Shown piece by piece: positions 1 through 64,000 of a stretch of 64,000 nt of DNA; within the stretch, counting starts at the first letter, position 1; every line of letters starts with the position of its first letter. The position numbers were made by a program, and so were the translations under genes. The stretch is from an uncultured Calothrix sp. Its GTDB lineage: Bacteria > Cyanobacteriota > Cyanobacteriia > Cyanobacteriales > Nostocaceae. The DNA lies in the NCBI GenBank assembly GCA_937973965.1, contig CALJJQ010000031.1, positions 33,635-97,634 of the forward strand. The letters run 5' to 3'. The notes below the pieces were generated by a model. That model ran no database searches. It was not told where the DNA came from and worked only from the letters and a program-made list of their open reading frames with translations.

Positions 1-455
1 AAATCGGAGTTTCCTTCAAGGTAATTAAATCAGGTCCCTACAAAGATATTTTGGCTTTTGACCGGGAATTGACCCCCCCAGAACAAACTATTTTGCAAGA
101 ATTAATAGATACTAGTTATCAGCAATTTGTCCAAACCGTTGCTGAAGGTCGCTCCCTTCCAATAGAAACGGTGAAAAGTTTTGCCGATGGTCGGATTTTC
201 ACTGGACAACAGGCTTTAGAACTGGGTGTTGTCGATCGTTTGGGTACGGAAGAAGATGCACGACGCTGGGCTTGTGAATTGGTAGAATTAGACCCGGAAA
301 AAACTAAGTGTTTTACCTTTGAAGAACCAAAATCCCTCATTAGTCGGATTTTACCAGGGAACAATACCAATAAAAATATCATAGCAAGCGGAATTGATTG
401 GCTAGAATTTGAAGTCTCCACCAGTGGTTTACCCCTATGGCTATATCGTCCCTAG
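1..455 (+). CDS. sppA: signal peptide peptidase SppA (S49, 36K type), C-terminal part; 5' end lies outside the window
   Basis: The frame is open from base 3 (IGVSFKVIKSGPYKDILAFDRELTPPEQ...). DGRIFTGQQALELGVVDRLG is a typical SppA C-terminal signature. Stop at 453-455. Confidence 0.85.
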   Translation, partial: IGVSFKVIKSGPYKDILAFDRELTPPEQTILQELIDTSYQQFVQTVAEGRSLPIETVKSFADGRIFTGQQALELGVVDRLGTEEDARRWACELVELDPEKTKCFTFEEPKSLISRILPGNNTNKNIIASGIDWLEFEVSTSGLPLWLYRP

Positions 456-477
456 TTTTTGTATTATCCATTGGAGG

Positions 478-549
478 CGTTGCTGAATACAAATATGAAT
501 TGAAAATTTTACGTTGTGTTGTAGAGACGTAGCATGGCTACGTCTCTAC
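478..549 (+). repeat. dispersed repeat ending in hairpin GTAGAGACGTAGCATGGCTACGTCTCTAC
   Basis: 478-535 is about 95% identical to 59488-59543 (TTGCTGAATACAAATATGAATTGAAAATTT.ACGTTGTG..GTAGAGACGTAG). Perfect palindrome at 521-549. Confidence 0.9.
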
Positions 550-965
550 TTAGGATTGGCGAAAAAAGTCTTTTACTCTGGGGGAATAGTCCGTGACGGG
601 AGTAGGGAGTAAAAAGAAAATTCAGCCGTTACTTCAAGTTTACCGTTCACTTGTGAGAAATCTGGGTTTTAGTGGGAGGGAATAGTTCCAACCCAACTAT
701 TACACTTTTTTCTCCAACTCAAAAACAGTCATCCCTTAACCGCCAACAAAACCCAAGGAAAATATATCCACGTCCTAAGTAGACCTATGATTGATTTCTC
801 CTGTATCCTGTATTCTCTAATGCGATCGCAGTTCACTATCAACAAAACCAAATACATTAAAAGCAATATCAAAACATTAAAATCAGTTAATTTTAGAGTA
901 AAAATAGAATCAAAAGTGGTAAATAATTTATAATTAGGAGAATTTTTGTGGATGCAGAGTGGCGG

Positions 966-1367
966 ATGCGGGCAATTCGTGGGGCAACGACAGTATCGGA
1001 AAATACAGTTGATGCCATGCATGAAGCAGTAATGGAACTGTTAGATGAGTTGGAAAACCGCAATCAACTAAATCCCCATGATTTCGTCAGCGTGATGTTT
1101 TCGGTGACGAACGATTTAGATGCAATTTTCCCTGCGGCGATCGCTCGCAAACGACCTTTGTGGGATTCGGTTCCCATGTTAGATGTGCAACAAATGCATG
1201 TGCAAGGTAGTTTAAAACGATGTATTCGGTTTTTGATCCATGCCTATTTACCTGTGAATATGCAAATACATCACATTTATTTACGCAATGCGGCAAACCT
1301 CCGTCCCGACTGGAGCAGACCCCAATCTTTTCCAGCACCCTCTACAAGTTTGGAATCAAGGGTTTGA
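966..1367 (+). CDS. aroH: chorismate mutase, AroH class
   Basis: MRAIRGATTV start, plus LKRCIRFLIH and YLRNAANLRPD, match monofunctional AroH chorismate mutases. The ORF is open from GTG 948, but ATG 966 gives the canonical N-terminus. Confidence 0.85.
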   Translation: MRAIRGATTVSENTVDAMHEAVMELLDELENRNQLNPHDFVSVMFSVTNDLDAIFPAAIARKRPLWDSVPMLDVQQMHVQGSLKRCIRFLIHAYLPVNMQIHHIYLRNAANLRPDWSRPQSFPAPSTSLESRV

Positions 1368-2528
1368 AGGCTGCTTTAATCCTGTGGGTAACTGGTTAGG
1401 AACATTTTTCCCTTGAATCAACACACCAAATCCACCTAAACCCATCGGATCAATGAGTTGCTGGAGATAATCCCGTCGTTGAAGCACTTCCATTGTGGGA
1501 AGATTGGTGTGGGGTAATTGGACTAGGCGATCGCCTAATCCCAATGCCATTAAAAATAAGGCCTGTTGGGTAAAGCCTAATGTTTGCAATTGGTACTGTT
1601 CACCCCATTTTTCCAAAGCTGTAAAGTTGACGTGGCTGGTTATATCTTGATATCCCACGTTAATATAGGGGTTATTGTGACGTTGGTGGCGAAAATAGCA
1701 TTGTAATGTCCCTGTTGTTCGCCGTGGGTTATAATAACGGTGTCCAGGGTAGCCATAATCAATTGTGATCACATAACCCTGTTGTAAACATCTGCTTACT
1801 TTCCTTAACCAATCCCGTGCAGCAAGGTTGATTTCGCTGCGGTATCCATCCGGAAAATTACTAATATCAAAACCAAAAGATTGTAAATAATTAACTAACT
1901 CCGGGGTGGAAGGATGATCCATCACCTCCACAAACTCAAAACCCCCCTGCACCGCAGGATTTTCTCTGACGCTGACAAAAATTTCCTGAACTTCACCAGA
2001 AGCGATCGCAAATTGATGCACCGGTAAAGCATCCACTAACTCGTTGGAAAAAATACACCCTACCAAACTATTTTCCGGTATTTCCCCTAAATCACACCAA
2101 GTCACAGACCAACCCTGTAAAAGCCGTTGCTGCTCCCGTTGCAATTTTGGTGATTGTTCGATAATTGTATACTTTGTTGCTGCAAAACAGTCTTCATGTT
2201 TGGCTTGTAAATACTTCAGAATATCCAACGCCAATAAACCCTGTCCAGCTCCGATTTCCACTAGTGTAAAATTTGCGGGTCGTTGGAGAATTTCCCACAT
2301 CTCCAGTAATTGATTGGCAATCATTTCCCCAAAATCTGCCCCTAAATGCACCGAAGTAAAGAAATCTCCCTCTTTCCCCAGATTTCCTGCTCGGCTTGAA
2401 TAGTAACCCAATTCGGAGTGATATAGCGCCATCCCCATAAATTCCGCAAAGGTAATCCGTTGTCGAGGATTTTGTCGAATCTGCTGCTTGATTAAGTTAG
2501 CTAAAGTAAATTGGGTATCATTACTCAT
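1356..2528 (-). CDS. class I SAM-dependent methyltransferase, DUF185 / NDUFAF7(MidA)-like
   Basis: 390 aa. Contains ITFAEFMGMALYHSELGYY and LVEIGAGQGLLALDIL (SAM-binding GxGxG). The 3' end overlaps the aroH 3' end by 12 nt (convergent). Confidence 0.8.
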   Translation of the reverse strand: MSNDTQFTLANLIKQQIRQNPRQRITFAEFMGMALYHSELGYYSSRAGNLGKEGDFFTSVHLGADFGEMIANQLLEMWEILQRPANFTLVEIGAGQGLLALDILKYLQAKHEDCFAATKYTIIEQSPKLQREQQRLLQGWSVTWCDLGEIPENSLVGCIFSNELVDALPVHQFAIASGEVQEIFVSVRENPAVQGGFEFVEVMDHPSTPELVNYLQSFGFDISNFPDGYRSEINLAARDWLRKVSRCLQQGYVITIDYGYPGHRYYNPRRTTGTLQCYFRHQRHNNPYINVGYQDITSHVNFTALEKWGEQYQLQTLGFTQQALFLMALGLGDRLVQLPHTNLPTMEVLQRRDYLQQLIDPMGLGGFGVLIQGKNVPNQLPTGLKQPSNP

Positions 2529-2775
2529 AAATTTTGGATTACTCTGCGTTGACTAGCATTCTTCGTCAGGAGTATACTCCGCTTTGAGTCCCAGATGTGC
2601 TTTCATCGTAAATTCCTCGAATTTTATTGATAAAAGTTTCTAATTAACTCCAAAATGTGCTTTAATAAAAACTTAAGATTTTTGACAAAATGGATATAAA
2701 TAGATTATTGCGCTTATTGTGGAAAGTAATAATCAAAATATAGGGCGTTAATATCGAATCCTAACGGAGTTTTGG

Positions 2776-3072
2776 ATGAGTGTATTTACGAATTTTCTGC
2801 GCTCGTTAGTTTTGACAGTTGTTTTCTGTACCCTAGCGCCGTTATTATTTTTTGGGCTGGTGCTGGGTGTGGCAACTTTAATCGGCTATCTACCGGGATT
2901 GGCTAACTTGAGTGTGGCGATCGCAGATGGGATTATGGCGTTTTTGACCACCTTTGGAAGTGGTACACCTATATGGGGTATAGGTATTATTTGTCTGACC
3001 TGTAGCTTTGTGGGTGTGTTGTTTGATATTTATGTTCACTATAGGTACTTAATACTGCATACCGATAGTTAA
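2776..3072 (+). CDS. small hypothetical membrane protein
   Basis: 98 aa with three hydrophobic helices. GGAG lies just upstream of the ATG. No family recognised. Confidence 0.5.
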   Translation: MSVFTNFLRSLVLTVVFCTLAPLLFFGLVLGVATLIGYLPGLANLSVAIADGIMAFLTTFGSGTPIWGIGIICLTCSFVGVLFDIYVHYRYLILHTDS

Positions 3073-3077
3073 TCCCC

Positions 3078-3926
3078 ATGCAAAATTCTTCCCTACCACC
3101 ATCGATGGACATCAAGCTATTGGTTGTCGATATAGATGGAACTATTGCTGGTCATAGCAATACTGTGAGCGAAGCAGTCCAAACTGCAATCAAGCAAGTT
3201 CAAGCTCAAGGGATTCAAGTTGCTGTAGCGACGGGGAGAATGTATCGTTCAGCCATTCGTTTCCACCAACAAATTGCTTCCCAGCTACCGATTATTGCCT
3301 ATCAGGGAGCGTGGATACAAGACCCAATTAGTCAGCACAGACATCGCCATTTAACTGTGGAAAGACAAATGGTAGAGGAAATCCTGGACTATCTGGAACA
3401 ACCGGATTTATTGTCCCTACTGTCGGTGCATTTTTACATTAACGATGAACTTTACGTGCGGCAAATTACCAAAGATACAGAAATGTACGCCGAACGTTCG
3501 GGAATTAAACCCATAGCAGTTGGGGATTTGCGTCAAGTGATGGAAATCGAACCGACGAAAATTCTCGCTTTGACACCCGACCCGAAAATCACAGATTACC
3601 TCCTCAAATCATTGCGCGATCGCTATCATCCCAGTCAACTTTATTTAACCAAATCCGTTTCCACCTTTTTTGAAGCTGCTCATCCCCAGGTGAATAAGAG
3701 GGGAGCAGTACGTTATTTAGCTGAGGAAATTTTGCAACTGCGACCAGAAAATGTCATGGCTATTGGCGATAATTTTAATGATGTGGAAATGATTGAATAT
3801 GCGGGTATTGGAGTGGCAATGGGGGATGCACCACCGGAAGTCCAACAAAGAGCAGATTGGGTTGCACCTAGCGTTGAAGAAGATGGAGTTGCGATCGCCA
3901 TTGAAAAGTTTTTATTGTTGAGCTAA
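3078..3926 (+). CDS. Cof-type HAD-IIB family hydrolase
   Basis: LLVVDIDGTIAG (HAD motif I), VATGRMY, and GDNFNDVEMIEYAGIGVAMGDAP (motif IV). Confidence 0.85.
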   Translation: MQNSSLPPSMDIKLLVVDIDGTIAGHSNTVSEAVQTAIKQVQAQGIQVAVATGRMYRSAIRFHQQIASQLPIIAYQGAWIQDPISQHRHRHLTVERQMVEEILDYLEQPDLLSLLSVHFYINDELYVRQITKDTEMYAERSGIKPIAVGDLRQVMEIEPTKILALTPDPKITDYLLKSLRDRYHPSQLYLTKSVSTFFEAAHPQVNKRGAVRYLAEEILQLRPENVMAIGDNFNDVEMIEYAGIGVAMGDAPPEVQQRADWVAPSVEEDGVAIAIEKFLLLS

Positions 3927-3975
3927 TTGCAGTGTATCATTAATTACTCTCATCACCAAGAGGCGCACGGAGCGA

Positions 3976-4090
3976 AAAACCTGCATCTGCAATTTTTAGG
4001 AGTCAATAAAAAGTAGAATTTTTGGCTTAAAACTATTCCCTGTACAGACGCGACATGTCGTGTCTCTCCCTACTCCCTAATTAATTTAGG
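3976..4090 (+). repeat. mosaic repeat family C, with hairpin 4042-4066
   Basis: Shares CCTGCAT.TG.AATTTTT, AAAAGT.GAATTTT, TTAAAACTATTCCCTGTACAGACGCGACATGTCG.GTCT and CCCTAATT with 9532-9666, 13577-13652 (inverted) and 52675-52823. Confidence 0.8.
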
Positions 4091-4179
4091 TTGCTGATAA
4101 TACTTGATCGCCCATAAAACCTCTTCTGTTCATTCGCGCGATCGCCATACTTACAATTCCAATACTATAAAAATCAGAA

Positions 4180-4260
4180 AGAGTACCGACGACTGGCCGT
4201 GTTTCGTCTCGGTACTCTCACTGGTTCGCTCCTCACACACATCCGATAGTGTATATCCAC
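4180..4260 (+). ncRNA. candidate Yfr1-like sRNA (weak)
   Basis: A 13-bp bulged hairpin (4180-4193/4206-4218) is followed by single-stranded CTCCTCACAC (4229-4238), which is 10/11 of the Yfr1 core ACUCCUCACAC. I found no convincing 3' terminator. Confidence 0.3.
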
Positions 4261-4337
4261 TAATTAAATACGTCAATAGATTTAATATTTATTCACAATC
4301 AGAGGGAGGAGGTACTCAAAACTGGAAGGTCTCCCAA

Positions 4338-5636
4338 TCAGTTGTGAAGGGATTTTTTGTGAAGGGATTTGAGGTAGTAAATATTTCCGGTTAATGCCCC
4401 TATTATAGTCCAAAAAAGCACATTTAAACGAAAATCGAAGAGGGTGACATCAAAGGTATTAAACAGGAGGAAACCGAGAAATCCAAGGATGTAGGTAAAG
4501 AGAATCATATCGTCTTCCGGAAACAGATTTTTGCTTATTCGTAGAGCTGGGATACTACTAATCACAATTCCCATAAGTAGGGTAATAAACAGTAAAGTGG
4601 CTGGAATTCCCACTTCACCAGCCAACATCAGGTATAAATTGTGGGGATGTCCCAGCCAAACACCAGTATTCTTTTCATACAATGGTGTAAAATTACGCAA
4701 TCCCCACCCAGTCAACGGGCGATCGCGCATCATTCCCCAGACAAAATCCCATTGGGTTTTACGCATAGTCACCACAGGGCGATCGCGAAATTGTTGGTCG
4801 TTTAATCTTGACCAAAAAAACTCCGGAACAAAGCGTCGGAAAAAATTGGCAATGGATAGGGGTGCATAGGCTGCTAATAGCATACTTGTACCAATACCAA
4901 GGGTGACGCTTACTATTATTCGCCAACCCTGGTATAGTGCGTAGGCGATACAGGTGAGAATTGCAATTAGCCAAGCATTGCGGGAATTACTGAGAATCAA
5001 AGACGCAAAATTAATAATAACTATCAGAGTGAGGAGGATAAAATTTAAATGAGGTTGGATCGAGCGACGACGGATTTTGTGATACAGTTCAATCCATAAT
5101 CCCAATCCGAAAATAAATACAGTTACGGTATAACCAGCAAAAATATTCGCATAGATAAATAGAGATGACATCCGACCAGTAGGATTCCCACCAGCTATAA
5201 TTGACCAGCCAAAAATTTGTTCCCAAATCGGTGGTGTTTGCAGTTGCAAAAAGAGTTGCAAAAAGCCGAGTAGACAAACTGGTAGGGATATATAAACCAG
5301 AATTTGTGCAATTCGACGTAATTGAGTTGGTGTTTGTACGATGATACTGGTCGCTGCAAACAACCAGAAAAATGGAATCAGATTAAACAGACCGAAAACA
5401 GCATCCTGTTTTTGCCACGCAAACATGGTACTAACAATCAGGAAAATACTGAAAACAGCAAATCCCCAATTCAAGGGACGATGGATGAGGATAGGATATT
5501 TGCGTAACCATGCTAATAGCGCAGCGAAACCCAGGATGATTGCACCAACAGTTGGATAAAAAGGGAGGATGAGAATTCCCCATTGAAGCAAATTTGCAGG
5601 TAATTGGAGGGATGGGTCTGGGTGGGAGATGGTCAT
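4338..5636 (-). CDS. O-antigen ligase (Wzy_C) domain membrane protein
   Basis: 432 aa, polytopic. SNSRNAW and GWGLRNF...GHPHNLYLMLAGEVGIP are typical of the O-antigen ligase / IctB-like family. Confidence 0.75.
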   Translation of the reverse strand: MTISHPDPSLQLPANLLQWGILILPFYPTVGAIILGFAALLAWLRKYPILIHRPLNWGFAVFSIFLIVSTMFAWQKQDAVFGLFNLIPFFWLFAATSIIVQTPTQLRRIAQILVYISLPVCLLGFLQLFLQLQTPPIWEQIFGWSIIAGGNPTGRMSSLFIYANIFAGYTVTVFIFGLGLWIELYHKIRRRSIQPHLNFILLTLIVIINFASLILSNSRNAWLIAILTCIAYALYQGWRIIVSVTLGIGTSMLLAAYAPLSIANFFRRFVPEFFWSRLNDQQFRDRPVVTMRKTQWDFVWGMMRDRPLTGWGLRNFTPLYEKNTGVWLGHPHNLYLMLAGEVGIPATLLFITLLMGIVISSIPALRISKNLFPEDDMILFTYILGFLGFLLFNTFDVTLFDFRLNVLFWTIIGALTGNIYYLKSLHKKSLHN

Positions 5637-5899
5637 AACGGGAGAATAAGGGAGATAGGATCAGGATACAGTAAATAGGGTCTGTGGATTTTTTGGCTGA
5701 AGTTGGTTTAATCGTGCGATCGCCCACTCGTAATATAGGGTGAGTCGGAAGTGGGGAGTAGTACATGAAGGCTACTTAGGAGCAAGTTTGATGGATTCGC
5801 TCCACATGGGGGTAAAAATATATCCTCACAACTTCCTCACAATTGTTGTTGTATTTTGGAAGGTATAGAAAACCAATTCGAGGACAGTAAGGAGGATGT

Positions 5900-6229
5900 A
5901 TGCAAACTCCCCTGCAAGTGACTTTTCGCAACGTGCAGTCATCAGCAACTGTTGAATCAAAAATTCGTGAATATGTGGAAAAACTCAACAAATTATACAA
6001 TCGAATCACAAGTTGTCGAGTCGTTGTGGATTTACCCCACCGCAATCAAAATAAAGGCAAACTCTACCATGTTCAAATTGATTTAACAGTTCCCCAGGGT
6101 GAGCTTGTAATTAATCGGAATCCATCGCAAAACCAAAGTCATACAAATCTATATGTAGCACTCCATGATGCGTTTGATATTGCTAAACGACAATTAATCA
6201 GCCATCTGGATATGCAGAGAAAAGTGTGA
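5900..6229 (+). CDS. hpf: HPF/RaiA family ribosome-associated (hibernation) protein, short form
   Basis: 109 aa. MQTPLQVTFRNVQSSATVESKIREYVEKL...YHVQIDLTVP...LYVALHDAFDIAKRQL fits the S30EA/sigma54-modulation fold pattern. AGGAGGA RBS upstream. Confidence 0.75.
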   Translation: MQTPLQVTFRNVQSSATVESKIREYVEKLNKLYNRITSCRVVVDLPHRNQNKGKLYHVQIDLTVPQGELVINRNPSQNQSHTNLYVALHDAFDIAKRQLISHLDMQRKV

Positions 6230-6426
6230 ATTCAGAATCAAATTTCCAGGGATTGGATTTAAGAGTGGTAAAATCGCTAGTTTTTGTTTTTGATTTCACT
6301 TGTTTGTGTTCGCAGTGGAGGATAACATCTTTGAGGATAGATAAATATCTCCAAAAAGTAGATTGCTGGTAATTGTGACAACAAGAAAGCAACTTAATTT
6401 TTAATGGCGGAATTTCATTCAAATTG

Positions 6427-6462
6427 ATAACTATCGTTCCTGAGTGCGGTAGTTATTTTTTT
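6427..6462 (+). terminator. intrinsic terminator-like hairpin about 200 nt downstream of hpf
   Basis: ATAACTATCG (6427-6436) pairs with CGGTAGTTAT (6447-6456): 10 bp including one G-U. A T run follows at 6457-6462. Confidence 0.5.
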
Positions 6463-6653
6463 CTCCGGGAGTAGCCATCTCAATGAAATTTATGACTGAC
6501 TCACCTGTTGACGTAAATTCCTGATTGCGGCTCCAGTACCTTGTGCTGATGCAATTTGCAGAACATTATTAATCATTTGACGGACATCGATATTCGGAAA
6601 ATAGCGACTAAAGGATTGTTATTGATAAGTATCTTCCAATAAACTATAGATGC

Positions 6654-7116
6654 TTAAACCACTTTTTTGAATAACCAAACTTCTGGAACTTTATAAGGTA
6701 AAAAATCCTCCGCAGCAGCATAGGAAGTCACATCAATTTCGATTACTAAATCGGGTGGTGGATCAATTGGCCAATTAATTCGGTCTTTCCCGACCGCAGT
6801 TTGCCAGTTATCGATATAAAAACAGTAATCTGGTTCAATTCCCCCTGCTTCCGGAATCTCCATTGTAATGGGGGTGAAAGCTTCATAGTTACGGGATTCG
6901 CTATCTAAAAGGGTTTCGACACAAGTAAATGGGCTTCACGGCCATGTCTGAGTAAGGGACTCATCAGTAAAATTTCACCATTGCGATACTTAATCCTGGG
7001 AATAGAACCATCACCACGGCTATCCTGTAGCGTACAATAATCTTGCCAGGTTCCGGGCATTCTGACTACGGTTCCGGGGGGAGTTGAATTTGTTGACGGG
7101 AGATGACAGCGTACAT
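6654..7116 (-). pseudogene. Uma2 (DUF820) family endonuclease, frameshifted
   Basis: From ATG 7116 it reads MYAVISRQQIQLPPGTVVRMPGTWQDYCTLQDSRGDGSIPRIKYRNGEILLMSPLLRHGREAH, then hits a stop. The downstream frame (6654-6863) continues with ...GGIEPDYCFYIDNWQ...PPDLVIEIDVTS, typical of Uma2. An intact paralog lies at 35576-36289. Confidence 0.75.
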
Positions 7117-7364
7117 AAGTTGGTAGGTGGGGAAAATTTTTGTTGTTGAGGGGTCTGTAATAATCAGGATATCTTTAATTTTTGATTTTTGCGATCGCCT
7201 ATTTTGTCGCCATCCAATTTGAATATTAAAATGGCTTGCTGAGATAGAGAATAGCCAACATCTAGTGTTTGTGTTTTTCCTATTGCCTATTCCCCGCTTC
7301 CTATTCCCTATTTTCTAACTAGCAAACATGCTCTAAAATCGAAGATTGTTTTTCAGTCAAAAAT

Positions 7365-7805
7365 ATGACCGAAGATTTAACCCAAAAATGGTTAGGTGAA
7401 ATCCAAACCCTACAGGAGCAACTTGCGCAGGTACAGCAAGAACGCGATTGCGCTTGGGAAAGTGCCGAAAAGTGGCGTAAACTCTATAATACGGAGTGCG
7501 AACAGCGACGCAGTGATATTCAAATGGCACAGCAAAGCATTGAGAAGCTGAAGCGTGAAGTTAAGGAGTTAAAAGGCATCCAAGATGGTTTGCTTCCCGA
7601 TGCCGATACTAATTTAAGTATGAATACGGAAATAGAAAAGTTAAATTCCATTGAGGCGGTCAAAAAAAAATTACTAGCAGTGATGAAGGAATGCGATCGC
7701 TTGCAACATGCACTCAAACATGAACAAGAAAGTCACGCTCAAACTCGTCAAAGTTTAACAACGGCTTTAGGTGATGCAATTGATAGCCTAAAACGGAAAG
7801 TGTAA
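7365..7805 (+). CDS. hypothetical coiled-coil protein
   Basis: 146 aa with heptad-rich, charged sequence (LQEQLAQVQQERDCAWESAEKWRKLYNTE...). Contains an A9 run at 7662-7670. Confidence 0.6.
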   Translation: MTEDLTQKWLGEIQTLQEQLAQVQQERDCAWESAEKWRKLYNTECEQRRSDIQMAQQSIEKLKREVKELKGIQDGLLPDADTNLSMNTEIEKLNSIEAVKKKLLAVMKECDRLQHALKHEQESHAQTRQSLTTALGDAIDSLKRKV

Positions 7806-7923
7806 AAGAGGAGACAGAATACAGGATACAGGAGGTGATGGGGAGAAAATAATCACCAGATTGGATCAAGTATGTAATACCAATTTGCACAAAAATAATG
7901 CCACGGATGAATTTTGTTCGTAG

Positions 7924-7988
7924 GTAGAGACGCGACATATCGCGTCTCTAATTGTTACCAATATATCGCGTCTCTAATTGTTACCAAT
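7924..7988. repeat. hairpin repeat plus a 26-bp tandem duplication of its right arm and flank
   Basis: GTAGAGACGCGACATATCGCGTCTCTA at 7924-7950. ATATCGCGTCTCTAATTGTTACCAAT occurs twice in tandem (7937-7962, 7963-7988). Confidence 0.9.
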
Positions 7989-8054
7989 TAACAACGGGAA
8001 GGTAAATTTTTCTTTAAATTGGAGAGATGAGCAACTGCATAAGTTAGAGTTTGT

Positions 8055-8351
8055 GTGGTTTATAAAGCTTTTGTATATACTCCGAACACTCCTATGCGAT
8101 CCATTCCTCTGTATCCCAATTCCCCGTCCCCATCTCCTGCACAAATCCGCACGGAAATAGGTACATCTAACTATCCTATAGGTGTAAACTGGTTTTTGAC
8201 TTTACCATTTTTGATTACAGGTTTACCCCTGGCTGTCACCTTAACAATTGCGATCGCATCAAAATTGCATCACCATATTCACACAAATGCGATCGCTCGT
8301 CAACGTGCCTATTTAGAAAGAATTTGGCAAATCAATTCCTATCGACTATAA
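8055..8351 (+). CDS. possible small membrane protein (ATG 8094 is the more likely start)
   Basis: There is one hydrophobic helix (FLTLPFLITGLPLAVTLTIAIA). I see no RBS and recognise no family, so this is a weak call. Confidence 0.3.
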   Translation: MVYKAFVYTPNTPMRSIPLYPNSPSPSPAQIRTEIGTSNYPIGVNWFLTLPFLITGLPLAVTLTIAIASKLHHHIHTNAIARQRAYLERIWQINSYRL

Positions 8352-8466
8352 CTTTACTCTAGACTCTGGTTTTTGGTAATTTCACGAAAATTCAAGTAGG
8401 ATTCTCTCCCCCTGCTCCTCTAGAAAAAGAATACAATGGAGAAGATGTTTCCTGGGAGTTTACCGC

Positions 8467-9045
8467 GTGGGCTTATTTGACGATTTTAGTCGGTTTTTAG
8501 AAAACCGCTTAGAGGAATTTCTGCGTAATAACCCGCATCTCGAATTAGAAGCGATTCTCGAACAGTTACGTCAACAAGAAGAAGACACCCTCAAACTGAT
8601 TGCCGAACTCAAATTACAGGAAAAACGCTGTCAAGATGATGTACTTGCTACCGCTCAAGAAATCCAAAAATGGCATGTACGGGTCGAAAAAGCTCAAGCA
8701 TCGGGAAGACAGGATTTAGCCAATGCTGCTCAAGAACGGGAAGCATCTCTCCTACGTCAAGGTAATCAACAATGGGGACAGATGCAAGGTGTCAAGGAAC
8801 GGATTATCAAAGCTCAAGAATTGTTACAAAAAATTCAAGTGCGTCGTCAAGAAGTTCAAGCTAAAGCCGCAGAAGCACAACGTACACGCGCTCAAACCCA
8901 ACAGAAACAACAACGAATTGAAAGTCAAGGTTGGTGGAGTCCAACCACCAGCTTTAATAGTGGTATTGATGAGTTAGAAGAACAGTTTCGACGCTTGGAA
9001 ACTGATGATGAGTTAGAACAATTAAAACGCAAAATGGGTAAATAG
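8467..9045 (+). CDS. conserved cyanobacterial coiled-coil protein (PspA/IM30-like appearance)
   Basis: 192 aa, GTG start. MGLFDDFSRFLENRLEEFLRNNPHLELEAI... is followed by a long Q/E/K/R-rich helix. Confidence 0.65.
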   Translation: MGLFDDFSRFLENRLEEFLRNNPHLELEAILEQLRQQEEDTLKLIAELKLQEKRCQDDVLATAQEIQKWHVRVEKAQASGRQDLANAAQEREASLLRQGNQQWGQMQGVKERIIKAQELLQKIQVRRQEVQAKAAEAQRTRAQTQQKQQRIESQGWWSPTTSFNSGIDELEEQFRRLETDDELEQLKRKMGK

Positions 9046-9343
9046 TGTCATTTGTAATAGCCTACGGCAAGCAGCTACGTGTCTACGTAATAGGCTGCGG
9101 TGATGCAAGTATTTTTCCCTATTCTTGCCTTTTTTCTTGCACTTGGATATATTTCTCTGGTTTGATATCCTTGCACAGACTCCTTGTTCTCTTTTTTCCG
9201 CAAGCCCTAATTACCTGTGGAAATCGCATTTGATATTCCTAAACTCCAAGGTCAGGGGAATTGCGATCGCTTCTTCAGCAAATCAGTTCCCTGTATAGTT
9301 AGGTAGGAAACAGCTAGGTATATAGCTTGAGCCTGGGGTGGGT

Positions 9344-9374
9344 AATCCAAAATCTCAAATCCAAAATCTCAAAT
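9344..9374. repeat. 14-bp tandem repeat (CCAAAATCTCAAAT x2)
   Basis: AATCCAAAATCTCAAATCCAAAATCTCAAAT. Confidence 0.85.
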
Positions 9375-9424
9375 GGTATTAAGTCCTCACAAACAAGCGT
9401 AATTAGGGCTGACTGAAAAATAGT

Positions 9425-9488
9425 AAAGACGCGATATATCGCGTCTCTATTCTCTATAATATCGCTTCTCGATATATCGCGTCTCTAT
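9425..9488. repeat. hairpin repeat plus a second copy of its right arm 38 bp downstream
   Basis: AAAGACGCGATATATCGCGTCTCT at 9425-9448. GATATATCGCGTCTCTAT occurs at 9433-9450 and again at 9471-9488. Confidence 0.85.
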
Positions 9489-9531
9489 ATCACAAGAATT
9501 TAGAGGGGATTTTAGTAGCAAAAAGTGCTTT

Positions 9532-9666
9532 CCAAATAGGTGTATGGAACTCAAAAACCTTGCATTTGTAATTTTTTAGAGCCAAGCAAAAGTGGAATTT
9601 TGACGTTAAAATTATTTCCTGTACAGACGCGACATGTCGCGTCTGTCTTTTTCCGCAGACCCTAAT
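9532..9666 (+). repeat. mosaic repeat family C, with hairpin 9621-9647; it abuts the icd stop codon
   Basis: See 3976-4090. The element end ...TTTTTCCGCAGACCCTAATT runs directly into the icd stop (9667-9669). Confidence 0.8.
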
Positions 9667-11094
9667 TTAAGACTGGACAAAACCCTGAATAATCGCGTTG
9701 GCGAACTCAGAACACTTCAGTGGGGGGACTGGTGGTTCCATAAGACGGGCCAAATCATAGGTAACTTGACCTTGAGCGATCGCACTAGCTAAACCTTGTT
9801 TAATCAAGTCAGCCGCTTCTTGCCAACCGAGGTACTCTAACATCATTACACCAGAGAGAATGACCGAACCGGGGTTAACCTTGTCCAAACCAGCATGTTT
9901 CGGAGCAGTGCCGTGGGTAGCTTCAAAAATTGCGCAGCGATCGCCAATGTTTGCACCTGGTCCCATCCCCAAACCGCCGACAATTGCCGCAGCTGCATCC
10001 GATAAATAATCCCCATTTAAATTCATGGTGGCCAAAATGGAATATTCATCGGGACGGGTTTGAATTTGTTGGAAAATACTATCGGCAATCCGGTCATTGA
10101 CCATGATTTTATTTTGCCATTGACCATCCCCGTGGCTTGTCCAAATTGCTTGTAAAATGGTTTCCACTTCTTGGACAATTTGCTTTTGTTTTTCGGGGGT
10201 AAGGTTATCAAAACCCGGATCAATCATCCGCGCATTTTCCAAAGCTGTCAAATCGGGATTTTTTTCTTTATTTGCCAAAATCCAGGATTCCCGCTCCGTC
10301 ACACACTCATTACGGAACTCCGTCGTCGCCAATTCATAACCCCAGTCCCGAAAAGCCCCTTCGGTGTACTTCATGATATTACCTTTATGCACTAAAGTGA
10401 CCATTTGCTTAGCTTTAGGTAAAGTTAACGCATGTTTAATTGCCCGTCGAACCAAGCGTTGCGAACCAGTTTTACTAATGGGTTTAATGCCGATTCCCGC
10501 ATCTAGGGGAATTTGTTTTTTACCATGTTCTGGAGTAGCCGGAATTAATTCCTCATTCAGCAACTTAATTAAGCGATCGCCCACCTCACTACCCTGTTTC
10601 CACTCAATCCCCAAATAAATATCTTCCGTATTTTCCCGATAGACGATCACATCCAGTTTTTCCGGCGATTTATGGGGAGAAGGAGTGCCAGCATAATAAC
10701 GACAGGGACGCACACAGGCATATAAATCAAAAATTTGTCGTAAAGCCACATTCAAAGAACGAATTCCCCCTCCCACAGGAGTCGTCAGGGGACCTTTGAT
10801 GGCCACACCATACTCTTCAATTGCCGTCAAGGTATCCTGGGGCAAATACTGGTAGGTTCCATACAACTCACAAGCCTCATCCCCAGCATAAACCTTAAAC
10901 CAGTGAATTTGTCGTTTTCCTTGGTAGGCAGTTGCCACAGCTGCATCTAACACCTTTTGTGTTGCAGGCCAAATATCTATACCTGTACCATCTCCTCGAA
11001 TAAAAGGAATAATAGGGTTATCAGGAACTACAGGTTCACCATTTTCAAAGGTGATTTTTGCACCCGTCGTCGGGGGAGTAATTTTTTCGTACAT
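9667..11094 (-). CDS. icd: NADP-dependent isocitrate dehydrogenase
   Basis: 475 aa. [46 protein letters not shown] and [10 protein letters not shown] are canonical Icd motifs. Confidence 0.95.
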
Positions 11095-11658
11095 TAACTA
11101 TGCTCCTAATATTTTCGCTGCAACACAAGATTTTCCCAAATCGTTGACACGTGGGAGCTAAGAAATTGTATCTCAATCATCTTGGTAATAATCACTGTGA
11201 GATTGGGCTATGTAGCTATTAACGCAAGTCTTCCCGTCAGGGTATAGCTAACCACTCGCAGTAGAGTTTGAGACTGATTTTGCCCAAGTGAAACTTGCCA
11301 AATTCCCATTTGACACAGCCATGAAGCGCAGAGATATCGCCCAGTGGCAGCAAACGTATGGTTTAAGATACTTTTTACAGCCTGAAAGCATTATATAGGA
11401 ATCTGGATGCAGAGGGAATATTGGTTTGTCAACTCAATTCGGACGGGGGAAAGCAAACAGGGGATGCTGTGTCAGAAAATGTATCAACATTTTTGTGAAA
11501 TGGTGTCAGACCAATAGACGTAGACAGAAAAATTTGTAATTTTCGATTCGGGTTTTGATATCAATGGCTTGTATGGGTTAATCTAAAATGTGAAACAGAA
11601 AAATCCGACTTAAATTTCCTTTAATATTATTTAGTTTAGTGAATCCACATTGATCATC

Positions 11659-12375
11659 ATGACAGACCCTATGACATTATCAGGCAATGCAAATGAACTC
11701 GATGCTGTTCGTGTCCAGCTAATCGATGGGTCTGAACGAGTCCAACAACAGCTACTACCGCAAATTACTGGCTTAGGTGAGGCTGGGGATGATATTTTCA
11801 TGGAATTTCTCTTAAAGCGCAGTGGTAATCCACCGAAGTGGATTGATGGTAAAGTGTATCAAATTCTCCGCACTGCCAATTCTGAACGGGTCAAGGCTTT
11901 TTTACAAACCCATTTTCCCCAGGGTGTGGTACCGTTGTTGAGTGAGGTGGGGATTGATTACCAACCTTTACAGGAATTATTGGTTAATCAGGATTTTGAA
12001 GCTGCCGATCGCTTGACGATGCAGAAAATGTGTGAGTTGGCAGGTGAAGCGGCTATACAACGGAAATGGTTGTATTTTACAGAGGTGGATAGTTTTCCTG
12101 TAACCGATTTACAAACTATCAATAATTTATGGGTAGTGTATTCCGAGGGCAAATTTGGATTTTCGGTACAACGGGAATTATGGTTGGGTTTGGGCAAGAA
12201 TTGGGATAATCTGTGGGCAAAGATCGGCTGGAAAAATGGCAATAATTGGACGCGTTATCCCAATGGGTTTACTTGGGATTTAACTGCACCCAAGGGTCAT
12301 TTGCCTTTGTCGAATCAATTGCGAGGTGTGCGGGTAATTGCAGCCTTGTTTGCCCATCCTGCGTGGGATAAATAA
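11659..12375 (+). CDS. gun4: GUN4 domain protein (Mg-chelatase activator)
   Basis: WLYFTEVDSFPVTDLQTINNLWVVYSEGKFGFSVQRELW...WTRYPNGFTWDLTAPKGHLPL is the GUN4 core. The ORF is open from TTG 11650. Confidence 0.9.
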   Translation: MTDPMTLSGNANELDAVRVQLIDGSERVQQQLLPQITGLGEAGDDIFMEFLLKRSGNPPKWIDGKVYQILRTANSERVKAFLQTHFPQGVVPLLSEVGIDYQPLQELLVNQDFEAADRLTMQKMCELAGEAAIQRKWLYFTEVDSFPVTDLQTINNLWVVYSEGKFGFSVQRELWLGLGKNWDNLWAKIGWKNGNNWTRYPNGFTWDLTAPKGHLPLSNQLRGVRVIAALFAHPAWDK

Positions 12376-13156
12376 CCATCTACGCACTATCCCGATTGAT
12401 TTACCGATGGGGGTGATGATGCATGACTTTGCCATCACTGCCAATTATACAATTTTTCTGGATTTACCCTTGACCTTCAGTATGGAAAGAATACAACGGG
12501 GTGAACCGATGATGATGTTTGAAGCGGATAAACCGAGTCGATTCGGGATTATGCCTCGACACGGGGATAATCGCAGCATTCGTTGGTTTGAAGCTCCATC
12601 CTGTTATATTTTCCATACCCTCAATGCCTACGAACAGGGTGATGAGGTGATTTTGATTGCTTCTCGGATGAGTTCCACCAGCGTCCTCGGTGAAAGTTCT
12701 GACCCCCAAGGGGATATCCCCCGTTTACACCGTTGGCGTTTTCATCTACCTAGTGGTACAGTCCAGGAAGAAGCATTGGATGACCATGTTTCCGAATTTC
12801 CCCGGATTAATGAAAACTGGTTAGGACGATCAAATCGTTATGGTTATACTAGCAAGATGGCAAGCGATCGCCTTCCCTTATTTACTGGTATTATTAAACA
12901 TGATTTGCAGCAAAATCGTCAGTATATCCATGAGTTTGGTTCCGGACGGTTTGGTGGTGAGGCTGTGTTTGCTCTCCGTCCCAGTGCAACCCAAGAGGAT
13001 GAAGGATGGTTAATTACTTTTGTTTACGATTCTCATCAAGATTGTTCGGAACTATTAGTGGTTAATGCTCAAGATATGACTGGTGAACCTGTTGCCAGGG
13101 TTATTCTACCTCAACGGGTTCCCTACGGTTTTCATGGTATTTGGCTGGAAGAATGA
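12338..13156 (+). pseudogene. carotenoid (apocarotenoid) cleavage oxygenase, C-terminal half only
   Basis: MMHDFAITANYTIFLDLPL...FHTLNAYE...FPRINE...GEAVF...VPYGFHGIWLEE matches the C-terminal ~250 aa of RPE65/CCO-family enzymes (normally ~480 aa). Family similarity starts right at the gun4 stop. Confidence 0.75.
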
Positions 13157-13285
13157 TTTGATTTTAGATTTTGGATTACCCTTCGAGAAACCGCACTACA
13201 TGCGTCTATGGATTTTGGATTTTCTTCATGTGTATATACAGCCTTGTCTGACACGAAGGAATAATTTAATTTTGGATTTTGGTTA
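13154..13285. repeat. three patches of GATTTTG/GATTTTA heptamer repeats
   Basis: GATTTGATTTTAGATTTTGGATTA (13154-13177), GGATTTTGGATTTTC (13210-13224), TTTAATTTTGGATTTTGGTT (13266-13285). Confidence 0.85.
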
Positions 13286-13408
13286 TTTTTCGCCGACTCC
13301 CTACTCCCAATTGCCTTACATAAACCTTACATAAAACTTATTTAAGCGACACATAATATTTTTTGTGAATGCTGCTGAAAATTTTGTGTTTGCTGCTACA
13401 ATAGACAT

Positions 13409-13526
13409 ATTAAGATTTATAACAAATTGTGTATTCGGAAGGCACAGTTTGGAAGTAACCAAATAGAGAAGATAGTTAAACAGAGACAACAGAACCGAGA
13501 CCAGGCTTTTCCAACTGGTCTTTTTT
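13409..13526 (+). ncRNA. candidate orphan sRNA (promoter-like TACAAT to intrinsic terminator)
   Basis: TACAAT at 13397-13402. The following ~95 nt contain no ATG. Terminator AGACCAG (13498-13504)/CTGGTCT (13515-13521) plus T run. Confidence 0.3.
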
Positions 13527-13576
13527 GTATTTCTTCCTGTCCGTTTCCCATTAATCTACAGCACAATTGTATATGT

Positions 13577-13652
13577 ATTTAGGGTTTGTAGAAAAGAGAC
13601 GCGACATGCCGCGTCTGTACAGGAATATTTTTCAAGCTATAATTCCACTTAG
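13577..13652 (-). repeat. mosaic repeat family C (inverted, partial), with hairpin 13595-13620
   Basis: The reverse complement reads AAGTGGAATT..AAAAATATTCCTGTACAGACGCGGCATGTCGCGTCTCTTTTCTACAAACCCTAAAT. It ends 7 nt before ATG 13659. Confidence 0.75.
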
Positions 13653-13658
13653 GTAAAA

Positions 13659-15593
13659 ATGATGGTGCGTTGGCAAAGTTGGCGATCGCTGGTTTTAATT
13701 CTACCCTTTGCTGCTATAGTTGGTTTTATGCTAGTGGCGGCTGCCATTCAAATCCATGCTTGGGGTTTAAATTGGATTTGGGCTTTATTTACCCTCGTAT
13801 TTTTGGGTTGGCGTTGGTTATTGGTACGTTGGACCCAACCCACCTTACAACAGGTAAATGCGGTGGTGGAGGAGGTACAACGGGAATTAGAAGCTTCCCA
13901 GGAATCCTTGACATCAGTAACTTCCCTACCCCCAGATACCACCAGTCGGGTGGAAGCTGCTTTACAGCAGATTTTGCACGATTCCCAACAGGATGCACCC
14001 ATCTGGGAAGACTTACAAACCTTTTGGCAACGCTGTCAAAGTTTGGTGACAGAAATTGCCCGTATCTATCACCCGGAAGTTAAATATCCCCTACTCAACA
14101 TTTATATACCCCAAGCCTACGGATTGATGCGGGGAACAGTTGATGATGTTGACCAATGGATGCAAAAAATATCACCCGTACTCAATCAAGTTAGTATTGG
14201 TCAGGTCTATGAAGCCTACGAAATTTATCAAAAATTAGAACCTTCAGCCCGTAAACTCTTAAAAGCCTTAAATTTAGCCCAGTGGTTACTCAACCCTGTA
14301 GCTGCGATCGCCAACACAACTACCCAGCGTTACAGTGAAAGGGCTAATCAGCAACTTCTGATAAATCTCAGCCAATTGTTGCGGGAAGTAACCCTGCGTA
14401 ACTTGTCTCGACAAGCGGCAATCTTGTACGGTGGTAATACCCTCCCTGCAAGCTTTAATTTGGTGACGGATAGCAATGCTGCGACATCTGTAAAAACCCA
14501 AACTCTGCGGGATATTCTCACCACAGCCGAACCCCTCACCACAGTGGAAGCAAAGCCTGTGAATTTGTTGTTGGTGGGACGTACAGGTGCAGGTAAAAGT
14601 AGTTTAATTAATACCCTGTTCCAAGCCAATTTAGCAGCAGTAGATGTGTTACCTTCTACGGATGCTATCCAGTGTTATCACTGGCAAAGTCAGGGAATGG
14701 AAGCTTTGAACCTGTGGGATACACCGGGATACGAACAGGTAAAGCGGAGCGATTTACGGGAACAAGTGTTAAATTATGCTCGTACTGCTGATTTATTGGT
14801 ATTGGTGACACCTGCACTCGATCCAGCCTTACAAATGGATGTGGATTTCTTGCAGGAAATTAAAGCCGAGAATCCAGATTTACCCTGTTTAGCAGTGGTT
14901 ACCCAGGTGGATAAACTCCGACCATTGCGGGAGTGGGAACCACCCTACGATTGGGAATGGGGGGAACGTCCCAAGGAGGTAGCAATTCGTGCAGCTTGTG
15001 AATACCGTGTGCAGGTACTGGGGGAATTATGCCATGCCGTGATTCCCGTTGTCACCGAAGATGGACAAACAGGTAGACAGAAATGGGGGGTGGATGAACT
15101 AGCGATCGCCTTATATGGGGAAATTAATCCTGCGAAACAACTGCGCTTAGCTAGATTTTTACGGGATTTAGATACAAAAGCGATCGCCGCAGCCAAGGTC
15201 ATAGACCATTATACATTCCAAATGACCACGACCCAGGGATTAACCGCATTACTGAAAAGTCCGATATTACAATTTATTTCCACCCTCTCCACAGGTTCAC
15301 CAGCCCTCGCGAAAATCCTAGCAGAAAAAATCCCCGTGGAACAATTACCAGTGGTGATTGGTAAAATCCAAATGGGCTATGATTTATTTTCTTTGTTAAA
15401 TAACGACAGTTCCCGCAAATTTGATTTACTAGGTTTATGGGGAATTATCACCGAAAACCCCGCTTCCCCCGATGAAAATGCTGCTGCTTTCGGTCATGCC
15501 TATGTGGAATACCTCACCCAGAATTTAACCATACCAGAATTGCGATCGCGGGTCGAATTTTATTTACAAAAGGCAGGAGGCAAAAGACAGTAA
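13659..15593 (+). CDS. membrane-anchored GTPase (HSR1/MMR1-type G domain)
   Basis: 644 aa. N-terminal hydrophobic helices. LLLVGRTGAGKSSLINTLF (G1), DTPGY (G3), TQVDK (G4). Confidence 0.75.
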   Translation: MMVRWQSWRSLVLILPFAAIVGFMLVAAAIQIHAWGLNWIWALFTLVFLGWRWLLVRWTQPTLQQVNAVVEEVQRELEASQESLTSVTSLPPDTTSRVEAALQQILHDSQQDAPIWEDLQTFWQRCQSLVTEIARIYHPEVKYPLLNIYIPQAYGLMRGTVDDVDQWMQKISPVLNQVSIGQVYEAYEIYQKLEPSARKLLKALNLAQWLLNPVAAIANTTTQRYSERANQQLLINLSQLLREVTLRNLSRQAAILYGGNTLPASFNLVTDSNAATSVKTQTLRDILTTAEPLTTVEAKPVNLLLVGRTGAGKSSLINTLFQANLAAVDVLPSTDAIQCYHWQSQGMEALNLWDTPGYEQVKRSDLREQVLNYARTADLLVLVTPALDPALQMDVDFLQEIKAENPDLPCLAVVTQVDKLRPLREWEPPYDWEWGERPKEVAIRAACEYRVQVLGELCHAVIPVVTEDGQTGRQKWGVDELAIALYGEINPAKQLRLARFLRDLDTKAIAAAKVIDHYTFQMTTTQGLTALLKSPILQFISTLSTGSPALAKILAEKIPVEQLPVVIGKIQMGYDLFSLLNNDSSRKFDLLGLWGIITENPASPDENAAAFGHAYVEYLTQNLTIPELRSRVEFYLQKAGGKRQ

Positions 15594-15728
15594 GCAGTAA
15601 GTGTATAAATATACGAGTAAAAACTTAATTTCTGGATAAAAAACCGGGTTTTTCTCAAAGATTATACTGAGGCTATATTGGAAATGTATAAGAAATTGCC
15701 CTTGCTGCATCCAGATATAAATTGAAAT

Positions 15729-15796
15729 GTAGAGACGTGATATATCGCGTCTACAACTAATTTTTTTATATATCGCGTCTACAACTAATTTTTAGG
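15729..15796. repeat. hairpin repeat plus a 28-bp tandem duplication of its right arm and flank; it overlaps the kinase stop codon
   Basis: GTAGAGACGTGATATATCGCGTCTAC at 15729-15754. TATATCGCGTCTACAACTAATTTTT occurs at 15741-15765 and 15769-15793. Confidence 0.9.
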
Positions 15797-17924
15797 GTGT
15801 GGGTGTTTCCGTTGGTGTTGGGGTGGGTGTTTCCGTTGGAGTGGGTGTTTCTGTCGGTGTTGGGGTGGGTGTGGGTGTTTCTGTGGGTGTGGGTGTGGGG
15901 TTGGTGGCTGTTATTTCTAAAGTGTAGTTATAGTCACTGTTTGCAGTTGCGGCAATGACGAATTCGTAGAAACCTGTTTCGGGTAGGTTGAGGAAAAACT
16001 CCCGTTGGGTGGAATCCTCCAGAAATCTCAATTTGCCACTGGGGGAGTAGATGGATAATAAAACCTTGTTGTTGGCGGTGAGTTTGACTTGCATGTCTTG
16101 ACCCTCGCTCAATCTAGCGATAAAAACCATACCATCGCCAGGTTTGAGGACTCCCCTTGTGGTGACTCCCGTTGCTCCAGGGGAAAATTCTAAGCGACGG
16201 AAAGCTGTTCCTCCCAGGATTGCCACTAGTCTATCATTAACAAATCCATGCCACACCTGACCGATGGGTTGGTCAATAAAGTTTTTGCCACGTTGTTCGG
16301 GAAAGTGATGAAAAAAGGCTGCATCTCCCAAATCAAACAAAGAACGGCTACCGACGTTGATATTATTGACCTGGACTTTCCAGCGATCGCGGTCTGCGGA
16401 TGTATAATTACCTAAACGGCGACGGGATTCATTACTCAGTAGGGATAATTTTTCTAAAACTTCCGCAGCTGTTGCATCCCATTCAGCCCGTGCTGTTTCA
16501 TCCGCAGCACCATCACTTAAACTTCTCCCCCGGAAACTAGGGTTTTTATCCCAAAATATTTGGTTAACTAAATTGACGTAAAAGTTAAAATCGACACCTA
16601 ATTGCTGACGGCGTTGCCGTAATCTTTCCTTGCGCGCTCTTTCCACTGGTGAGTAATTTGCCAGGGGGTCGGTCGGTTGGGTTTGGGTGGGAACGGGTGT
16701 GGGTGATTCGGTAACTGAACCAATGGGATTGGCTTCGTCAATTTTGTTGGCGGACAGAATACTGCTCAGACCCCAGATACCAATACCTGTCGCACAGCCA
16801 ACACCTAATACCAATAGGGCAATTTTACCTGGTTTCCAGGAGGGAGAGGATGGAGGTAAAACTGGTGCTGGTGGGTTGGTGACTGGTGGGTAGGCTGGTT
16901 GGGTGGAAATTGGCAGCAAAGAAGGGTTGACAGCTTGGGTCGGTGCAACGGGTGAAGAGGTCAGGGGTGTGTTTAGAGCTTGAATAACTTGACGTGCTGA
17001 TTGAAACCTGTCGGTGGGGATGGGGGATAGCATCCGGTCGAGAATTGCCGTGAAATCCGGACTTAAATCGATGATATTATGCCATTGCCACCGCAGATTG
17101 TAGGTATCAATTAGTTCTTGAGGAGATTTACCAGTCAGTAATACTAACACCGTTGCCCCTAGGGCATATAGATCGCTGTGGGGTTCCGCAATCCCGGTTT
17201 GCATTTGTTCTGGAGGTGCGTAGCCAATTTTACCTAGGCGAGTACCGGGGGAGGAGGAAACCCTACCATCGGGGTTGGCATTTTGGAGAGCAACAACGGT
17301 AGCTGCAACTTGTTTGACTCCACCAAAGTCGATGAGAACGGGTAATTGGTCACTGGAACGTAGGATTAAATTGTCGGGGGAGATATCGCGGTGAATTACT
17401 CCCACTCCATGAATATATTCGAGTACAGGTAAAATTTGTTGTAATAATTGTTTGACTTCGGCTTCGGAAAACCGCAATCCCTGACTCAGACGTTGACGTA
17501 ATAGGGTATTGTAGGTTTGTCCCTCAACGAAATCCTGGACTAGAAATAGATATTCCTTATCAGCTTGTTTAGTGCGAAAAAGCTCACGAAAACGGGGTAT
17601 TTGGGGATGTTGGAGTTGGTAGAGAACCGTTGCTTCCCTTTGGAATAATTCCTCGGCTTTTTGTAGTACGTAGGCTGTTTGAACTTGGGGAGAAAACTCC
17701 TTGAGAACACATAACTCTCGAAATCGGTTAATATCTTCAGCCAAATAGGTGCGTCCGAACCCACCCTGCCCGAGTTGACGTACAATTAGATATCTTTCCC
17801 CCAGGGTCAAACCAGGTTGGATACTAGGAATATTGCCAAACATGTCCAATTTTTCCCCACAGTGAAGGCAAAATTTACTACCAGTTGGGTTTTCGTGACC
17901 TTTAGAACAGTAAAACGGATTCAT
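15792..17924 (-). CDS. Ser/Thr protein kinase with N-terminal zinc ribbon, TM helix and extracytoplasmic C-terminal domain
   Basis: CSKGHENPTGSKFCLHCG, GGFGRTYLA, HRDISPDNLIL, DFG, APPEQ. A Pro-rich linker plus TM follows. The C-terminus ends in a (TPTPTE)n tail. Confidence 0.9.
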   Translation of the reverse strand: MNPFYCSKGHENPTGSKFCLHCGEKLDMFGNIPSIQPGLTLGERYLIVRQLGQGGFGRTYLAEDINRFRELCVLKEFSPQVQTAYVLQKAEELFQREATVLYQLQHPQIPRFRELFRTKQADKEYLFLVQDFVEGQTYNTLLRQRLSQGLRFSEAEVKQLLQQILPVLEYIHGVGVIHRDISPDNLILRSSDQLPVLIDFGGVKQVAATVVALQNANPDGRVSSSPGTRLGKIGYAPPEQMQTGIAEPHSDLYALGATVLVLLTGKSPQELIDTYNLRWQWHNIIDLSPDFTAILDRMLSPIPTDRFQSARQVIQALNTPLTSSPVAPTQAVNPSLLPISTQPAYPPVTNPPAPVLPPSSPSWKPGKIALLVLGVGCATGIGIWGLSSILSANKIDEANPIGSVTESPTPVPTQTQPTDPLANYSPVERARKERLRQRRQQLGVDFNFYVNLVNQIFWDKNPSFRGRSLSDGAADETARAEWDATAAEVLEKLSLLSNESRRRLGNYTSADRDRWKVQVNNINVGSRSLFDLGDAAFFHHFPEQRGKNFIDQPIGQVWHGFVNDRLVAILGGTAFRRLEFSPGATGVTTRGVLKPGDGMVFIARLSEGQDMQVKLTANNKVLLSIYSPSGKLRFLEDSTQREFFLNLPETGFYEFVIAATANSDYNYTLEITATNPTPTPTETPTPTPTPTETPTPTETPTPTPTETPTP

Positions 17925-17975
17925 TGGGTGTTGTCAAATAAAAATTAAAGATAAAAATAAAAAATTAGTATTGTG

Positions 17976-18108
17976 ATACTTTACACAATGATATATTTGC
18001 CTTTTGGTTTGTTGACAGTTGGCAGTGTAGACGTAGCATTGCTACTTACGAATTACGAATTACAAATTACGAATTACGAAAAGCCCACTGATTGAGCGTG
18101 TAAAGTAT
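17976..18108 (-). mobile_element. 133-bp TIR-bounded element with a heptamer-array core (MITE-like)
   Basis: ATACTTTACAC (17976-17986) and GTGTAAAGTAT (18098-18108) form 11-bp TIRs. The core holds five TTACGAA units (18046-18080). The sub-terminal regions match element 46343-46466. Confidence 0.65.
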
Positions 18109-18530
18109 AAATATTCAACCTTGTCTAGATGGAAAGCAGGAGTTTTCAGAATTCAGGATATAATGGTATTATTTAACCTGTTTGCTGAAAACTCTAGATT
18201 TCACGGTCAACGCGGTTTTGATTTTACTTCGGGAAGGGGAATTTAATCCCAATAGAGTTAGATTAAAGGGTAAAGGAGTCACAAGTAAAGAATAGAATTT
18301 ACAGTGAAAAACAAATACCAGCTCGCATCAGAAATTGATTGCGCCAAGCAGTGGTTTTGAAGTAGATTTCTAACTTGTAAGTCTTCATCGGCTACCAAGC
18401 TGTTTCTCAAGGGTTTTCGGTGTATTCCGTATAATCACTTAAGATACAATCTGTATGGGCGAAAATCCGAATATTTTTTTCCTTGACTTGAAAGTAGGTA
18501 TGGAGTAGGAAAAAACACTCCTATCTCAGA

Positions 18531-18584
18531 GAATGTTTTAAAAGTCGATTTTAATACTTAACAAGCTCGTTTTTTGGGAGTAGG
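18531..18584 (+). repeat. repeat module E
   Basis: GAATGTTTTAAAAGTCGATTTTAATACTTAACAAGCTCGTTTTTTGGGAGTAGG also occurs at 36317-36371 and, inverted, at 50346-50397. Confidence 0.85.
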
Positions 18585-18735
18585 TAGCAGGGAATCGGTT
18601 GAGACGCAGCCAAAATCTTATTTCCCAATCTCAAATAAGCACTCCCCAGGAAAAACTGACTACGACGAAATGACTAAATAATTATTTATACTGGGGAATA
18701 TCAACACTGACCTTCTGTCTGGAAACTAAAGATTT

Positions 18736-19143
18736 ATGTTTGGCAACTTTCAAAAAACCCAACTTCGCATAGAAATTGATGCATCGGCAAAGTCCATCGC
18801 CGAAAGTTTACTATATCCTGCCCAATTACAAAAGTGGTTGCCTTCTGGTAATTTGAGTTTAGGAATGCCGGATAAATTATATTCGGGATATGAGTTTACT
18901 AGTAAATTGGGTCCGGTGCAAATTCACCATTATGTAGATGTGGTGGGTGATAATTGTTTGCGGCTTTTACTTAGTCAGGGTATTGATGGTTTCCATGAGT
19001 GGTATTGGGGGGAAGGATGGGTGCAATCACGTCTGGAGGGAGTTTCCGTATTACCCCTATCCTTGGGACAAACTGCAAGTTTAATTAGTTTGCGACAGTT
19101 TTTGCGTGTCAATTTCCCTAATGATCAAAAATTATCGTCGTAG
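18736..19143 (+). CDS. hypothetical protein
   Basis: 135-aa ORF with ordinary composition. No family recognised. Confidence 0.5.
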   Translation: MFGNFQKTQLRIEIDASAKSIAESLLYPAQLQKWLPSGNLSLGMPDKLYSGYEFTSKLGPVQIHHYVDVVGDNCLRLLLSQGIDGFHEWYWGEGWVQSRLEGVSVLPLSLGQTASLISLRQFLRVNFPNDQKLSS

Positions 19144-19318
19144 GAAGGTAGCGTTGCCACATCTTTCTGTTGACAGGTGACTGTTGACTTGATTTTTGGT
19201 TTTTTTGTACTAGTAGTCGATAAGTCCCAGTCCCAAAATACTTCTCTCCAACAGTTAGCAGTGATATTATTAAGGACTGTTTCACTCCTGTCAACACACC
19301 TAGCTTGAGTCTGCCGAT

Positions 19319-22180
19319 ATGTCTGATACCCAATCCTTGAACGGAAAAAACACGACTTTGCACCCCAAAAATCAAAATTCGATTCGGATTCGCGGTGCTA
19401 GGCAGCATAATTTAAAAAACATTGATTTAGAGATACCCCGCGATCGCTTGATTGTGTTTACTGGTGTTTCTGGTAGTGGTAAGTCTTCTTTGGCGTTTGA
19501 TACAATTTTTGCTGAGGGGCAGCGTCGTTATGTGGAATCCCTAAGTACCTATGCACGACAGTTTTTAGGACAACTGGATAAACCGGATGTGGAAGCGATT
19601 GAGGGTTTAAGTCCAGCTATTTCCATTGACCAAAAATCCACTTCCCACAACCCTCGCTCCACGGTGGGAACGGTGACGGAAATTTATGATTACCTGCGTT
19701 TATTATTTGGACGAGCTGGTCAACCCCATTGTCCCATTTGCGATCGCAATATTGCTCCCCAAACCATTGATGAAATGGTGGATCAAATCATGGGACTGAG
19801 CGATCGCACTAAGTTCCAAATTCTCGCTCCGGTGGTCAGGGGAAAGAAGGGAACCCATCAAAAGTTATTATCTGCTTTGGCTGCTCAGGGATTTGTGCGG
19901 GTACGGATTAATGGGGAAGTCCGGGAATTAGCGGACTCCATCGAATTAGATAAAAATCATACGCACACCATCGAAGTTGTCATCGACCGGTTGGTGAAAA
20001 AGGACTCGATTCAAGAACGTTTATTCGATTCCCTCTCCACCTGTCTCAAATTATCATCGGGGATTGCCGTTATCGTTTATACTCCTGCCGATGGGGACAC
20101 AGAACAGGAAATGGTATTTTCGGAAAACTTTGCCTGTCCGGAACACGGTGCAGTCATGGAGGAACTCTCCCCCCGGTTATTTTCCTTTAACTCCCCCTAC
20201 GGTGCTTGTCCCCACTGTCACGGTTTAGGAACATTACGACGGTTTTCCCCCGAAGTGATTATCCCCGACCCGGAAGCACCAGTTTATGCCGCGATCGCTC
20301 CCTGGTCAGAAAAGGAGAATTCCTACTATTTGGAATTACTGTATAGTTTAGGTCAAAGTCACGGGTTTGAACTCCAAACCAAATGGAATCAACTTAGCGA
20401 CGAACAACGGGATGTCATCCTCAATGGAGAGCAACCGCAAAAAGGCCAAAAGACTCCCCATTTTCACGGTGTTATCCCCATTTTACAACGTCAGTACGAA
20501 GGCGGCTCAGAATTAATTAAACAAAAACTAGAACAATACCTCGTTGATCAACCATGTCCCGTTTGTCACGGTCAACGTCTCAAACCGGAAGCCTTAGCCG
20601 TGCGGATCGGACAATTCCGCATTCTCGATTTCACTGGTGTCTCCATTCGCGATTGTCGAGAACGGGTGGAGCAACTTCAACTTTCCCCCCGTCAAGCTCA
20701 AATTGCCGATTTAGTCCTGCGGGAAATCAAAGCCAGGTTGCAATTTTTACTCGATGTCGGTCTGGATTATCTCACCCTTGACCGTGCAGCCATGACCCTA
20801 TCGGGAGGGGAAGCCCAACGAATTCGTTTAGCCACCCAAATCGGTTCCGGATTAACCGGGGTATTGTATGTATTAGATGAACCCAGTATTGGACTACACC
20901 AACGGGATAACGGACGCTTACTAACAACCCTTACGAAACTGCGGGATTTAGGCAACACCCTAATTGTGGTTGAACATGACGAAGAAACCATCCGTGCAGC
21001 CGATTATATCGTGGATATCGGTCCAGGTGCAGGAATGCATGGGGGAAATATCGTTGCCGCAGGGGATTTACAAACTCTCTTGCAGGCGGAAAATTCCCTG
21101 ACAGGGGCTTATTTAGCCGGACGCAAACAAATCCAAACCCCTAGCCAACGCCGTGAAGGTAACGGATTGAGTTTAACCATAGTCAATGCCCGTCGCAATA
21201 ACTTAAAAAATATTACCGTCAAAATCCCTCTGGGTAAACTAGTCAGCATCACCGGAGTATCGGGTTCAGGGAAATCCACCCTGATCAACGAATTATTATA
21301 TCCAGCCCTGCAACACCATCTCACCAAAAGAACCCCCCAACCCAAAGACATCGACGAAGTGAGAGGGTTGAACGCCATTGATAAAGCTATCGTCATTGAC
21401 CAATCTCCCATTGGGAGAACTCCCCGTTCCAATCCTGCTACCTACACAGGTGTATTTGATGTCATTCGGGAGGTTTTTTCTAACACCATCGAAGCCAAAG
21501 CCAGGGGTTACAAACCGGGACAATTTTCCTTTAATGTCAAAGGAGGACGTTGTGAAGCCTGTAGTGGTCAGGGTGTGAACGTCATTGAAATGAATTTTTT
21601 ACCAGATGTATATGTGCAATGTGAAGTCTGCAAAGGTGCAAGATATAATCGGGAAACACTGCAAGTTAAATACAAAGATAAATCCATTGCCGATGTATTG
21701 AATATGACTGTGGAAGAAGCCTTGGACTTTTTCCAAAATATCCCCAAGGCGGTGAGTAAATTACAAACCTTGCTGGACGTTGGTTTAGGTTATATCAAAA
21801 TTGGTCAACCAGCCACTACCCTATCGGGGGGAGAAGCACAACGGGTAAAACTTGCGACAGAATTATCCCGACGTGCGACGGGGAAAACCCTGTATTTAAT
21901 TGACGAACCCACTACTGGGTTATCGTTTTATGACGTACATAAATTATTAGATGTATTGCAAAGATTAGTGGATAAAGGTAATTCGGTGTTGCTGATCGAG
22001 CATAATTTAGACGTGATTCGCTGTTCCGATTGGGTGATTGATTTAGGTCCAGAAGGGGGTGATAAGGGTGGAGAAGTGATTGCGGTGGGGACACCGGAAG
22101 AGGTAGCGAAGTCGGAGAATTCCCACACTGGGTATTATTTACGTCATGTATTGCAGCAGTATCCTATAAATAATTTGTAA
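19319..22180 (+). CDS. uvrA: excinuclease ABC subunit A
   Basis: 953 aa. Two ABC modules (GVSGSGKSSLAFDT, GVSGSGKSTLINE), LSGGEAQR twice, and zinc-finger cysteines. Confidence 0.97.
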   Translation: MSDTQSLNGKNTTLHPKNQNSIRIRGARQHNLKNIDLEIPRDRLIVFTGVSGSGKSSLAFDTIFAEGQRRYVESLSTYARQFLGQLDKPDVEAIEGLSPAISIDQKSTSHNPRSTVGTVTEIYDYLRLLFGRAGQPHCPICDRNIAPQTIDEMVDQIMGLSDRTKFQILAPVVRGKKGTHQKLLSALAAQGFVRVRINGEVRELADSIELDKNHTHTIEVVIDRLVKKDSIQERLFDSLSTCLKLSSGIAVIVYTPADGDTEQEMVFSENFACPEHGAVMEELSPRLFSFNSPYGACPHCHGLGTLRRFSPEVIIPDPEAPVYAAIAPWSEKENSYYLELLYSLGQSHGFELQTKWNQLSDEQRDVILNGEQPQKGQKTPHFHGVIPILQRQYEGGSELIKQKLEQYLVDQPCPVCHGQRLKPEALAVRIGQFRILDFTGVSIRDCRERVEQLQLSPRQAQIADLVLREIKARLQFLLDVGLDYLTLDRAAMTLSGGEAQRIRLATQIGSGLTGVLYVLDEPSIGLHQRDNGRLLTTLTKLRDLGNTLIVVEHDEETIRAADYIVDIGPGAGMHGGNIVAAGDLQTLLQAENSLTGAYLAGRKQIQTPSQRREGNGLSLTIVNARRNNLKNITVKIPLGKLVSITGVSGSGKSTLINELLYPALQHHLTKRTPQPKDIDEVRGLNAIDKAIVIDQSPIGRTPRSNPATYTGVFDVIREVFSNTIEAKARGYKPGQFSFNVKGGRCEACSGQGVNVIEMNFLPDVYVQCEVCKGARYNRETLQVKYKDKSIADVLNMTVEEALDFFQNIPKAVSKLQTLLDVGLGYIKIGQPATTLSGGEAQRVKLATELSRRATGKTLYLIDEPTTGLSFYDVHKLLDVLQRLVDKGNSVLLIEHNLDVIRCSDWVIDLGPEGGDKGGEVIAVGTPEEVAKSENSHTGYYLRHVLQQYPINNL

Positions 22181-22249
22181 TACCCTGCGGCAACGCTTCG
22201 CGTACGTAATACCCGCTACGCGGGAAGCAAGCTACGTAATTTGTAATAC
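22171..22249. repeat. 13-bp perfect direct repeat flanking a 53-bp GC-rich insert at the uvrA stop codon
   Basis: TAATTTGTAATAC occurs at 22171-22183 (it contains the uvrA TAA at 22178-22180) and at 22237-22249. The insert holds two ~29-bp GTAATACCC...(G/C)TAC units. Confidence 0.85.
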
Positions 22250-22325
22250 TAATTCTTTCTAATTAGGCAACAGATGGAATCTAGGAAATCATGCGTAGTT
22301 ATAGATAGATATATCAATATCAACT

Positions 22326-23987
22326 TCAAAACAGAAAAGTTTGCCGAATTGTCCAGACATAAATTGGGTCGTTATTGGCATTATGTTCTGGATTAATAAT
22401 TAAATAAACACCAGGGGTAATATACATATTATCATTAATTCGATAACGATAAAAAGCCTCTAAATGCCAAGTTGTATCTGGGTCTTTCCTTTCATCTAAA
22501 TCGGTTTCTACCACCTTGGGAGGTTGACCAACCACGAAACCCAATAAATTACCCTGACCACCAATATCATTTAACCCGAAAGTCACAGCCCAAGTGGAAA
22601 TTTTTGCCCTATCTCCCTGATTTTCCCGAGATTCAGCTTTTGCATCGATTAAACCCACCCAACCCGATAAAGTAGTTTTGCGATTCAACCGATAGGAAGC
22701 TTGGATGCCATAGGCATTTGCTGTTGTTGGATCACCGTCAAAGGGGTCATTGGCAAAATCACTACCCTTACCCGTATCCAAGGTATTATAGGCGCGAATG
22801 TAGGTCAGACCCAAACTGAATTTATCAGTGGGAAGCCAACTTAATTGGGCGATCGCGCCATATTTACCTCCACCAATCCCCTGTTTTGGGTTATTTGGTT
22901 GACCCCCAGCCATATATCCTACCGCTAAACGCACCTGGTCACTAAATCGATACTCCATTCCGACACCAGTTCCACCTCCCAAGTCATAAATTGCCGACTT
23001 TTCACTAAAATTAGCAATATGACCAATCCCGCTATTACCAACAGGTGAATTGAAGCTACTCGTAAAAGCAGTTAAACTCCCACCTTCAGTGGAAACAAAT
23101 ACCTGTAATTTCCTAGTTGGTCGAAATTGATAGCTGAGTTGACTAATTTCCCAATTATTGCGACTATCCCCAGCAAAGGATAAATTCGCCATATCCGTAT
23201 CCGTCACCCGATTAAATCGCGTACTGTTTCTTGCTAATAAACGTATTCGCAATCGGTCTTTTCCAATGAAACTACTATCCAAATTCAACTCAGTCCGATG
23301 ACTAAACACCACATTCCCATCGACATCATTCCCACCAAAACCGCTCAACCCAAAAATAGCTTTTCCCAGTAATTGAGTCGTGGTGGAAAAACTTGGAATT
23401 TTTTCCAGTTTCGATAACCTGTCTCCTAAAGGTTGTAACCGGGGAGTAACTTCAGCTAACTCCTGGGAAAACTCCGTTTGCAACTTACGAATCACCGCTA
23501 ACTCTTCTTGAGTTGCATAATTTTCCCTAGCAGTCTGAATCATCTGATTCACCCTCTCCAAGCAACTTACAAAAGCAGCAGCAAATTCATACCGATTCAG
23601 ACTCCGATTACCTCGGAAGGTTTGATCCGGATATCCCGCAATACAACCATAATGTTCCACTAGAGATTGTAAAGCCTGAAATGCCCAATCCGTCGGTTGC
23701 ACATCCGCAAGTTGATTCACCGATGTCACCGGAAGATTATCCTCAATCATCACTGGTGCTTCTGGTTGTGGCTGACTAATATTTGTAGAGTCAGATGGGG
23801 AGGTTTCTGAGTCGATATTGTTATTCTTTTCCCGATTAGGAACGTTATCCAGTTTATTTTCCTGTGCAGATGCAATCTCGATTGCTTTATTAGGAACTAG
23901 TATGCAAACAGAACAATAGATGATTGCTTTGTATAATAGGATTGATTTATATATGCGGGAGATAAAATCTGTCATAAAGTCTGGCAA
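22326..23987 (-). CDS. SLH-domain / OprB-family outer-membrane porin (iron-uptake-porin type)
   Basis: Signal peptide. SLH motif WAFQALQSLVEHYGCIAGYPDQTFRGNRSLNRYEFA. Coiled-coil linker. Beta-barrel region ending in ...TIRQTFLF. Confidence 0.85.
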   Translation of the reverse strand: MPDFMTDFISRIYKSILLYKAIIYCSVCILVPNKAIEIASAQENKLDNVPNREKNNNIDSETSPSDSTNISQPQPEAPVMIEDNLPVTSVNQLADVQPTDWAFQALQSLVEHYGCIAGYPDQTFRGNRSLNRYEFAAAFVSCLERVNQMIQTARENYATQEELAVIRKLQTEFSQELAEVTPRLQPLGDRLSKLEKIPSFSTTTQLLGKAIFGLSGFGGNDVDGNVVFSHRTELNLDSSFIGKDRLRIRLLARNSTRFNRVTDTDMANLSFAGDSRNNWEISQLSYQFRPTRKLQVFVSTEGGSLTAFTSSFNSPVGNSGIGHIANFSEKSAIYDLGGGTGVGMEYRFSDQVRLAVGYMAGGQPNNPKQGIGGGKYGAIAQLSWLPTDKFSLGLTYIRAYNTLDTGKGSDFANDPFDGDPTTANAYGIQASYRLNRKTTLSGWVGLIDAKAESRENQGDRAKISTWAVTFGLNDIGGQGNLLGFVVGQPPKVVETDLDERKDPDTTWHLEAFYRYRINDNMYITPGVYLIINPEHNANNDPIYVWTIRQTFLF

Positions 23988-24498
23988 TAATTAACGAGTA
24001 GTTTCTGATTCACCTGTCCACATAATTTGACATGTATCATCAATAGCATCCCGGAACTATTTTGTGTAACTTAACACAAAAAATAGCCGTGCATACTGGT
24101 TTTAAATTCAACTAAGTGCCTAGGAACTGATAGTTTCCATAAATTTCTCTCCTCAAGCAAAATTAAGTCATAGAGACATGTGACTGATTCTACCAGAAAA
24201 TTTCGCCTAAGTATAAAAAAGCAAAGCTCATGAAATTTAGATGATAGTAATATATTATTGGGAATTACGCAACTAGCACATTTATCAGCTTAGGATGCGT
24301 GTTACATTTTGGGCAATTATTATATACGGTTAATGGGGGGTTTATAGAGTCACGCACTGACGAATATGCGGAGAATATCATCAATTCTGAACATCGCAAA
24401 CGCACCCGTACATCAAGAAAATTAACGATATCTTATCAGAACGAACTAGTAAAAGTATGATAAACAAAGGGTGTGAAGACGAGAATAATTAAATAACG

Positions 24499-25053
24499 AT
24501 GAAATCTACTTTTAAGCTCTTCCCAATTGCTATTACAGCATCAGTTGTATCTCTGTTAACAATACTACCATCTAGCAGTGTCGCTTTACCAAGTGATGAT
24601 AGTCAAGCTGTAAACTCTCAATTGAAAGACAAAGAATATTTATCCCTTGTGAGTGTCAGAGCTAACGAAATTACTGTAGGTACGAGAAATACTGAGTATT
24701 ATTTTACAATTAACATACCAAAATCCTCCCACTCCCTGCAAAAAGTTAACATAGCTCAACGGGGTGGGTTTGATATTATCAGATTCAATCAGCGGCGTAT
24801 TCGCGCTTATGTTGTTGGTGAAACCAGAAAAGAAATTAAAATTGCCAACATAGAACCAGAATCCCAAGGAATTTCCATTACCTTTGCAGAACCTGTGGAA
24901 CCAGGACAAAGATTAACAGTGGTCATGGGAGTGAAAGAAAATCCCCTCAACGATGGAAATTATTTATTTGTGGTCACGGTCTTCACCGAAGGAAAATTAG
25001 ACATGGGTCAATCTTTGGGTGTAGGGAGATTGCGAATTACTTCGGTGTTTTAA
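24499..25053 (+). CDS. secreted hypothetical protein, possibly DUF2808 family
   Basis: 184 aa with a signal peptide (MKSTFKLFPIAITASVVSLLTILPSSSVA). The DUF2808 assignment is from memory only. Confidence 0.5.
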   Translation: MKSTFKLFPIAITASVVSLLTILPSSSVALPSDDSQAVNSQLKDKEYLSLVSVRANEITVGTRNTEYYFTINIPKSSHSLQKVNIAQRGGFDIIRFNQRRIRAYVVGETRKEIKIANIEPESQGISITFAEPVEPGQRLTVVMGVKENPLNDGNYLFVVTVFTEGKLDMGQSLGVGRLRITSVF

Positions 25054-25062
25054 GGGGTGTAA

Positions 25063-25155
25063 GTAGGTAGGTGCAATTAAATTAAAACCACAATGTAACT
25101 AATCATTCAGCGAAAAGCCTTACCCCCGTACAGACGCGATATATTGCGTCTCTCC
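25063..25155 (+). repeat. repeat family D, with hairpin 25128-25153
   Basis: About 75% identical to the reverse complement of 51515-51607 (GTAGGTAGGTGCAATTAAA...CCCGTACAGACGCGATATATTGCGTCTCT). Confidence 0.8.
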
Positions 25156-25226
25156 CTAATCCCTACTCCCTGATCTTAATGACAATTTTCACCACCCACC
25201 TACTCAATTATAAAGGTAGTCTCTCG

Positions 25227-25880
25227 CTAACGTCTTGCTAAAATTGCTCGAATATGGGGAATAGCAGTTGCGATCGCAGTGGGTTTTAGGGCTGTTGTTT
25301 GCCAGCTTTCCCTAGCTTCCAGTTGGTTTAGCCACCCTTGCAGATGGGGGTAACTATCCAAATCAAATCCCATGAAGGGTAATGAAGAAACCACTGTTCC
25401 CGCAACGATATCTCCCAAGGTTAGCTGATTATTCACAAAATAGGTACGTCCATCCAGCAAGTTTTCGTAGAATTGCATCACCGTCAGGATTCGTTGGCGA
25501 GCATCATCTATTTTACCTGCATCTACATCCAATCCCACCAACTGTCGAGTTAAGGAAATTAATGCTGGTTGCAGTTCACTAACTGTCACCATTTCCACCA
25601 TTCGCATAGTTGCAATTTCTTCCGCTAGATGGGGTATTAAAGAAGGCGTAGGATACTTAGCTTCTAAATAATCCAAAATAGCCAGGGATTCCACCACCCG
25701 CAACCCATTATCAACAACTACAGGAACCCGTTGCAATGGGTTAATCGCCGTAAATTCGTTACCAAATTGATCCCCATCCAGCTTGACCAAGACTGCTTCA
25801 AAGGGAATTTGCTTCTCCAGTAATGTCACCCAAACTCGACGGGCATTGATGGAAACCGGATTGTAGTAGAATTGCAGCAT
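25227..25880 (-). CDS. glutathione S-transferase family protein
   Basis: 217 aa. Thioredoxin-like N-terminal domain (NPLQRVPVVVDNGLRVVESLAILDYLE) plus a helical C-terminal domain. Confidence 0.8.
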   Translation of the reverse strand: MLQFYYNPVSINARRVWVTLLEKQIPFEAVLVKLDGDQFGNEFTAINPLQRVPVVVDNGLRVVESLAILDYLEAKYPTPSLIPHLAEEIATMRMVEMVTVSELQPALISLTRQLVGLDVDAGKIDDARQRILTVMQFYENLLDGRTYFVNNQLTLGDIVAGTVVSSLPFMGFDLDSYPHLQGWLNQLEARESWQTTALKPTAIATAIPHIRAILARR

Positions 25881-25984
25881 GGTGGTTCGGGAGATAGGGA
25901 ATCTTTATTGTAGCAATTTAGGTATGAGCAACAAAGGAATCGAAAAATCCAACAGCGCGATCGCCTTGTAGTGGTTTTCAGGAA

Positions 25985-27622
25985 TTAGGGTGTCTCATAG
26001 TCATTTAGGTTGCGTTCAGAAATTTTTGCCACCTGTACAATTCGCTTGTCAAGTTGTTGATTGATGGGGGAGCGAGAACTAATATAATCCATGACTACAT
26101 CTGCTAGCAGAAAACCTGTATCAATTTGATTTTTCCCGCTTTTAAAAACTTCGTAACCATCCCCACCATTGAGCAGAAAGTTATTAGTAATTACACGATA
26201 GGTAGCTTTTGTATCTAGGGGTTGATAGTTGCCATCAGCATTTTGTACTTGGATAGATAAAATACGTTTTCCTGGAGGAGCTTGGGGATTCAACTCAAAC
26301 CGTAGTCCTGCAACCTGGGGAAAACGTCCTTCTCCATTTTCAATTTTACTCACACCGTTCTCTAGCGCTTCCCTCAGTTGTACACCAGTTAAATCAAGTC
26401 GAGCAATTGTGTTACCAAAGGGTAATACTTCCAGGACATTGCCAACGGTTATATCTCCAATGGGAATGCTGCTGCGAATACCTCCACCATTTATAATTAC
26501 GATTTGAGCGCCATCTGGACGGGTTTTATCAAGTATGGCATCTGCAATCAAGTTACCCAAATTAGTTTCTTGGGTACGTATTTTAGCCCGGTCTCCATCG
26601 AGGGTGACAACTGTTTTGCCGATGACTTTTTGTCTGAGTGCTTGAATTGGAGCTGCAAACTGCTCTAATTTTTGCTTAAAAACTGAATCAGGTGCAATAT
26701 CTTGACTCACGGGTGTGGGGGAACCTTGCCAAGAAATTACATCACCCCGAGAATCAAACCTCACGTGAATATCTCCTAAGTATTTTCCCCACTCCCAATC
26801 AGTGACAATCAGTACTTCTTTGCCATTAGGTGATTTCTCCACGATGGGATAGGGAACTGTTGCACCCGGCATATTCCCCAGGGGTGTATGGGAATGGCCA
26901 CCCACAATTATATCAATACCGTCAACTTGCTGGGCTAATTTCTGGTCAGCCTGGATACCGATATGGGTCAGAGCGATTATTTTGTTGACATTTTGACTGG
27001 TTAAGGATGTAACTGCATTTTTTGCAGCGTTGATTGGGTCGGTGAAGGTGATTCCATCACCTGGGTTGGAGAGAATCGCTGTTTTTTCCGTAGTCAGTCC
27101 AAAGATACCGATTTTTTCCCCATTTAGTTGTAAAACAGTCCAAGGTTTGATTTTATTAGCTAGGGGTGAGGTTGGAGCGACCTGGATATTAGCGGAAATC
27201 AGGGGAAATTTAGCTTTGCGGATAAAATCAGCTAATACCTGTTGTCCACGGTCAAATTCATGATTACCGAGGGTAGCCAAATTGTAACCCAAGTCATTGT
27301 AGAAGGATAAATCTGCTTGACCGAGATAGCGATTAAAATACAAAGTTCCTTGAAAAATATCACCCGCATCTAATAATAATAGTGGTTCCTTTGTCTTGGC
27401 ATTTTCTGCACGAATTTTGTCAATTAGGGTCTTGCGTCTGACAATACCACCCAATTCCTCTTTGTTAAAATCAATTGCTTCTAAATGGGCATGGTGGTCA
27501 TTGGTGTGTAGGATATGTAAGGTAAAATCGGCTGATTGAACGATGATAGAAGTAATCACATAGGAAACTAAAACAACGACACCTAGAATTAAACCTAGAA
27601 ACCATAGCCGATATTTACGCAT
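25985..27622 (-). CDS. bifunctional metallophosphatase / 5'-nucleotidase (UshA-like)
   Basis: NDHHAHLE, DAGDIFQG, GNHEFD, GGHSHT, and a C-terminal 5'-nucleotidase domain. ATG 27622 (MRKYRLWFLGLILG... signal anchor) is preferred over ATG 27685. Confidence 0.88.
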   Translation of the reverse strand: MRKYRLWFLGLILGVVVLVSYVITSIIVQSADFTLHILHTNDHHAHLEAIDFNKEELGGIVRRKTLIDKIRAENAKTKEPLLLLDAGDIFQGTLYFNRYLGQADLSFYNDLGYNLATLGNHEFDRGQQVLADFIRKAKFPLISANIQVAPTSPLANKIKPWTVLQLNGEKIGIFGLTTEKTAILSNPGDGITFTDPINAAKNAVTSLTSQNVNKIIALTHIGIQADQKLAQQVDGIDIIVGGHSHTPLGNMPGATVPYPIVEKSPNGKEVLIVTDWEWGKYLGDIHVRFDSRGDVISWQGSPTPVSQDIAPDSVFKQKLEQFAAPIQALRQKVIGKTVVTLDGDRAKIRTQETNLGNLIADAILDKTRPDGAQIVIINGGGIRSSIPIGDITVGNVLEVLPFGNTIARLDLTGVQLREALENGVSKIENGEGRFPQVAGLRFELNPQAPPGKRILSIQVQNADGNYQPLDTKATYRVITNNFLLNGGDGYEVFKSGKNQIDTGFLLADVVMDYISSRSPINQQLDKRIVQVAKISERNLNDYETP

Positions 27623-27689
27623 AGGACTACTTTCAATATGGGGAAAATGGGGTTGTAAGTAAAATAATACTTTTAATGGAATCATTGAA

Positions 27690-27717
27690 AAAGACGTAGC
27701 AGTGCTACGTCTCTACG
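27690..27717. repeat. hairpin repeat (GTAGCA..GCTAC inner-stem class) downstream of glmU
   Basis: AAAGACGTAGCAGTGCTACGTCTCTACG. Confidence 0.85.
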
Positions 27718-27753
27718 GGTCTGTTGCAATTGCAATTTTAATCGGGATGGAAT

Positions 27754-29124
27754 TTAATTTTGTTGTTTGGCATCACGCTGTTTACTTACCCAACCGGGTT
27801 TGATGACTTGTTGAGGACGAGCAATTACTAAACAATCATCAGGTATATCCGTGGTGACAGTGGAACCAGCAGCAACGTAAACATCGTTACCTAAAGTCAA
27901 AGGAGCAACTAACACCGAATTAGAACCCGTACTTGTGCGATCGCCGATTTTGGTTTTATGCTTATTAAAGCCGTCATAATTGGCCGTAATTGTACCTGCA
28001 CCAATATTCACTTTGGTTCCAGTGGTTGTATCCCCAAGGTAGGATAAATGGGCGACATTGGTTTTATCCCCTAATTGGGTATTTTTTAACTCCACAAAGT
28101 TACCAATTCGACAGCCCACACCAACCTGTGCATGACCACGTAGATGGGCGTAGGGTCCAATTCGACTTCCGGCTGCCACCTGACTATCGGTAATTACGGA
28201 ATACTTGACGGTGACATTCTCCTGGATTTCACTGTTCTCAATTAAACATCCAGGTCCAATTCGACAGCCTGTTTTAATGACGCTACTTCCCCGCAGGTGG
28301 GTTTGGGGTTCGATGGTGACATCCGGTTCTAACTGGACATTTTCATCAATAGTCACACTATTGGGGTCAATAATTGTCACCCCCGCAGCCATCCACTCAG
28401 ATTTGATCCGACGCTGTAAAATTTCATAGGCTCCAGCTAACTGCAAGCGATCATTAATACCGAGAATCTCTTGGGAGTCCTCCACATCAACTGCCATCAC
28501 TGGACTAACTTGGGTGACAGCATCGGTGAGATAATATTCGCCTTGAGCATTATTTGCTTGCAATTCTGGCAACACCCGTGCTAAATCTTGCCAGCGAAAA
28601 CAGTAAATTCCCGCATTTATCCGCCGATTTTGCTTTTGGGCTGGGGTACAGTCCTTATCTTCAACTATTTGCTGGACAACATTTTCACCGTTACAAAAAA
28701 CCCGCCCATAGCCTTTGGGGTCAGGGAGGTAGGCTGTTAAAATTGTCGCTGCATTTTGGTTTTGTTTATGGGTTTGCAGAAGGTTTTTCAGGGTGTCGGG
28801 ACGCAATAGGGGTACATCGCCGTTTAAAATCAGTAAATCCCCATCATAACCCTGTAAATGGGGTAATAGCTGTTGGATTGCATGTCCCGTACCTAATTGT
28901 TGAGTTTGTTCCACAAATTCCAGATCCGGGATTTCCAACAATGCCGTTTTCACAAGTTCGGCTTGGTAGCCAACTATGACCATGCGTCTGGATGGGGAAA
29001 GTGGCTCCACGCACCGCAGAACCCTCTCTACCAGCGAAAAACCACCAAGGGGATGTAAAACCTTGGGAAGGCTAGATTTCATCCGTGTACCGCGTCCTGC
29101 GGCCAAAATTGCGACAACTACCAT
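27754..29124 (-). CDS. glmU: bifunctional UDP-N-acetylglucosamine diphosphorylase / glucosamine-1-phosphate N-acetyltransferase
   Basis: 456 aa. [20 protein letters not shown]-terminus and C-terminal left-handed beta-helix hexapeptide repeats. Confidence 0.95.
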
Positions 29125-29396
29125 AATGCGCCTTGGCTTTTGTAATATTTTGTGTGAATGAGCTTCGATTCGAGTTTAAGCCCAAATCATACCGAAATAC
29201 CTCTACCAGGAAAATGTTTCTTGCTTACAATTAATTAGCTCCTCTCCCCCAATCCCTTTCTTGTTAATGGGGAGTGGGGAATTGGGAGTTGGCAGTAGAA
29301 ATGAACTTATGTTTGTAGGGAGTAGGAATGCTTATCGGGATTTTCGTCACCCTTTCAGAGGAAATCGCTTGTAAAGTGGGTTTTTTTCAATCCTCT

Positions 29397-29423
29397 GGAG
29401 ACAACCCACCGGGTCGTCTCTAC
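29397..29423. repeat. hairpin repeat (ACCC..GGGT inner-stem class) downstream of the HD-GYP regulator gene
   Basis: GGAGACAACCCACCGGGTCGTCTCTAC. Confidence 0.8.
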
Positions 29424-29457
29424 TTCCGACTCCCGACTCCCTATTTCCTGGTATTTC

Positions 29458-30681
29458 TCAAAAGCGAGTACGAATAAATTCGGTAAATTTAGCCATTAAT
29501 TCGGGATTTCGCCAGCCTTTTGCTGTTTCTGCTGCCATTATTTCCAGTGCTTCGGTTGGTTTAAATGCTTGTTTATAGGGTCTTTCACTAGTTAAAGCGT
29601 CGTAAATGTCGATGATTTGAAAGATTTGTGCTAGGTATGGAATTTCATTACCCTGGAGTTGGTCTGGATAACCCATCCCATCCCAACGTTCATGGTGATG
29701 GCGAATGATGGGAATGACACCGCGCATACTTCGTAAGGGTTTACAAATAGCCTCACCAATTAAAACGTGACCACGCATGATTTCCCATTCCGCATCGGTC
29801 AATTTACCCTGTTTGAGGAGAATTGCGTCGGGAATACCAACTTTACCAATGTCGTGCAGATATCCCCCCCAACTTAAATCCCGAATTTGAATACGGCTTA
29901 AATGTAGGTATTCGCCAAATTCCTGTCCTAGTTTGACTAATCTTTCACAGTGATCCCCGGTGTTGGGGTCGCGGCTTTCAATGGCTTTTGCAATCGAAAA
30001 TAGTACTTTTTCCGCATGGTCTAAATCCTCATTTAAACGTTTTTGCTCTACCAAGGACTTGACCCGTGCGGCTAATTCCAAACGGTCAAAGGGTTTACTG
30101 ATAAAATCGTCCGCACCTACTTCTATACCACGAATACGCGATCGCCGATCGTTTAAAGCTGTAATAAAAATAATTGGAATCAGTCGAGTTTGCTCATCTT
30201 GTTTAATCCGTTGACAAACTTCAAACCCATCCATCCCCGGCATCATAACATCCAGTAAGATTAAATCGGGCTGATTTTGAGCCACAATCTCCACTGCGGC
30301 GATACCACTATCCACCTCAATTGTCTCATAACCTTCCATCGCCAACAATGCCACCACAGTCATCCGACTCGCAGCATGATCATCGACAACGAGAATCTTG
30401 GCGGAATCCCCATCGCAATTATCCACATTTGATTTGTTTTTACCAGTGGCATTTGCTAGGGAATAGCTACTGCCCGAATTCATGAGAGAATTCACCTCAG
30501 AGGGGATTGCTTCTGTCTGCTTTAAAGCCATACTCTGCACTGATGCACCCAATGAAAACCCTTGCATCGCTCTTAATCCTACAGCATGATCTAAGTTAAT
30601 AAAACCGTGAGAATTAGCAGGTATCAGTCCTGTTAATATCTCTACTGGAAGTTTTTGTTCGTAATTGGATGGGTCAACCAC
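29458..30681 (-). CDS. response regulator with HD-GYP phosphodiesterase output domain
   Basis: REC domain (ILVVDDHAASR...DLILLDVMMPGMDG...SKPF). HD-GYP domain (YLHDIGKVGIP...HHERWDGMGYPDQL). GTG start. Confidence 0.9.
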   Translation of the reverse strand: MVDPSNYEQKLPVEILTGLIPANSHGFINLDHAVGLRAMQGFSLGASVQSMALKQTEAIPSEVNSLMNSGSSYSLANATGKNKSNVDNCDGDSAKILVVDDHAASRMTVVALLAMEGYETIEVDSGIAAVEIVAQNQPDLILLDVMMPGMDGFEVCQRIKQDEQTRLIPIIFITALNDRRSRIRGIEVGADDFISKPFDRLELAARVKSLVEQKRLNEDLDHAEKVLFSIAKAIESRDPNTGDHCERLVKLGQEFGEYLHLSRIQIRDLSWGGYLHDIGKVGIPDAILLKQGKLTDAEWEIMRGHVLIGEAICKPLRSMRGVIPIIRHHHERWDGMGYPDQLQGNEIPYLAQIFQIIDIYDALTSERPYKQAFKPTEALEIMAAETAKGWRNPELMAKFTEFIRTRF

Positions 30682-31235
30682 AAAGGTACTCCAACTTATT
30701 CCAATCAGATTTTCGGATGATTTTTTATAGTGTCTAGATTATTATTTTTGTCTGCTTTCGGTCGTAACTCTATTTTTGTAAATTAACTGGGCTTTTAGTG
30801 TTAGCAGCATTTCTTACGGTTATGATATTTATTTCTTCCCGAATAGGAGTTAGAAAGTCATGAGAAAATCATTGAACATCTTCCTTATTATTATCCTTTT
30901 TATATCAATATTCAATCAGGTTTTATACGGAGATTTCTAGGAGGTTGTTTAAAAAGTCAGATGCAGTATCATTTTCACCTGATAACTGGACTTCACTGGG
31001 ACGGTAAATCAAAGGTTTAGAATGAAACTGAGATGGTTTAATTTCGCAAGTTTCAGGTATTTTTAACCTTTAAAAGCACCCTCTAAACATAGTTATATTT
31101 GCCCAGTACATCCACTGTCAACATCCATATTTTTTGCTTTTTTCCTAGATAAAATCATTTAGTCGGTTCTACTTATGTGCTTTCCCCATCGATAGATTTA
31201 CTCACCTTTCCTCTCCCTAGTAAATAACTCTCAAA

Positions 31236-32207
31236 TTATCCACTACTCCAACGTTTACGCCAATGGGATGTTGGTTCTAAGTGGCTATTTTCTTGTTCTT
31301 GTTGCCGTCTGGAGATAATTATTTCCGGTGATGCAGATAAACTAGGGTCACGGTAGGGAACCGCAGCTTTGGTGTGTAAATGTTCAATTTCTGATTGGGA
31401 GAGATTATATTCTTCTGGGATAGGAGGGATAGCAAAATTAGGAATATCAATCATTTGTCCGTGCATATATTGATGATTTTCTTGTTGATTTTGATGGTCT
31501 TTTAGTGATACTAAATCCTGCTGAGGATATGCAGCAATTGTACCAGGTGTTTTTCTGCCAACTGGAGGCGTAGAACCAATGACTAAACCAGCATTTAATA
31601 GGGCTGTACGTACAGCAGCAGCACAGGAATATGTTGCTAACCAACCATTCTTACCTAAACATTTTGCCACCATTGCTATAAATTCAATTGTCCAAAGTTG
31701 GGGACAACGGGGTGGAGAAAAAGGGTCAAGAAAAATTGCATCGGCGGAAAATCCAGATGTAATTACCTGTTGAATGGTTTGTCGAGCATCACCTAATGAT
31801 AAAATGACATTTGCATTTGATGTTACAGATTTTTGGTCAAAAGCAACTTGCTTGATAATATTCTTTACATCTCTTGACCAATTGTCAAATAAATGATGTT
31901 GAATTGCCGCTTGAGGAACCCTTTGATCAATTTCTAAAGCAATAATTTCTACCATACAATTGGGATTTGACTGCCAAATAGTTTCTAAAGCCGCAGCAGT
32001 GTTATATCCTAGACCGTAGCAAATATCCAAAATTCGCAGACGGGTTTTGTGGGCTTGCTGGGTTAAATTTGTCGGGACAGCAAACTTGAGAAAACTTTCT
32101 TGACGCGCACCAAAGTGACTATGGAATGATTCCGCAAATTCTGGCGAAAAAAATGTAAAAGAACCATCTGCGGTCAACAGGGGTGAAAAACTCTCTGACT
32201 TGGACAT
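31236..32207 (-). CDS. mnmD: MnmD/MnmC-C-like tRNA (mnm5s2U34) methyltransferase (DUF752)
   Basis: LLTADGSFTFFSPEFAESFHSHFGARQES..., ILDICYGLGYN, and FLDPFSPPRCPQLWT are typical of the MnmC methyltransferase domain. Confidence 0.7.
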   Translation of the reverse strand: MSKSESFSPLLTADGSFTFFSPEFAESFHSHFGARQESFLKFAVPTNLTQQAHKTRLRILDICYGLGYNTAAALETIWQSNPNCMVEIIALEIDQRVPQAAIQHHLFDNWSRDVKNIIKQVAFDQKSVTSNANVILSLGDARQTIQQVITSGFSADAIFLDPFSPPRCPQLWTIEFIAMVAKCLGKNGWLATYSCAAAVRTALLNAGLVIGSTPPVGRKTPGTIAAYPQQDLVSLKDHQNQQENHQYMHGQMIDIPNFAIPPIPEEYNLSQSEIEHLHTKAAVPYRDPSLSASPEIIISRRQQEQENSHLEPTSHWRKRWSSG

Positions 32208-32320
32208 TATTATTGTAAAGAAAGAATAAAATCAGAATTAAACACTTTGATACAGTTATATTATTTAATGCTGGTTTTCAGTGGCAAAAATCTATCTAAT
32301 TGGGTTCATTGGGGATTTTT

Positions 32321-33139
32321 ATGGTTAATCACCCGGCAGTTGTGTCAGTACAATGGCTGAAGGAGAATAGGGATAATTCGTCCATTGCGATCGCAGATTG
32401 TCGTTTTTCCCTTGCTCAACCCCAGTTAGGTCGGATGGAATACGAACAAGGTCATATTCCCGGTGCTTTCTATTTAGATTTAAATGAAGATTTATCCAGT
32501 CCCGTGGAGAAACACGGAGGAAGACACCCCCTCCCCCATCCCGACACCTTTGCAGCCAAATTATCAACCCTAGGGGTCAATTCTCCCCAAATCCTAGTGA
32601 TTGCCTATGATGATTCCCGTTTAGCTTTTGCTGCTCGTTTGTGGTGGTTATTGCGCTATTTCGGACACCAACGGGTTGCTGTGTTAGATGGAGGGTTTAG
32701 CGCTTGGCAAAAAGCCGGGTATCCCATCGAAACGGAAATACCTCAATTTACTCCTGGTAAATTTATACCCCACATCCAACCGCAGATGGTAGTTGATTAT
32801 ACTTGTGTTCGAGAACATAAAGATTTAGCAGGTGTGAAATTAATCGATGCTCGGGAACGCGATCGCTACCTCGGAAAACACGAGCCAATTGATCCAGTAG
32901 CCGGACATATTCCTGGTGCGATTAATTACCCTTGGCAAACAGTTACTGATGAATCCGGTTTTCTTCGTCCTCTAGCAGAACAGCAAGCTAGATGGGAAAG
33001 TATTAGGGATGAAGAGGAAGCGATCGCCTACTGTGGTTCGGGGGTGACAGCCTGTGTAAATTTACTCTCTCTCGAATTAGCTGGTTTTCGTAATACCAAA
33101 TTGTACGCAGGTAGTTGGAGTGATTGGATTAGTTATTGA
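32321..33139 (+). CDS. rhodanese-domain sulfurtransferase (SseA/3-mercaptopyruvate type)
   Basis: Two rhodanese domains. EYEQGHIPGA, and the active-site loop YCGSGVTAC. Confidence 0.85.
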   Translation: MVNHPAVVSVQWLKENRDNSSIAIADCRFSLAQPQLGRMEYEQGHIPGAFYLDLNEDLSSPVEKHGGRHPLPHPDTFAAKLSTLGVNSPQILVIAYDDSRLAFAARLWWLLRYFGHQRVAVLDGGFSAWQKAGYPIETEIPQFTPGKFIPHIQPQMVVDYTCVREHKDLAGVKLIDARERDRYLGKHEPIDPVAGHIPGAINYPWQTVTDESGFLRPLAEQQARWESIRDEEEAIAYCGSGVTACVNLLSLELAGFRNTKLYAGSWSDWISY

Positions 33140-33176
33140 GGAGATAAGAACAGGATGCAGGAGAAACCTAATTAAC

Positions 33177-33845
33177 ACCCAATACAGTTCAGTTAGACTT
33201 AAAAGCCTGATTATTGGTTAGGTTGGGTTGAAGAATGTAGAGGTAGTAGCACTGGTGGAATGCGTCCCCACGCGGAGCATCGGGACAAGATAATCACAAA
33301 AAATGTGTGAACTGATGGGTAAATTTCCACAAAATCAACAGTCTACGCAAAGCCTCAACCCAACCTAGTATCTTAAAAGTAGTGGTAGACCGTCCCAACC
33401 AAAGTAGAAAAAACCGCGTCGTAGCAGGGGTGACCACTAAAATCTCCACGACAGAGCTCGAACAGTCGCCGGGAGCATCTTAAATAATAGCTCGTATCGT
33501 GCAAGGATGAGGGGAATCTTGGGGATGTCATCAAAAACAGGGAGTGCGATCGCCCAGAACTATGTACAAGTCAGTTATTTATGACTTGAGAAAATTATAG
33601 TTGATATATTTTCCCCTGACGCTTGAGACCGCGACTGGGGAAGATTCGGTGGCGAAGCGGAGTTCCAAGTACGGGCTACGTTGATTTGTGATGCTCACAA
33701 ATAGTTTTAATCCCCCCACTTGGTGCCACCGAATCAGCGAAGCCTTTCCCCCTGTCGCGTCATTTTATTTTTTGCGATCGCTTGACTTTTAACACAGTCG
33801 CTACCCAATAATCAGACTTTTAAGTCTAACTGAACTGTATTGGGT
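33177..33845. mobile_element. ORF-less 669-bp foldback element with 41-bp terminal inverted repeats (MITE-like)
   Basis: 33177-33217 (ACCCAATACAGTTCAGTTAGACTTAAAAGCCTGATTATTGG) is the reverse complement of 33805-33845 with 40/41 matches. No ORF of 60 aa or more lies inside on any frame. It carries nested hairpins. Confidence 0.55.
33617..33773 (+). terminator. extended ~146-nt imperfect hairpin followed by a T run, inside the foldback element
   Basis: TGACGC/GCGTCA, GCGAC/GTCGC, GGGGAA/TTCCCC, ATTCGGTGGC (33644-53)/GCCACCGAAT (33725-34), CCAAGT/ACTTGG. The apical hairpin is ATTTGTGA-TGC-TCACAAAT (33684-33702). TTTTATTTTTT follows at 33763-33773. Confidence 0.45.
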
Positions 33846-33938
33846 TACAGTGTGATTTGATACCTATAATTATAATTTTCCTACCGGGTGCCCGATATAA
33901 ATGCTAGAATCCTGAGTTGAAAATTGGGGGAACCTGAT

Positions 33939-35378
33939 ATGTCGGTTGATGTGAGTGTAATTAAGTTTGGAACTGATGGTTGGCGCGGTGTAATTGCCAA
34001 AGAGTTTACGATTGAGCGCGTGGCTTTGGTTGCACCGATTGCGGCGAAGGTTTTATCCTATACCTATGGTCAGATGGTCGGTAATCGGACTGTGATTGTC
34101 GGTTATGACCGCAGATTTATGTCTGAAGATTTTGCTAGGGTTGTCACCGATGCGGTGGTTCAGGCTGGTTTTGATGTGCTGTTAACGGAGTGTTTTGCAC
34201 CGACTCCGGCTTTTAGTTGGGCTGCGAAGACTCGTAATGCCTTGGGTGCGTTGGTGATTACAGCTAGTCATAATCCTGGTAAATATTCGGGTTTGAAGGT
34301 CAAAGGTGCTTTTGGTGGTTCGGTTCCACCAGAGGTGACGAAGGAAATTGAAGCCCTATTGACTCAGGATGTCACCGTGAATGCGGAACCTGGACAGGTC
34401 GAGATGTTTGACCCTTGGGACGGTTATTGTCAGGGTTTACAAACAAAGGTCGATATCGAAAAAATCCGCACTGCTGTTAATACAGGTAAGCTGACTGTAT
34501 TTGTGGATGCGATGCATGGTGCATCGGCTGGTGGTTTGGGCAGATTGATTGGTGATCAGGTGCGGGAGATTAATAGCGATCGCGATCCGTTGTTTGAGGG
34601 TGGCGCACCGGAACCTTTACCGAAGTATCTATCACGGTTGTTTGCAGTCATGCAAGAACATCGGACTCAAAATCCTGATAGTTTAAGTGTGGGTTTAGTA
34701 TTTGATGGAGATTGCGATCGCATTGCCGCAGTTGATGGCAATGGTAATTTTTTGAGTTCCCAGGTGTTGATTCCGATTTTAATTGACCATTTAAAGTTGC
34801 GTCGGCAATTTACTGGGGAAATTATTAAAACTGTCAGTGGTTCGGATTTAATGCCAAAGGTGGCTCAAATGCATGGTTTATCAGTGTTTGAAACTCCGGT
34901 TGGCTATAAGTATATCGCTGACCGGATGTTGGAAGTACCCGTATTATTAGGAGGAGAGGAATCTGGGGGAATTGGTTATGGGAATCATATTCCAGAACGG
35001 GATGCTCTGCTTTCGGCTTTGTATGTGTTGGAAGCGATTGTCGATTCGGGGTTAGATTTGGGTGAGTACTACCGGATGTTGCAGGAAAAAACCGGGTTTA
35101 GTTCTGCCTACGACCGCATTGATTTACCTTTGGCGAGTATGGATGTACGAGCAAAGTTATTAGCCCAATTGGAAAATCAACCATTAACGGAAATTGCGGG
35201 GAAAGCGGTAACGGATTGTCAAACCATCGATGGTTACAAGTTCCGTTTAGCTGACAACAGTTGGCTAATGATTCGTTTTAGCGGTACGGAACCAGTGTTA
35301 CGGTTATATTGTGAAGCCGCAACTTTGGATGATGTTCATGCTACCTTGAATTGGGCGAAAAATTGGGCTGAATCTTAG
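33939..35378 (+). CDS. alpha-D-phosphohexomutase family protein (phosphoglucomutase/phosphomannomutase)
   Basis: FGTDGWRG, TASHNPGKYSGLKV (active-site Ser loop), FDGDCDRIAAVD (Mg site), GGEESGG. Confidence 0.9.
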   Translation: MSVDVSVIKFGTDGWRGVIAKEFTIERVALVAPIAAKVLSYTYGQMVGNRTVIVGYDRRFMSEDFARVVTDAVVQAGFDVLLTECFAPTPAFSWAAKTRNALGALVITASHNPGKYSGLKVKGAFGGSVPPEVTKEIEALLTQDVTVNAEPGQVEMFDPWDGYCQGLQTKVDIEKIRTAVNTGKLTVFVDAMHGASAGGLGRLIGDQVREINSDRDPLFEGGAPEPLPKYLSRLFAVMQEHRTQNPDSLSVGLVFDGDCDRIAAVDGNGNFLSSQVLIPILIDHLKLRRQFTGEIIKTVSGSDLMPKVAQMHGLSVFETPVGYKYIADRMLEVPVLLGGEESGGIGYGNHIPERDALLSALYVLEAIVDSGLDLGEYYRMLQEKTGFSSAYDRIDLPLASMDVRAKLLAQLENQPLTEIAGKAVTDCQTIDGYKFRLADNSWLMIRFSGTEPVLRLYCEAATLDDVHATLNWAKNWAES

Positions 35379-35387
35379 AAATGCTGA

Positions 35388-35427
35388 CCGTTGACTGTTG
35401 ACTGGTGACTGTCAACAGTTGACAACC
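35388..35427. repeat. TTGACTG/CAACAGT heptamers arranged as a palindrome
   Basis: CCGTTGACTGTTGACTGGTGACTGTCAACAGTTGACAACC, 10 nt after the phosphohexomutase stop. Confidence 0.85.
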
Positions 35428-35575
35428 CCATGTTTTGCTTGAAAGTGAGTTGGTAGTGGGAAAAAATCACTTTCATCGGTTCTGGTATCAGCATTACCTG
35501 TAGGCTACTTCCATGAAAATCAGCTAACCTAATAAATGAGTAATAAATGAGTATTAATGAGTTGATTTATATCCC

Positions 35576-36289
35576 ATGTTTCAAACAGATCCTCCACGTT
35601 CTGCCCAGGAAGTACTTCCCACGATGTACGATTTAAAAAGTGAAGATCCGGAGGAACCTGGTCTGCCTGACGAATTTCACAATTTCCAACCCCAATTATT
35701 GCGAGAAACCTTTACTCCACCCGACTACTCCAAAGATGAGGTATTTATTGCCGCAGACTTGAATGTTTACTATGACCCAAATCATACCCAATGGTACAAG
35801 CGTCCAGATTGGTTTGCGGTTTTAGGTGTACCACGTTTATATCAGGGTCATGATTTACGGTTAAGTTATGTAATTTGGCAGGAGGGTGTCGATCCCAGTG
35901 TTGTGGTGGAGTTGATCTCTCCAGGTACAGAGAAGGAAGATTTAGGACAGAGTTTACGAGAAGTTAATCAACCCCCCACTAAGTGGGAAGTCTATGAGCG
36001 GATTTTACGTATTCCTTACTATATTGTTTTTGACCGCTACAGTGACGAACTTCAGGTATTTCAAAATATTGCCGGACGTTATCAGTCGATGACAATTACT
36101 GATAATCGGGTTTGGTTACCGGAATTAGGATTAGGGATTGGTTTGTGGTTGGGTAATTACCAGGATATTGAACGGTTGTGGTTGCGCTGGTATGATAGTT
36201 CGGGAAATTGGGTTTTGACCGCAACAGAAAAAGCTGAACGTTTCGCTGCAAAGTTAAGAGATTTGGGGATAAATCCAGAGGAAGTTTAA
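35576..36289 (+). CDS. Uma2 (DUF820) family endonuclease
   Basis: 237 aa. LPTMYDLKSEDPEEPGLPDEFHNFQP...PDWFAVLGV...VVELISPGTEKEDL... is the usual cyanobacterial Uma2 pattern. Confidence 0.85.
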   Translation: MFQTDPPRSAQEVLPTMYDLKSEDPEEPGLPDEFHNFQPQLLRETFTPPDYSKDEVFIAADLNVYYDPNHTQWYKRPDWFAVLGVPRLYQGHDLRLSYVIWQEGVDPSVVVELISPGTEKEDLGQSLREVNQPPTKWEVYERILRIPYYIVFDRYSDELQVFQNIAGRYQSMTITDNRVWLPELGLGIGLWLGNYQDIERLWLRWYDSSGNWVLTATEKAERFAAKLRDLGINPEEV

Positions 36290-36316
36290 TATCGGAATTC
36301 GATTTGATGACTTAGA

Positions 36317-36491
36317 GGATGTTTTAAAAGTCGATTTTATTAATACTTGAATTATCGTTTTTGGGAATAGGAAGAGACGCGACATTTCGTGTCTGTACTC
36401 TCGAAGGAAAAATCAGCTTTATAACCCCATGTCCAGGGTCGGGACGATAGTCCAAATATTGATAACTAATACTTGACAAACAACCTCTTAG
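36317..36491 (+). repeat. composite repeat: module E + hairpin (36373-36398) + module F
   Basis: Module E is as at 18531-18584. Module F (36399-36491) is the reverse complement of 53254-53347 with a few mismatches. Confidence 0.85.
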
Positions 36492-36530
36492 GGATTAATT
36501 TATTAATTCATTAATTAATCCCTTTCAGAT

Positions 36531-38039
36531 TTAGTAATTGAAATAAATGAAGGGGACATTTCCTTCGGGAGCAAGGATTGCAACCAGGTAGAAGCAGATG
36601 GGTACGAACAGGATTTTGACAGGCCAATTGAATTGCAGTTTAAATTGACGATTGAAAAGATAAACTAAACTCATGAGGGTTGCGATCGCCATCAACAAAA
36701 AGGTAAGTTGGGGTGGGCTAAGTTTGAGGGCTTCCACATAAACTTGTTGGATGAATTGGGGGTCAGCTTTATGGTTAAACAGACGTTGGAATACTAGTAA
36801 TGAGTCCTGGAGGTTCGGTAGACGGAACCAAATCCAAGCGGTGAATACCATCAGTTGGGTGAGTAACCAAGCAAGCAATATTCCCAAGGGTGATTGCCAA
36901 AAATGTTCCAGAACTCCTGTGCGATCGCTCAATACATCAGTAATCCGATGAATTGCTAATGCAATTCCGTGGTAAAGTCCCCAAATTACGAATCCCAGAA
37001 ATCCCCGTGGTTCCACATGCCAAATTCCAGCAATCAACATCACAATAATCAGATTAATGCAGGTGCGAGTCAGACCTTGACGGGAACCCCCCAGGGGAAA
37101 GTATAAATAGTTGCGTAACCAATCCCCTAAGGTCATGTGCCAACGCCGCCAAAATTCGGCAATACTAGTACTGAAATAGGGTGCATCAAAGTTTTGGGGT
37201 AGGTTAATCCCAAAGAGTAAGGCTCCACCCCTAGCTATATCTACGTAGCCACTAAAGTCTAAATAAAGTTGTAAACCATAGGCGAATGTACTTAACCACA
37301 GGTCGCCACTACCAACCCTTTGGATATTACCAAAGCATAAATCCACGTAGACACCAATATTATCAGCAAGTATACCTTTTTTGAGAGCGCCACGGGCAAT
37401 TAGCCAGAGTGCATCGGCAATTTGTTCCCCACCAGGAAATCGAGCGGTGTGAAGTTGATGGGCAAAGTGATGAAATCGGGTAATTGGACCAGAAGCGATT
37501 TTGACAAAAAAGATTTTATAGGCTGCAAATTTCAGCCAATTTTTAGTCGCAGGTGCGCCACGATAAACATCAACAAGGTAAGCAATGCATTCAAAAATGA
37601 AATAGGAAATACCGAGGGGAGCAATTAGTTGGAAGTTGAAGAAACTGGTATTTTCAGTATCGGTAGAAATAAATTTGAGGAAGGGTTCAAGATATTTGAA
37701 GGTGGCTAAAATCAGGAGATTTAAAATAATTCCTAGCCACATAATTTTCCATCGTCTTCGGTTCCAATCCGCTTGGGCAAATTGCCATTCAATATTAGAT
37801 ATTTGGAAATCAAAGTTATGACGACCAGGGGCAGTATTTTGTCCTAAAGCAACACCTAGCTGATAATTAATTAGGGTTAATACGGCTAAAAGGGGAAGAT
37901 ATTGGGGTTGTAGGGATGCATATAAAACTATGCTCGCCATCAGTATAATCCACAGTCGGTGAGATTCGGAATTGACTGACCAGTAGATTCCCAAAACACT
38001 TAATAAGAATATGCTGTATAGGATGGAGATGAAATTCAT
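36531..38039 (-). CDS. MBOAT family O-acyltransferase (AlgI/DltB-like)
   Basis: 502 aa, polytopic. FWRRWHMTLGDWLRNYLYFPLGGSR and the conserved His in IAGIWHV. Confidence 0.9.
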   Translation of the reverse strand: MNFISILYSIFLLSVLGIYWSVNSESHRLWIILMASIVLYASLQPQYLPLLAVLTLINYQLGVALGQNTAPGRHNFDFQISNIEWQFAQADWNRRRWKIMWLGIILNLLILATFKYLEPFLKFISTDTENTSFFNFQLIAPLGISYFIFECIAYLVDVYRGAPATKNWLKFAAYKIFFVKIASGPITRFHHFAHQLHTARFPGGEQIADALWLIARGALKKGILADNIGVYVDLCFGNIQRVGSGDLWLSTFAYGLQLYLDFSGYVDIARGGALLFGINLPQNFDAPYFSTSIAEFWRRWHMTLGDWLRNYLYFPLGGSRQGLTRTCINLIIVMLIAGIWHVEPRGFLGFVIWGLYHGIALAIHRITDVLSDRTGVLEHFWQSPLGILLAWLLTQLMVFTAWIWFRLPNLQDSLLVFQRLFNHKADPQFIQQVYVEALKLSPPQLTFLLMAIATLMSLVYLFNRQFKLQFNWPVKILFVPICFYLVAILAPEGNVPFIYFNY

Positions 38040-38040
38040 T

Positions 38041-38100
38041 CGATTTTGGATTTTAGATTTTTGATTATTCGATTTTGGATTTTAGATTTTAGATTTTGGA
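38041..38100. repeat. GATTTTG/GATTTTA heptamer array directly upstream of the MBOAT start codon
   Basis: CGATTTTGGATTTTAGATTTTTGATTATTCGATTTTGGATTTTAGATTTTAGATTTTGGA. Confidence 0.9.
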
Positions 38101-38339
38101 TTCATCAATTCAGAAATCATCAGACATCATTAATTATATCCCTTGGCTTTCTTGACCCGACTCCCGTTGTTTCATTTTCCCAGGAATCATCGGGTTATTC
38201 GATTTGGAATTTTAGATTTTAGATTTTGGATTCATCAATTCAGAAATCATCAGACATCATTAATTTTGTTCATTGGCTTTCTTGACCCGACTCCCAATTC
38301 CCGACTCCCGTTGTTTCATTTTCCAAGGAATCATCGGGT
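38067..38339. repeat. tandem duplication (130 bp + 143 bp) that includes the last ~27 codons of the 1013-aa ORF
   Basis: Unit 1 (38067-38196) and unit 2 (38197-38339) are near-identical: ATTCGATTT(T)GGA(A)TTTTAGATTTTAGATTTTGGATTCATCAATTCAGAAATCATCAGACATCATTAATT...GGCTTTCTTGACCCGACTCCCGTTGTTTCATTTTCC. Unit 2 has an extra 14 nt (two heptamers). Confidence 0.9.
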
Positions 38340-41301
38340 CGGTGGCAAGTTTTTTCGATACTTCATAGGCTCCATATTGATTTAGATGACTGGGGTCTGA
38401 GAAAAATTGATTTTGGGTGGGAAAAAGTAAACTTAAATCGCGAAAAATAAAGTGGGAGTTTTCACTGGCTATTTGCAACATGTATTGCTGAAATTCCTGT
38501 TCGTGGATTGTACGATATTGATCTAGATATTCATTGCTTAAGGGCATATTGACAAATACGAGGGAAATTTTTTGAGTATTGGCAAATTGTAAAATTGCCT
38601 GTAGGGCTGCGTCCTGTTGTCCTGATAACAGAAAAGATTTATAGTCATTGTCGTAGTTACCGGGAACGCGAGGATGTTTTTGATAGTAGGTTGAGGGGTC
38701 GAAGCGGTCGGATAGGGCTAAGAATCCGTCAAAATCTACGGTTTGATTGGCTGCTAATGGGGAATCTGGGGAGTTAGATGCAGGATTATTGGCACTCAAA
38801 GCGGGGAAAAATTTGATTTGGTCGGTAATTAAGCGTTTCAACTCTTGACGATGGGGATAGGTGGCAAATAGGTTACTTACCCGTGCATTTAACCAGTTAT
38901 TGGCGATTTGATAGCTATTACTGTGATTTTTTGCTGGTTGACTGGTAAGCTCGGCTGTATCTGATGTTTGTTCACCTTGGTTACGTTTAATGGCTTGTTC
39001 AATGGCATACTGATAACCAGGGGATGCCGCGATCGCATTAAATGTTAAATCATCCCGACCGCTATTAAAAGCCCGCGCTCCATCTGCCCAAATAATCATT
39101 TTTGGTAGTTCTTCCTGGGCAAGAACTTGACGTAAAATAAAGTCAACTACTTGGGCTGTCGCACCGTTAATCCCAAAGTTAAAAATATTCAGTTGACTGT
39201 AACCTTGATTCTTGAGGGATTTGCTTAAGGCATCTGGGTCTACTCCCCGTAAGGCTCGTGAAGAACCGATAATCAATACATCCGGGGGATTACCCCACTC
39301 TTGAAGTCTCTGTTTATACAGAGCTAGCTGTTCATCTAGCTGACGAGCGTTGAAGGTGGGAATGGGCGATCGCGCTGCGAGTAAAATGGCTGTGGCGGTT
39401 CCATTACCTCTGGTGGGGTTGGTGGTTGTAAAGCCGGAGGCGTTAAATTCTGCGGAGGGGGAGTTGGTGGTAAATTGGTCTGGGTTGTTTGTTGGTGGGG
39501 GTGGAGTTGGACTAGTTACTTGGGTGAGGGGTGTGTCCGGTTTGGTTCGGGTGATTACGTAATGGAATAACCAATCGGTTTGCACTGTTAATAGTATGCC
39601 GAGGGTTCCCCATACAAGTAAAGTTAAATAATTAGAGGATGGGTAAGTAGTCTGACCCGGGGTGAGGGATTCGGCAAATAGTTGACTGCTGAGTAAAAAT
39701 TGGCGGATGCGATCGCCTATTTCTCGACTAGTTGTGGTGACGAAGGTTTGTAGGTCTTCTTTGGTTAAATCCGGACGGATGGTGGCTTCGGTATTGTCGG
39801 TTGGTAATAATTCCTGTACGTATGCTGATGTGGCGGCAAATTCTGGTGTTGGTTCGGGGACAATGACATCACGAGCTTGAAAATCAGTGCCGTAGTTCCA
39901 AAATGGCTCCTTACTACCAGCTCGACGACCGTAAATCCTGATACCAGCTATACCGGGGATGCGTAGTTCCCGTATCAGCTTACTAATTGGATGAACTACC
40001 TGTTTACGCTGGGGACAGATGGGAGCATCGCACATGATATGTAATAAATCGCCCCTGCGACTCAGTAAAACCCGAATTCCGCCAGTTTTTAAACGCCAAT
40101 CCAAATTCGGGTTAAGTAACCGCTCAATCAAAAATAAAATTGCTGGTTCATCACCACAGCTAGCAAGTTCCAAAACCGGTTGAGCCAAGTCAGGATGTTC
40201 TTTTGCAGGTAAAGATAACCAATCAATCCATGCTGGTGTATCATTAACTGCTTGGGTTTGTCCGTAGACAGTTGCAGCCGTTATGGCTTGGGGAGCAATG
40301 GATTCGAGGAATTTGCCAATAATTTCCAGACATCTTTGCTTAGGAGGAACATAGGTCGGATTTACACTACTGGCGGGGCTGCAAAAAATATGCAGAGTGG
40401 TATCCTTGAGGGTGACAGTTACTTTGGCTTGTAGGGTGGATAATTCCTGAGCTAACAACCGAGAAATTGCTTGTACATCACCCCACCGCGACCATTCCTT
40501 CAACATCCGTTCGGGAGGAGTTAAATCGATCCGCAATAACCAATCAGGTTTGGATTCCCCTTGCACTTGGTTAGCGATAATTGCATCCCCATAGCCAGTT
40601 AGATTCAGGTGACGCAATTTTGCCGCTACAGGTTCAGCAATTAACTGGGGGTCCGGACTGTAGGCAGATTGACAAAAAACCCACAACCGGAATTTATCTG
40701 GGTTTTGGGAAAAACGGGACTTGTGGGGGCGAATTTGCACCTGGACATCAATCCCCAAAGGGCTGAGAGTTTCGCTTAAATACCGCGCGATCGCCTCTGG
40801 TTTTCCTTGACGTGCCAAACTTTCATTCGACACAATCAAAGCCCCCCCCGGTTCAATTTGTGACCGATTCACCTTGACCAGGGCTTTTTCTACCTGTTCC
40901 AAATGGCGGTCAATTTGGTTAAGATAAACCCGGTGACACCATTGCGGTCGCTGTTCACCTTTTTTTCTGCCGTAGACAAATACTTGGTATATTGAGGGCT
41001 GCTCACGATTTTGGGTTTCCCCAACTTGATTGGCCTTGGTTAATGCATCCAAATCCGTCTGCTGTAGGGCTTTGAGTAAATCCGAGAGCATCTGCCAACG
41101 TTGGGGACATTCCACCGCTTCGCAAAGAATATGTAAATCATTGCCAAGCAATCTGATTTTCACCCCAAACGTATTTATACCCGTAGCTTGGCTGACCCAT
41201 TGTGCCAGGGATTGCTGAGTATCTGGAAGGACTGTTTTCATGGAAAATTGCATGACAGGACACGGGAAGGCAGAAAAATAAATAAAAGGGAATCCCCACA
41301 A
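38260..41301 (-). CDS. large membrane protein: four N-terminal repeat modules, one TM helix, P/T-rich linker, and a DltD/DUF1574-like C-terminal domain
   Basis: C-terminal part: LIIGSSRALRGVDP, FNFGINGATAQVV, MIIWADGARAFNSGRDD. TM helix: YLTLLVWGTLGILLTVQTDWLF. The real start is probably ATG 41253 or 41241 (MKTVLPDTQQ). Confidence 0.8.
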   Translation of the reverse strand: MWGFPFIYFSAFPCPVMQFSMKTVLPDTQQSLAQWVSQATGINTFGVKIRLLGNDLHILCEAVECPQRWQMLSDLLKALQQTDLDALTKANQVGETQNREQPSIYQVFVYGRKKGEQRPQWCHRVYLNQIDRHLEQVEKALVKVNRSQIEPGGALIVSNESLARQGKPEAIARYLSETLSPLGIDVQVQIRPHKSRFSQNPDKFRLWVFCQSAYSPDPQLIAEPVAAKLRHLNLTGYGDAIIANQVQGESKPDWLLRIDLTPPERMLKEWSRWGDVQAISRLLAQELSTLQAKVTVTLKDTTLHIFCSPASSVNPTYVPPKQRCLEIIGKFLESIAPQAITAATVYGQTQAVNDTPAWIDWLSLPAKEHPDLAQPVLELASCGDEPAILFLIERLLNPNLDWRLKTGGIRVLLSRRGDLLHIMCDAPICPQRKQVVHPISKLIRELRIPGIAGIRIYGRRAGSKEPFWNYGTDFQARDVIVPEPTPEFAATSAYVQELLPTDNTEATIRPDLTKEDLQTFVTTTSREIGDRIRQFLLSSQLFAESLTPGQTTYPSSNYLTLLVWGTLGILLTVQTDWLFHYVITRTKPDTPLTQVTSPTPPPPTNNPDQFTTNSPSAEFNASGFTTTNPTRGNGTATAILLAARSPIPTFNARQLDEQLALYKQRLQEWGNPPDVLIIGSSRALRGVDPDALSKSLKNQGYSQLNIFNFGINGATAQVVDFILRQVLAQEELPKMIIWADGARAFNSGRDDLTFNAIAASPGYQYAIEQAIKRNQGEQTSDTAELTSQPAKNHSNSYQIANNWLNARVSNLFATYPHRQELKRLITDQIKFFPALSANNPASNSPDSPLAANQTVDFDGFLALSDRFDPSTYYQKHPRVPGNYDNDYKSFLLSGQQDAALQAILQFANTQKISLVFVNMPLSNEYLDQYRTIHEQEFQQYMLQIASENSHFIFRDLSLLFPTQNQFFSDPSHLNQYGAYEVSKKLATDPMIPWKMKQRESGIGSRVKKANEQN

Positions 41302-41322
41302 TTAAAGTTTAGGAGCTTGAAT

Positions 41323-41550
41323 TTAGGAGGTTGTCACCTTTTGGGAATGAGGAAAGAATTTATACTTAAACCGATTATCCTCCGCCCTATTTTGGTCAAG
41401 GAACCTTAAATTTGAAGGATCGAGATCAAAACATAATCTTATAAACTGATTTTGGGATTCGTCCAACTCCCATTGGCGAACTTGTAAAATTGTCATCGAA
41501 TTCAACCGCGATAAATCCTGAATCACCAATAACTTGTAAACTAGAACCAT
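41323..41550 (-). CDS. possible small ORF (75 aa, or 57 aa from an internal ATG)
   Basis: It sits 4 nt after the ORF at 41555-41890 and 21 nt before the large ORF, on the same strand. No family recognised. Confidence 0.25.
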   Translation of the reverse strand: MVLVYKLLVIQDLSRLNSMTILQVRQWELDESQNQFIRLCFDLDPSNLRFLDQNRAEDNRFKYKFFPHSQKVTTS

Positions 41551-41554
41551 AGAA

Positions 41555-41890
41555 TTATCGTACTGTTTGAGAAATCATCCTACATTTTTTGGCGTGGGGA
41601 GAAACCTCAACAGTCAGTACAAATCCGATAGGAGTGAATATCACCGCAATGTCATCAATTAATCCTCCACCATCTTCGACTTCCATAATTCCCCAATTCT
41701 TGACCCCTCCTTCCTCCCTTCTACTGGGATTAGGGACGATTTGTCTATTAGGGGCAGTATTTTGCCAGAAAGCTGTGGGGGAGACAATCATTTCCTGTTC
41801 CCAAGCTAGTGAGGAAATTTTTCGCGGCGATCGCTTGCCAATTTTGCCATTTCCCTCGACAAATAGCACAAATGATGGTACTGATACCAC
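41555..41890 (-). CDS. possible small ORF (111 aa from GTG, 78 aa from ATG)
   Basis: The opposite strand is also open here (41589-41906), so coding status is ambiguous. No family recognised. Confidence 0.25.
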   Translation of the reverse strand: MVSVPSFVLFVEGNGKIGKRSPRKISSLAWEQEMIVSPTAFWQNTAPNRQIVPNPSRREEGGVKNWGIMEVEDGGGLIDDIAVIFTPIGFVLTVEVSPHAKKCRMISQTVR

Positions 41891-42042
41891 TTCGATAAAC
41901 CGTTAAATAGACTACATATAACTTTCAAATTTTACGCGCTCTACTCACCCTCCGCAATGCTTGCACTAGTTGACATTGAAATCATGATCCTGGGGCAGTG
42001 GTTGAGCATACCTACAAACACCCATTTTCGTGGCCAGCAGAT

Positions 42043-45000
42043 ATGAGTTCCCTTTTATACGATAATGAAATTGATTCTCCAGCAGTAAATATTGATCCCG
42101 AATTGGATTTATTTCTACGGCAGCGCCTACAAATTATGGAGGAACTGTGGGAAAAGGTATTACTGCAAGAATGCGGTCAGCAAATGGTCGATTTGTTACG
42201 TCAGTTGCGTGATTTATGCTCACCGGAGGGCCATGCTACGAATGAAAACGCGGCTTCGGTATTTAAATTGATTGAGCAGTTGGATATCAATGAGGCGATT
42301 CGAGCTTCGCGAGCATTTGCCCTGTATTTCCAGCTAATTAATATTATTGAGCAGGATTACGAACAACGGCAGCAAATGATGCGCTATAAGGTGGAACCGG
42401 AATCTCCGACCCACTATGGCCATCAACAGGTGGCTTTAGCAACTGCGGAAACTGTGGGTGCAAATAATAACAGTATTGGAGCCGAAATGCTAGCCAAAAG
42501 TTGGTATCATGCCAATTCTCCCAAAGATAAGGGTACTTTTGGCAGTTTGTTTCCCAAGTTATTCAAGCTAAATGTTCCTCCTAAACACATTCAACTTTTA
42601 ATCGATCAATTGGATGTGCGTTTAGTATTTACAGCCCATCCCACGGAAATTGTCCGCCATACGATTCGTGGTAAACAAAGACGGGTTGTCCAACTTCTCC
42701 AGCAATTAGATGCCTTAAATCATCCTTCGAGCTATGGTGGAGCTAGTTCTTGGCAAGTGGAAGAGATTCGATCTTTGTTATTGGAAGAAATTCGTCTGTG
42801 GTGGCGAACTGATGAGTTACACCAGTTTAAACCATCGGTCTTGGATGAAGTTGATTATGCGCTACATTACTTCCAAGAAGTGATTTTTGATGCGATTCCC
42901 CAGTTATATCGTCGGTTAAGCAAAACTTTACAGGCAACCTTTCCCTGGTTGGAACCTCCCCAGAAAAACTTTTGTAAATTCGGTTCCTGGGTGGGGGGCG
43001 ATCGCGATGGCAATCCCTCTGTAACTCCTGAAATTACCTGGGAAACAGCCTGCTACCAACGTCATTTAGTCCTGGAAAAATACATTCAATCAGTAAAATC
43101 GCTGCGAGAATTATTAAGTGTCTCCATGCACTGGAGTGATGTTCTCCCCGATTTACTGGAGTCCTTGGAATTTGATCAATCCCAACTGGGCAAAGTTTAC
43201 GAAGAATTAGCCCTACGTTACCGTCAGGAACCCTACCGTCTCAAACTCTCCTATATCCTCAAACGTTTAGAAAATACCCGTGATCGCAACTCTCTGCTGC
43301 AAAATGGTGAAATCCTCAAGGATGAGTTACGGGAATACTACCCTTCGGGTGATGATTTTTTAAACGAATTACGGTTAATCCAGCGCAACCTGACGGAAAC
43401 AGGTCTCAGTTGTCAACACTTAGAAAACTTAATTTGCCAAGTGGAAATTTTTGGGTTTAACTTGACCCAGTTAGATATTCGTCAAGAATCTTCCCGTCAT
43501 AGCGATGCTCTCAACGAAATTCTCACCTACCTAGGAATTCTTGACCGTTCATACAACGACCTCAGCGAAGCAGAACGCATATCCTGGTTAGTCAGCGAAC
43601 TCCAAACCCGTCGTCCCCTCATCCCAGCCGAATTACCCTTTAGCGATCGCACCAATGATGTCATTCAAACCATGCGAACCGTGCGATCGCTCCAGCAGGA
43701 ATTTGGTTACAACATTTGTCAAACCTACATTATCAGCATGTGTCGCGAAGTCAGCGACGTGTTAGAAGTACTATTGTTTGCGAAGGAAGCCGGTATTTTT
43801 GACCCCGGTACAGCCATCGGTTCCCTGCAAGTAGTCCCCCTATTTGAAACCGTGGAAGACCTGTTGCGATCGCGCAGTATCATGGCCCAATTATTCGATT
43901 TACCCCTGTATCGAGCTTTACTCGCAGGCGGATTTCCAGCCATCCACAACCAACCCGATGCACCGGTCTCCCCCCTCACTCCCAACCTCCAAGAAGTCAT
44001 GTTGGGATACTCCGACAGCAATAAGGACTCCGGCTTTTTAAGTAGTAACTGGGAAATTCATAAAGCCCAAAAATCCCTCCAGGAAATAGCTGAAGCACAT
44101 GGTATTAATCTACGCATATTCCACGGACGTGGTGGTTCCGTGGGTCGCGGTGGTGGGCCAGCCTACGAAGCGATTTTAGCCCAACCAGGTCACAGCATCA
44201 ATGGACGCATTAAAATCACCGAACAAGGGGAAGTATTAGCATCCAAATACTCACTACGAGATTTAGCCCTGTACAACCTAGAAACCATCACTACCGCAGT
44301 TATCCAAGCGAGCTTACTACGTAACGGCTTCGATAACATCGAACCCTGGAACGAAATCATGGAAGAACTCGCCGTGCGATCGCGCCAACATTATCGTAAC
44401 CTGATTTACGAACAACCCGATTTTATTGACTTTTTCCACCAAGTCACCCCCATAGAAGAAATCAGCCAACTACAAATTAGTTCCCGTCCTGCTCGTCGTC
44501 CCTCTGGTCACAAAAATATTAGCAGTCTCCGAGCTATTCCCTGGGTATTTAGCTGGACACAAACCCGTTTTCTCCTCCCCTCCTGGTATGGAATGGGAAC
44601 CGCCATGCAGGAATTTCTCAACGAAAACCCAGAAGAAAACCTGCAATTATTACGTTCCTTTTACGTCAAATGGCCGTTTTTCAAAATGGTGATTTCCAAA
44701 GCCGAAATGACCCTAGCCAAGGTTGACCTACAAATGGCCCAACACTATGTCCAACAACTTTCCCAACCTGAAGACCGAGAACGGTTTGAGGCCTTATTCG
44801 CCCAAATTCGTCAAGAATATTACCTCATTCGTGATTTAGTCCTCAAAATCACCCAACACCAACGCTTGCTAGACGGCGACCCCACCCTCCAGCGTTCCGT
44901 ACAATTACGGAATGCAACAATTGTACCGTTAGGTTTTATTCAGGTAGCTCTCCTCAAACGTCTGCGAGCATCAAAACAAACCGTCACCACTGGAGTCATC

Positions 45001-45087
45001 CATTCCCGCTATAGCAAAGGTGAACTATTGCGTGGCGCACTTTTGACCATCAACGGTATTGCTGCGGGAATGCGCAACACTGGTTGA
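42043..45087 (+). CDS. ppc: phosphoenolpyruvate carboxylase
   Basis: [33 protein letters not shown], and a C-terminal ...GMRNTG. ATG 42043 fits cyanobacterial PEPC N-termini; the ORF is open from GTG 41998. Confidence 0.97.
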
Positions 45088-45243
45088 TTTAGATTTGTAG
45101 TTGCGGTTTTAGCCCCGAAAAAGCGTTAAGATAAAAGCGCTCCTTGCACCTCACTCACAACCTATCCCCTGACTTGAAGGTGAGCGGGGAAAAGCCGCTT
45201 TCATACCTAGTACATGTAGGCTACTCCCATATACTTAAAACCA

Positions 45244-45462
45244 ATGTCTAATCACTTACCACACATCATCCCAGCACTACCACCCCAAGCAGAAGACGTA
45301 CTAGCAGCAGCCCAAATTACGCGAGAATATTATGCGGAGGTGCGTAGTCGAAACGAATTTGCTCAATACTGTCAATGGTATCATGCCACAGCGACCGCAA
45401 ACCGCCATGATTTGCAAAAAATGCGCGGCGAATTGAATATTTTTGCCTGGTTTCGCCGTTGA
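45244..45462 (+). CDS. small hypothetical protein
   Basis: 72-aa ORF with ordinary composition (…REYYAEVRSRNEFAQYCQWYHATA…). No family recognised. Confidence 0.5.
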   Translation: MSNHLPHIIPALPPQAEDVLAAAQITREYYAEVRSRNEFAQYCQWYHATATANRHDLQKMRGELNIFAWFRR

Positions 45463-45592
45463 TAATTACCACTTTTAGCTGGAGTGCTTTTAAATTTTCC
45501 CTACTTGCTTGATTTTCCCAAGCAAAACCTATCTTTGATATGATATTGTGATACTGGGACTTTCTTTCCAGTCCCAGAGTATGAAGGAAAAT

Positions 45593-45832
45593 CTAATTCG
45601 GTGAAGAAATCACTTCCAGTTCGTTTTCCCGTAGATGTGCTTTAAACTTTTTGCTATCAGCAAACTGAACTAGAATCGGGAAATTAGCGCTGACAGGTCT
45701 ACCTTGCCATTCATTCACAATACTGACCACCTCTCCCTCAAACCCTTGAATATTGAGGGGTTTACCACGGTGCTCCGGATGGTGGTAAACAACAATCGAA
45801 TCTTTCACACGAACGCGATCGCCTACTTTCAT
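45593..45832 (-). CDS. ftrV: ferredoxin-thioredoxin reductase variable subunit
   Basis: MKVGDRVRVKDSIVVYHHPEHRGKPLNIQGFEGEVVSIVNEWQGRPVSANFPILVQF...KFKAHLRENELE matches FtrV. The ORF is open to 45877. Confidence 0.88.
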   Translation of the reverse strand: MKVGDRVRVKDSIVVYHHPEHRGKPLNIQGFEGEVVSIVNEWQGRPVSANFPILVQFADSKKFKAHLRENELEVISSPN

Positions 45833-46342
45833 ACCGACACTAGAACCTATATTTTTCTGCTGTGTAAGTGTTTCCACACCCGTCCCTCACGCTAATTGAC
45901 TAATTGATTTGATGATTCTGGCTGAAACAACTGGCCATGACTTTGTTGCAAGATTGATTGAAATCAAAACTAACTGACTATTGATAATTGATAATGCAGC
46001 AATTTTGATCGGGTACAGAATCAAGATGAAAATTATAGACTGGATATCAGCATTCTAAATTTTTTTAAATTTAATCACTGTACCTTCTGAAATATGCCTG
46101 AATTGCCAGCAGCTTGATTGATTACAACCAAACCTAAATCTATCAGTCTGGGAAAGCAGATTGAACTAGAAGTCGTATATTCAGGAATACAAACCGTAGT
46201 TCAACCGCATTTTCTCCAACAGACAAGACACGACAACCATAACCAGATTTGAGATTAGACCATAATTTTTATCTTCGCCCTAAATGTACAACAGGTCAAT
46301 CCACAAATTGATATCCTCATCATAAGTATCGGAATATTGATT

Positions 46343-46466
46343 ATACTTTACACTGTCAATAGGCGGGCTTTTCGCTGGGGATAGTTCATGGGCAATCTCC
46401 CTACCTCTACCCGTCAACTGTCAACTGTCAACAAACTAACAGGAAAAAATATCAGGGTGTAAAGTA
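46343..46466 (+). mobile_element. second member of the same TIR-bounded family, with a different heptamer core
   Basis: ATACTTTACAC...GTGTAAAGTA. Shares TCAAT.G.GGGCTTTTCG and CAACTGTCAACAAAC.AA.AGG.AAA.ATATCA with the reverse complement of 17976-18108. Ends 9 nt from the stop of the 859-aa gene. Confidence 0.65.
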
Positions 46467-46475
46467 CAATTACAA

Positions 46476-49055
46476 TTAAACGATTATAATTTGCCACATA
46501 CTAGCTGCTAATCCCAGGGTTGCTAAATGTTGCCAAATTAAGATGGATAATGGCTGACGGGCGATTTTGTGGGTCAAAATCATGGAAAGCAGTACCGCAA
46601 ACACTAACGTTGTACCCTGCAAAAAAGCAATCACTGCGGGATGGGCAACAAACATTGGTAAATGAATATTATTTAATTGAAAAGTAGCAAGGGTGACGGG
46701 GAGAATTTTTCCGCCTTCACTTAATCCCAAGTGCCAATAATGGGCAATATTCCCACCTAATACTAAGGGTAAATAACCATAGGCAAGTTCGATGAATTTA
46801 CGAGCTTTTATCCGAGGTATTGGGGTTACTGGTTGTTTTGGCTTGAGTGATAGTAATTGTGGATAAAACCAGCACCAAATTTGAGTGAAAATATTGGTAA
46901 CAATACAGATGAATCCAGGAATGATTAGGGCAAGAATGGATAGGGATAAATGGGGGAAAAATTGCTGTAAATCCAGGTTTAATCCCAGCCAAGTTTGAAT
47001 TTCTGGTAAGCGATGGAGGAATACTGCACCTAAAAGTAAAAATAATAGGGCTACTTCATAACTGCGGGGATTATGGGTTGTCCAAAGTTCAATTCCCGGT
47101 GGACGTAAGTTAAATTCTACGGAACGGTGGGGACAGGCTTTGAGACAGGTCATACATAAAACACAGTCCCGGTTGTCTTCTAATTGGGCTGGATGGGAAT
47201 ATAATGGACAACCATTTGTTGCCATTCCTTCGCCTTTTTGGGGACCACCTTTATAACATTGATAGGTTGTACAACTAGCTGCACAAATTCCTTGTTGGGC
47301 ACGTAATTCTGTCATAGCTAATTTGGCAAATAACCCGTTCATTCCCCCAATGGGACAGAGATAGCGACACCAAAATCTGCGTTCAAAAATCAGCGAACAA
47401 ATTACCGCTCCCGCAGTAATTAATAGTAATAAACATGCCGACAAATAGGCTGTATCTGGTAAATTCCAGAGTTCTTCCCATAAAAATATTAAAGTAAATA
47501 AAGCGAATAAAAACCAACCGCCCCATTTCTCTGCTTGTTCACGGGGCCATTTTTTCAAAGTGCGTGGAAATAGATATAGTGACAATTTTTGGGCAATTTC
47601 ACCATATATCATAAATGGACAAAAGGCGCACCAAATCCGACCGAGAAAGGGAAATAATAACAGAAAACCTAACCACCACCAAGCCCAAAATAAATTCAAA
47701 CCAAAGTTTTCTGCACGGGTTTGAGGACCAAAAAATAACACCGCCACAATCACAGCAAAGGCAATAGTAGTAAAACCAAAATTAATCCGGTCAGGATACC
47801 AATTACTCCGCAAGAATCGCCGTAATTGGGGATATAAATTCAATAGATTGACACGAAAACGTTTTTTCTTGGTTTGGACTGACCAAAATATTTCTTCGGT
47901 TAATTCTTGATTAGTTTCTGCTTGAATAATTGCTCGTTCTACTAAACTTTCTAATTCCTTGAGATTCCCAGGAAAATCATAGGATTGTAAGCGTCGTAAT
48001 GCTTCCGGTGTCATTTGGGGTTTGGGAATACCCCTTGCACGGGTATATAAACTCATGTAATAGTCAACTTGGGCTTGAATATCGCTTTTGCGAACCCGTA
48101 AGGGTGGAACTTTGATCGTGGAGCTAACACTACGCTCAATTGCTGGTACAGTTTTTTCCGAGACAATCAGGATACGAGCTTGACTAGTATGGGTTTCCGG
48201 TTCTGCTTCTCCAACACGCTGGACAGGTTTATAAGTATTAGTTTGTAATAAATTCACAATTGCTGGTAATAATTCCTGGGGTAATTCCTGAATATTATTC
48301 AGAACAAGAGTACCATTACCCAAATAGGCGAGTAATCCTGGTTTACCACCGACTCGACCAAATAAATCTGCACCACTGGTTTGGAGAAAACCACAGTTGA
48401 CTTTAATAATGGGGGTGCGTCGAAAGGGTGAACTGTAGTGGATAAGAGCGGCGATATTGTCTTTTTCTAGACCAGGTTCACCGAAAATGAGAGTAGAATT
48501 ACGGTTACTGGCGGCAATCCGAATTTGTTCACGTAATTTTTTGGCGTAGCGACTACTACCGACGATTCCCCGTTTAGCTTTCGTAACCAGGTAAGGACGC
48601 AATTCCAAGGAACGCTGTTGTTCGTAATCAAAAGCGGAAGTGAGTTGGGCTAATTCGTCCGCTAACAGTCGAGAAAAAGCTTGGTTGATTTCCGGGTACT
48701 GATGAATAATGGTGCGAAATTTATCGGCACAGAGAAAGTAAAGATGGCATTCATTCAGGGTAATAATGTTGCAGGGAGAAGGTTGTTCTAGGAGTAATTC
48801 TTTTAAATTAATTGCTGTACCGGGGAGTAAACCGCAACAAGCACTCTTATATTGAGGATTAGTGCTATAGGTCTCAATCCGACCACTTTCCAGCAGATAT
48901 AGACCATCAGGAATAGTATTTTCACTGATAAATTGAGTATCGGCGGGAATTACTTTGTGAATAAATTGAGATGCGATCACATTTAGTACTTCAGTCGATA
49001 ATATCCCTAGAATTGTTCGTTCTTGCAACCATACAATTCGTTGATCTTCAGTCAT
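46476..49055 (-). CDS. fusion protein: cNMP-binding domain + degenerate sigma54-interaction (AAA+) domain + polytopic NapH-like 4Fe-4S (polyferredoxin) membrane domain
   Basis: N-terminal Crp-like beta-barrel (PDGLYLLESGRIE). AAA+ region: GEPGLEKDNIAALIH...LVLNNIQEL...PPLRVRKSDI...FPGNLKELESLVERAI. Membrane part: CAFCPFMIYGE, WCRYLCPIGG, CAASCTTYQC, CVLCMTCLKACP. Confidence 0.85.
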   Translation of the reverse strand: MTEDQRIVWLQERTILGILSTEVLNVIASQFIHKVIPADTQFISENTIPDGLYLLESGRIETYSTNPQYKSACCGLLPGTAINLKELLLEQPSPCNIITLNECHLYFLCADKFRTIIHQYPEINQAFSRLLADELAQLTSAFDYEQQRSLELRPYLVTKAKRGIVGSSRYAKKLREQIRIAASNRNSTLIFGEPGLEKDNIAALIHYSSPFRRTPIIKVNCGFLQTSGADLFGRVGGKPGLLAYLGNGTLVLNNIQELPQELLPAIVNLLQTNTYKPVQRVGEAEPETHTSQARILIVSEKTVPAIERSVSSTIKVPPLRVRKSDIQAQVDYYMSLYTRARGIPKPQMTPEALRRLQSYDFPGNLKELESLVERAIIQAETNQELTEEIFWSVQTKKKRFRVNLLNLYPQLRRFLRSNWYPDRINFGFTTIAFAVIVAVLFFGPQTRAENFGLNLFWAWWWLGFLLLFPFLGRIWCAFCPFMIYGEIAQKLSLYLFPRTLKKWPREQAEKWGGWFLFALFTLIFLWEELWNLPDTAYLSACLLLLITAGAVICSLIFERRFWCRYLCPIGGMNGLFAKLAMTELRAQQGICAASCTTYQCYKGGPQKGEGMATNGCPLYSHPAQLEDNRDCVLCMTCLKACPHRSVEFNLRPPGIELWTTHNPRSYEVALLFLLLGAVFLHRLPEIQTWLGLNLDLQQFFPHLSLSILALIIPGFICIVTNIFTQIWCWFYPQLLSLKPKQPVTPIPRIKARKFIELAYGYLPLVLGGNIAHYWHLGLSEGGKILPVTLATFQLNNIHLPMFVAHPAVIAFLQGTTLVFAVLLSMILTHKIARQPLSILIWQHLATLGLAASMWQIIIV

Positions 49056-49350
49056 GGTAGATTCCCCTGTCTGTTGTTTTATCTTTTCTACGCAGTTACT
49101 GACTTGAAAGTGTAGACGCGCAAGCGACTAGTACTCCACCACATTAATTTTACGAAGTTTACGTGAGTACCCACGTTAATTTTGATAGCAGGGAAAAGGC
49201 TCATAGCAATGATTCGAGACCAAGAGAGCTTGCTCCTTACCCCCACCCAGAGTACGGAAACAAGGAAAATTCTCAATCCCTCGACGGTTTTCCCCCTCTC
49301 AATGTTCGGTTTGCACACCAAGCTATTTGTCAAGATTTTTGTAATATTTA

Positions 49351-49378
49351 TTTACATAAGTTAAAAAACAGTTACACA
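49351..49378 (+). promoter_or_regulatory. HLR1-like (RpaB-type) direct repeats upstream of hli
   Basis: TTTACATAAG-TTAAAAAACA-GTTACACA. Two good (G/T)TTACA(T/A/C)(A) octamers sit 20 bp apart with a degenerate one between them, 37-64 nt upstream of ATG 49415. Confidence 0.4.
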
Positions 49379-49414
49379 AACAGCTAAGGTAATCAAAATA
49401 AACGGAGGAAGCCT

Positions 49415-49624
49415 ATGACCCAGGGAAACTTTGCCATGAACGAACGAGCTCGTCTCAACAAAGTCGCGATCGAACCAGAAATGTATTTACAGGAATCACC
49501 TCGATTTGGATTTACCCAGTATGCGGAGAAACTAAACGGACGTTTAGCAATGATTGGATTTGTCGCCTTAATCGTCCTTGAAGCAACTACCGGACGTGGT
49601 TTGAGTGCTTTATTTAACTTTTAA
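49415..49624 (+). CDS. hli: high-light-inducible protein (HLIP, CAB/ELIP/HLIP family)
   Basis: 69 aa. FGFTQYAEKLNGRLAMIGFVALIVLEATTG is the one-helix chlorophyll-binding motif. GGAGGA RBS. Confidence 0.9.
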   Translation: MTQGNFAMNERARLNKVAIEPEMYLQESPRFGFTQYAEKLNGRLAMIGFVALIVLEATTGRGLSALFNF

Positions 49625-49696
49625 TTGCTAACAGTGATTCCCAAGTAGTTCACAACTGACAACAGATTAATTAAAACAAACACAGGAGAGACATCT

Positions 49697-49939
49697 ATGC
49701 GTACTGACTTTGACTACCCCAACAAAGACCTGCTTGGACCAGTTGTATTTCGTCCCAGTTTCAACCAATTTGAAAACATTAATGCTAACCAAGCATGGTC
49801 ACTATTTTTCAGTGCTGGACAGGACGATAAAATTCTTGGTGAACAGCGTGAGTTAGGTAATTTGTTCACCAACCTGTTAATTGCCATCGGTGTGACCGGT
49901 ACTATTTGGGGTATTTATTTTACTGGCATCATTGGTTAA
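49697..49939 (+). CDS. small hypothetical protein with C-terminal TM helix
   Basis: 80 aa. AGGAGA RBS 8 nt upstream. Lies 72 nt downstream of hli on the same strand. The C-terminus LFTNLLIAIGVTGTIWGIYFTGIIG is hydrophobic. Confidence 0.55.
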   Translation: MRTDFDYPNKDLLGPVVFRPSFNQFENINANQAWSLFFSAGQDDKILGEQRELGNLFTNLLIAIGVTGTIWGIYFTGIIG

Positions 49940-50272
49940 TTAGCTAGTTATACGATGAATATTTGAGCGTGCTTCCGGGGGGATAATTCTCTCCGGATTT
50001 TTTGTTGTGAATTAAAGGTAAAATGTGTTCTAAATCAACATGAATATTTCTGTGGGTCAGTAATACCATTTTCGATTTGAGATTCCTTACGGTTAAGTGC
50101 AGCGTTGTTGCAGACTAGCTCTGGGAGCTATGGATTATAAAATATAAACCGAGTGGGGGCTAGCTTTTGAATTTATTCTGAGAGGATGTTGATCAAGTAT
50201 TAATAAATACCTTATCAACCACTGATTGAAGACAGTCAATCGGCTCAAACCATATATTTCTGCTTATCAACT

Positions 50273-50397
50273 GTACAGACGCGACATGTCGCGTCTCTAG
50301 CGATTTCTTTCTCCCTGTAGAGATGACCCGACAGGTCGTCTGTACTCCCAAAAAACGAGCTTGTTCAGTATTAAAATCGACTTTTAAAACATCCTTT
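50273..50397 (-). repeat. composite repeat: two hairpins (50273-50298, 50317-50345) + inverted module E
   Basis: GTACAGACGCGACATGTCGCGTCTCT and GTAGAGATGACCCGACAGGTCGTCTGTAC, followed by TCCCAAAAAACGAGCTTGTTCAGTATTAAAATCGACTTTTAAAACATCC. Confidence 0.85.
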
Positions 50398-50437
50398 GAA
50401 AGATTTTGCAATGTATCTCTAACCAAGGTATCTAGAA

Positions 50438-51388
50438 ATGAGTAGTAGCATTGAGCTAAAACATCCATTTTCATGGTTACATTCCCTCTGGAAATTTTCT
50501 CGTCCCCACACAATTATTGGTACGAGCTTAAGTGTAATTGGTGTATATATAATCGCTGTAAAAACCACTGGTTATTTAGATAATTTTGGCAATAAATTAG
50601 AGCTAAATATTCTGTTTCCTCTCTTGGCGGCATGGTTAGCCTGTATTTGTGGAAATATTTATATCGTCGGTTTAAATCAGCTAGAAGACGTGGAAATCGA
50701 CAAAATTAATAAACCCCATTTACCTTTGGCATCTGGTGAATTTTCCATGACTACAGGTAAAATAATTGTCACAGCAACAGGCTTATCTGCCTTAATATTG
50801 GCAGGACTACAAGGAAATTATTTATTGGCAATGGTAGCCATTAGTTTAGCAATTGGGACAATGTACTCCTTACCACCAATTCGGCTGAAGCAATTTCCAT
50901 TTTGGGCTGCAATATGTATCTTTTCAGTTCGAGGGGCAATTGTGAATCTTGGTTTGTTTTTACACTTCAGCGATATTTTCCACACAACCCAATCCATACC
51001 CGTAGTCATGTGGATGTTAACCTGGTTTGTGTTGGTATTTACGATTGCGATCGCTATCTTTAAAGATATCCCAGACCTGGAAGGGGACAAACAATACAAC
51101 ATCAACACCTTCACCATCAAACTTGGTCAAAAAACAGTATTTAACCTCTCCCTCGCAGTCATTACCGTTTGCTATTTAGTCACCATCGCCGTTACTTTGT
51201 TGCCAACCGTGGCAATTAACCGATTATTACTGATTACTAGCCACCTATTCCTGCTCGGTTGCACCTGGTGGCTAAGTCGCGGTGTTAACCTACAAGAAAA
51301 ATCCCAAATCGCCAGTTTCTACCAATTTATTTGGAAACTCTTCTTTTTGGAATATCTTCTATTTCCCCTCGCTTGTGTATTGGTTTAG
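50438..51388 (+). CDS. hpt: homogentisate phytyltransferase (UbiA prenyltransferase family, tocopherol synthesis)
   Basis: LWKFSRPHTIIGTSLSV, NQLEDVEIDKINKPHLPLASG (first Asp-rich motif), KDIPDLEGDKQYNI (second motif). Confidence 0.85.
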   Translation: MSSSIELKHPFSWLHSLWKFSRPHTIIGTSLSVIGVYIIAVKTTGYLDNFGNKLELNILFPLLAAWLACICGNIYIVGLNQLEDVEIDKINKPHLPLASGEFSMTTGKIIVTATGLSALILAGLQGNYLLAMVAISLAIGTMYSLPPIRLKQFPFWAAICIFSVRGAIVNLGLFLHFSDIFHTTQSIPVVMWMLTWFVLVFTIAIAIFKDIPDLEGDKQYNINTFTIKLGQKTVFNLSLAVITVCYLVTIAVTLLPTVAINRLLLITSHLFLLGCTWWLSRGVNLQEKSQIASFYQFIWKLFFLEYLLFPLACVLV

Positions 51389-51514
51389 GGGTTTTTACTA
51401 TCATGCAATTTTGCGAAAATTTAGATATTATTTTCTCTCCCTGCATCCCCTACTTTCCCAAATGTATGTTGCAACGGGATCAGCTTTACTGAACGTTGAG
51501 AGCAGGGAGTAGAG

Positions 51515-51607
51515 AGAGACGCAATATATCGCGTCTGTACGGGAGTGAGGCTTTGAGACAAATGAACGGTTGCCTTGCGGTTTTATGTTTAATTGCACCT
51601 ACCTACC
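51515..51607 (-). repeat. repeat family D (inverted copy), with hairpin 51515-51540
   Basis: See 25063-25155. Confidence 0.8.
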
Positions 51608-51702
51608 GCATCTTGGGAATTACCTCCCCAGTCAGTGCCAAGAATTGTTAAGATAGGGAAACAAAAACCACTAAAACCCAGCCCACAGGGAGTATTTAGA
51701 AA

Positions 51703-52266
51703 GTGCCATTAGAAATTGCCGTAGACAAGACAAAGCTCAAAAATCCCCCATTAAAATTACACTATTTAGGCGATCGCGTATTACGTCAGCCAGCAAAACG
51801 CATTGCCAAGGTTGATGATGAGATTCGTCAACTTGCACGGCAAATGCTCCAAACCATGTACAGCAGTGATGGAATCGGTTTGGCTGCACCCCAGGTTGGC
51901 ATTAATAAACAACTAATCGTGATTGATTTAGAACCCGATAACCCGAAAAATCAACCTCTAGTCCTCATTAACCCGACCATCAAACAAGTCAGTCGGGAAA
52001 TTTGCATCGGACAGGAAGGTTGTTTAAGTATACCTGGTGTCTATTTAGACGTCAAAAGACCCGCATCAGTGGAAATTTCCTATAAAGACGAACAGGGTCG
52101 TCCCTGTACCCTCAAAGCCAGTGATTTACTAGCGCGTTGCATCCTCCACGAAATGGATCACCTGAATGGAGTAGTATTTGTAGATCGGGTAGAAAACAGT
52201 ATCGCTCTTGCGCAAGAATTAAAAAAACACGGCTTTTCTCAACAAGCAGTTAAACCAATTGTATAG
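51703..52266 (+). CDS. def: peptide deformylase
   Basis: GIGLAAPQVG, EGCLSIPG, HEMDHLNG. GTG start. Confidence 0.95.
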   Translation: MPLEIAVDKTKLKNPPLKLHYLGDRVLRQPAKRIAKVDDEIRQLARQMLQTMYSSDGIGLAAPQVGINKQLIVIDLEPDNPKNQPLVLINPTIKQVSREICIGQEGCLSIPGVYLDVKRPASVEISYKDEQGRPCTLKASDLLARCILHEMDHLNGVVFVDRVENSIALAQELKKHGFSQQAVKPIV

Positions 52267-52278
52267 GGTGCAGAAATT

Positions 52279-52482
52279 ATGTACATGACACCAAAAAGTG
52301 GCTTATTATTGGCCGGATCATGCATCACTGCGATCGCGGCTGTCGGCTCAATTTTTGAACTCACATCCGGACAACCGGATTTCGGAACCCAAAACACCGC
52401 AATCATTTTGGCTCTTAGTATCCCCCTAACAATTATATTTTTTCTCGCCGCAGTCAAGGACACAAAAGCCAATATTAAATAG
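52279..52482 (+). CDS. small hypothetical membrane protein
   Basis: 67 aa with two hydrophobic helices. Starts 13 nt after the def stop. Confidence 0.5.
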   Translation: MYMTPKSGLLLAGSCITAIAAVGSIFELTSGQPDFGTQNTAIILALSIPLTIIFFLAAVKDTKANIK

Positions 52483-52674
52483 GACATCAAAATCCTACAC
52501 TATGAATTAATCAATAAATCCCTTTGGACGAACCTTGGTTTGTCCTTTTTTATTAATCCAGGAATTACACAAGGACAAGGTAAACACCGCCATTGCACTT
52601 CGTCACGTAGCGGATCGCGCAGTCGCTTCTTGCAAAGTAGCAATCCCAAACACCTGATTTCTCGTAATGAGTGC

Positions 52675-52823
52675 GTAAGTAGGTATATAAGGCTTAAAAA
52701 CCTGGCATTTGTAATTTTTCGGGTCGTGTGAAAAATGGAATCCGTAGGGTTATAAAACTATTCCCTACTCCCGACTCCCTGTTCCCGATACTCACGAAAA
52801 GACTTTTACCGCAGATCCTAAGT
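52675..52823 (+). repeat. mosaic repeat family C copy in which CCCTACT-type heptamers replace the hairpin
   Basis: The flanks match 9532-9666. The centre is CTACTCCCGACTCCCTGTTCCCGATACTC instead of the GTACAGACG... hairpin. Confidence 0.75.
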
Positions 52824-53253
52824 TGCAGTTAAATAAATCTTAAATTTCCGTAATTACCCTCTTCCAGCATGTATCCCACAACCAGTATCATCCAGTGGCA
52901 TTTCAAACACTAAAAATCCACTCAACTCAACGTGAATATTCCTGGGGGAAAATAAACTACGAAGAAAATCCCAAAAGCTGGTTGTTTTGAAGAAACTCAA
53001 CTTCTAAAAACCCCAACTTTTTACTCCCAGTAAAATTTAGGTTTTGCCCCTTTTACACCAAGTAAAAATGACTAATCACATTCATTTAGTCGTAGCAAAA
53101 TCTTCTCCCATTTATTTACGTCAATTGAGAACTAGTCACTACCCCAAATAATTTTTTTATATATCACCTATAAAATTGTCATATTTGGGTTAGAAAAGTC
53201 CACGATGATTGATTCTGCTAAATTCCTAATTTAACCACCCAGTAAACGTCATA

Positions 53254-53373
53254 CTTACGAGGTTGTTTATCAAGTACTAATTATCACTATTTTGACTATC
53301 ATCCTGACTCTGGACATGGGGTTATAAAGCTGATTTTTCCTTCGAGAGTACAGACGCTAGATGTCGCGTCTCT
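53254..53373 (-). repeat. composite repeat: inverted module F + hairpin (53348-53373)
   Basis: Reverse complement of 36373-36491. Confidence 0.85.
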
Positions 53374-53789
53374 CCCTATTGCCGTACAGTCCAGCACATT
53401 AATTTTTTATGGGTAAGAAAAGCCCCTTAGTTGCGCTAGTCTACAACGACCCTGCGGGTATAGCGCTTCATATTCAAGCTTTTTCCAGGCTCAAGCCCCT
53501 ACTACAAACCCCTCAGAAACTGTGTACTGGAATACCAAGTATAAGCAAACACAAACCAAATAATCCTTACATAACGATTCAGTACTGGAAGTTACAAATG
53601 AAAGACATTACCTGCATTTCTCACGAGTGATAAGTGTTGATTATGGGTTGTTTTCCCCTCACTCCCCACTCTCCACTCCCTATTCCCTAAGATTTTTAGG
53701 GGTTTTTGAGAAATCAGGGATTATTAGGTATTGTCGTTTAGACGACATATACTGCTACAATCTGACCGCAATCACAACAGAGGTAAATT

Positions 53790-55526
53790 ATGAGACTAGA
53801 TAAACTTTCCCCTGGGTTAATCCTGGCAGTTGAAGACTTTGAAAATGAAGGAGACGAAGGATTAGTCACCCATCGCCGTTCTTTGGGGATTGTTGCACCT
53901 AAAAGCACAATTAAGCCCACCCGCAGTATAGTTTTTGTCTACTGCGACGAAAATGCTGACCTCAGCCATCTAGAACAGTATGGTATCGAATTCAACCAAA
54001 ATCATGGAAGTGTACGTACAGCCTACCTGTCGATGGAAGCGATTGATACCCTGTCCGAAGACCCTGCCATCCAACGCATCAAACCATCACGGAAAATGAA
54101 ACTGTTGATGGAAAAAGCTCCTCCACGGGTGAAATTACCTGAATTTAAACTCAAAACCAAACTCACTGGCAAAGGCGTAATTATCGGCGTGATTGATAGC
54201 GGTATCGATGCCAAACATCCCGCCTTTGCTGGACGTATTCTCCGGATTTGGGATCAAACCCTACCAGGTTCGGGTGTGCAAGAGGGTAAATATGGAGCCG
54301 AGTTAACAGGAGAACAATTAACCATTTCCCAAGACACTGATGCCCACGGAACCCACGTGGCTGGTATTGCATCTGCTCAAGATGAGACCTATAGTGGTGT
54401 TGCTCCTGATGCTGAGCTGATTGTCGTCAAATCTGACCTACAGGATGCCCATATTGCCGATGCAGTCCGTTATGTCTTCCGCATTGCCACCGAGCTAGGT
54501 CGTCCAGCTGTGGTCAACATGAGTTTGGGTGGCCACGCAGATGCCCATGATGGTAGCGATTCCCTTTCCAAAGTGATTGATGCCGAAACCGGTCCAGGTA
54601 AAATAGTTTGTTGTGCCGCAGGTAATGAGGGCAACGATAATATCCACGGACAGGGACAAGTTGCAGTCAATCAAATGCATTCCATGCGCTTTCGAGTCCC
54701 TTGGGGACAGGTGGGTATAGTTTGGTTAAACGGTTGGTATTCTGGAGAAACCCAACTGGAAATTCAAATGCGTAGTCCCAGTGGCTTTGTCACCCCTTGG
54801 CAAAAAGTTGTCAGCGACCCCTCGGTAAATCCAGCCCAAGAGTATAGACTTCCCGATGCTCGTGTACAAGTAGTTGCACCAGGTCCAGACCCGATGAATG
54901 GAGATTACAACTTTTTTGTCCAGATTCGCGGTCTTAGCGGTTCAGTTCCCGTGACCGGTGGTGTGTGGCAATTACGCCTACGCAACAAGGGTCAAAAAGA
55001 TACCCAGGTTAATGTTTGGACTTTAGATGATGCTGGTGCTGTTTTCTTTACCGGACAAAGTGCCCAAGACAACATGAAAATTGGCTCTCCCGGTGCTGCC
55101 GCCAGTGCAATCACCGTGGCATCATTTACCACCCGTAATCAATATACAGACATTGATAATCAGAAGCGGGAAGTTGGATTAACCCTAGATGATATATCCG
55201 ACTTTAGTAGCGAAGGTCCCCTACGTAATGGCGCACAAAAACCCGATGTGGCAGCACCTGGAGCCATGATTGTTTCCACCCTCTCTGCTAGCGCCAAAAT
55301 GCCACGTTCCATGATGCTCAATTCCAAATTTGTCGCCATGGCGGGAACCAGTATGGCTACACCCTTTGTCAGTGGATTGGTGGCATTGTTATTGGAACGT
55401 GATCCCCAACTAACACCGGATGCAATTAAAGAAATTTTCCGGAAAAATTCCCAAATTCCCGGGCAAGAACAGGGAATATTTGATATTAAATGGGGTTTTG
55501 GTTTGATTAACGCCGAAAATCTCTAG
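53790..55526 (+). CDS. S8 (subtilisin-like) serine peptidase without a recognisable signal peptide
   Basis: GVIDSGIDAKHPAF (Asp), HGTHVAGIA (His), GTSMATPFVSGLVALL (Ser). A ~200-aa beta-rich insert lies between the His and Ser regions. GAGG RBS. Confidence 0.9.
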   Translation: MRLDKLSPGLILAVEDFENEGDEGLVTHRRSLGIVAPKSTIKPTRSIVFVYCDENADLSHLEQYGIEFNQNHGSVRTAYLSMEAIDTLSEDPAIQRIKPSRKMKLLMEKAPPRVKLPEFKLKTKLTGKGVIIGVIDSGIDAKHPAFAGRILRIWDQTLPGSGVQEGKYGAELTGEQLTISQDTDAHGTHVAGIASAQDETYSGVAPDAELIVVKSDLQDAHIADAVRYVFRIATELGRPAVVNMSLGGHADAHDGSDSLSKVIDAETGPGKIVCCAAGNEGNDNIHGQGQVAVNQMHSMRFRVPWGQVGIVWLNGWYSGETQLEIQMRSPSGFVTPWQKVVSDPSVNPAQEYRLPDARVQVVAPGPDPMNGDYNFFVQIRGLSGSVPVTGGVWQLRLRNKGQKDTQVNVWTLDDAGAVFFTGQSAQDNMKIGSPGAAASAITVASFTTRNQYTDIDNQKREVGLTLDDISDFSSEGPLRNGAQKPDVAAPGAMIVSTLSASAKMPRSMMLNSKFVAMAGTSMATPFVSGLVALLLERDPQLTPDAIKEIFRKNSQIPGQEQGIFDIKWGFGLINAENL

Positions 55527-55534
55527 GGTATTTG

Positions 55535-55563
55535 GTAGAGACGACCCGACGGGTTGTCTCTAC
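55535..55563. repeat. hairpin repeat between the convergent S8 peptidase and SPS genes; plausible bidirectional terminator
   Basis: GTAGAGACGACCCGACGGGTTGTCTCTAC lies 9 nt after the S8 stop and 13 nt after the SPS stop. Confidence 0.8.
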
Positions 55564-55575
55564 AATACAAACCCA

Positions 55576-57777
55576 TCACACTGCAACCATTTCTTGTTCC
55601 TGGGGGGATAAACTGCCAAAAAAGTCGTAATAATCCAGCGCTTCTAATATTCCCCAAGCATGATGACCCTTGGCAAAATAGATTTGTGAGTAGCCACGGA
55701 GTTTTTCAATCTCCTGACTATAGTTACCAACTACCACTCCTAATGTATTACCAGCTAGCATCGATTCATCATTACCCGACGCACCTGCAACTAAAAAGCG
55801 TTTAATTGGTAATCCCCACTTGAGGGCACTATAGCGAATTGCATCACCTTTAGATGCGCGAATTGGTAATAAATCTAGATACATATTATGGCTAAATATG
55901 CCCTTCACATGCAGTCTACGCCGACGCAGGTGTCGCATAATCTCTCGAAAACTCAGCGATTTTTGAATATCAACAAAGTAGCTGATTTTAAATTTGCCTT
56001 GACCTTCCGGTGGTTGCAACTCAATTCCCGGTAATTCCGCTAAAGCTTGTCGAACTTCTTCTGGTTGCCAGCGATAATTGATATGTCTTTGCCAATTCGT
56101 GTCCAGAACCACTTTTGGTCCATAGTATATTTCGCTACCGGTGGAAACAATTAATAAATCTGGCATGGGAAAGCGCCATTCTTCCAACATTTCCAGTGTG
56201 CTGGGTAAATTTCGACCAGTGGCAATGCCGACTCCAGTTGTATTTCCCTCACTACGCAAGCGTTCAATGAGTTTTTTCAACGCTTCCTGATCCCCTAATA
56301 GGGTATTATCAATTTCGCACACCAAGAATCGATCTGCAGTTGGTAAACGGTTGGTTTCCGGAACTTGCCAATCGGGTAGATTATCTGCTGGTGCTTGACG
56401 TAGGGGACTGAGTAAAGATTGAACACGTAATTGTTTGAGTTGTTGAACCTGTTTTAAGTAACTTTTGACGTGACTATCCCAGGAGAAATGTGTACGAACA
56501 TTACTCAAGCCATTCTTTGACCATTCTTGCCACTGTTTTTTGTCTGTGAGTGCCAGTTTTAAGGCATCTTGAATCTGTTGAATATTCAGGGGATCAATGA
56601 GTTGACCATTATGACAAGCTGCAAGAATATCGCGAGGACCCCCATCTGCGGTGGCAATAATTGGCACTCCACAGGCTGTGGCTTCAATTAAGGTTAAACC
56701 AAAGGGTTCGGTCAAGGCTGGGTTAATAAACACTCCTTGGGTTTTGGTTAATAATCGATATAATTCCGGTACATCATCGGCTGTATGGTGTTTGGGATAG
56801 GCAACATGTCCGTAAAGGTCGTAGCGGTCAATTAGTTGGAGTATTTCCGTTAAAACTTGACGTGGACCCGATTCCATCGTCGTAATATCGTCACGATTCC
56901 CTAACACTAAAAGTAGATTCGCTAACTGACGTAATTCCGGGTCTTCCCCGTAGGATTTGACCAGGGTACTGACATTTTTACGAATTGCTGGTCGCGATAA
57001 CGCCATAATGATTGGCTTATTGGGGTCTTGGAGAAATCTGTAAATTTCTTGGGTAATTTGGGGAGGTTGCCAATCTTTTGGTGGGGGATAGAATTGATCA
57101 AGGGCTACACCGGGAGGAATCACAACCATCCGTTTTGGTTGGTAATGGTCGTACATTCCGTACTGTTGGACAACTTCTTGGTTTGTGCTGGCAATAATTA
57201 GGGAAGCACTGGCTAAGGTTGTTTCTTCAGCTTCGATGCGGGTACTGATGTTAAAATTATTTTCGATGGATTCGGGTTTGCCGCCATTTTCTAATAGTCT
57301 CTGCCGTTTTACCCTTCCTAGGGAGTGACCTGTATGTACTAGGGGAACCCCTAACCACCCTGCTACCCGACAAGCGACGTAACCTGCATCGGCATAATGG
57401 GAATGAATTACGTCCGGTAATTGACCAATTTGACGCAGATACCTCAGTAACTCATCGGCAAAACCATCTAAATAGGGCCACAGAACTTCTTTGCGTAGGT
57501 AGCGACGTGGACCACAATTAAGGCGAACTATTTGGGTTTTATCATTTAACACTTCAATGGATTTGCCATAGTCGGGACTGACCTTGGGGTCGTGAACTGC
57601 ACGAGTCACCAAGTCAACTCTTTTGACTTCTGGATTAGCTGCTAAAGCCAAGGCTAGCTCCAATACGTATTTTATTTGTCCACCCGTATCTGCATCACGA
57701 CCTAGTTCTAAATTATCTCCGCGAATTAAGCCGTGAACGCTAACCAGAAGAATGTATAATCCTGAGCTATTTAACAT
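55576..57777 (-). CDS. sps: sucrose-phosphate synthase (GT-B glycosyltransferase fused to an SPP-like HAD domain)
   Basis: YILLVSVHGLIRG..ELGRDADTGGQIKYVLELA, EPFGLTLIEA, and a C-terminal HAD-like domain (LVCEIDNTLLGD, GIATGRN, AGASGNDESML). The ORF is open to 57813. Confidence 0.88.
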   Translation of the reverse strand: MLNSSGLYILLVSVHGLIRGDNLELGRDADTGGQIKYVLELALALAANPEVKRVDLVTRAVHDPKVSPDYGKSIEVLNDKTQIVRLNCGPRRYLRKEVLWPYLDGFADELLRYLRQIGQLPDVIHSHYADAGYVACRVAGWLGVPLVHTGHSLGRVKRQRLLENGGKPESIENNFNISTRIEAEETTLASASLIIASTNQEVVQQYGMYDHYQPKRMVVIPPGVALDQFYPPPKDWQPPQITQEIYRFLQDPNKPIIMALSRPAIRKNVSTLVKSYGEDPELRQLANLLLVLGNRDDITTMESGPRQVLTEILQLIDRYDLYGHVAYPKHHTADDVPELYRLLTKTQGVFINPALTEPFGLTLIEATACGVPIIATADGGPRDILAACHNGQLIDPLNIQQIQDALKLALTDKKQWQEWSKNGLSNVRTHFSWDSHVKSYLKQVQQLKQLRVQSLLSPLRQAPADNLPDWQVPETNRLPTADRFLVCEIDNTLLGDQEALKKLIERLRSEGNTTGVGIATGRNLPSTLEMLEEWRFPMPDLLIVSTGSEIYYGPKVVLDTNWQRHINYRWQPEEVRQALAELPGIELQPPEGQGKFKISYFVDIQKSLSFREIMRHLRRRRLHVKGIFSHNMYLDLLPIRASKGDAIRYSALKWGLPIKRFLVAGASGNDESMLAGNTLGVVVGNYSQEIEKLRGYSQIYFAKGHHAWGILEALDYYDFFGSLSPQEQEMVAV

Positions 57778-58267
57778 TGTGAATTCCTTTGCAACTGTGT
57801 GTTTGGTAGGCAAAATAGATGTAACTAACTGGCTATTTAGGGCAGAAATAGATGAATCATGAATACGATTATGGGGACACTATAAAGTACAGTTTAGTTT
57901 ACTTTGGTCATCGGATATAGATAATTATGCCTATACCTAAAGGAGTATTTTAGGAAAATGTAAATTCTACTAACGTATCTTGATATCTGGCTCAAATTAT
58001 CATCAAAATATTCATCATGTTTCCATCTGTTGCCGATAGATTCATGATTTTACTGATGGTGTTTATAAATATTATATATGTCTGGTTGCAGCACTGAACG
58101 TTCTATTTGTTGTGGATGCTGCTTTTTGCCATAAAATGGGGTTTCACACCAGGTGTTGGCAAGGTTTTTATTGTCATTAATTGGGCGCATCGGAAATATA
58201 AAAGCGGTTTTTGGTGAGTTTTTTGAATTTGAAAACGCACTGGCAAAAAATCTGCAATCTGCCGTAT

Positions 58268-59407
58268 TTAATCGATGGATGCTAATGCGATCGCAGCGTT
58301 TGTTCCACCAAAGCCGAAGCTCCAGCAGATAATATTTTGGACGGGTATTTCTTTGGCTGTATTTAATAGGTTTAAAGAAAATTCTGAGTTATTTAAGCCA
58401 ACGCAGGGGGGTAATATTTGGGTTTTTAGTGCCATCAAAGAAAAAGCTACACCCAAGGCTCCTGATGCTCCAATTGTATGACCAGTTGCTCCTTTGGTGG
58501 AACTGACGTAGGGATGGTTAGTAAATACGGTTTGAATAATTTGGCTTTCGACTGTATCGTTACGGATGGTTGCAGTGCCGTGGGCATGAATGTATTCTAT
58601 ATCACTTACTTGTCGGGAACTGCGTTGCAGACATTTTTGAATGGCGATAATTGCACTTTTACCACTTGGGTCGGGAGCATTGGGGTGATATGCATCGTTG
58701 GTGAGGGCGAAACCGAGAATTTCTCCGTAAATCTGCGCTTGACGCTGCTGGGCTAGCTCTAAGGACTCTAAAACTAGTATTGCTCCTCCTTCCCCTAAAA
58801 CTAATCCCTGTCGTTCTCGGTCAAAGGGATAGGCTCCGGTTTTTGCTAAGGCTCCCATTTGCCGAAAACCCGTAATGGTTAATGGTGTAATTGGTGCTTC
58901 TATTGCCCCCGTAATTACTCGGTGACATTGACCAGATTGAATTAAGGAAGTTGCTTGGGCGATCGCGACAATTCCCGTTGCACAGGCTGCCATTGGTGCT
59001 TGGACAATACCAGTTGCTCCAATTTTTCGCGCAATCGCGATCGCATTCATATGGGGTAAGTTTTCTAACCAGTTTTCCGCCTGGTTTTTATCCGTGTATC
59101 CACTGCGAGTAAGGGCTTCCCACTGAGCTTGAAATCCCCGACTCGACCCAATCACGACCCCTGTATCCACTAAGGGGGAGGATAGTGATAAACCTGCATC
59201 TAACAGTGCGGAGGTGAGGATAGGTGCGGTAATTTCCCCTAGTGTTTGCGGTCGATCAGCAATCATCCCTAGGGGTAAAGGTTCTAGTTCCGGAAAGGGT
59301 TGATGGATTTTGCTCCCTGATTGACCTGCGATTAAATTTTGCCAGCTAGTTTGTAAACTTGTTCCTAGGGCTGATTGTAAACCCATACCTGTAACGACGA
59401 CCCGCAT
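58268..59407 (-). CDS. beta-ketoacyl-ACP synthase family protein (short, stand-alone)
   Basis: 379 aa. The Cys-His-His triad context is present: PMAACATG, HAHGTAT, GHTIGASG. C-terminus FGFGGTNAAI. Confidence 0.85.
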   Translation of the reverse strand: MRVVVTGMGLQSALGTSLQTSWQNLIAGQSGSKIHQPFPELEPLPLGMIADRPQTLGEITAPILTSALLDAGLSLSSPLVDTGVVIGSSRGFQAQWEALTRSGYTDKNQAENWLENLPHMNAIAIARKIGATGIVQAPMAACATGIVAIAQATSLIQSGQCHRVITGAIEAPITPLTITGFRQMGALAKTGAYPFDRERQGLVLGEGGAILVLESLELAQQRQAQIYGEILGFALTNDAYHPNAPDPSGKSAIIAIQKCLQRSSRQVSDIEYIHAHGTATIRNDTVESQIIQTVFTNHPYVSSTKGATGHTIGASGALGVAFSLMALKTQILPPCVGLNNSEFSLNLLNTAKEIPVQNIICWSFGFGGTNAAIALASID

Positions 59408-59450
59408 TTGGATTTTGGATTTTGGATTTTAGATTTTAGATTTTAGATTG
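59408..59450. repeat. GATTTTG/GATTTTA heptamer array directly upstream of the KAS start codon
   Basis: TTGGATTTTGGATTTTGGATTTTAGATTTTAGATTTTAGATTG begins 1 nt after the start codon (59405-59407). Confidence 0.9.
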
Positions 59451-59487
59451 AATATATCAAGAAGTAAGTCGGTGTAAAGAAATCAGG

Positions 59488-59543
59488 GGTTGCTGAATAC
59501 AAATATGAATTGAAAATTTGACGTTGTGTAGAGACGTAGAATC
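59488..59543 (+). repeat. second copy of the 478-535 repeat, with a truncated hairpin
   Basis: Direct sequence identity with 478-535. The hairpin's right arm is replaced by AATCGCCACCC. Confidence 0.9.
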
Positions 59544-59821
59544 GCCACCCAAGTGTCAACAACCCTACATCTAAGATTTCACAAATCTCGCTCGGACTGC
59601 TGTATATTCACGTTAATTCAAAAAAAAAAATGGATTTATTTCCACCGTGTCAAATTTTGATGACATATTCGGCAAAAATAAATCCGGTTGGTAATCCTTT
59701 TCTGATTACTCTTCCCTCTTACCTTGGTTGTAAATAGGGAGTGGGGAGTAGGGAGTAGTGAATAGTAGGAAAAAATACTTTCCTAGGTTGGTGTTAGCTT
59801 TACATATAGGCTGTTCCACTA

Positions 59822-60646
59822 TTACTCATTAGGTTTTTTGAGATTTTCTGCACCTTCAGTCACCTTAGCGGAATCAATGCGATCGCCTTGTTGAATTTTG
59901 TTTACCACATCCATTCCCTCGGTGACATAACCAAATACAGCATAATCACCATCTAGGAAACCCAATTCCGTCAGAGCAAAATAAAACTGGGAAGAAGCGG
60001 AATTTGGTAATTGCGATCGCGCCATTGCCACTGCACCTAATTTATGATTTAACTCCGGTGGTTGGGAAATTTTCGCCTCTTTGAAGGTTTTACCGTAAAT
60101 CGGTTCAGCTGCTCCTTTGGGTTTAATTTCTAAGGGTACGTATCTCACATTCTTGGTTTCAGGGTCAATAAAACTACCCGTACCTAAGCGCTGAATGGGG
60201 AATTTTTCATCTTTTCCTTGGGGGTCGCCTCCCTGAACAACGAAAGGTTGGGGTTCACGGACGACACGGTGAAATACCAAACCGTCATAAACCCCGCGTT
60301 GAACCAAGTCAACAAAATTACCCGCCGTAATGGGTGCGTTATTCCCATCGACTTCGATGGTGATTGGCGAACCTTTAACGGTCATGACCACCGTTGCTTT
60401 GCCTTCCAGTCTTGGTATATTTTTCATTCCGGGAATAACCTCTTTTGTTGTATTGTTTGCGATTTTCTCTTCCCCATCCTCCGTTTTCGTGGATTGAGGA
60501 CTGGATTTAACAGCTTGACTTGTAGCAGCAGCAAGGGCAGAATTAATGGCGTTGTTGGAGATTGAGGACTGATTTGCACATCCATTCAGAGTCAGCACTG
60601 TGAGAAAAAGAAAGGTAATGCAAAATCTGGATAACTTCAACCGCAT
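59822..60646 (-). CDS. cyclophilin-type peptidyl-prolyl isomerase, lipoprotein
   Basis: Lipobox [26 protein letters not shown]...[23 protein letters not shown]. Confidence 0.9.
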
Positions 60647-60810
60647 GGTTCAGATTTAAATTCGACCACCGTATCTTAATACTCTCCAGGCGATTTTGGG
60701 GTGAAAATATACAAATTCAGTCTGAAATTCTACCACAGATGGTAGCTACTGCTTCCTAGTTTGAGGCAGAATTCTTCGTCTTGGATGTCCCCGCGCTTTA
60801 ATATATAAGG

Positions 60811-60995
60811 GTGCTATACCCGCAGGGTTGTCGTAGACTAGCGCAACTACGCGCCTTTCCTCACCCATTGAAAGTAATAAGGTGGAGTACAAGTACAAGT
60901 CGGTGGAAATACCCCTACCATTTTCCTAGCTCCCATGCTCCGCGTGGGAGTCCAAGGGTGTGAGGCTCCAGCCTCGTGAAAGAAGGCGGAGCCTT
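60811..60995. repeat. composite of small GC-rich hairpin repeats
   Basis: 60811-60848 is the reverse complement of 53429-53466 (~34/38). Hairpins: CTCCCATGCTCCGCGTGGGAG (60930-60950), GAGGCTCCAGCCTC (60962-60975), AAGGCGGAGCCTT (60983-60995). A related CCCACGCGGAGCAT.GGGA lies at 33266-33285. Confidence 0.8.
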
Positions 60996-61120
60996 CATTC
61001 ACTGGGTGACCACGCAGAGTATAGTCACCAGATAAATGGTCTGGATATTTCCGCCAACCCATACTAGTAGAAAAATCAACCTACGATTCAACGCTTATCA
61101 CTTGCTCCCCATACAGGATA

Positions 61121-62154
61121 TCAGGGTCTGTTTTCAGTAATAAGGTAGAAGCAGTTCTGATAGGCTTTACCTCCACCTAAACGCCAGTTTCCGGTAAAAG
61201 GTCGAACGTATCTAGTTCCGTAGGACTTGACTAGCACCTCATAGTTTCCGGGATTGAGGACATAGGTTCCCACAGGACCTTTTTTGGGACAAGAGGAGGG
61301 GAGATTTGCTGTTGTGTAGGATTGACAGTCATTGCAAGGGGGTAATTCTTCCACTTTCGGTGTTGGTCCGCTCAAAACAATTCGCATCGGTTCTGGAGAA
61401 TCGTTCTGAATTGTAATTTGGGTTGAGCCATCCCTGGTTACACCCGATTGTCCGGGGGAAGGAATTTTACCGCTACTTTTGCTTTTCGCATCCTTGACTA
61501 AGGCTGCTGCATAGGCTTTTTTGACTTCTGCTTTTGCAGGGTGTTCGGGAAACTGATCAAGGAATTTTTCGTAGAGAGCGATCGCTTGAGTCGGTTGCTT
61601 TTGGGAAACGAATAATTCCCCACAATCTTGATAAAGCTTAGGAATCAGATTCCGAAATTCTGAAAGTCCTGCCATCTTTTCTAGGGATTCGAGTTTTTGA
61701 CAAGCAAGATTCCCCCCCAAGATTGGGATTGATGGCGAACAAGATTGAGTGCTAGTGCTTCACCCAAGGGAAAACTGAGTGAACTGTTGGGATATCGTTC
61801 CGCAAACTGACCTGCCATACCTAGCATCTGTGCGGGTTGATTCGCTGCAACAATGGATTGGTAGGTTCGACATTCTTGACGGTAGACAATCGCTTTCGCA
61901 ATTCGATCACTACCATCATCACTGGGTTGGCGATCGCCAAGTTGAATAACTTTATCGGCGATCGCTTGCTCACACTGTCCCGATTCGTAAGCCTGTACTG
62001 CTTCCTCAAATTTACGATTTTCCAACCAATTCATGGTAAACAAGGTTAGGCTGCCGAATACACCAACACCAATTAAAATCAATCTCCAGTAACTACCAGA
62101 GGGTGGAGTTGTGTTTGAATAGTTTCTAGTCATATGTATGTAACCCTTTTTCAA
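61121..62154 (-). pseudogene. membrane-anchored TPR-like protein split by a frameshift in a G7 (C7 on + strand) run
   Basis: ORFs 61681-62154 and 61121-61720 overlap at C7 (61712-61718). Adding one G gives a continuous reading ...RHQSQSWGGNLACQKLESLEKMAGL..., about 344 aa. Confidence 0.7.
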
Positions 62155-62293
62155 GACTGTAAGTCTGTTGTTAATTACTTATTTCGGTTACAAAGGAAGT
62201 AATGCATTGTGATATAGGCAATCACCTAACTTGCAAGGTCTGCATCTTTCCAATCGCTGATGAACATATGACCAGTCGTAGAAACGTAATATA

Positions 62294-64000
62294 TTACGTC
62301 TCCACGATGACGGAACCAAATCCCCCACCCCCAGGGGTTTCGATGACAAATACATCCCCTGGATGAACCACAACTTCTGCCTTCCCTGCTAAAATCTCCT
62401 CTGTACCATCAGAACGCACAATCAAATTACGTCCTGTTTTCCCCGGTTGACCACCCATCAATCCAAAGGGAGGGACAATCCGGTGTCCCGATAGAATTGC
62501 TGCTGTCATGGTTTCGCGGAAACGTAGGCGACGAATTACACCATTACCACCCCGGTATTTACCGATGCCGCCACTATGGGTACGGATGGCAAATTCCTCA
62601 AGGATGACGGGAAATCGCCATTCTAAGACTTCTGGGTCGGTAAGGCGTGAATTGGTCATATGGGTGTGAACGGCATCCGCACCATCAAAACTGGCTCCGG
62701 CTCCAGAACCGCCACAAATTGTTTCATAGTACTGGTAGTGCTGATTACCAAAGGTAAAATTATTCATAGTCCCTTGGGAAGCTGCCATTACTCCTAATGC
62801 ACCATAGAGAGCATTTGCGATCGCTTGGGAGGTTTCCACATTGCCAGCGACGACTGCTGCAGGGGGACGGGGATTGAGTAAGCAGCCTTCGGGGACGATG
62901 ATTTCCAAGGGTTTCAAACAGCCGGCGTTGAGGGGGATATCATCGGCAACCAGGGTACGGAAGACATAGAGAACAACGGCTTTACAAACTGCTAGGGGTG
63001 CGTTGAGATTGGTGGGTTGCTGGGGGGAAGTGCCTGTAAAATCAATGCGGGCGGAGCGAATGGCTGCATCAATTTGGATTTCCACACAGATTTGACAGAT
63101 GTGGCAATTATTCCCTAAACTAGCTGCGTCTGGCGCGTCTACATCCAGTTGATAGGTGAATTTGCCGGGTTTTAGCACCTCAATGGCTCGCCGCACCGAC
63201 GCTTCCGCATTATCCTGAATGTACTGCATATAGGTTTGTACCGTGTCCAACCCATAGGTGGCTACCAAACGGCACAGTTCCTGTACTCCTCGTTCATTGG
63301 CGGCAATCTGGGCTTGCAGATCACCCAAATTTTGCATCGGATTACGGGTAGGATAGGGGCTATTGGTCAGCACGTCTAGTAATTCTGCTTCTAGAAAGCG
63401 TCCCTGGTCTACGATTTGCAGATTATCTAGTAAAATGCCCTCTTGGTCGATTGATTGGCTGTAGGGCGGCATCGAACCCGGTGTGATACCACCAATATCG
63501 GCATGGTGTCCACGGGAAGCAACATAAAAGATGGGTGTGGTGTGTCCGGGAAGAAATACGGGGGTGATGACCGTGATATCGGGGAGGTGAGTACCACCGT
63601 TGTAGGGATTATTGGCAGCAAAGACATCTCCCGGTTTCATGGTGCTGCCTTTGACACGAATTAAACTACCCACACTGTCACCCATAGAACCCAAATGCAC
63701 AGGAATATGGGGAGCGTTTGCCACTAGTTGTCCCTGCTGATCAAAAATGGCACAGGAGAAATCCAGTCGTTCTTTGATATTTACTGAGTAGCTGGTATTT
63801 TGTAAAACAATGCCCATTTCCTCGGCGATGGATTGGAAGAGATTGTTAAAAATCTCTAACATGACTGGATCGGGTCTGGTGGTTGTGGCAATGGGGAGAG
63901 ATGGGATGGTGGCAATTTCCTCGACTTTGCTTAAAGTCAAATAGTTTTGGGGTGTCACTTCCGCATACCAACCCGGTTCAATGACATTGGTTCCCGTAGC
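62294..64000 (-). CDS. hydantoinase B / 5-oxoprolinase family protein, C-terminal (HyuB) part; continues beyond the window
   Basis: NPYNGGTHLPDITV, GNVETSQ, and FGNQHYQYYETICGGSGAG are typical HyuB/oxoprolinase motifs. The frame stays open upstream of GTG 63958 to the window edge (ATGTNVIEPGWYAEV). Confidence 0.88.
   Translation of the reverse strand, partial: ATGTNVIEPGWYAEVTPQNYLTLSKVEEIATIPSLPIATTTRPDPVMLEIFNNLFQSIAEEMGIVLQNTSYSVNIKERLDFSCAIFDQQGQLVANAPHIPVHLGSMGDSVGSLIRVKGSTMKPGDVFAANNPYNGGTHLPDITVITPVFLPGHTTPIFYVASRGHHADIGGITPGSMPPYSQSIDQEGILLDNLQIVDQGRFLEAELLDVLTNSPYPTRNPMQNLGDLQAQIAANERGVQELCRLVATYGLDTVQTYMQYIQDNAEASVRRAIEVLKPGKFTYQLDVDAPDAASLGNNCHICQICVEIQIDAAIRSARIDFTGTSPQQPTNLNAPLAVCKAVVLYVFRTLVADDIPLNAGCLKPLEIIVPEGCLLNPRPPAAVVAGNVETSQAIANALYGALGVMAASQGTMNNFTFGNQHYQYYETICGGSGAGASFDGADAVHTHMTNSRLTDPEVLEWRFPVILEEFAIRTHSGGIGKYRGGNGVIRRLRFRETMTAAILSGHRIVPPFGLMGGQPGKTGRNLIVRSDGTEEILAGKAEVVVHPGDVFVIETPGGGGFGSVIVET

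What the first reader, a model, noticed from the sequence alone, without database searches (positions are those of the whole stretch)
46476..49055. cNMP-binding / degenerate sigma54-type AAA+ / NapH-like polyferredoxin fusion in a lineage that has no sigma54
Seen in the translation: a single 859-aa ORF joins three parts. (i) A Crp-like cyclic-nucleotide-binding barrel. (ii) A domain clearly homologous to sigma54 enhancer-binding-protein AAA+ modules: IVGSS...LREQI, PPLRVRKSDI, YDFPGNLKELESLVERAI. (iii) A polytopic membrane domain with CAFCP, WCRYLCPIGG, CAASCTTYQC and CVLCMTCLKACP. The AAA+ module looks catalytically dead. The P-loop is GEPGLEKD instead of GESGTGKE. Walker B is LVLNNI instead of LFLDEI. 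The GAFTGA sigma54-contact loop is missing (LFGRVGGKPGLL). There is no C-terminal HTH. Established knowledge: cyanobacteria encode only sigma70-family sigma factors (no rpoN), and CxxCP plus 4Fe-4S cysteine clusters typify NapH/MauN/NosR-type membrane polyferredoxins. Inference: an EBP scaffold has been repurposed as a nucleotide-independent signalling or redox module. The neighbours have a redox or light-stress flavour (ftrV, hli, hpt).
Basis: partly seen in the sequence, partly recalled or inferred. Interest (0 to 1): 0.7.

Follow-up and report, generated by a model that had tools for sequence, protein, structure and literature searches.

The report
Membrane iron-sulfur protein with dead AAA+
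This gene encodes an uncharacterised membrane iron-sulfur protein fused to a catalytically dead copy of a sigma-54 activator ATPase; it is mislabelled as a transcription factor, and it is conserved from cyanobacteria into the nuclear genomes of plastid-bearing algae, which marks it as a likely unstudied photosynthetic-membrane component.

Summary
One 859-aa ORF (46476-49055, minus strand) joins a Crp-like barrel, a sigma-54-activator-type AAA+ module and a NapH-like membrane polyferredoxin. The Walker B acids, both arginine fingers, the GAFTGA loop and any DNA-binding domain are missing. It is not an assembly artefact: at least 588 species representatives carry it.

The interpretation needs four corrections.
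1. The fusion did not arise in a sigma-54-free lineage. The same three-part, HTH-less, hydrolysis-dead architecture occurs in Desulfobacterales, a Firmicute, Acidobacteria and Armatimonadota.
2. The barrel has lost the Glu and Arg that bind cyclic nucleotides, and 57 of 180 cyanobacterial members lack the barrel altogether.
3. The P-loop lysine is invariant, so "nucleotide-independent" is unproven.
4. None of the cited neighbours (ftrV, hli, hpt) lies near the orthologue in 80 loci.

New here: the clade extends into nuclear genomes of green algae and Chromera. Constraint peaks in the ferredoxin-like insert (92% identity among cyanobacteria). The confident membrane-module model has no structural match in the PDB.

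Best reading: an uncharacterised membrane Fe-S electron-transfer protein with a pseudo-ATPase scaffold. No literature on it was found. Its substrate is unknown.

The parts
46476..49055 (-). Complete ORF, 859 aa plus TAA stop. Apparently monocistronic: 598 bp from ftrV downstream, divergent from hli upstream.
   Evidence: full-length homologues cover 100% of it
48696..48950 (-). CNB (Crp/PKA-R-like) beta-barrel, residues 36-120. The phosphate-binding cassette is degenerate: the canonical F-G-E...P-R-[ST]-A is I-N83-L84...P-S93-P.
   Evidence: Pfam PF00027 E 7.8e-11; alignments to PKA-R 5kbf and 5j3u; family comparison
48591..48692 (-). Long linker helix, residues 122-155, joining the barrel to the AAA+ module.
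   Evidence: AF2 helix H122-155; 69% identity among cyanobacteria
48153..48566 (-). EBP-type AAA+ alpha/beta subdomain, residues 164-301.
   Evidence: PF00158 E 3.5e-14; PDB phmmer VpsR 2.6e-20, NifA, PspF; Foldseek TM 0.7-0.79 to the AAA+ domains of NtrC1, PspF, FleQ and FlrC
48459..48482 (-). Variant P-loop GEPGLEKD, residues 192-199. Lys198 is kept; Thr becomes Leu196 and Gly becomes Glu197.
   Evidence: in 179 cyanobacterial sequences L196 179/179, K198 179/179, D199 174/179, position 197 E139/D29/G11
48312..48368 (-). Remnant of the L1 region, residues 230-248 (DLFGRVGGKPGLLAYLGNG). The GAFTGA sigma-54 contact loop is deleted.
   Evidence: gap against PspF and NifA; deleted in 179/179 cyanobacterial and 18/19 algal sequences
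48291..48311 (-). Degenerate Walker B TLVLNNI, residues 249-255. PspF D107 and E108 are both Asn.
   Evidence: N176/179 and N178/179
47892..48098 (-). AAA+ lid subdomain, residues 320-388. Sensor II Arg is Lys366 (GNLKEL).
   Evidence: PF25601 E 2.8e-13
47787..47885 (-). Conserved basic juxtamembrane segment, residues 391-423, linking the lid to TM1.
   Evidence: invariant W391, R401, N403, L405, N406, Y408, R412, W419; 73% identity
47331..47786 (-). NapH-like membrane core, residues 424-575. It has four TM helices, with a CX2CP motif (CAFCP, 47616-47630) after TM2 and a CX3CP motif (CRYLCP, 47352-47369) after TM4. Both are predicted to lie at the cytoplasmic face.
   Evidence: Fer4_5 x2; TIGR02163; hydropathy and positive-inside pattern; AF2 pLDDT >90; all four Cys invariant in 137 sequences
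47091..47330 (-). Cytoplasmic ferredoxin-like insert, residues 576-655, with eight invariant Cys: C591-x3-C595-x4-C600 ... C616-P, and C631-x2-C634-x2-C637-x3-C641-P. That is enough for two [4Fe-4S] clusters.
   Evidence: 92% identity among cyanobacteria and 63% to algae
46479..47090 (-). C-terminal bundle of about five TM helices, residues 656-859. It matches no Pfam or NCBIfam family and is not covered by the NapH/MauN profile, whose match ends at residue 649.
   Evidence: conserved P763, P786, G793, Q813 across the whole family

Best explanation
The protein is a member of an uncharacterised family of integral-membrane iron-sulfur proteins.

Its working part is a NapH-type module: four TM helices carrying a CX2CP and a CX3CP motif at the cytoplasmic membrane face, a cytoplasmic ferredoxin-like insert able to hold two [4Fe-4S] clusters, and a family-specific bundle of about five more TM helices. 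The most likely activity (inferred) is electron transfer between a soluble cytoplasmic or stromal reductant and something at or in the membrane. That could be the quinone pool, as for NapH, or a metal or thiol bound by the paired Cys-Pro motifs, as proposed for CcoG.

The N-terminal half descends from a cNMP-regulated sigma-54-activator AAA+ module that lost ATP hydrolysis before the family diversified. It is retained as a structural, oligomerising or regulatory pseudo-ATPase, and it may still bind nucleotide.

In the cyanobacterial and plastid clade the sigma-54 contact loop has been deleted, and the CNB barrel no longer has the residues needed to bind cAMP or cGMP. The protein is not a transcription factor.

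Shown: the architecture, the motif states, the conservation pattern, the taxonomic distribution and the lack of an operon. Inferred: Fe-S binding, the direction and partners of electron flow, and the scaffold role of the AAA+ module.
For: - Domain and motif assignments.
- Twelve Cys are invariant across 137 sequences that span cyanobacteria and anaerobes.
- Constraint is highest in the ferredoxin-like insert (0.92) and in TM1-4 (0.80), against 0.65-0.71 for the AAA+ and 0.57 for the CNB barrel.
- The CNB barrel is missing from 57/180 cyanobacterial and about half of the algal members, whereas the AAA+ module is present in every full-length member examined.
- Catalytic residues are absent in all three groups: 179 cyanobacterial, 19 algal and 138 anaerobe-type sequences.
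- The degenerate P-loop is invariant rather than drifting.
- None of the three-module members listed carries HTH_8, while ordinary EBPs in the same hit list do.
- The cyanobacterial and algal sequences form one clade with 100/100 bootstrap, and the algal genes sit on Mb-scale nuclear contigs.
- The predicted topology puts all the Cys motifs in the cytoplasm.
- CcoG is a documented precedent for a Fer4_5-type membrane protein acting as a reductase through two [4Fe-4S] clusters (PMC7558416).
Against: - There is no biochemical or genetic evidence for any activity.
- Genomic context offers no clue in cyanobacteria or in anaerobes.
- The NapH/MauN score is far below the family cut-off (48 against 213 bits), and no CcoG model hits, so a function cannot be transferred.
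- The membrane module has no structural match in the PDB that would support a mechanism.
- AF2 modelled the Cys-rich insert poorly in the full-length run and only moderately in the module run (pLDDT 60-68).
- Strict retention of the AAA+ module fits a signalling role just as well.
Confidence: 0.55

Rival explanations
1. It is a redox-sensing signal transducer. The Fe-S and membrane module senses the redox state of the quinone or ferredoxin pool, as once proposed for NosR and NirI. The pseudo-AAA+ domain then passes the signal on through protein-protein contacts, for example with a sigma-70 holoenzyme or another regulator, in the manner of sigma-54-independent EBPs such as VpsR.
For: - The closest PDB sequence match is VpsR, an EBP that lacks GAFTGA and works with sigma-70.
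- The AAA+ module is retained in all full-length members examined, including algal ones, for over a billion years.
- The anaerobe-type relatives keep a canonical cNMP-binding cassette, which points to a signalling ancestry.
- Standalone genes without enzyme partners are typical of regulators.
Against: - No DNA-binding or other output domain was found in any of the members scanned.
- The strongest constraint is on the Fe-S and TM core, not on the putative output surface.
- The protein is membrane-anchored by about nine helices.
- The nuclear-encoded algal copies would have to signal inside the plastid.
Confidence: 0.25
2. It is a ligand-gated, ATP-binding but non-hydrolysing switch. The variant P-loop still binds ATP or ADP, and the barrel binds a ligand other than cAMP or cGMP. 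Occupancy then controls oligomerisation and so the activity of the membrane module. This refines either reading above rather than replacing it.
For: - Lys198 and the G-x-x-G scaffold are invariant, and 11/179 sequences fit the consensus GxxGxGK.
- The duplicated AAA+ copy reads GEAGVGKV and VLDH.
- The Asn or Asp equivalent to PspF N64 is conserved.
- From memory: Walker B Glu mutants of EBPs are known to trap ATP-bound rings.
- The CNB fold is preserved, with a conserved but non-canonical pocket: Leu84 in 43/44 sequences.
Against: - Gly to Glu or Asp directly before the P-loop Lys in 168/179 sequences is expected to disturb phosphate binding.
- There are no arginine fingers to sense nucleotide across subunits.
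- The barrel is dispensable in a third of cyanobacterial members.
Confidence: 0.3
3. It is a genuine sigma-54-dependent, or otherwise DNA-binding, transcriptional activator, as the database names say ('sigma 54-interacting transcriptional regulator', 'nitrogen assimilation regulatory protein').
For: Only the Pfam and NCBIfam similarity of the central domain and the automatic names attached to homologues.
Against: - GAFTGA is deleted, Walker B is NN, there are no arginine fingers and no HTH.
- Every NCBIfam EBP equivalog scores 5- to 15-fold below its cut-off.
- The C-terminal half is a polytopic membrane domain.
- Cyanobacteria have no sigma-54 (PMC3162934, PMC2853384, PMC12282138).
Confidence: 0.02
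4. It is an assembly or annotation artefact, or a decaying pseudogene that fuses two genes.
For: None beyond the unusual architecture.
Against: - An intact ORF of the same length and order is found in at least 588 species representatives and in complete chromosomes.
- Purifying selection is strong, with 60-92% identity by module.
- GC content is uniform across the gene.
Confidence: 0.01

Closest known systems
Bacterial enhancer-binding proteins (NtrC, NtrC1, PspF, NifA, FleQ, FlrC)
   Same: The central domain is homologous and has the same fold: PF00158 and PF25601, PDB E-values 1e-12 to 1e-20, Foldseek TM 0.7-0.79. Shared landmarks include IVG.S...LR..I, ELFG, PPLR.R..DI and PGN..EL. The layout with an N-terminal sensor domain ahead of the AAA+ is also EBP-like.
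   Different: There is no GAFTGA, no Walker B Asp-Glu, no R162 or R168 fingers, no sensor II Arg and no C-terminal HTH. The C-terminus is a nine-helix Fe-S membrane domain instead. The host lineage has no sigma-54.
Sigma-54-independent atypical EBPs (VpsR; from memory also TyrR, Rhodobacter capsulatus NtrC, HupR)
   Same: VpsR is the best PDB sequence match (7v2b, 2.6e-20). It likewise lacks a functional GAFTGA and does not use sigma-54.
   Different: VpsR keeps an intact GESGTGKE P-loop (visible in the alignment) and is a soluble regulator. From memory it also has a REC domain and an HTH DNA-binding domain. The window protein has neither domain and is membrane-embedded.
NapH/MauN ferredoxin-type membrane proteins (quinol dehydrogenase subunit of periplasmic nitrate reductase)
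   Same: This is the only significant family hit for the membrane module: TIGR02163 E 1e-12 over profile positions 76-254/255, and NF007013 E 1e-9. The organisation matches: TM pair, Cys-Pro motif, TM pair, Cys-Pro motif, then a cytoplasmic cluster-binding region.
   Different: - It scores 48 bits against a cut-off of 213.
- The first motif is CX2CP, where from memory NapH has CX3CP.
- The first cluster motif is Cx3Cx4C...CP rather than CxxCxxCxxxCP.
- About five extra C-terminal TM helices are added.
- No napG, napA or mau genes lie nearby.
- It is fused to CNB and AAA+ modules.
CcoG/FixG/YccM cupric reductases
   Same: From memory these are also Fer4_5-type polytopic membrane proteins. [quoted passage not shown] It offers a plausible chemical analogy for the paired Cys-Pro motifs.
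   Different: No CcoG or FixG model hits the window protein at E <= 10. There is no Fer4_18 or FixG_C domain and no ccoHIS context.
NosR/NirI
   Same: From memory these are membrane polyferredoxins with Cys-Pro motifs, historically described as membrane-bound 'regulators'. There is a weak local hit to the NosR model (E 0.008, 14.5 bits).
   Different: The hit is not significant as family membership (cut-off 1000 bits). There is no periplasmic flavin-binding domain and no nos or nir context.
CNB domains of CRP/FNR regulators, PKA-R and HCN/SthK channels
   Same: Same fold by Pfam and PDB sequence search: PF00027 E 7.8e-11, 5kbf 1.6e-5.
   Different: The phosphate-binding cassette lacks the Gly-Glu and Arg that contact the cyclic nucleotide. 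The anaerobe-type relatives of the same family keep them (FGEMALLTGEPRSASV).

Membership tests
Sigma-54-dependent enhancer-binding proteins (bEBP) | AAA+ domain of the PF00158 type | tested here: met
   PF00158 E 3.5e-14 and PF25601 E 2.8e-13; Foldseek TM 0.7-0.79 to EBP AAA+ structures
Sigma-54-dependent enhancer-binding proteins (bEBP) | GAFTGA (L1) loop that contacts sigma-54 | tested here: not met
   Deleted in the query and in 179/179 cyanobacterial homologues
Sigma-54-dependent enhancer-binding proteins (bEBP) | Catalytic ATPase residues: Walker A GxxGxGK, Walker B D-E, arginine fingers, sensor II Arg | tested here: not met
   GEPGLEKD; Walker B N253-N254; PspF R162 deleted; R168 is Ser; R227 is Lys
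Sigma-54-dependent enhancer-binding proteins (bEBP) | C-terminal HTH (Fis-type) DNA-binding domain | tested here: not met
   No PF02954 or other HTH. The C-terminus is a membrane domain.
Sigma-54-dependent enhancer-binding proteins (bEBP) | Sigma-54 (rpoN) present in the genome | not testable with these tools
   Only 64 kb of the genome is available. The literature states that cyanobacteria lack sigma-54 (PMC3162934, PMC2853384, PMC12282138).
Sigma-54-dependent enhancer-binding proteins (bEBP) | Score above the curated cut-off of any NCBIfam EBP equivalog | tested here: not met
   The best is NorR at 103 bits against a cut-off of 476. All others are further below.
NapH/MauN family (TIGR02163) | Score above the curated family cut-off | tested here: not met
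   46-48 bits against 213
NapH/MauN family (TIGR02163) | Four TM helices with two cytoplasmic Cys-x(n)-Cys-Pro motifs | tested here: met
   CAFCP after TM2 and CRYLCP after TM4. The Cys are invariant and lie at the predicted cytoplasmic face. The first motif is CX2CP rather than CX3CP.
NapH/MauN family (TIGR02163) | Two 4Fe-4S ferredoxin motifs on the cytoplasmic side | tested here: inconclusive
   Eight invariant Cys are present: one canonical CxxCxxCxxxCP and one Cx3Cx4C...CP. Cluster binding cannot be tested in silico.
NapH/MauN family (TIGR02163) | Genomic association with napG/napA or the mau genes | tested here: not met
   No such neighbours in the window or in 80+ loci
CcoG/FixG cupric reductases | Match to CcoG/FixG models, Fer4_18 and FixG_C domains, ccoGHIS context | tested here: not met
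   No hit at E <= 10 in NCBIfam on the module, none in Pfam, and no such context
Cyclic-nucleotide-binding (CNB) domains | CNB beta-barrel fold | tested here: met
   PF00027 42 bits against a cut-off of 27.5; PKA-R and Crp matches; AF2 beta-barrel with pLDDT 76-92
Cyclic-nucleotide-binding (CNB) domains | Phosphate-binding cassette with Gly-Glu and Arg-[ST]-Ala that contact the cNMP | tested here: not met
   The aligned positions are N83-L84 and S93-P94. In cNMP-bearing cyanobacterial members L84 occurs in 43/44 and position 93 is T or A. The anaerobe-type relatives keep FGE...PRSA.

The most novel reading that the evidence does not exclude
The family is a so-far overlooked component of oxygenic photosynthetic membranes, inherited by plastids. 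It would be a stromal or cytoplasmic-facing Fe-S oxidoreductase that feeds electrons from ferredoxin or NAD(P)H into the plastoquinone pool, or that reduces a metal or thiol substrate at the membrane. Its assembly or activity would be set by a ring or dimer of sigma-54-activator-derived pseudo-ATPase domains. That would be a new use of the EBP fold, outside transcription.
Probability: 0.3. Interest if true: 0.8.

Novelty: new variant of a known kind. Interest (0 to 1): 0.62.

Why it matters
1. Annotation. Homologues in the public databases, listed here in their hundreds, are named 'sigma 54-interacting transcriptional regulator' or 'nitrogen assimilation regulatory protein', although they fail every defining feature of such regulators except the fold. 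Regulon inferences built on that label are wrong.

2. Biology. The protein is strongly conserved across cyanobacteria: at least 588 species representatives, with the ferredoxin-like insert 92% identical. It was kept after endosymbiotic transfer in green algae and in a chromerid. That pattern is typical of proteins tied to the photosynthetic membrane, yet no paper on this one was found. A membrane polyferredoxin facing the cytoplasm or stroma is a reasonable candidate for an unassigned electron route or a metal or thiol reductase.

3. AAA+ evolution. It is a clean natural example of an EBP module losing hydrolysis, then losing its sigma-54 contact loop in a lineage without sigma-54, while remaining under purifying selection.

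4. Structure. The NapH-type membrane fold has no detectable solved representative, and this family yields a high-confidence model (pTM 0.91).

Tried and rejected
- Synteny as a functional clue. tblastn of the window's neighbours against 80 orthologous loci gave no hits. Clustering all flanking ORFs gave only lineage-restricted neighbours: a ~112-aa ORF in 32/80 loci, a transaldolase-like gene in 26/80, and an unidentified ~279-aa ORF in 24/80. Contexts in Desulforamulus, a Desulfobacterales MAG, a metagenome contig, a GCA_003429145.1 contig, Synechococcus PCC 7502 and Cyanobacterium aponinum share nothing. One look-up (P0239) found no record.
- Fold search of the full-length model returned only AAA+ hits. 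Fold search of the membrane module returned nothing meaningful.
- A profile search of the PDB with alignment A3 was dominated by the N-terminal columns and said nothing about the membrane part. A plain sequence search found only generic ferredoxin motifs.
- Literature. Ten searches found no description of the family. Two were too loose to be useful. The primary CcoG paper, PMC6800367, is not held.
- slr1529 of Synechocystis carries the same legacy label. Its knockout segregates fully and grows normally (PMC5318462 and its supplement). I could not obtain its sequence to confirm orthology, so I do not use it as evidence.
- Model coordinates are not exposed, so Cys-Cys geometry could not be measured.
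- Promoter and terminator, Rfam and tRNA scans added nothing.
- Rejected readings: true sigma-54 activator, assembly artefact, pseudogene. See the rival explanations.


Full report
**1.
The minus-strand ORF at 46476-49055 encodes 859 residues from ATG to TAA. Pfam finds cNMP_binding (residues 36-120, E 7.8e-11), Sigma54_activat (164-301, 3.5e-14), AAA_lid_14 (320-388, 2.8e-13) and two Fer4_5 stretches (1.5e-7). NCBIfam matches every sigma-54 activator equivalog, but 5- to 15-fold below its cut-off; the best is NorR at 103 bits against 476. It also matches the NapH/MauN subfamily over residues 470-649 (E 4e-12). GC content is even across the gene.

The fusion is not an assembly artefact. Proteins of the same length and Pfam content fill the list of the best 120 cyanobacterial hits, several of them from complete chromosomes.

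**2. The AAA+ module is an EBP descendant that cannot hydrolyse ATP.**
Sequence search of the PDB returns VpsR (2.6e-20), NifA, PspF, FlrC, FleQ, NtrX, ZraR, LuxO and NtrC1. The AlphaFold model (mean pLDDT 81) superposes on EBP AAA+ domains with target-normalised TM of 0.7-0.79.

The residue-level alignments and a family alignment anchored on PspF numbering give the following.

| Feature (PspF) | State in the window protein |
|---|---|
| Walker A GERGTGKE | GEPGLEKD (T40 becomes L196, G41 becomes E197, K42 kept as K198, E43 becomes D199) |
| Walker B D107-E108 | N253-N254 |
| GAFTGA loop | deleted |
| R162 | deleted |
| R168 | Ser |
| Sensor II R227 | Lys366 |

In 179 cyanobacterial sequences L196 and K198 are invariant, D199 occurs in 174, and the two Walker B Asn in 176 and 178. 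The site is therefore fixed under selection and is not drifting.

Position 197 is Glu in 139, Asp in 29 and Gly in 11 sequences. The last group reads GEPGLGKD, which fits GxxGxGK. The 1115-1121-aa proteins of the Trichocoleus type carry an internal duplication of the AAA+ module, and the extra copy reads GEAGVGKV and VLDH.

I conclude that hydrolysis is lost (shown at sequence level), but that nucleotide binding is not excluded.

**3. The barrel has the CNB fold but not the cNMP-binding residues.**
Aligned to PKA regulatory subunits (5kbf, 5j3u), the canonical cassette F-G-E-L-A-L-L-x-x-x-P-R-A-A-T corresponds to I-N83-L84-K-E-L-L-L-E-Q-P-S93-P-C-N. The Glu that binds the ribose 2'-OH and the Arg that binds the phosphate are both absent. 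Among the cyanobacterial members that have the barrel, position 84 is Leu in 43 of 44, and position 93 is Thr or Ala. The barrel is missing altogether from 57 of 180 cyanobacterial proteins at least 700 aa long, namely the ~720-740-aa forms of Pseudanabaena, Cyanobacterium, Spirulina subsalsa and Synechococcus PCC 7502. It is also missing from about half of the algal copies.

**4. The membrane half is a NapH-type polyferredoxin with family-specific features.**
Hydropathy and the positive-inside pattern place residues 1-423 in the cytoplasm, followed by:
- TM1 and TM2;
- CAFCP at the cytoplasmic face;
- a basic loop;
- TM3 and TM4;
- CRYLCP at the cytoplasmic face;
- a cytoplasmic Cys-rich insert (576-655);
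- about five more helices.

A second AlphaFold run on residues 400-859, with 137 sequences that included the distant relatives, gave pLDDT 91 and pTM 0.91 with the same helix layout.

Twelve cysteines are invariant across all 137 sequences: C476, C479, C563 and C567 in the two Cys-Pro motifs, and C591, C595, C600, C616, C631, C634, C637 and C641 in the insert. Eight Cys in a Cx3Cx4C...CP plus CxxCxxCxxxCP arrangement are enough for two [4Fe-4S] clusters. The other four could hold a third cluster, a metal or a redox-active pair (inference).

On its own, the module hits only NapH/MauN (1e-12, 48 bits against a cut-off of 213) and NapH (1e-9). NosR appears at E 0.008, and no CcoG model appears at all. 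Foldseek finds nothing in the PDB (best E 0.4, TM below 0.26). This fold class therefore has no detectable solved representative.

**5.
An exhaustive search of 1.84 billion representatives found 406 with E <= 1e-30. Many are 27-35% identical over all three modules. Named examples come from Desulfobacterales, Thermodesulfobacteriota, Desulfobacula, Desulforamulus ferrireducens, Acidobacteria and Armatimonadota.

These anaerobe-type proteins have the same domain order and no HTH_8, although ordinary EBPs in the same hit list do have it. Their other features are:
- a canonical cNMP cassette, FGEMALLTGEPRSASV;
- a P-loop of the form GxxGT[EG]K;
- an L1 loop of normal length reading A[FL][SP]FA rather than GAFTGA;
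- Walker B [E/K/D]-N;
- no arginine fingers.

So fusion to the polyferredoxin and loss of hydrolysis both predate the cyanobacterial clade, and both occur in phyla that do use sigma-54 (the latter from established knowledge). What is specific to the cyanobacterial clade is further reduction: deletion of the L1 loop, Thr-to-Leu in the P-loop, and loss of the cNMP contacts. Deletion of the sigma-54 contact loop in a lineage without sigma-54 (PMC3162934, PMC2853384, PMC12282138) makes sense, but it is a correlation and not a demonstrated cause.

**6. The clade extends into eukaryotic algae.**
Representatives 40-50% identical to the window protein are encoded on nuclear contigs of the following:
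- Trebouxia (2.7-4.4 Mb contigs);
- Picocystis salinarum;
- Edaphochlamys debaryana;
- Micractinium tetrahymenae;
- Ostreococcus tauri (XP_003082934.2);
- Chromera velia.

Most carry the same GEPGL.K. P-loop, and 18 of 19 lack the L1 loop. The Ostreococcus- and Chromera-type copies diverge in the P-loop (GEAGTMRL, GEYGTLKA).

In a neighbour-joining tree of 639 columns, cyanobacteria plus algae form a clade in 100 of 100 bootstraps against the anaerobe-type sequences. Cyanobacteria are monophyletic in 97. Algal monophyly is unresolved at 25.

Several algal copies have basic or hydroxylated N-terminal extensions. The Chromera copy begins with a signal-peptide-like stretch followed by ALG|F, which from my own knowledge fits bipartite targeting to a complex plastid. 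This is the pattern expected from endosymbiotic gene transfer. It implies a function that remained useful inside plastids. No land-plant sequence appeared among the top 150 representatives, but absence from land plants was not tested directly.

**7. Where the selective constraint lies.**

| Module | Identity among cyanobacteria | Identity, cyanobacteria to algae |
|---|---|---|
| CNB barrel | 0.57 | 0.25 |
| AAA+ (two subdomains) | 0.65-0.71 | 0.36-0.38 |
| Juxtamembrane segment | 0.73 | 0.39 |
| TM1-4 with the Cys-Pro motifs | 0.80 | 0.56 |
| Ferredoxin-like insert | 0.92 | 0.63 |
| C-terminal helices | 0.65 | 0.36 |

The Fe-S and membrane core is the functional heart of the protein. The AAA+ module is an obligatory accessory, and the barrel is optional.

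**8. Genomic context gives no help.**
None of them lies within 8 kb of the orthologue in any of 80 Nostocales loci. The commonest neighbours there are lineage-restricted. Contexts in other cyanobacterial orders and in the anaerobes are all different. The gene looks monocistronic. The 'redox or light-stress neighbourhood' argument should be dropped.

**9. What it most likely does.**
I commit, at 0.55, to a membrane Fe-S electron-transfer protein. A soluble reductant would dock on the cytoplasmic or stromal ferredoxin-like insert. Electrons would pass through two [4Fe-4S] clusters to the site formed by the two Cys-Pro motifs at the membrane face, and from there to a quinone or to a bound metal or thiol.

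The pseudo-AAA+ module, joined to TM1 by a strongly conserved juxtamembrane segment, would set the oligomeric state or gate access. It may respond to nucleotide occupancy. In the anaerobe-type relatives it may also respond to cAMP or cGMP.

The analogies are NapH in quinol oxidation (from memory) and CcoG in Cu(II) reduction through two [4Fe-4S] clusters (PMC7558416). Membership of either family is not met.

The main rival, at 0.25, is a redox sensor that signals through the AAA+ surface. The database reading, a sigma-54 activator, fails four of its defining features.

**10. Novelty and literature.**
Ten full-text searches found no description of this architecture. Homologues carry only automatic names. 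Synechocystis slr1529 carries the same legacy name, and its knockout is viable with normal growth (PMC5318462 supplement), but I could not confirm that it is the orthologue.

The parts are all known kinds. The combination, the pseudo-ATPase state under purifying selection, and the cyanobacterium-to-plastid conservation together make it a new variant of known kinds, with function still open.

Noticed in passing
P0242, P0243, P0244, P0254, P0256/P0425/P0426, P0283 (homologues; no window coordinates): Members of the same clade are encoded in nuclear genomes of the green algae Trebouxia, Picocystis, Edaphochlamys, Micractinium and Ostreococcus, and of the chromerid Chromera velia. The Chromera copy starts with a signal-peptide-like sequence followed by ALG|F. 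This indicates endosymbiotic gene transfer and probable plastid targeting.
   Followed up: partly
P0005, P0007, P0011 (Trichocoleus-type homologues, 1115-1121 aa): These carry an internal tandem duplication of the linker helix plus AAA+ module. The extra N-terminal copy has a consensus P-loop (GEAGVGKV) and keeps the Walker B Asp (VLDH), unlike the membrane-proximal copy (GEPGLGKD, LLNN).
   Followed up: partly
P0272-P0390 and P0436-P0494 (anaerobe-type relatives; loci L081-L084): Three-module relatives occur in Desulfobacterales, Thermodesulfobacteriota, Desulforamulus, Acidobacteria and Armatimonadota. They keep a canonical cNMP cassette and an L1 loop reading A[FL][SP]FA, close to GAFTGA, but have Walker B [E/K/D]-N and no arginine fingers. 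In sigma-54-containing hosts these membrane-anchored, hydrolysis-dead EBP-like proteins might still contact sigma-54. This was not tested.
   Followed up: no
P0247 (Spirulina major, 901 aa): This cyanobacterial homologue is only 41% identical to the window protein and has a canonical Walker A (GAPGTGKT). It may be a divergent paralogue or a separate acquisition.
   Followed up: no
window 51703-52266 (+) and L086 5220-5876: Peptide deformylase lies directly upstream of the homologue in Synechococcus sp. PCC 7502, and 2.6 kb from the gene (on the opposite strand) in the window. It is not seen in the 80 Nostocales loci, so this is probably coincidence.
   Followed up: partly
window 45244-45462 (+) and 49697-49939 (+): Two small ORFs (72 and 80 aa) flank the locus and have no Pfam match. 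The 80-aa one ends in a hydrophobic stretch and sits just downstream of the hli-type gene.
   Followed up: no
L001-L080, about 35-410 bp downstream of the orthologue (e.g. L070 10781-11119): A ~112-aa ORF lies on the same strand immediately downstream of the orthologue in 32 of 80 Nostocales loci. It is absent from the window, and its identity was not determined.
   Followed up: partly
window 1-64000: No tRNA genes and no Rfam family above gathering score anywhere in the 64-kb window.
   Followed up: yes
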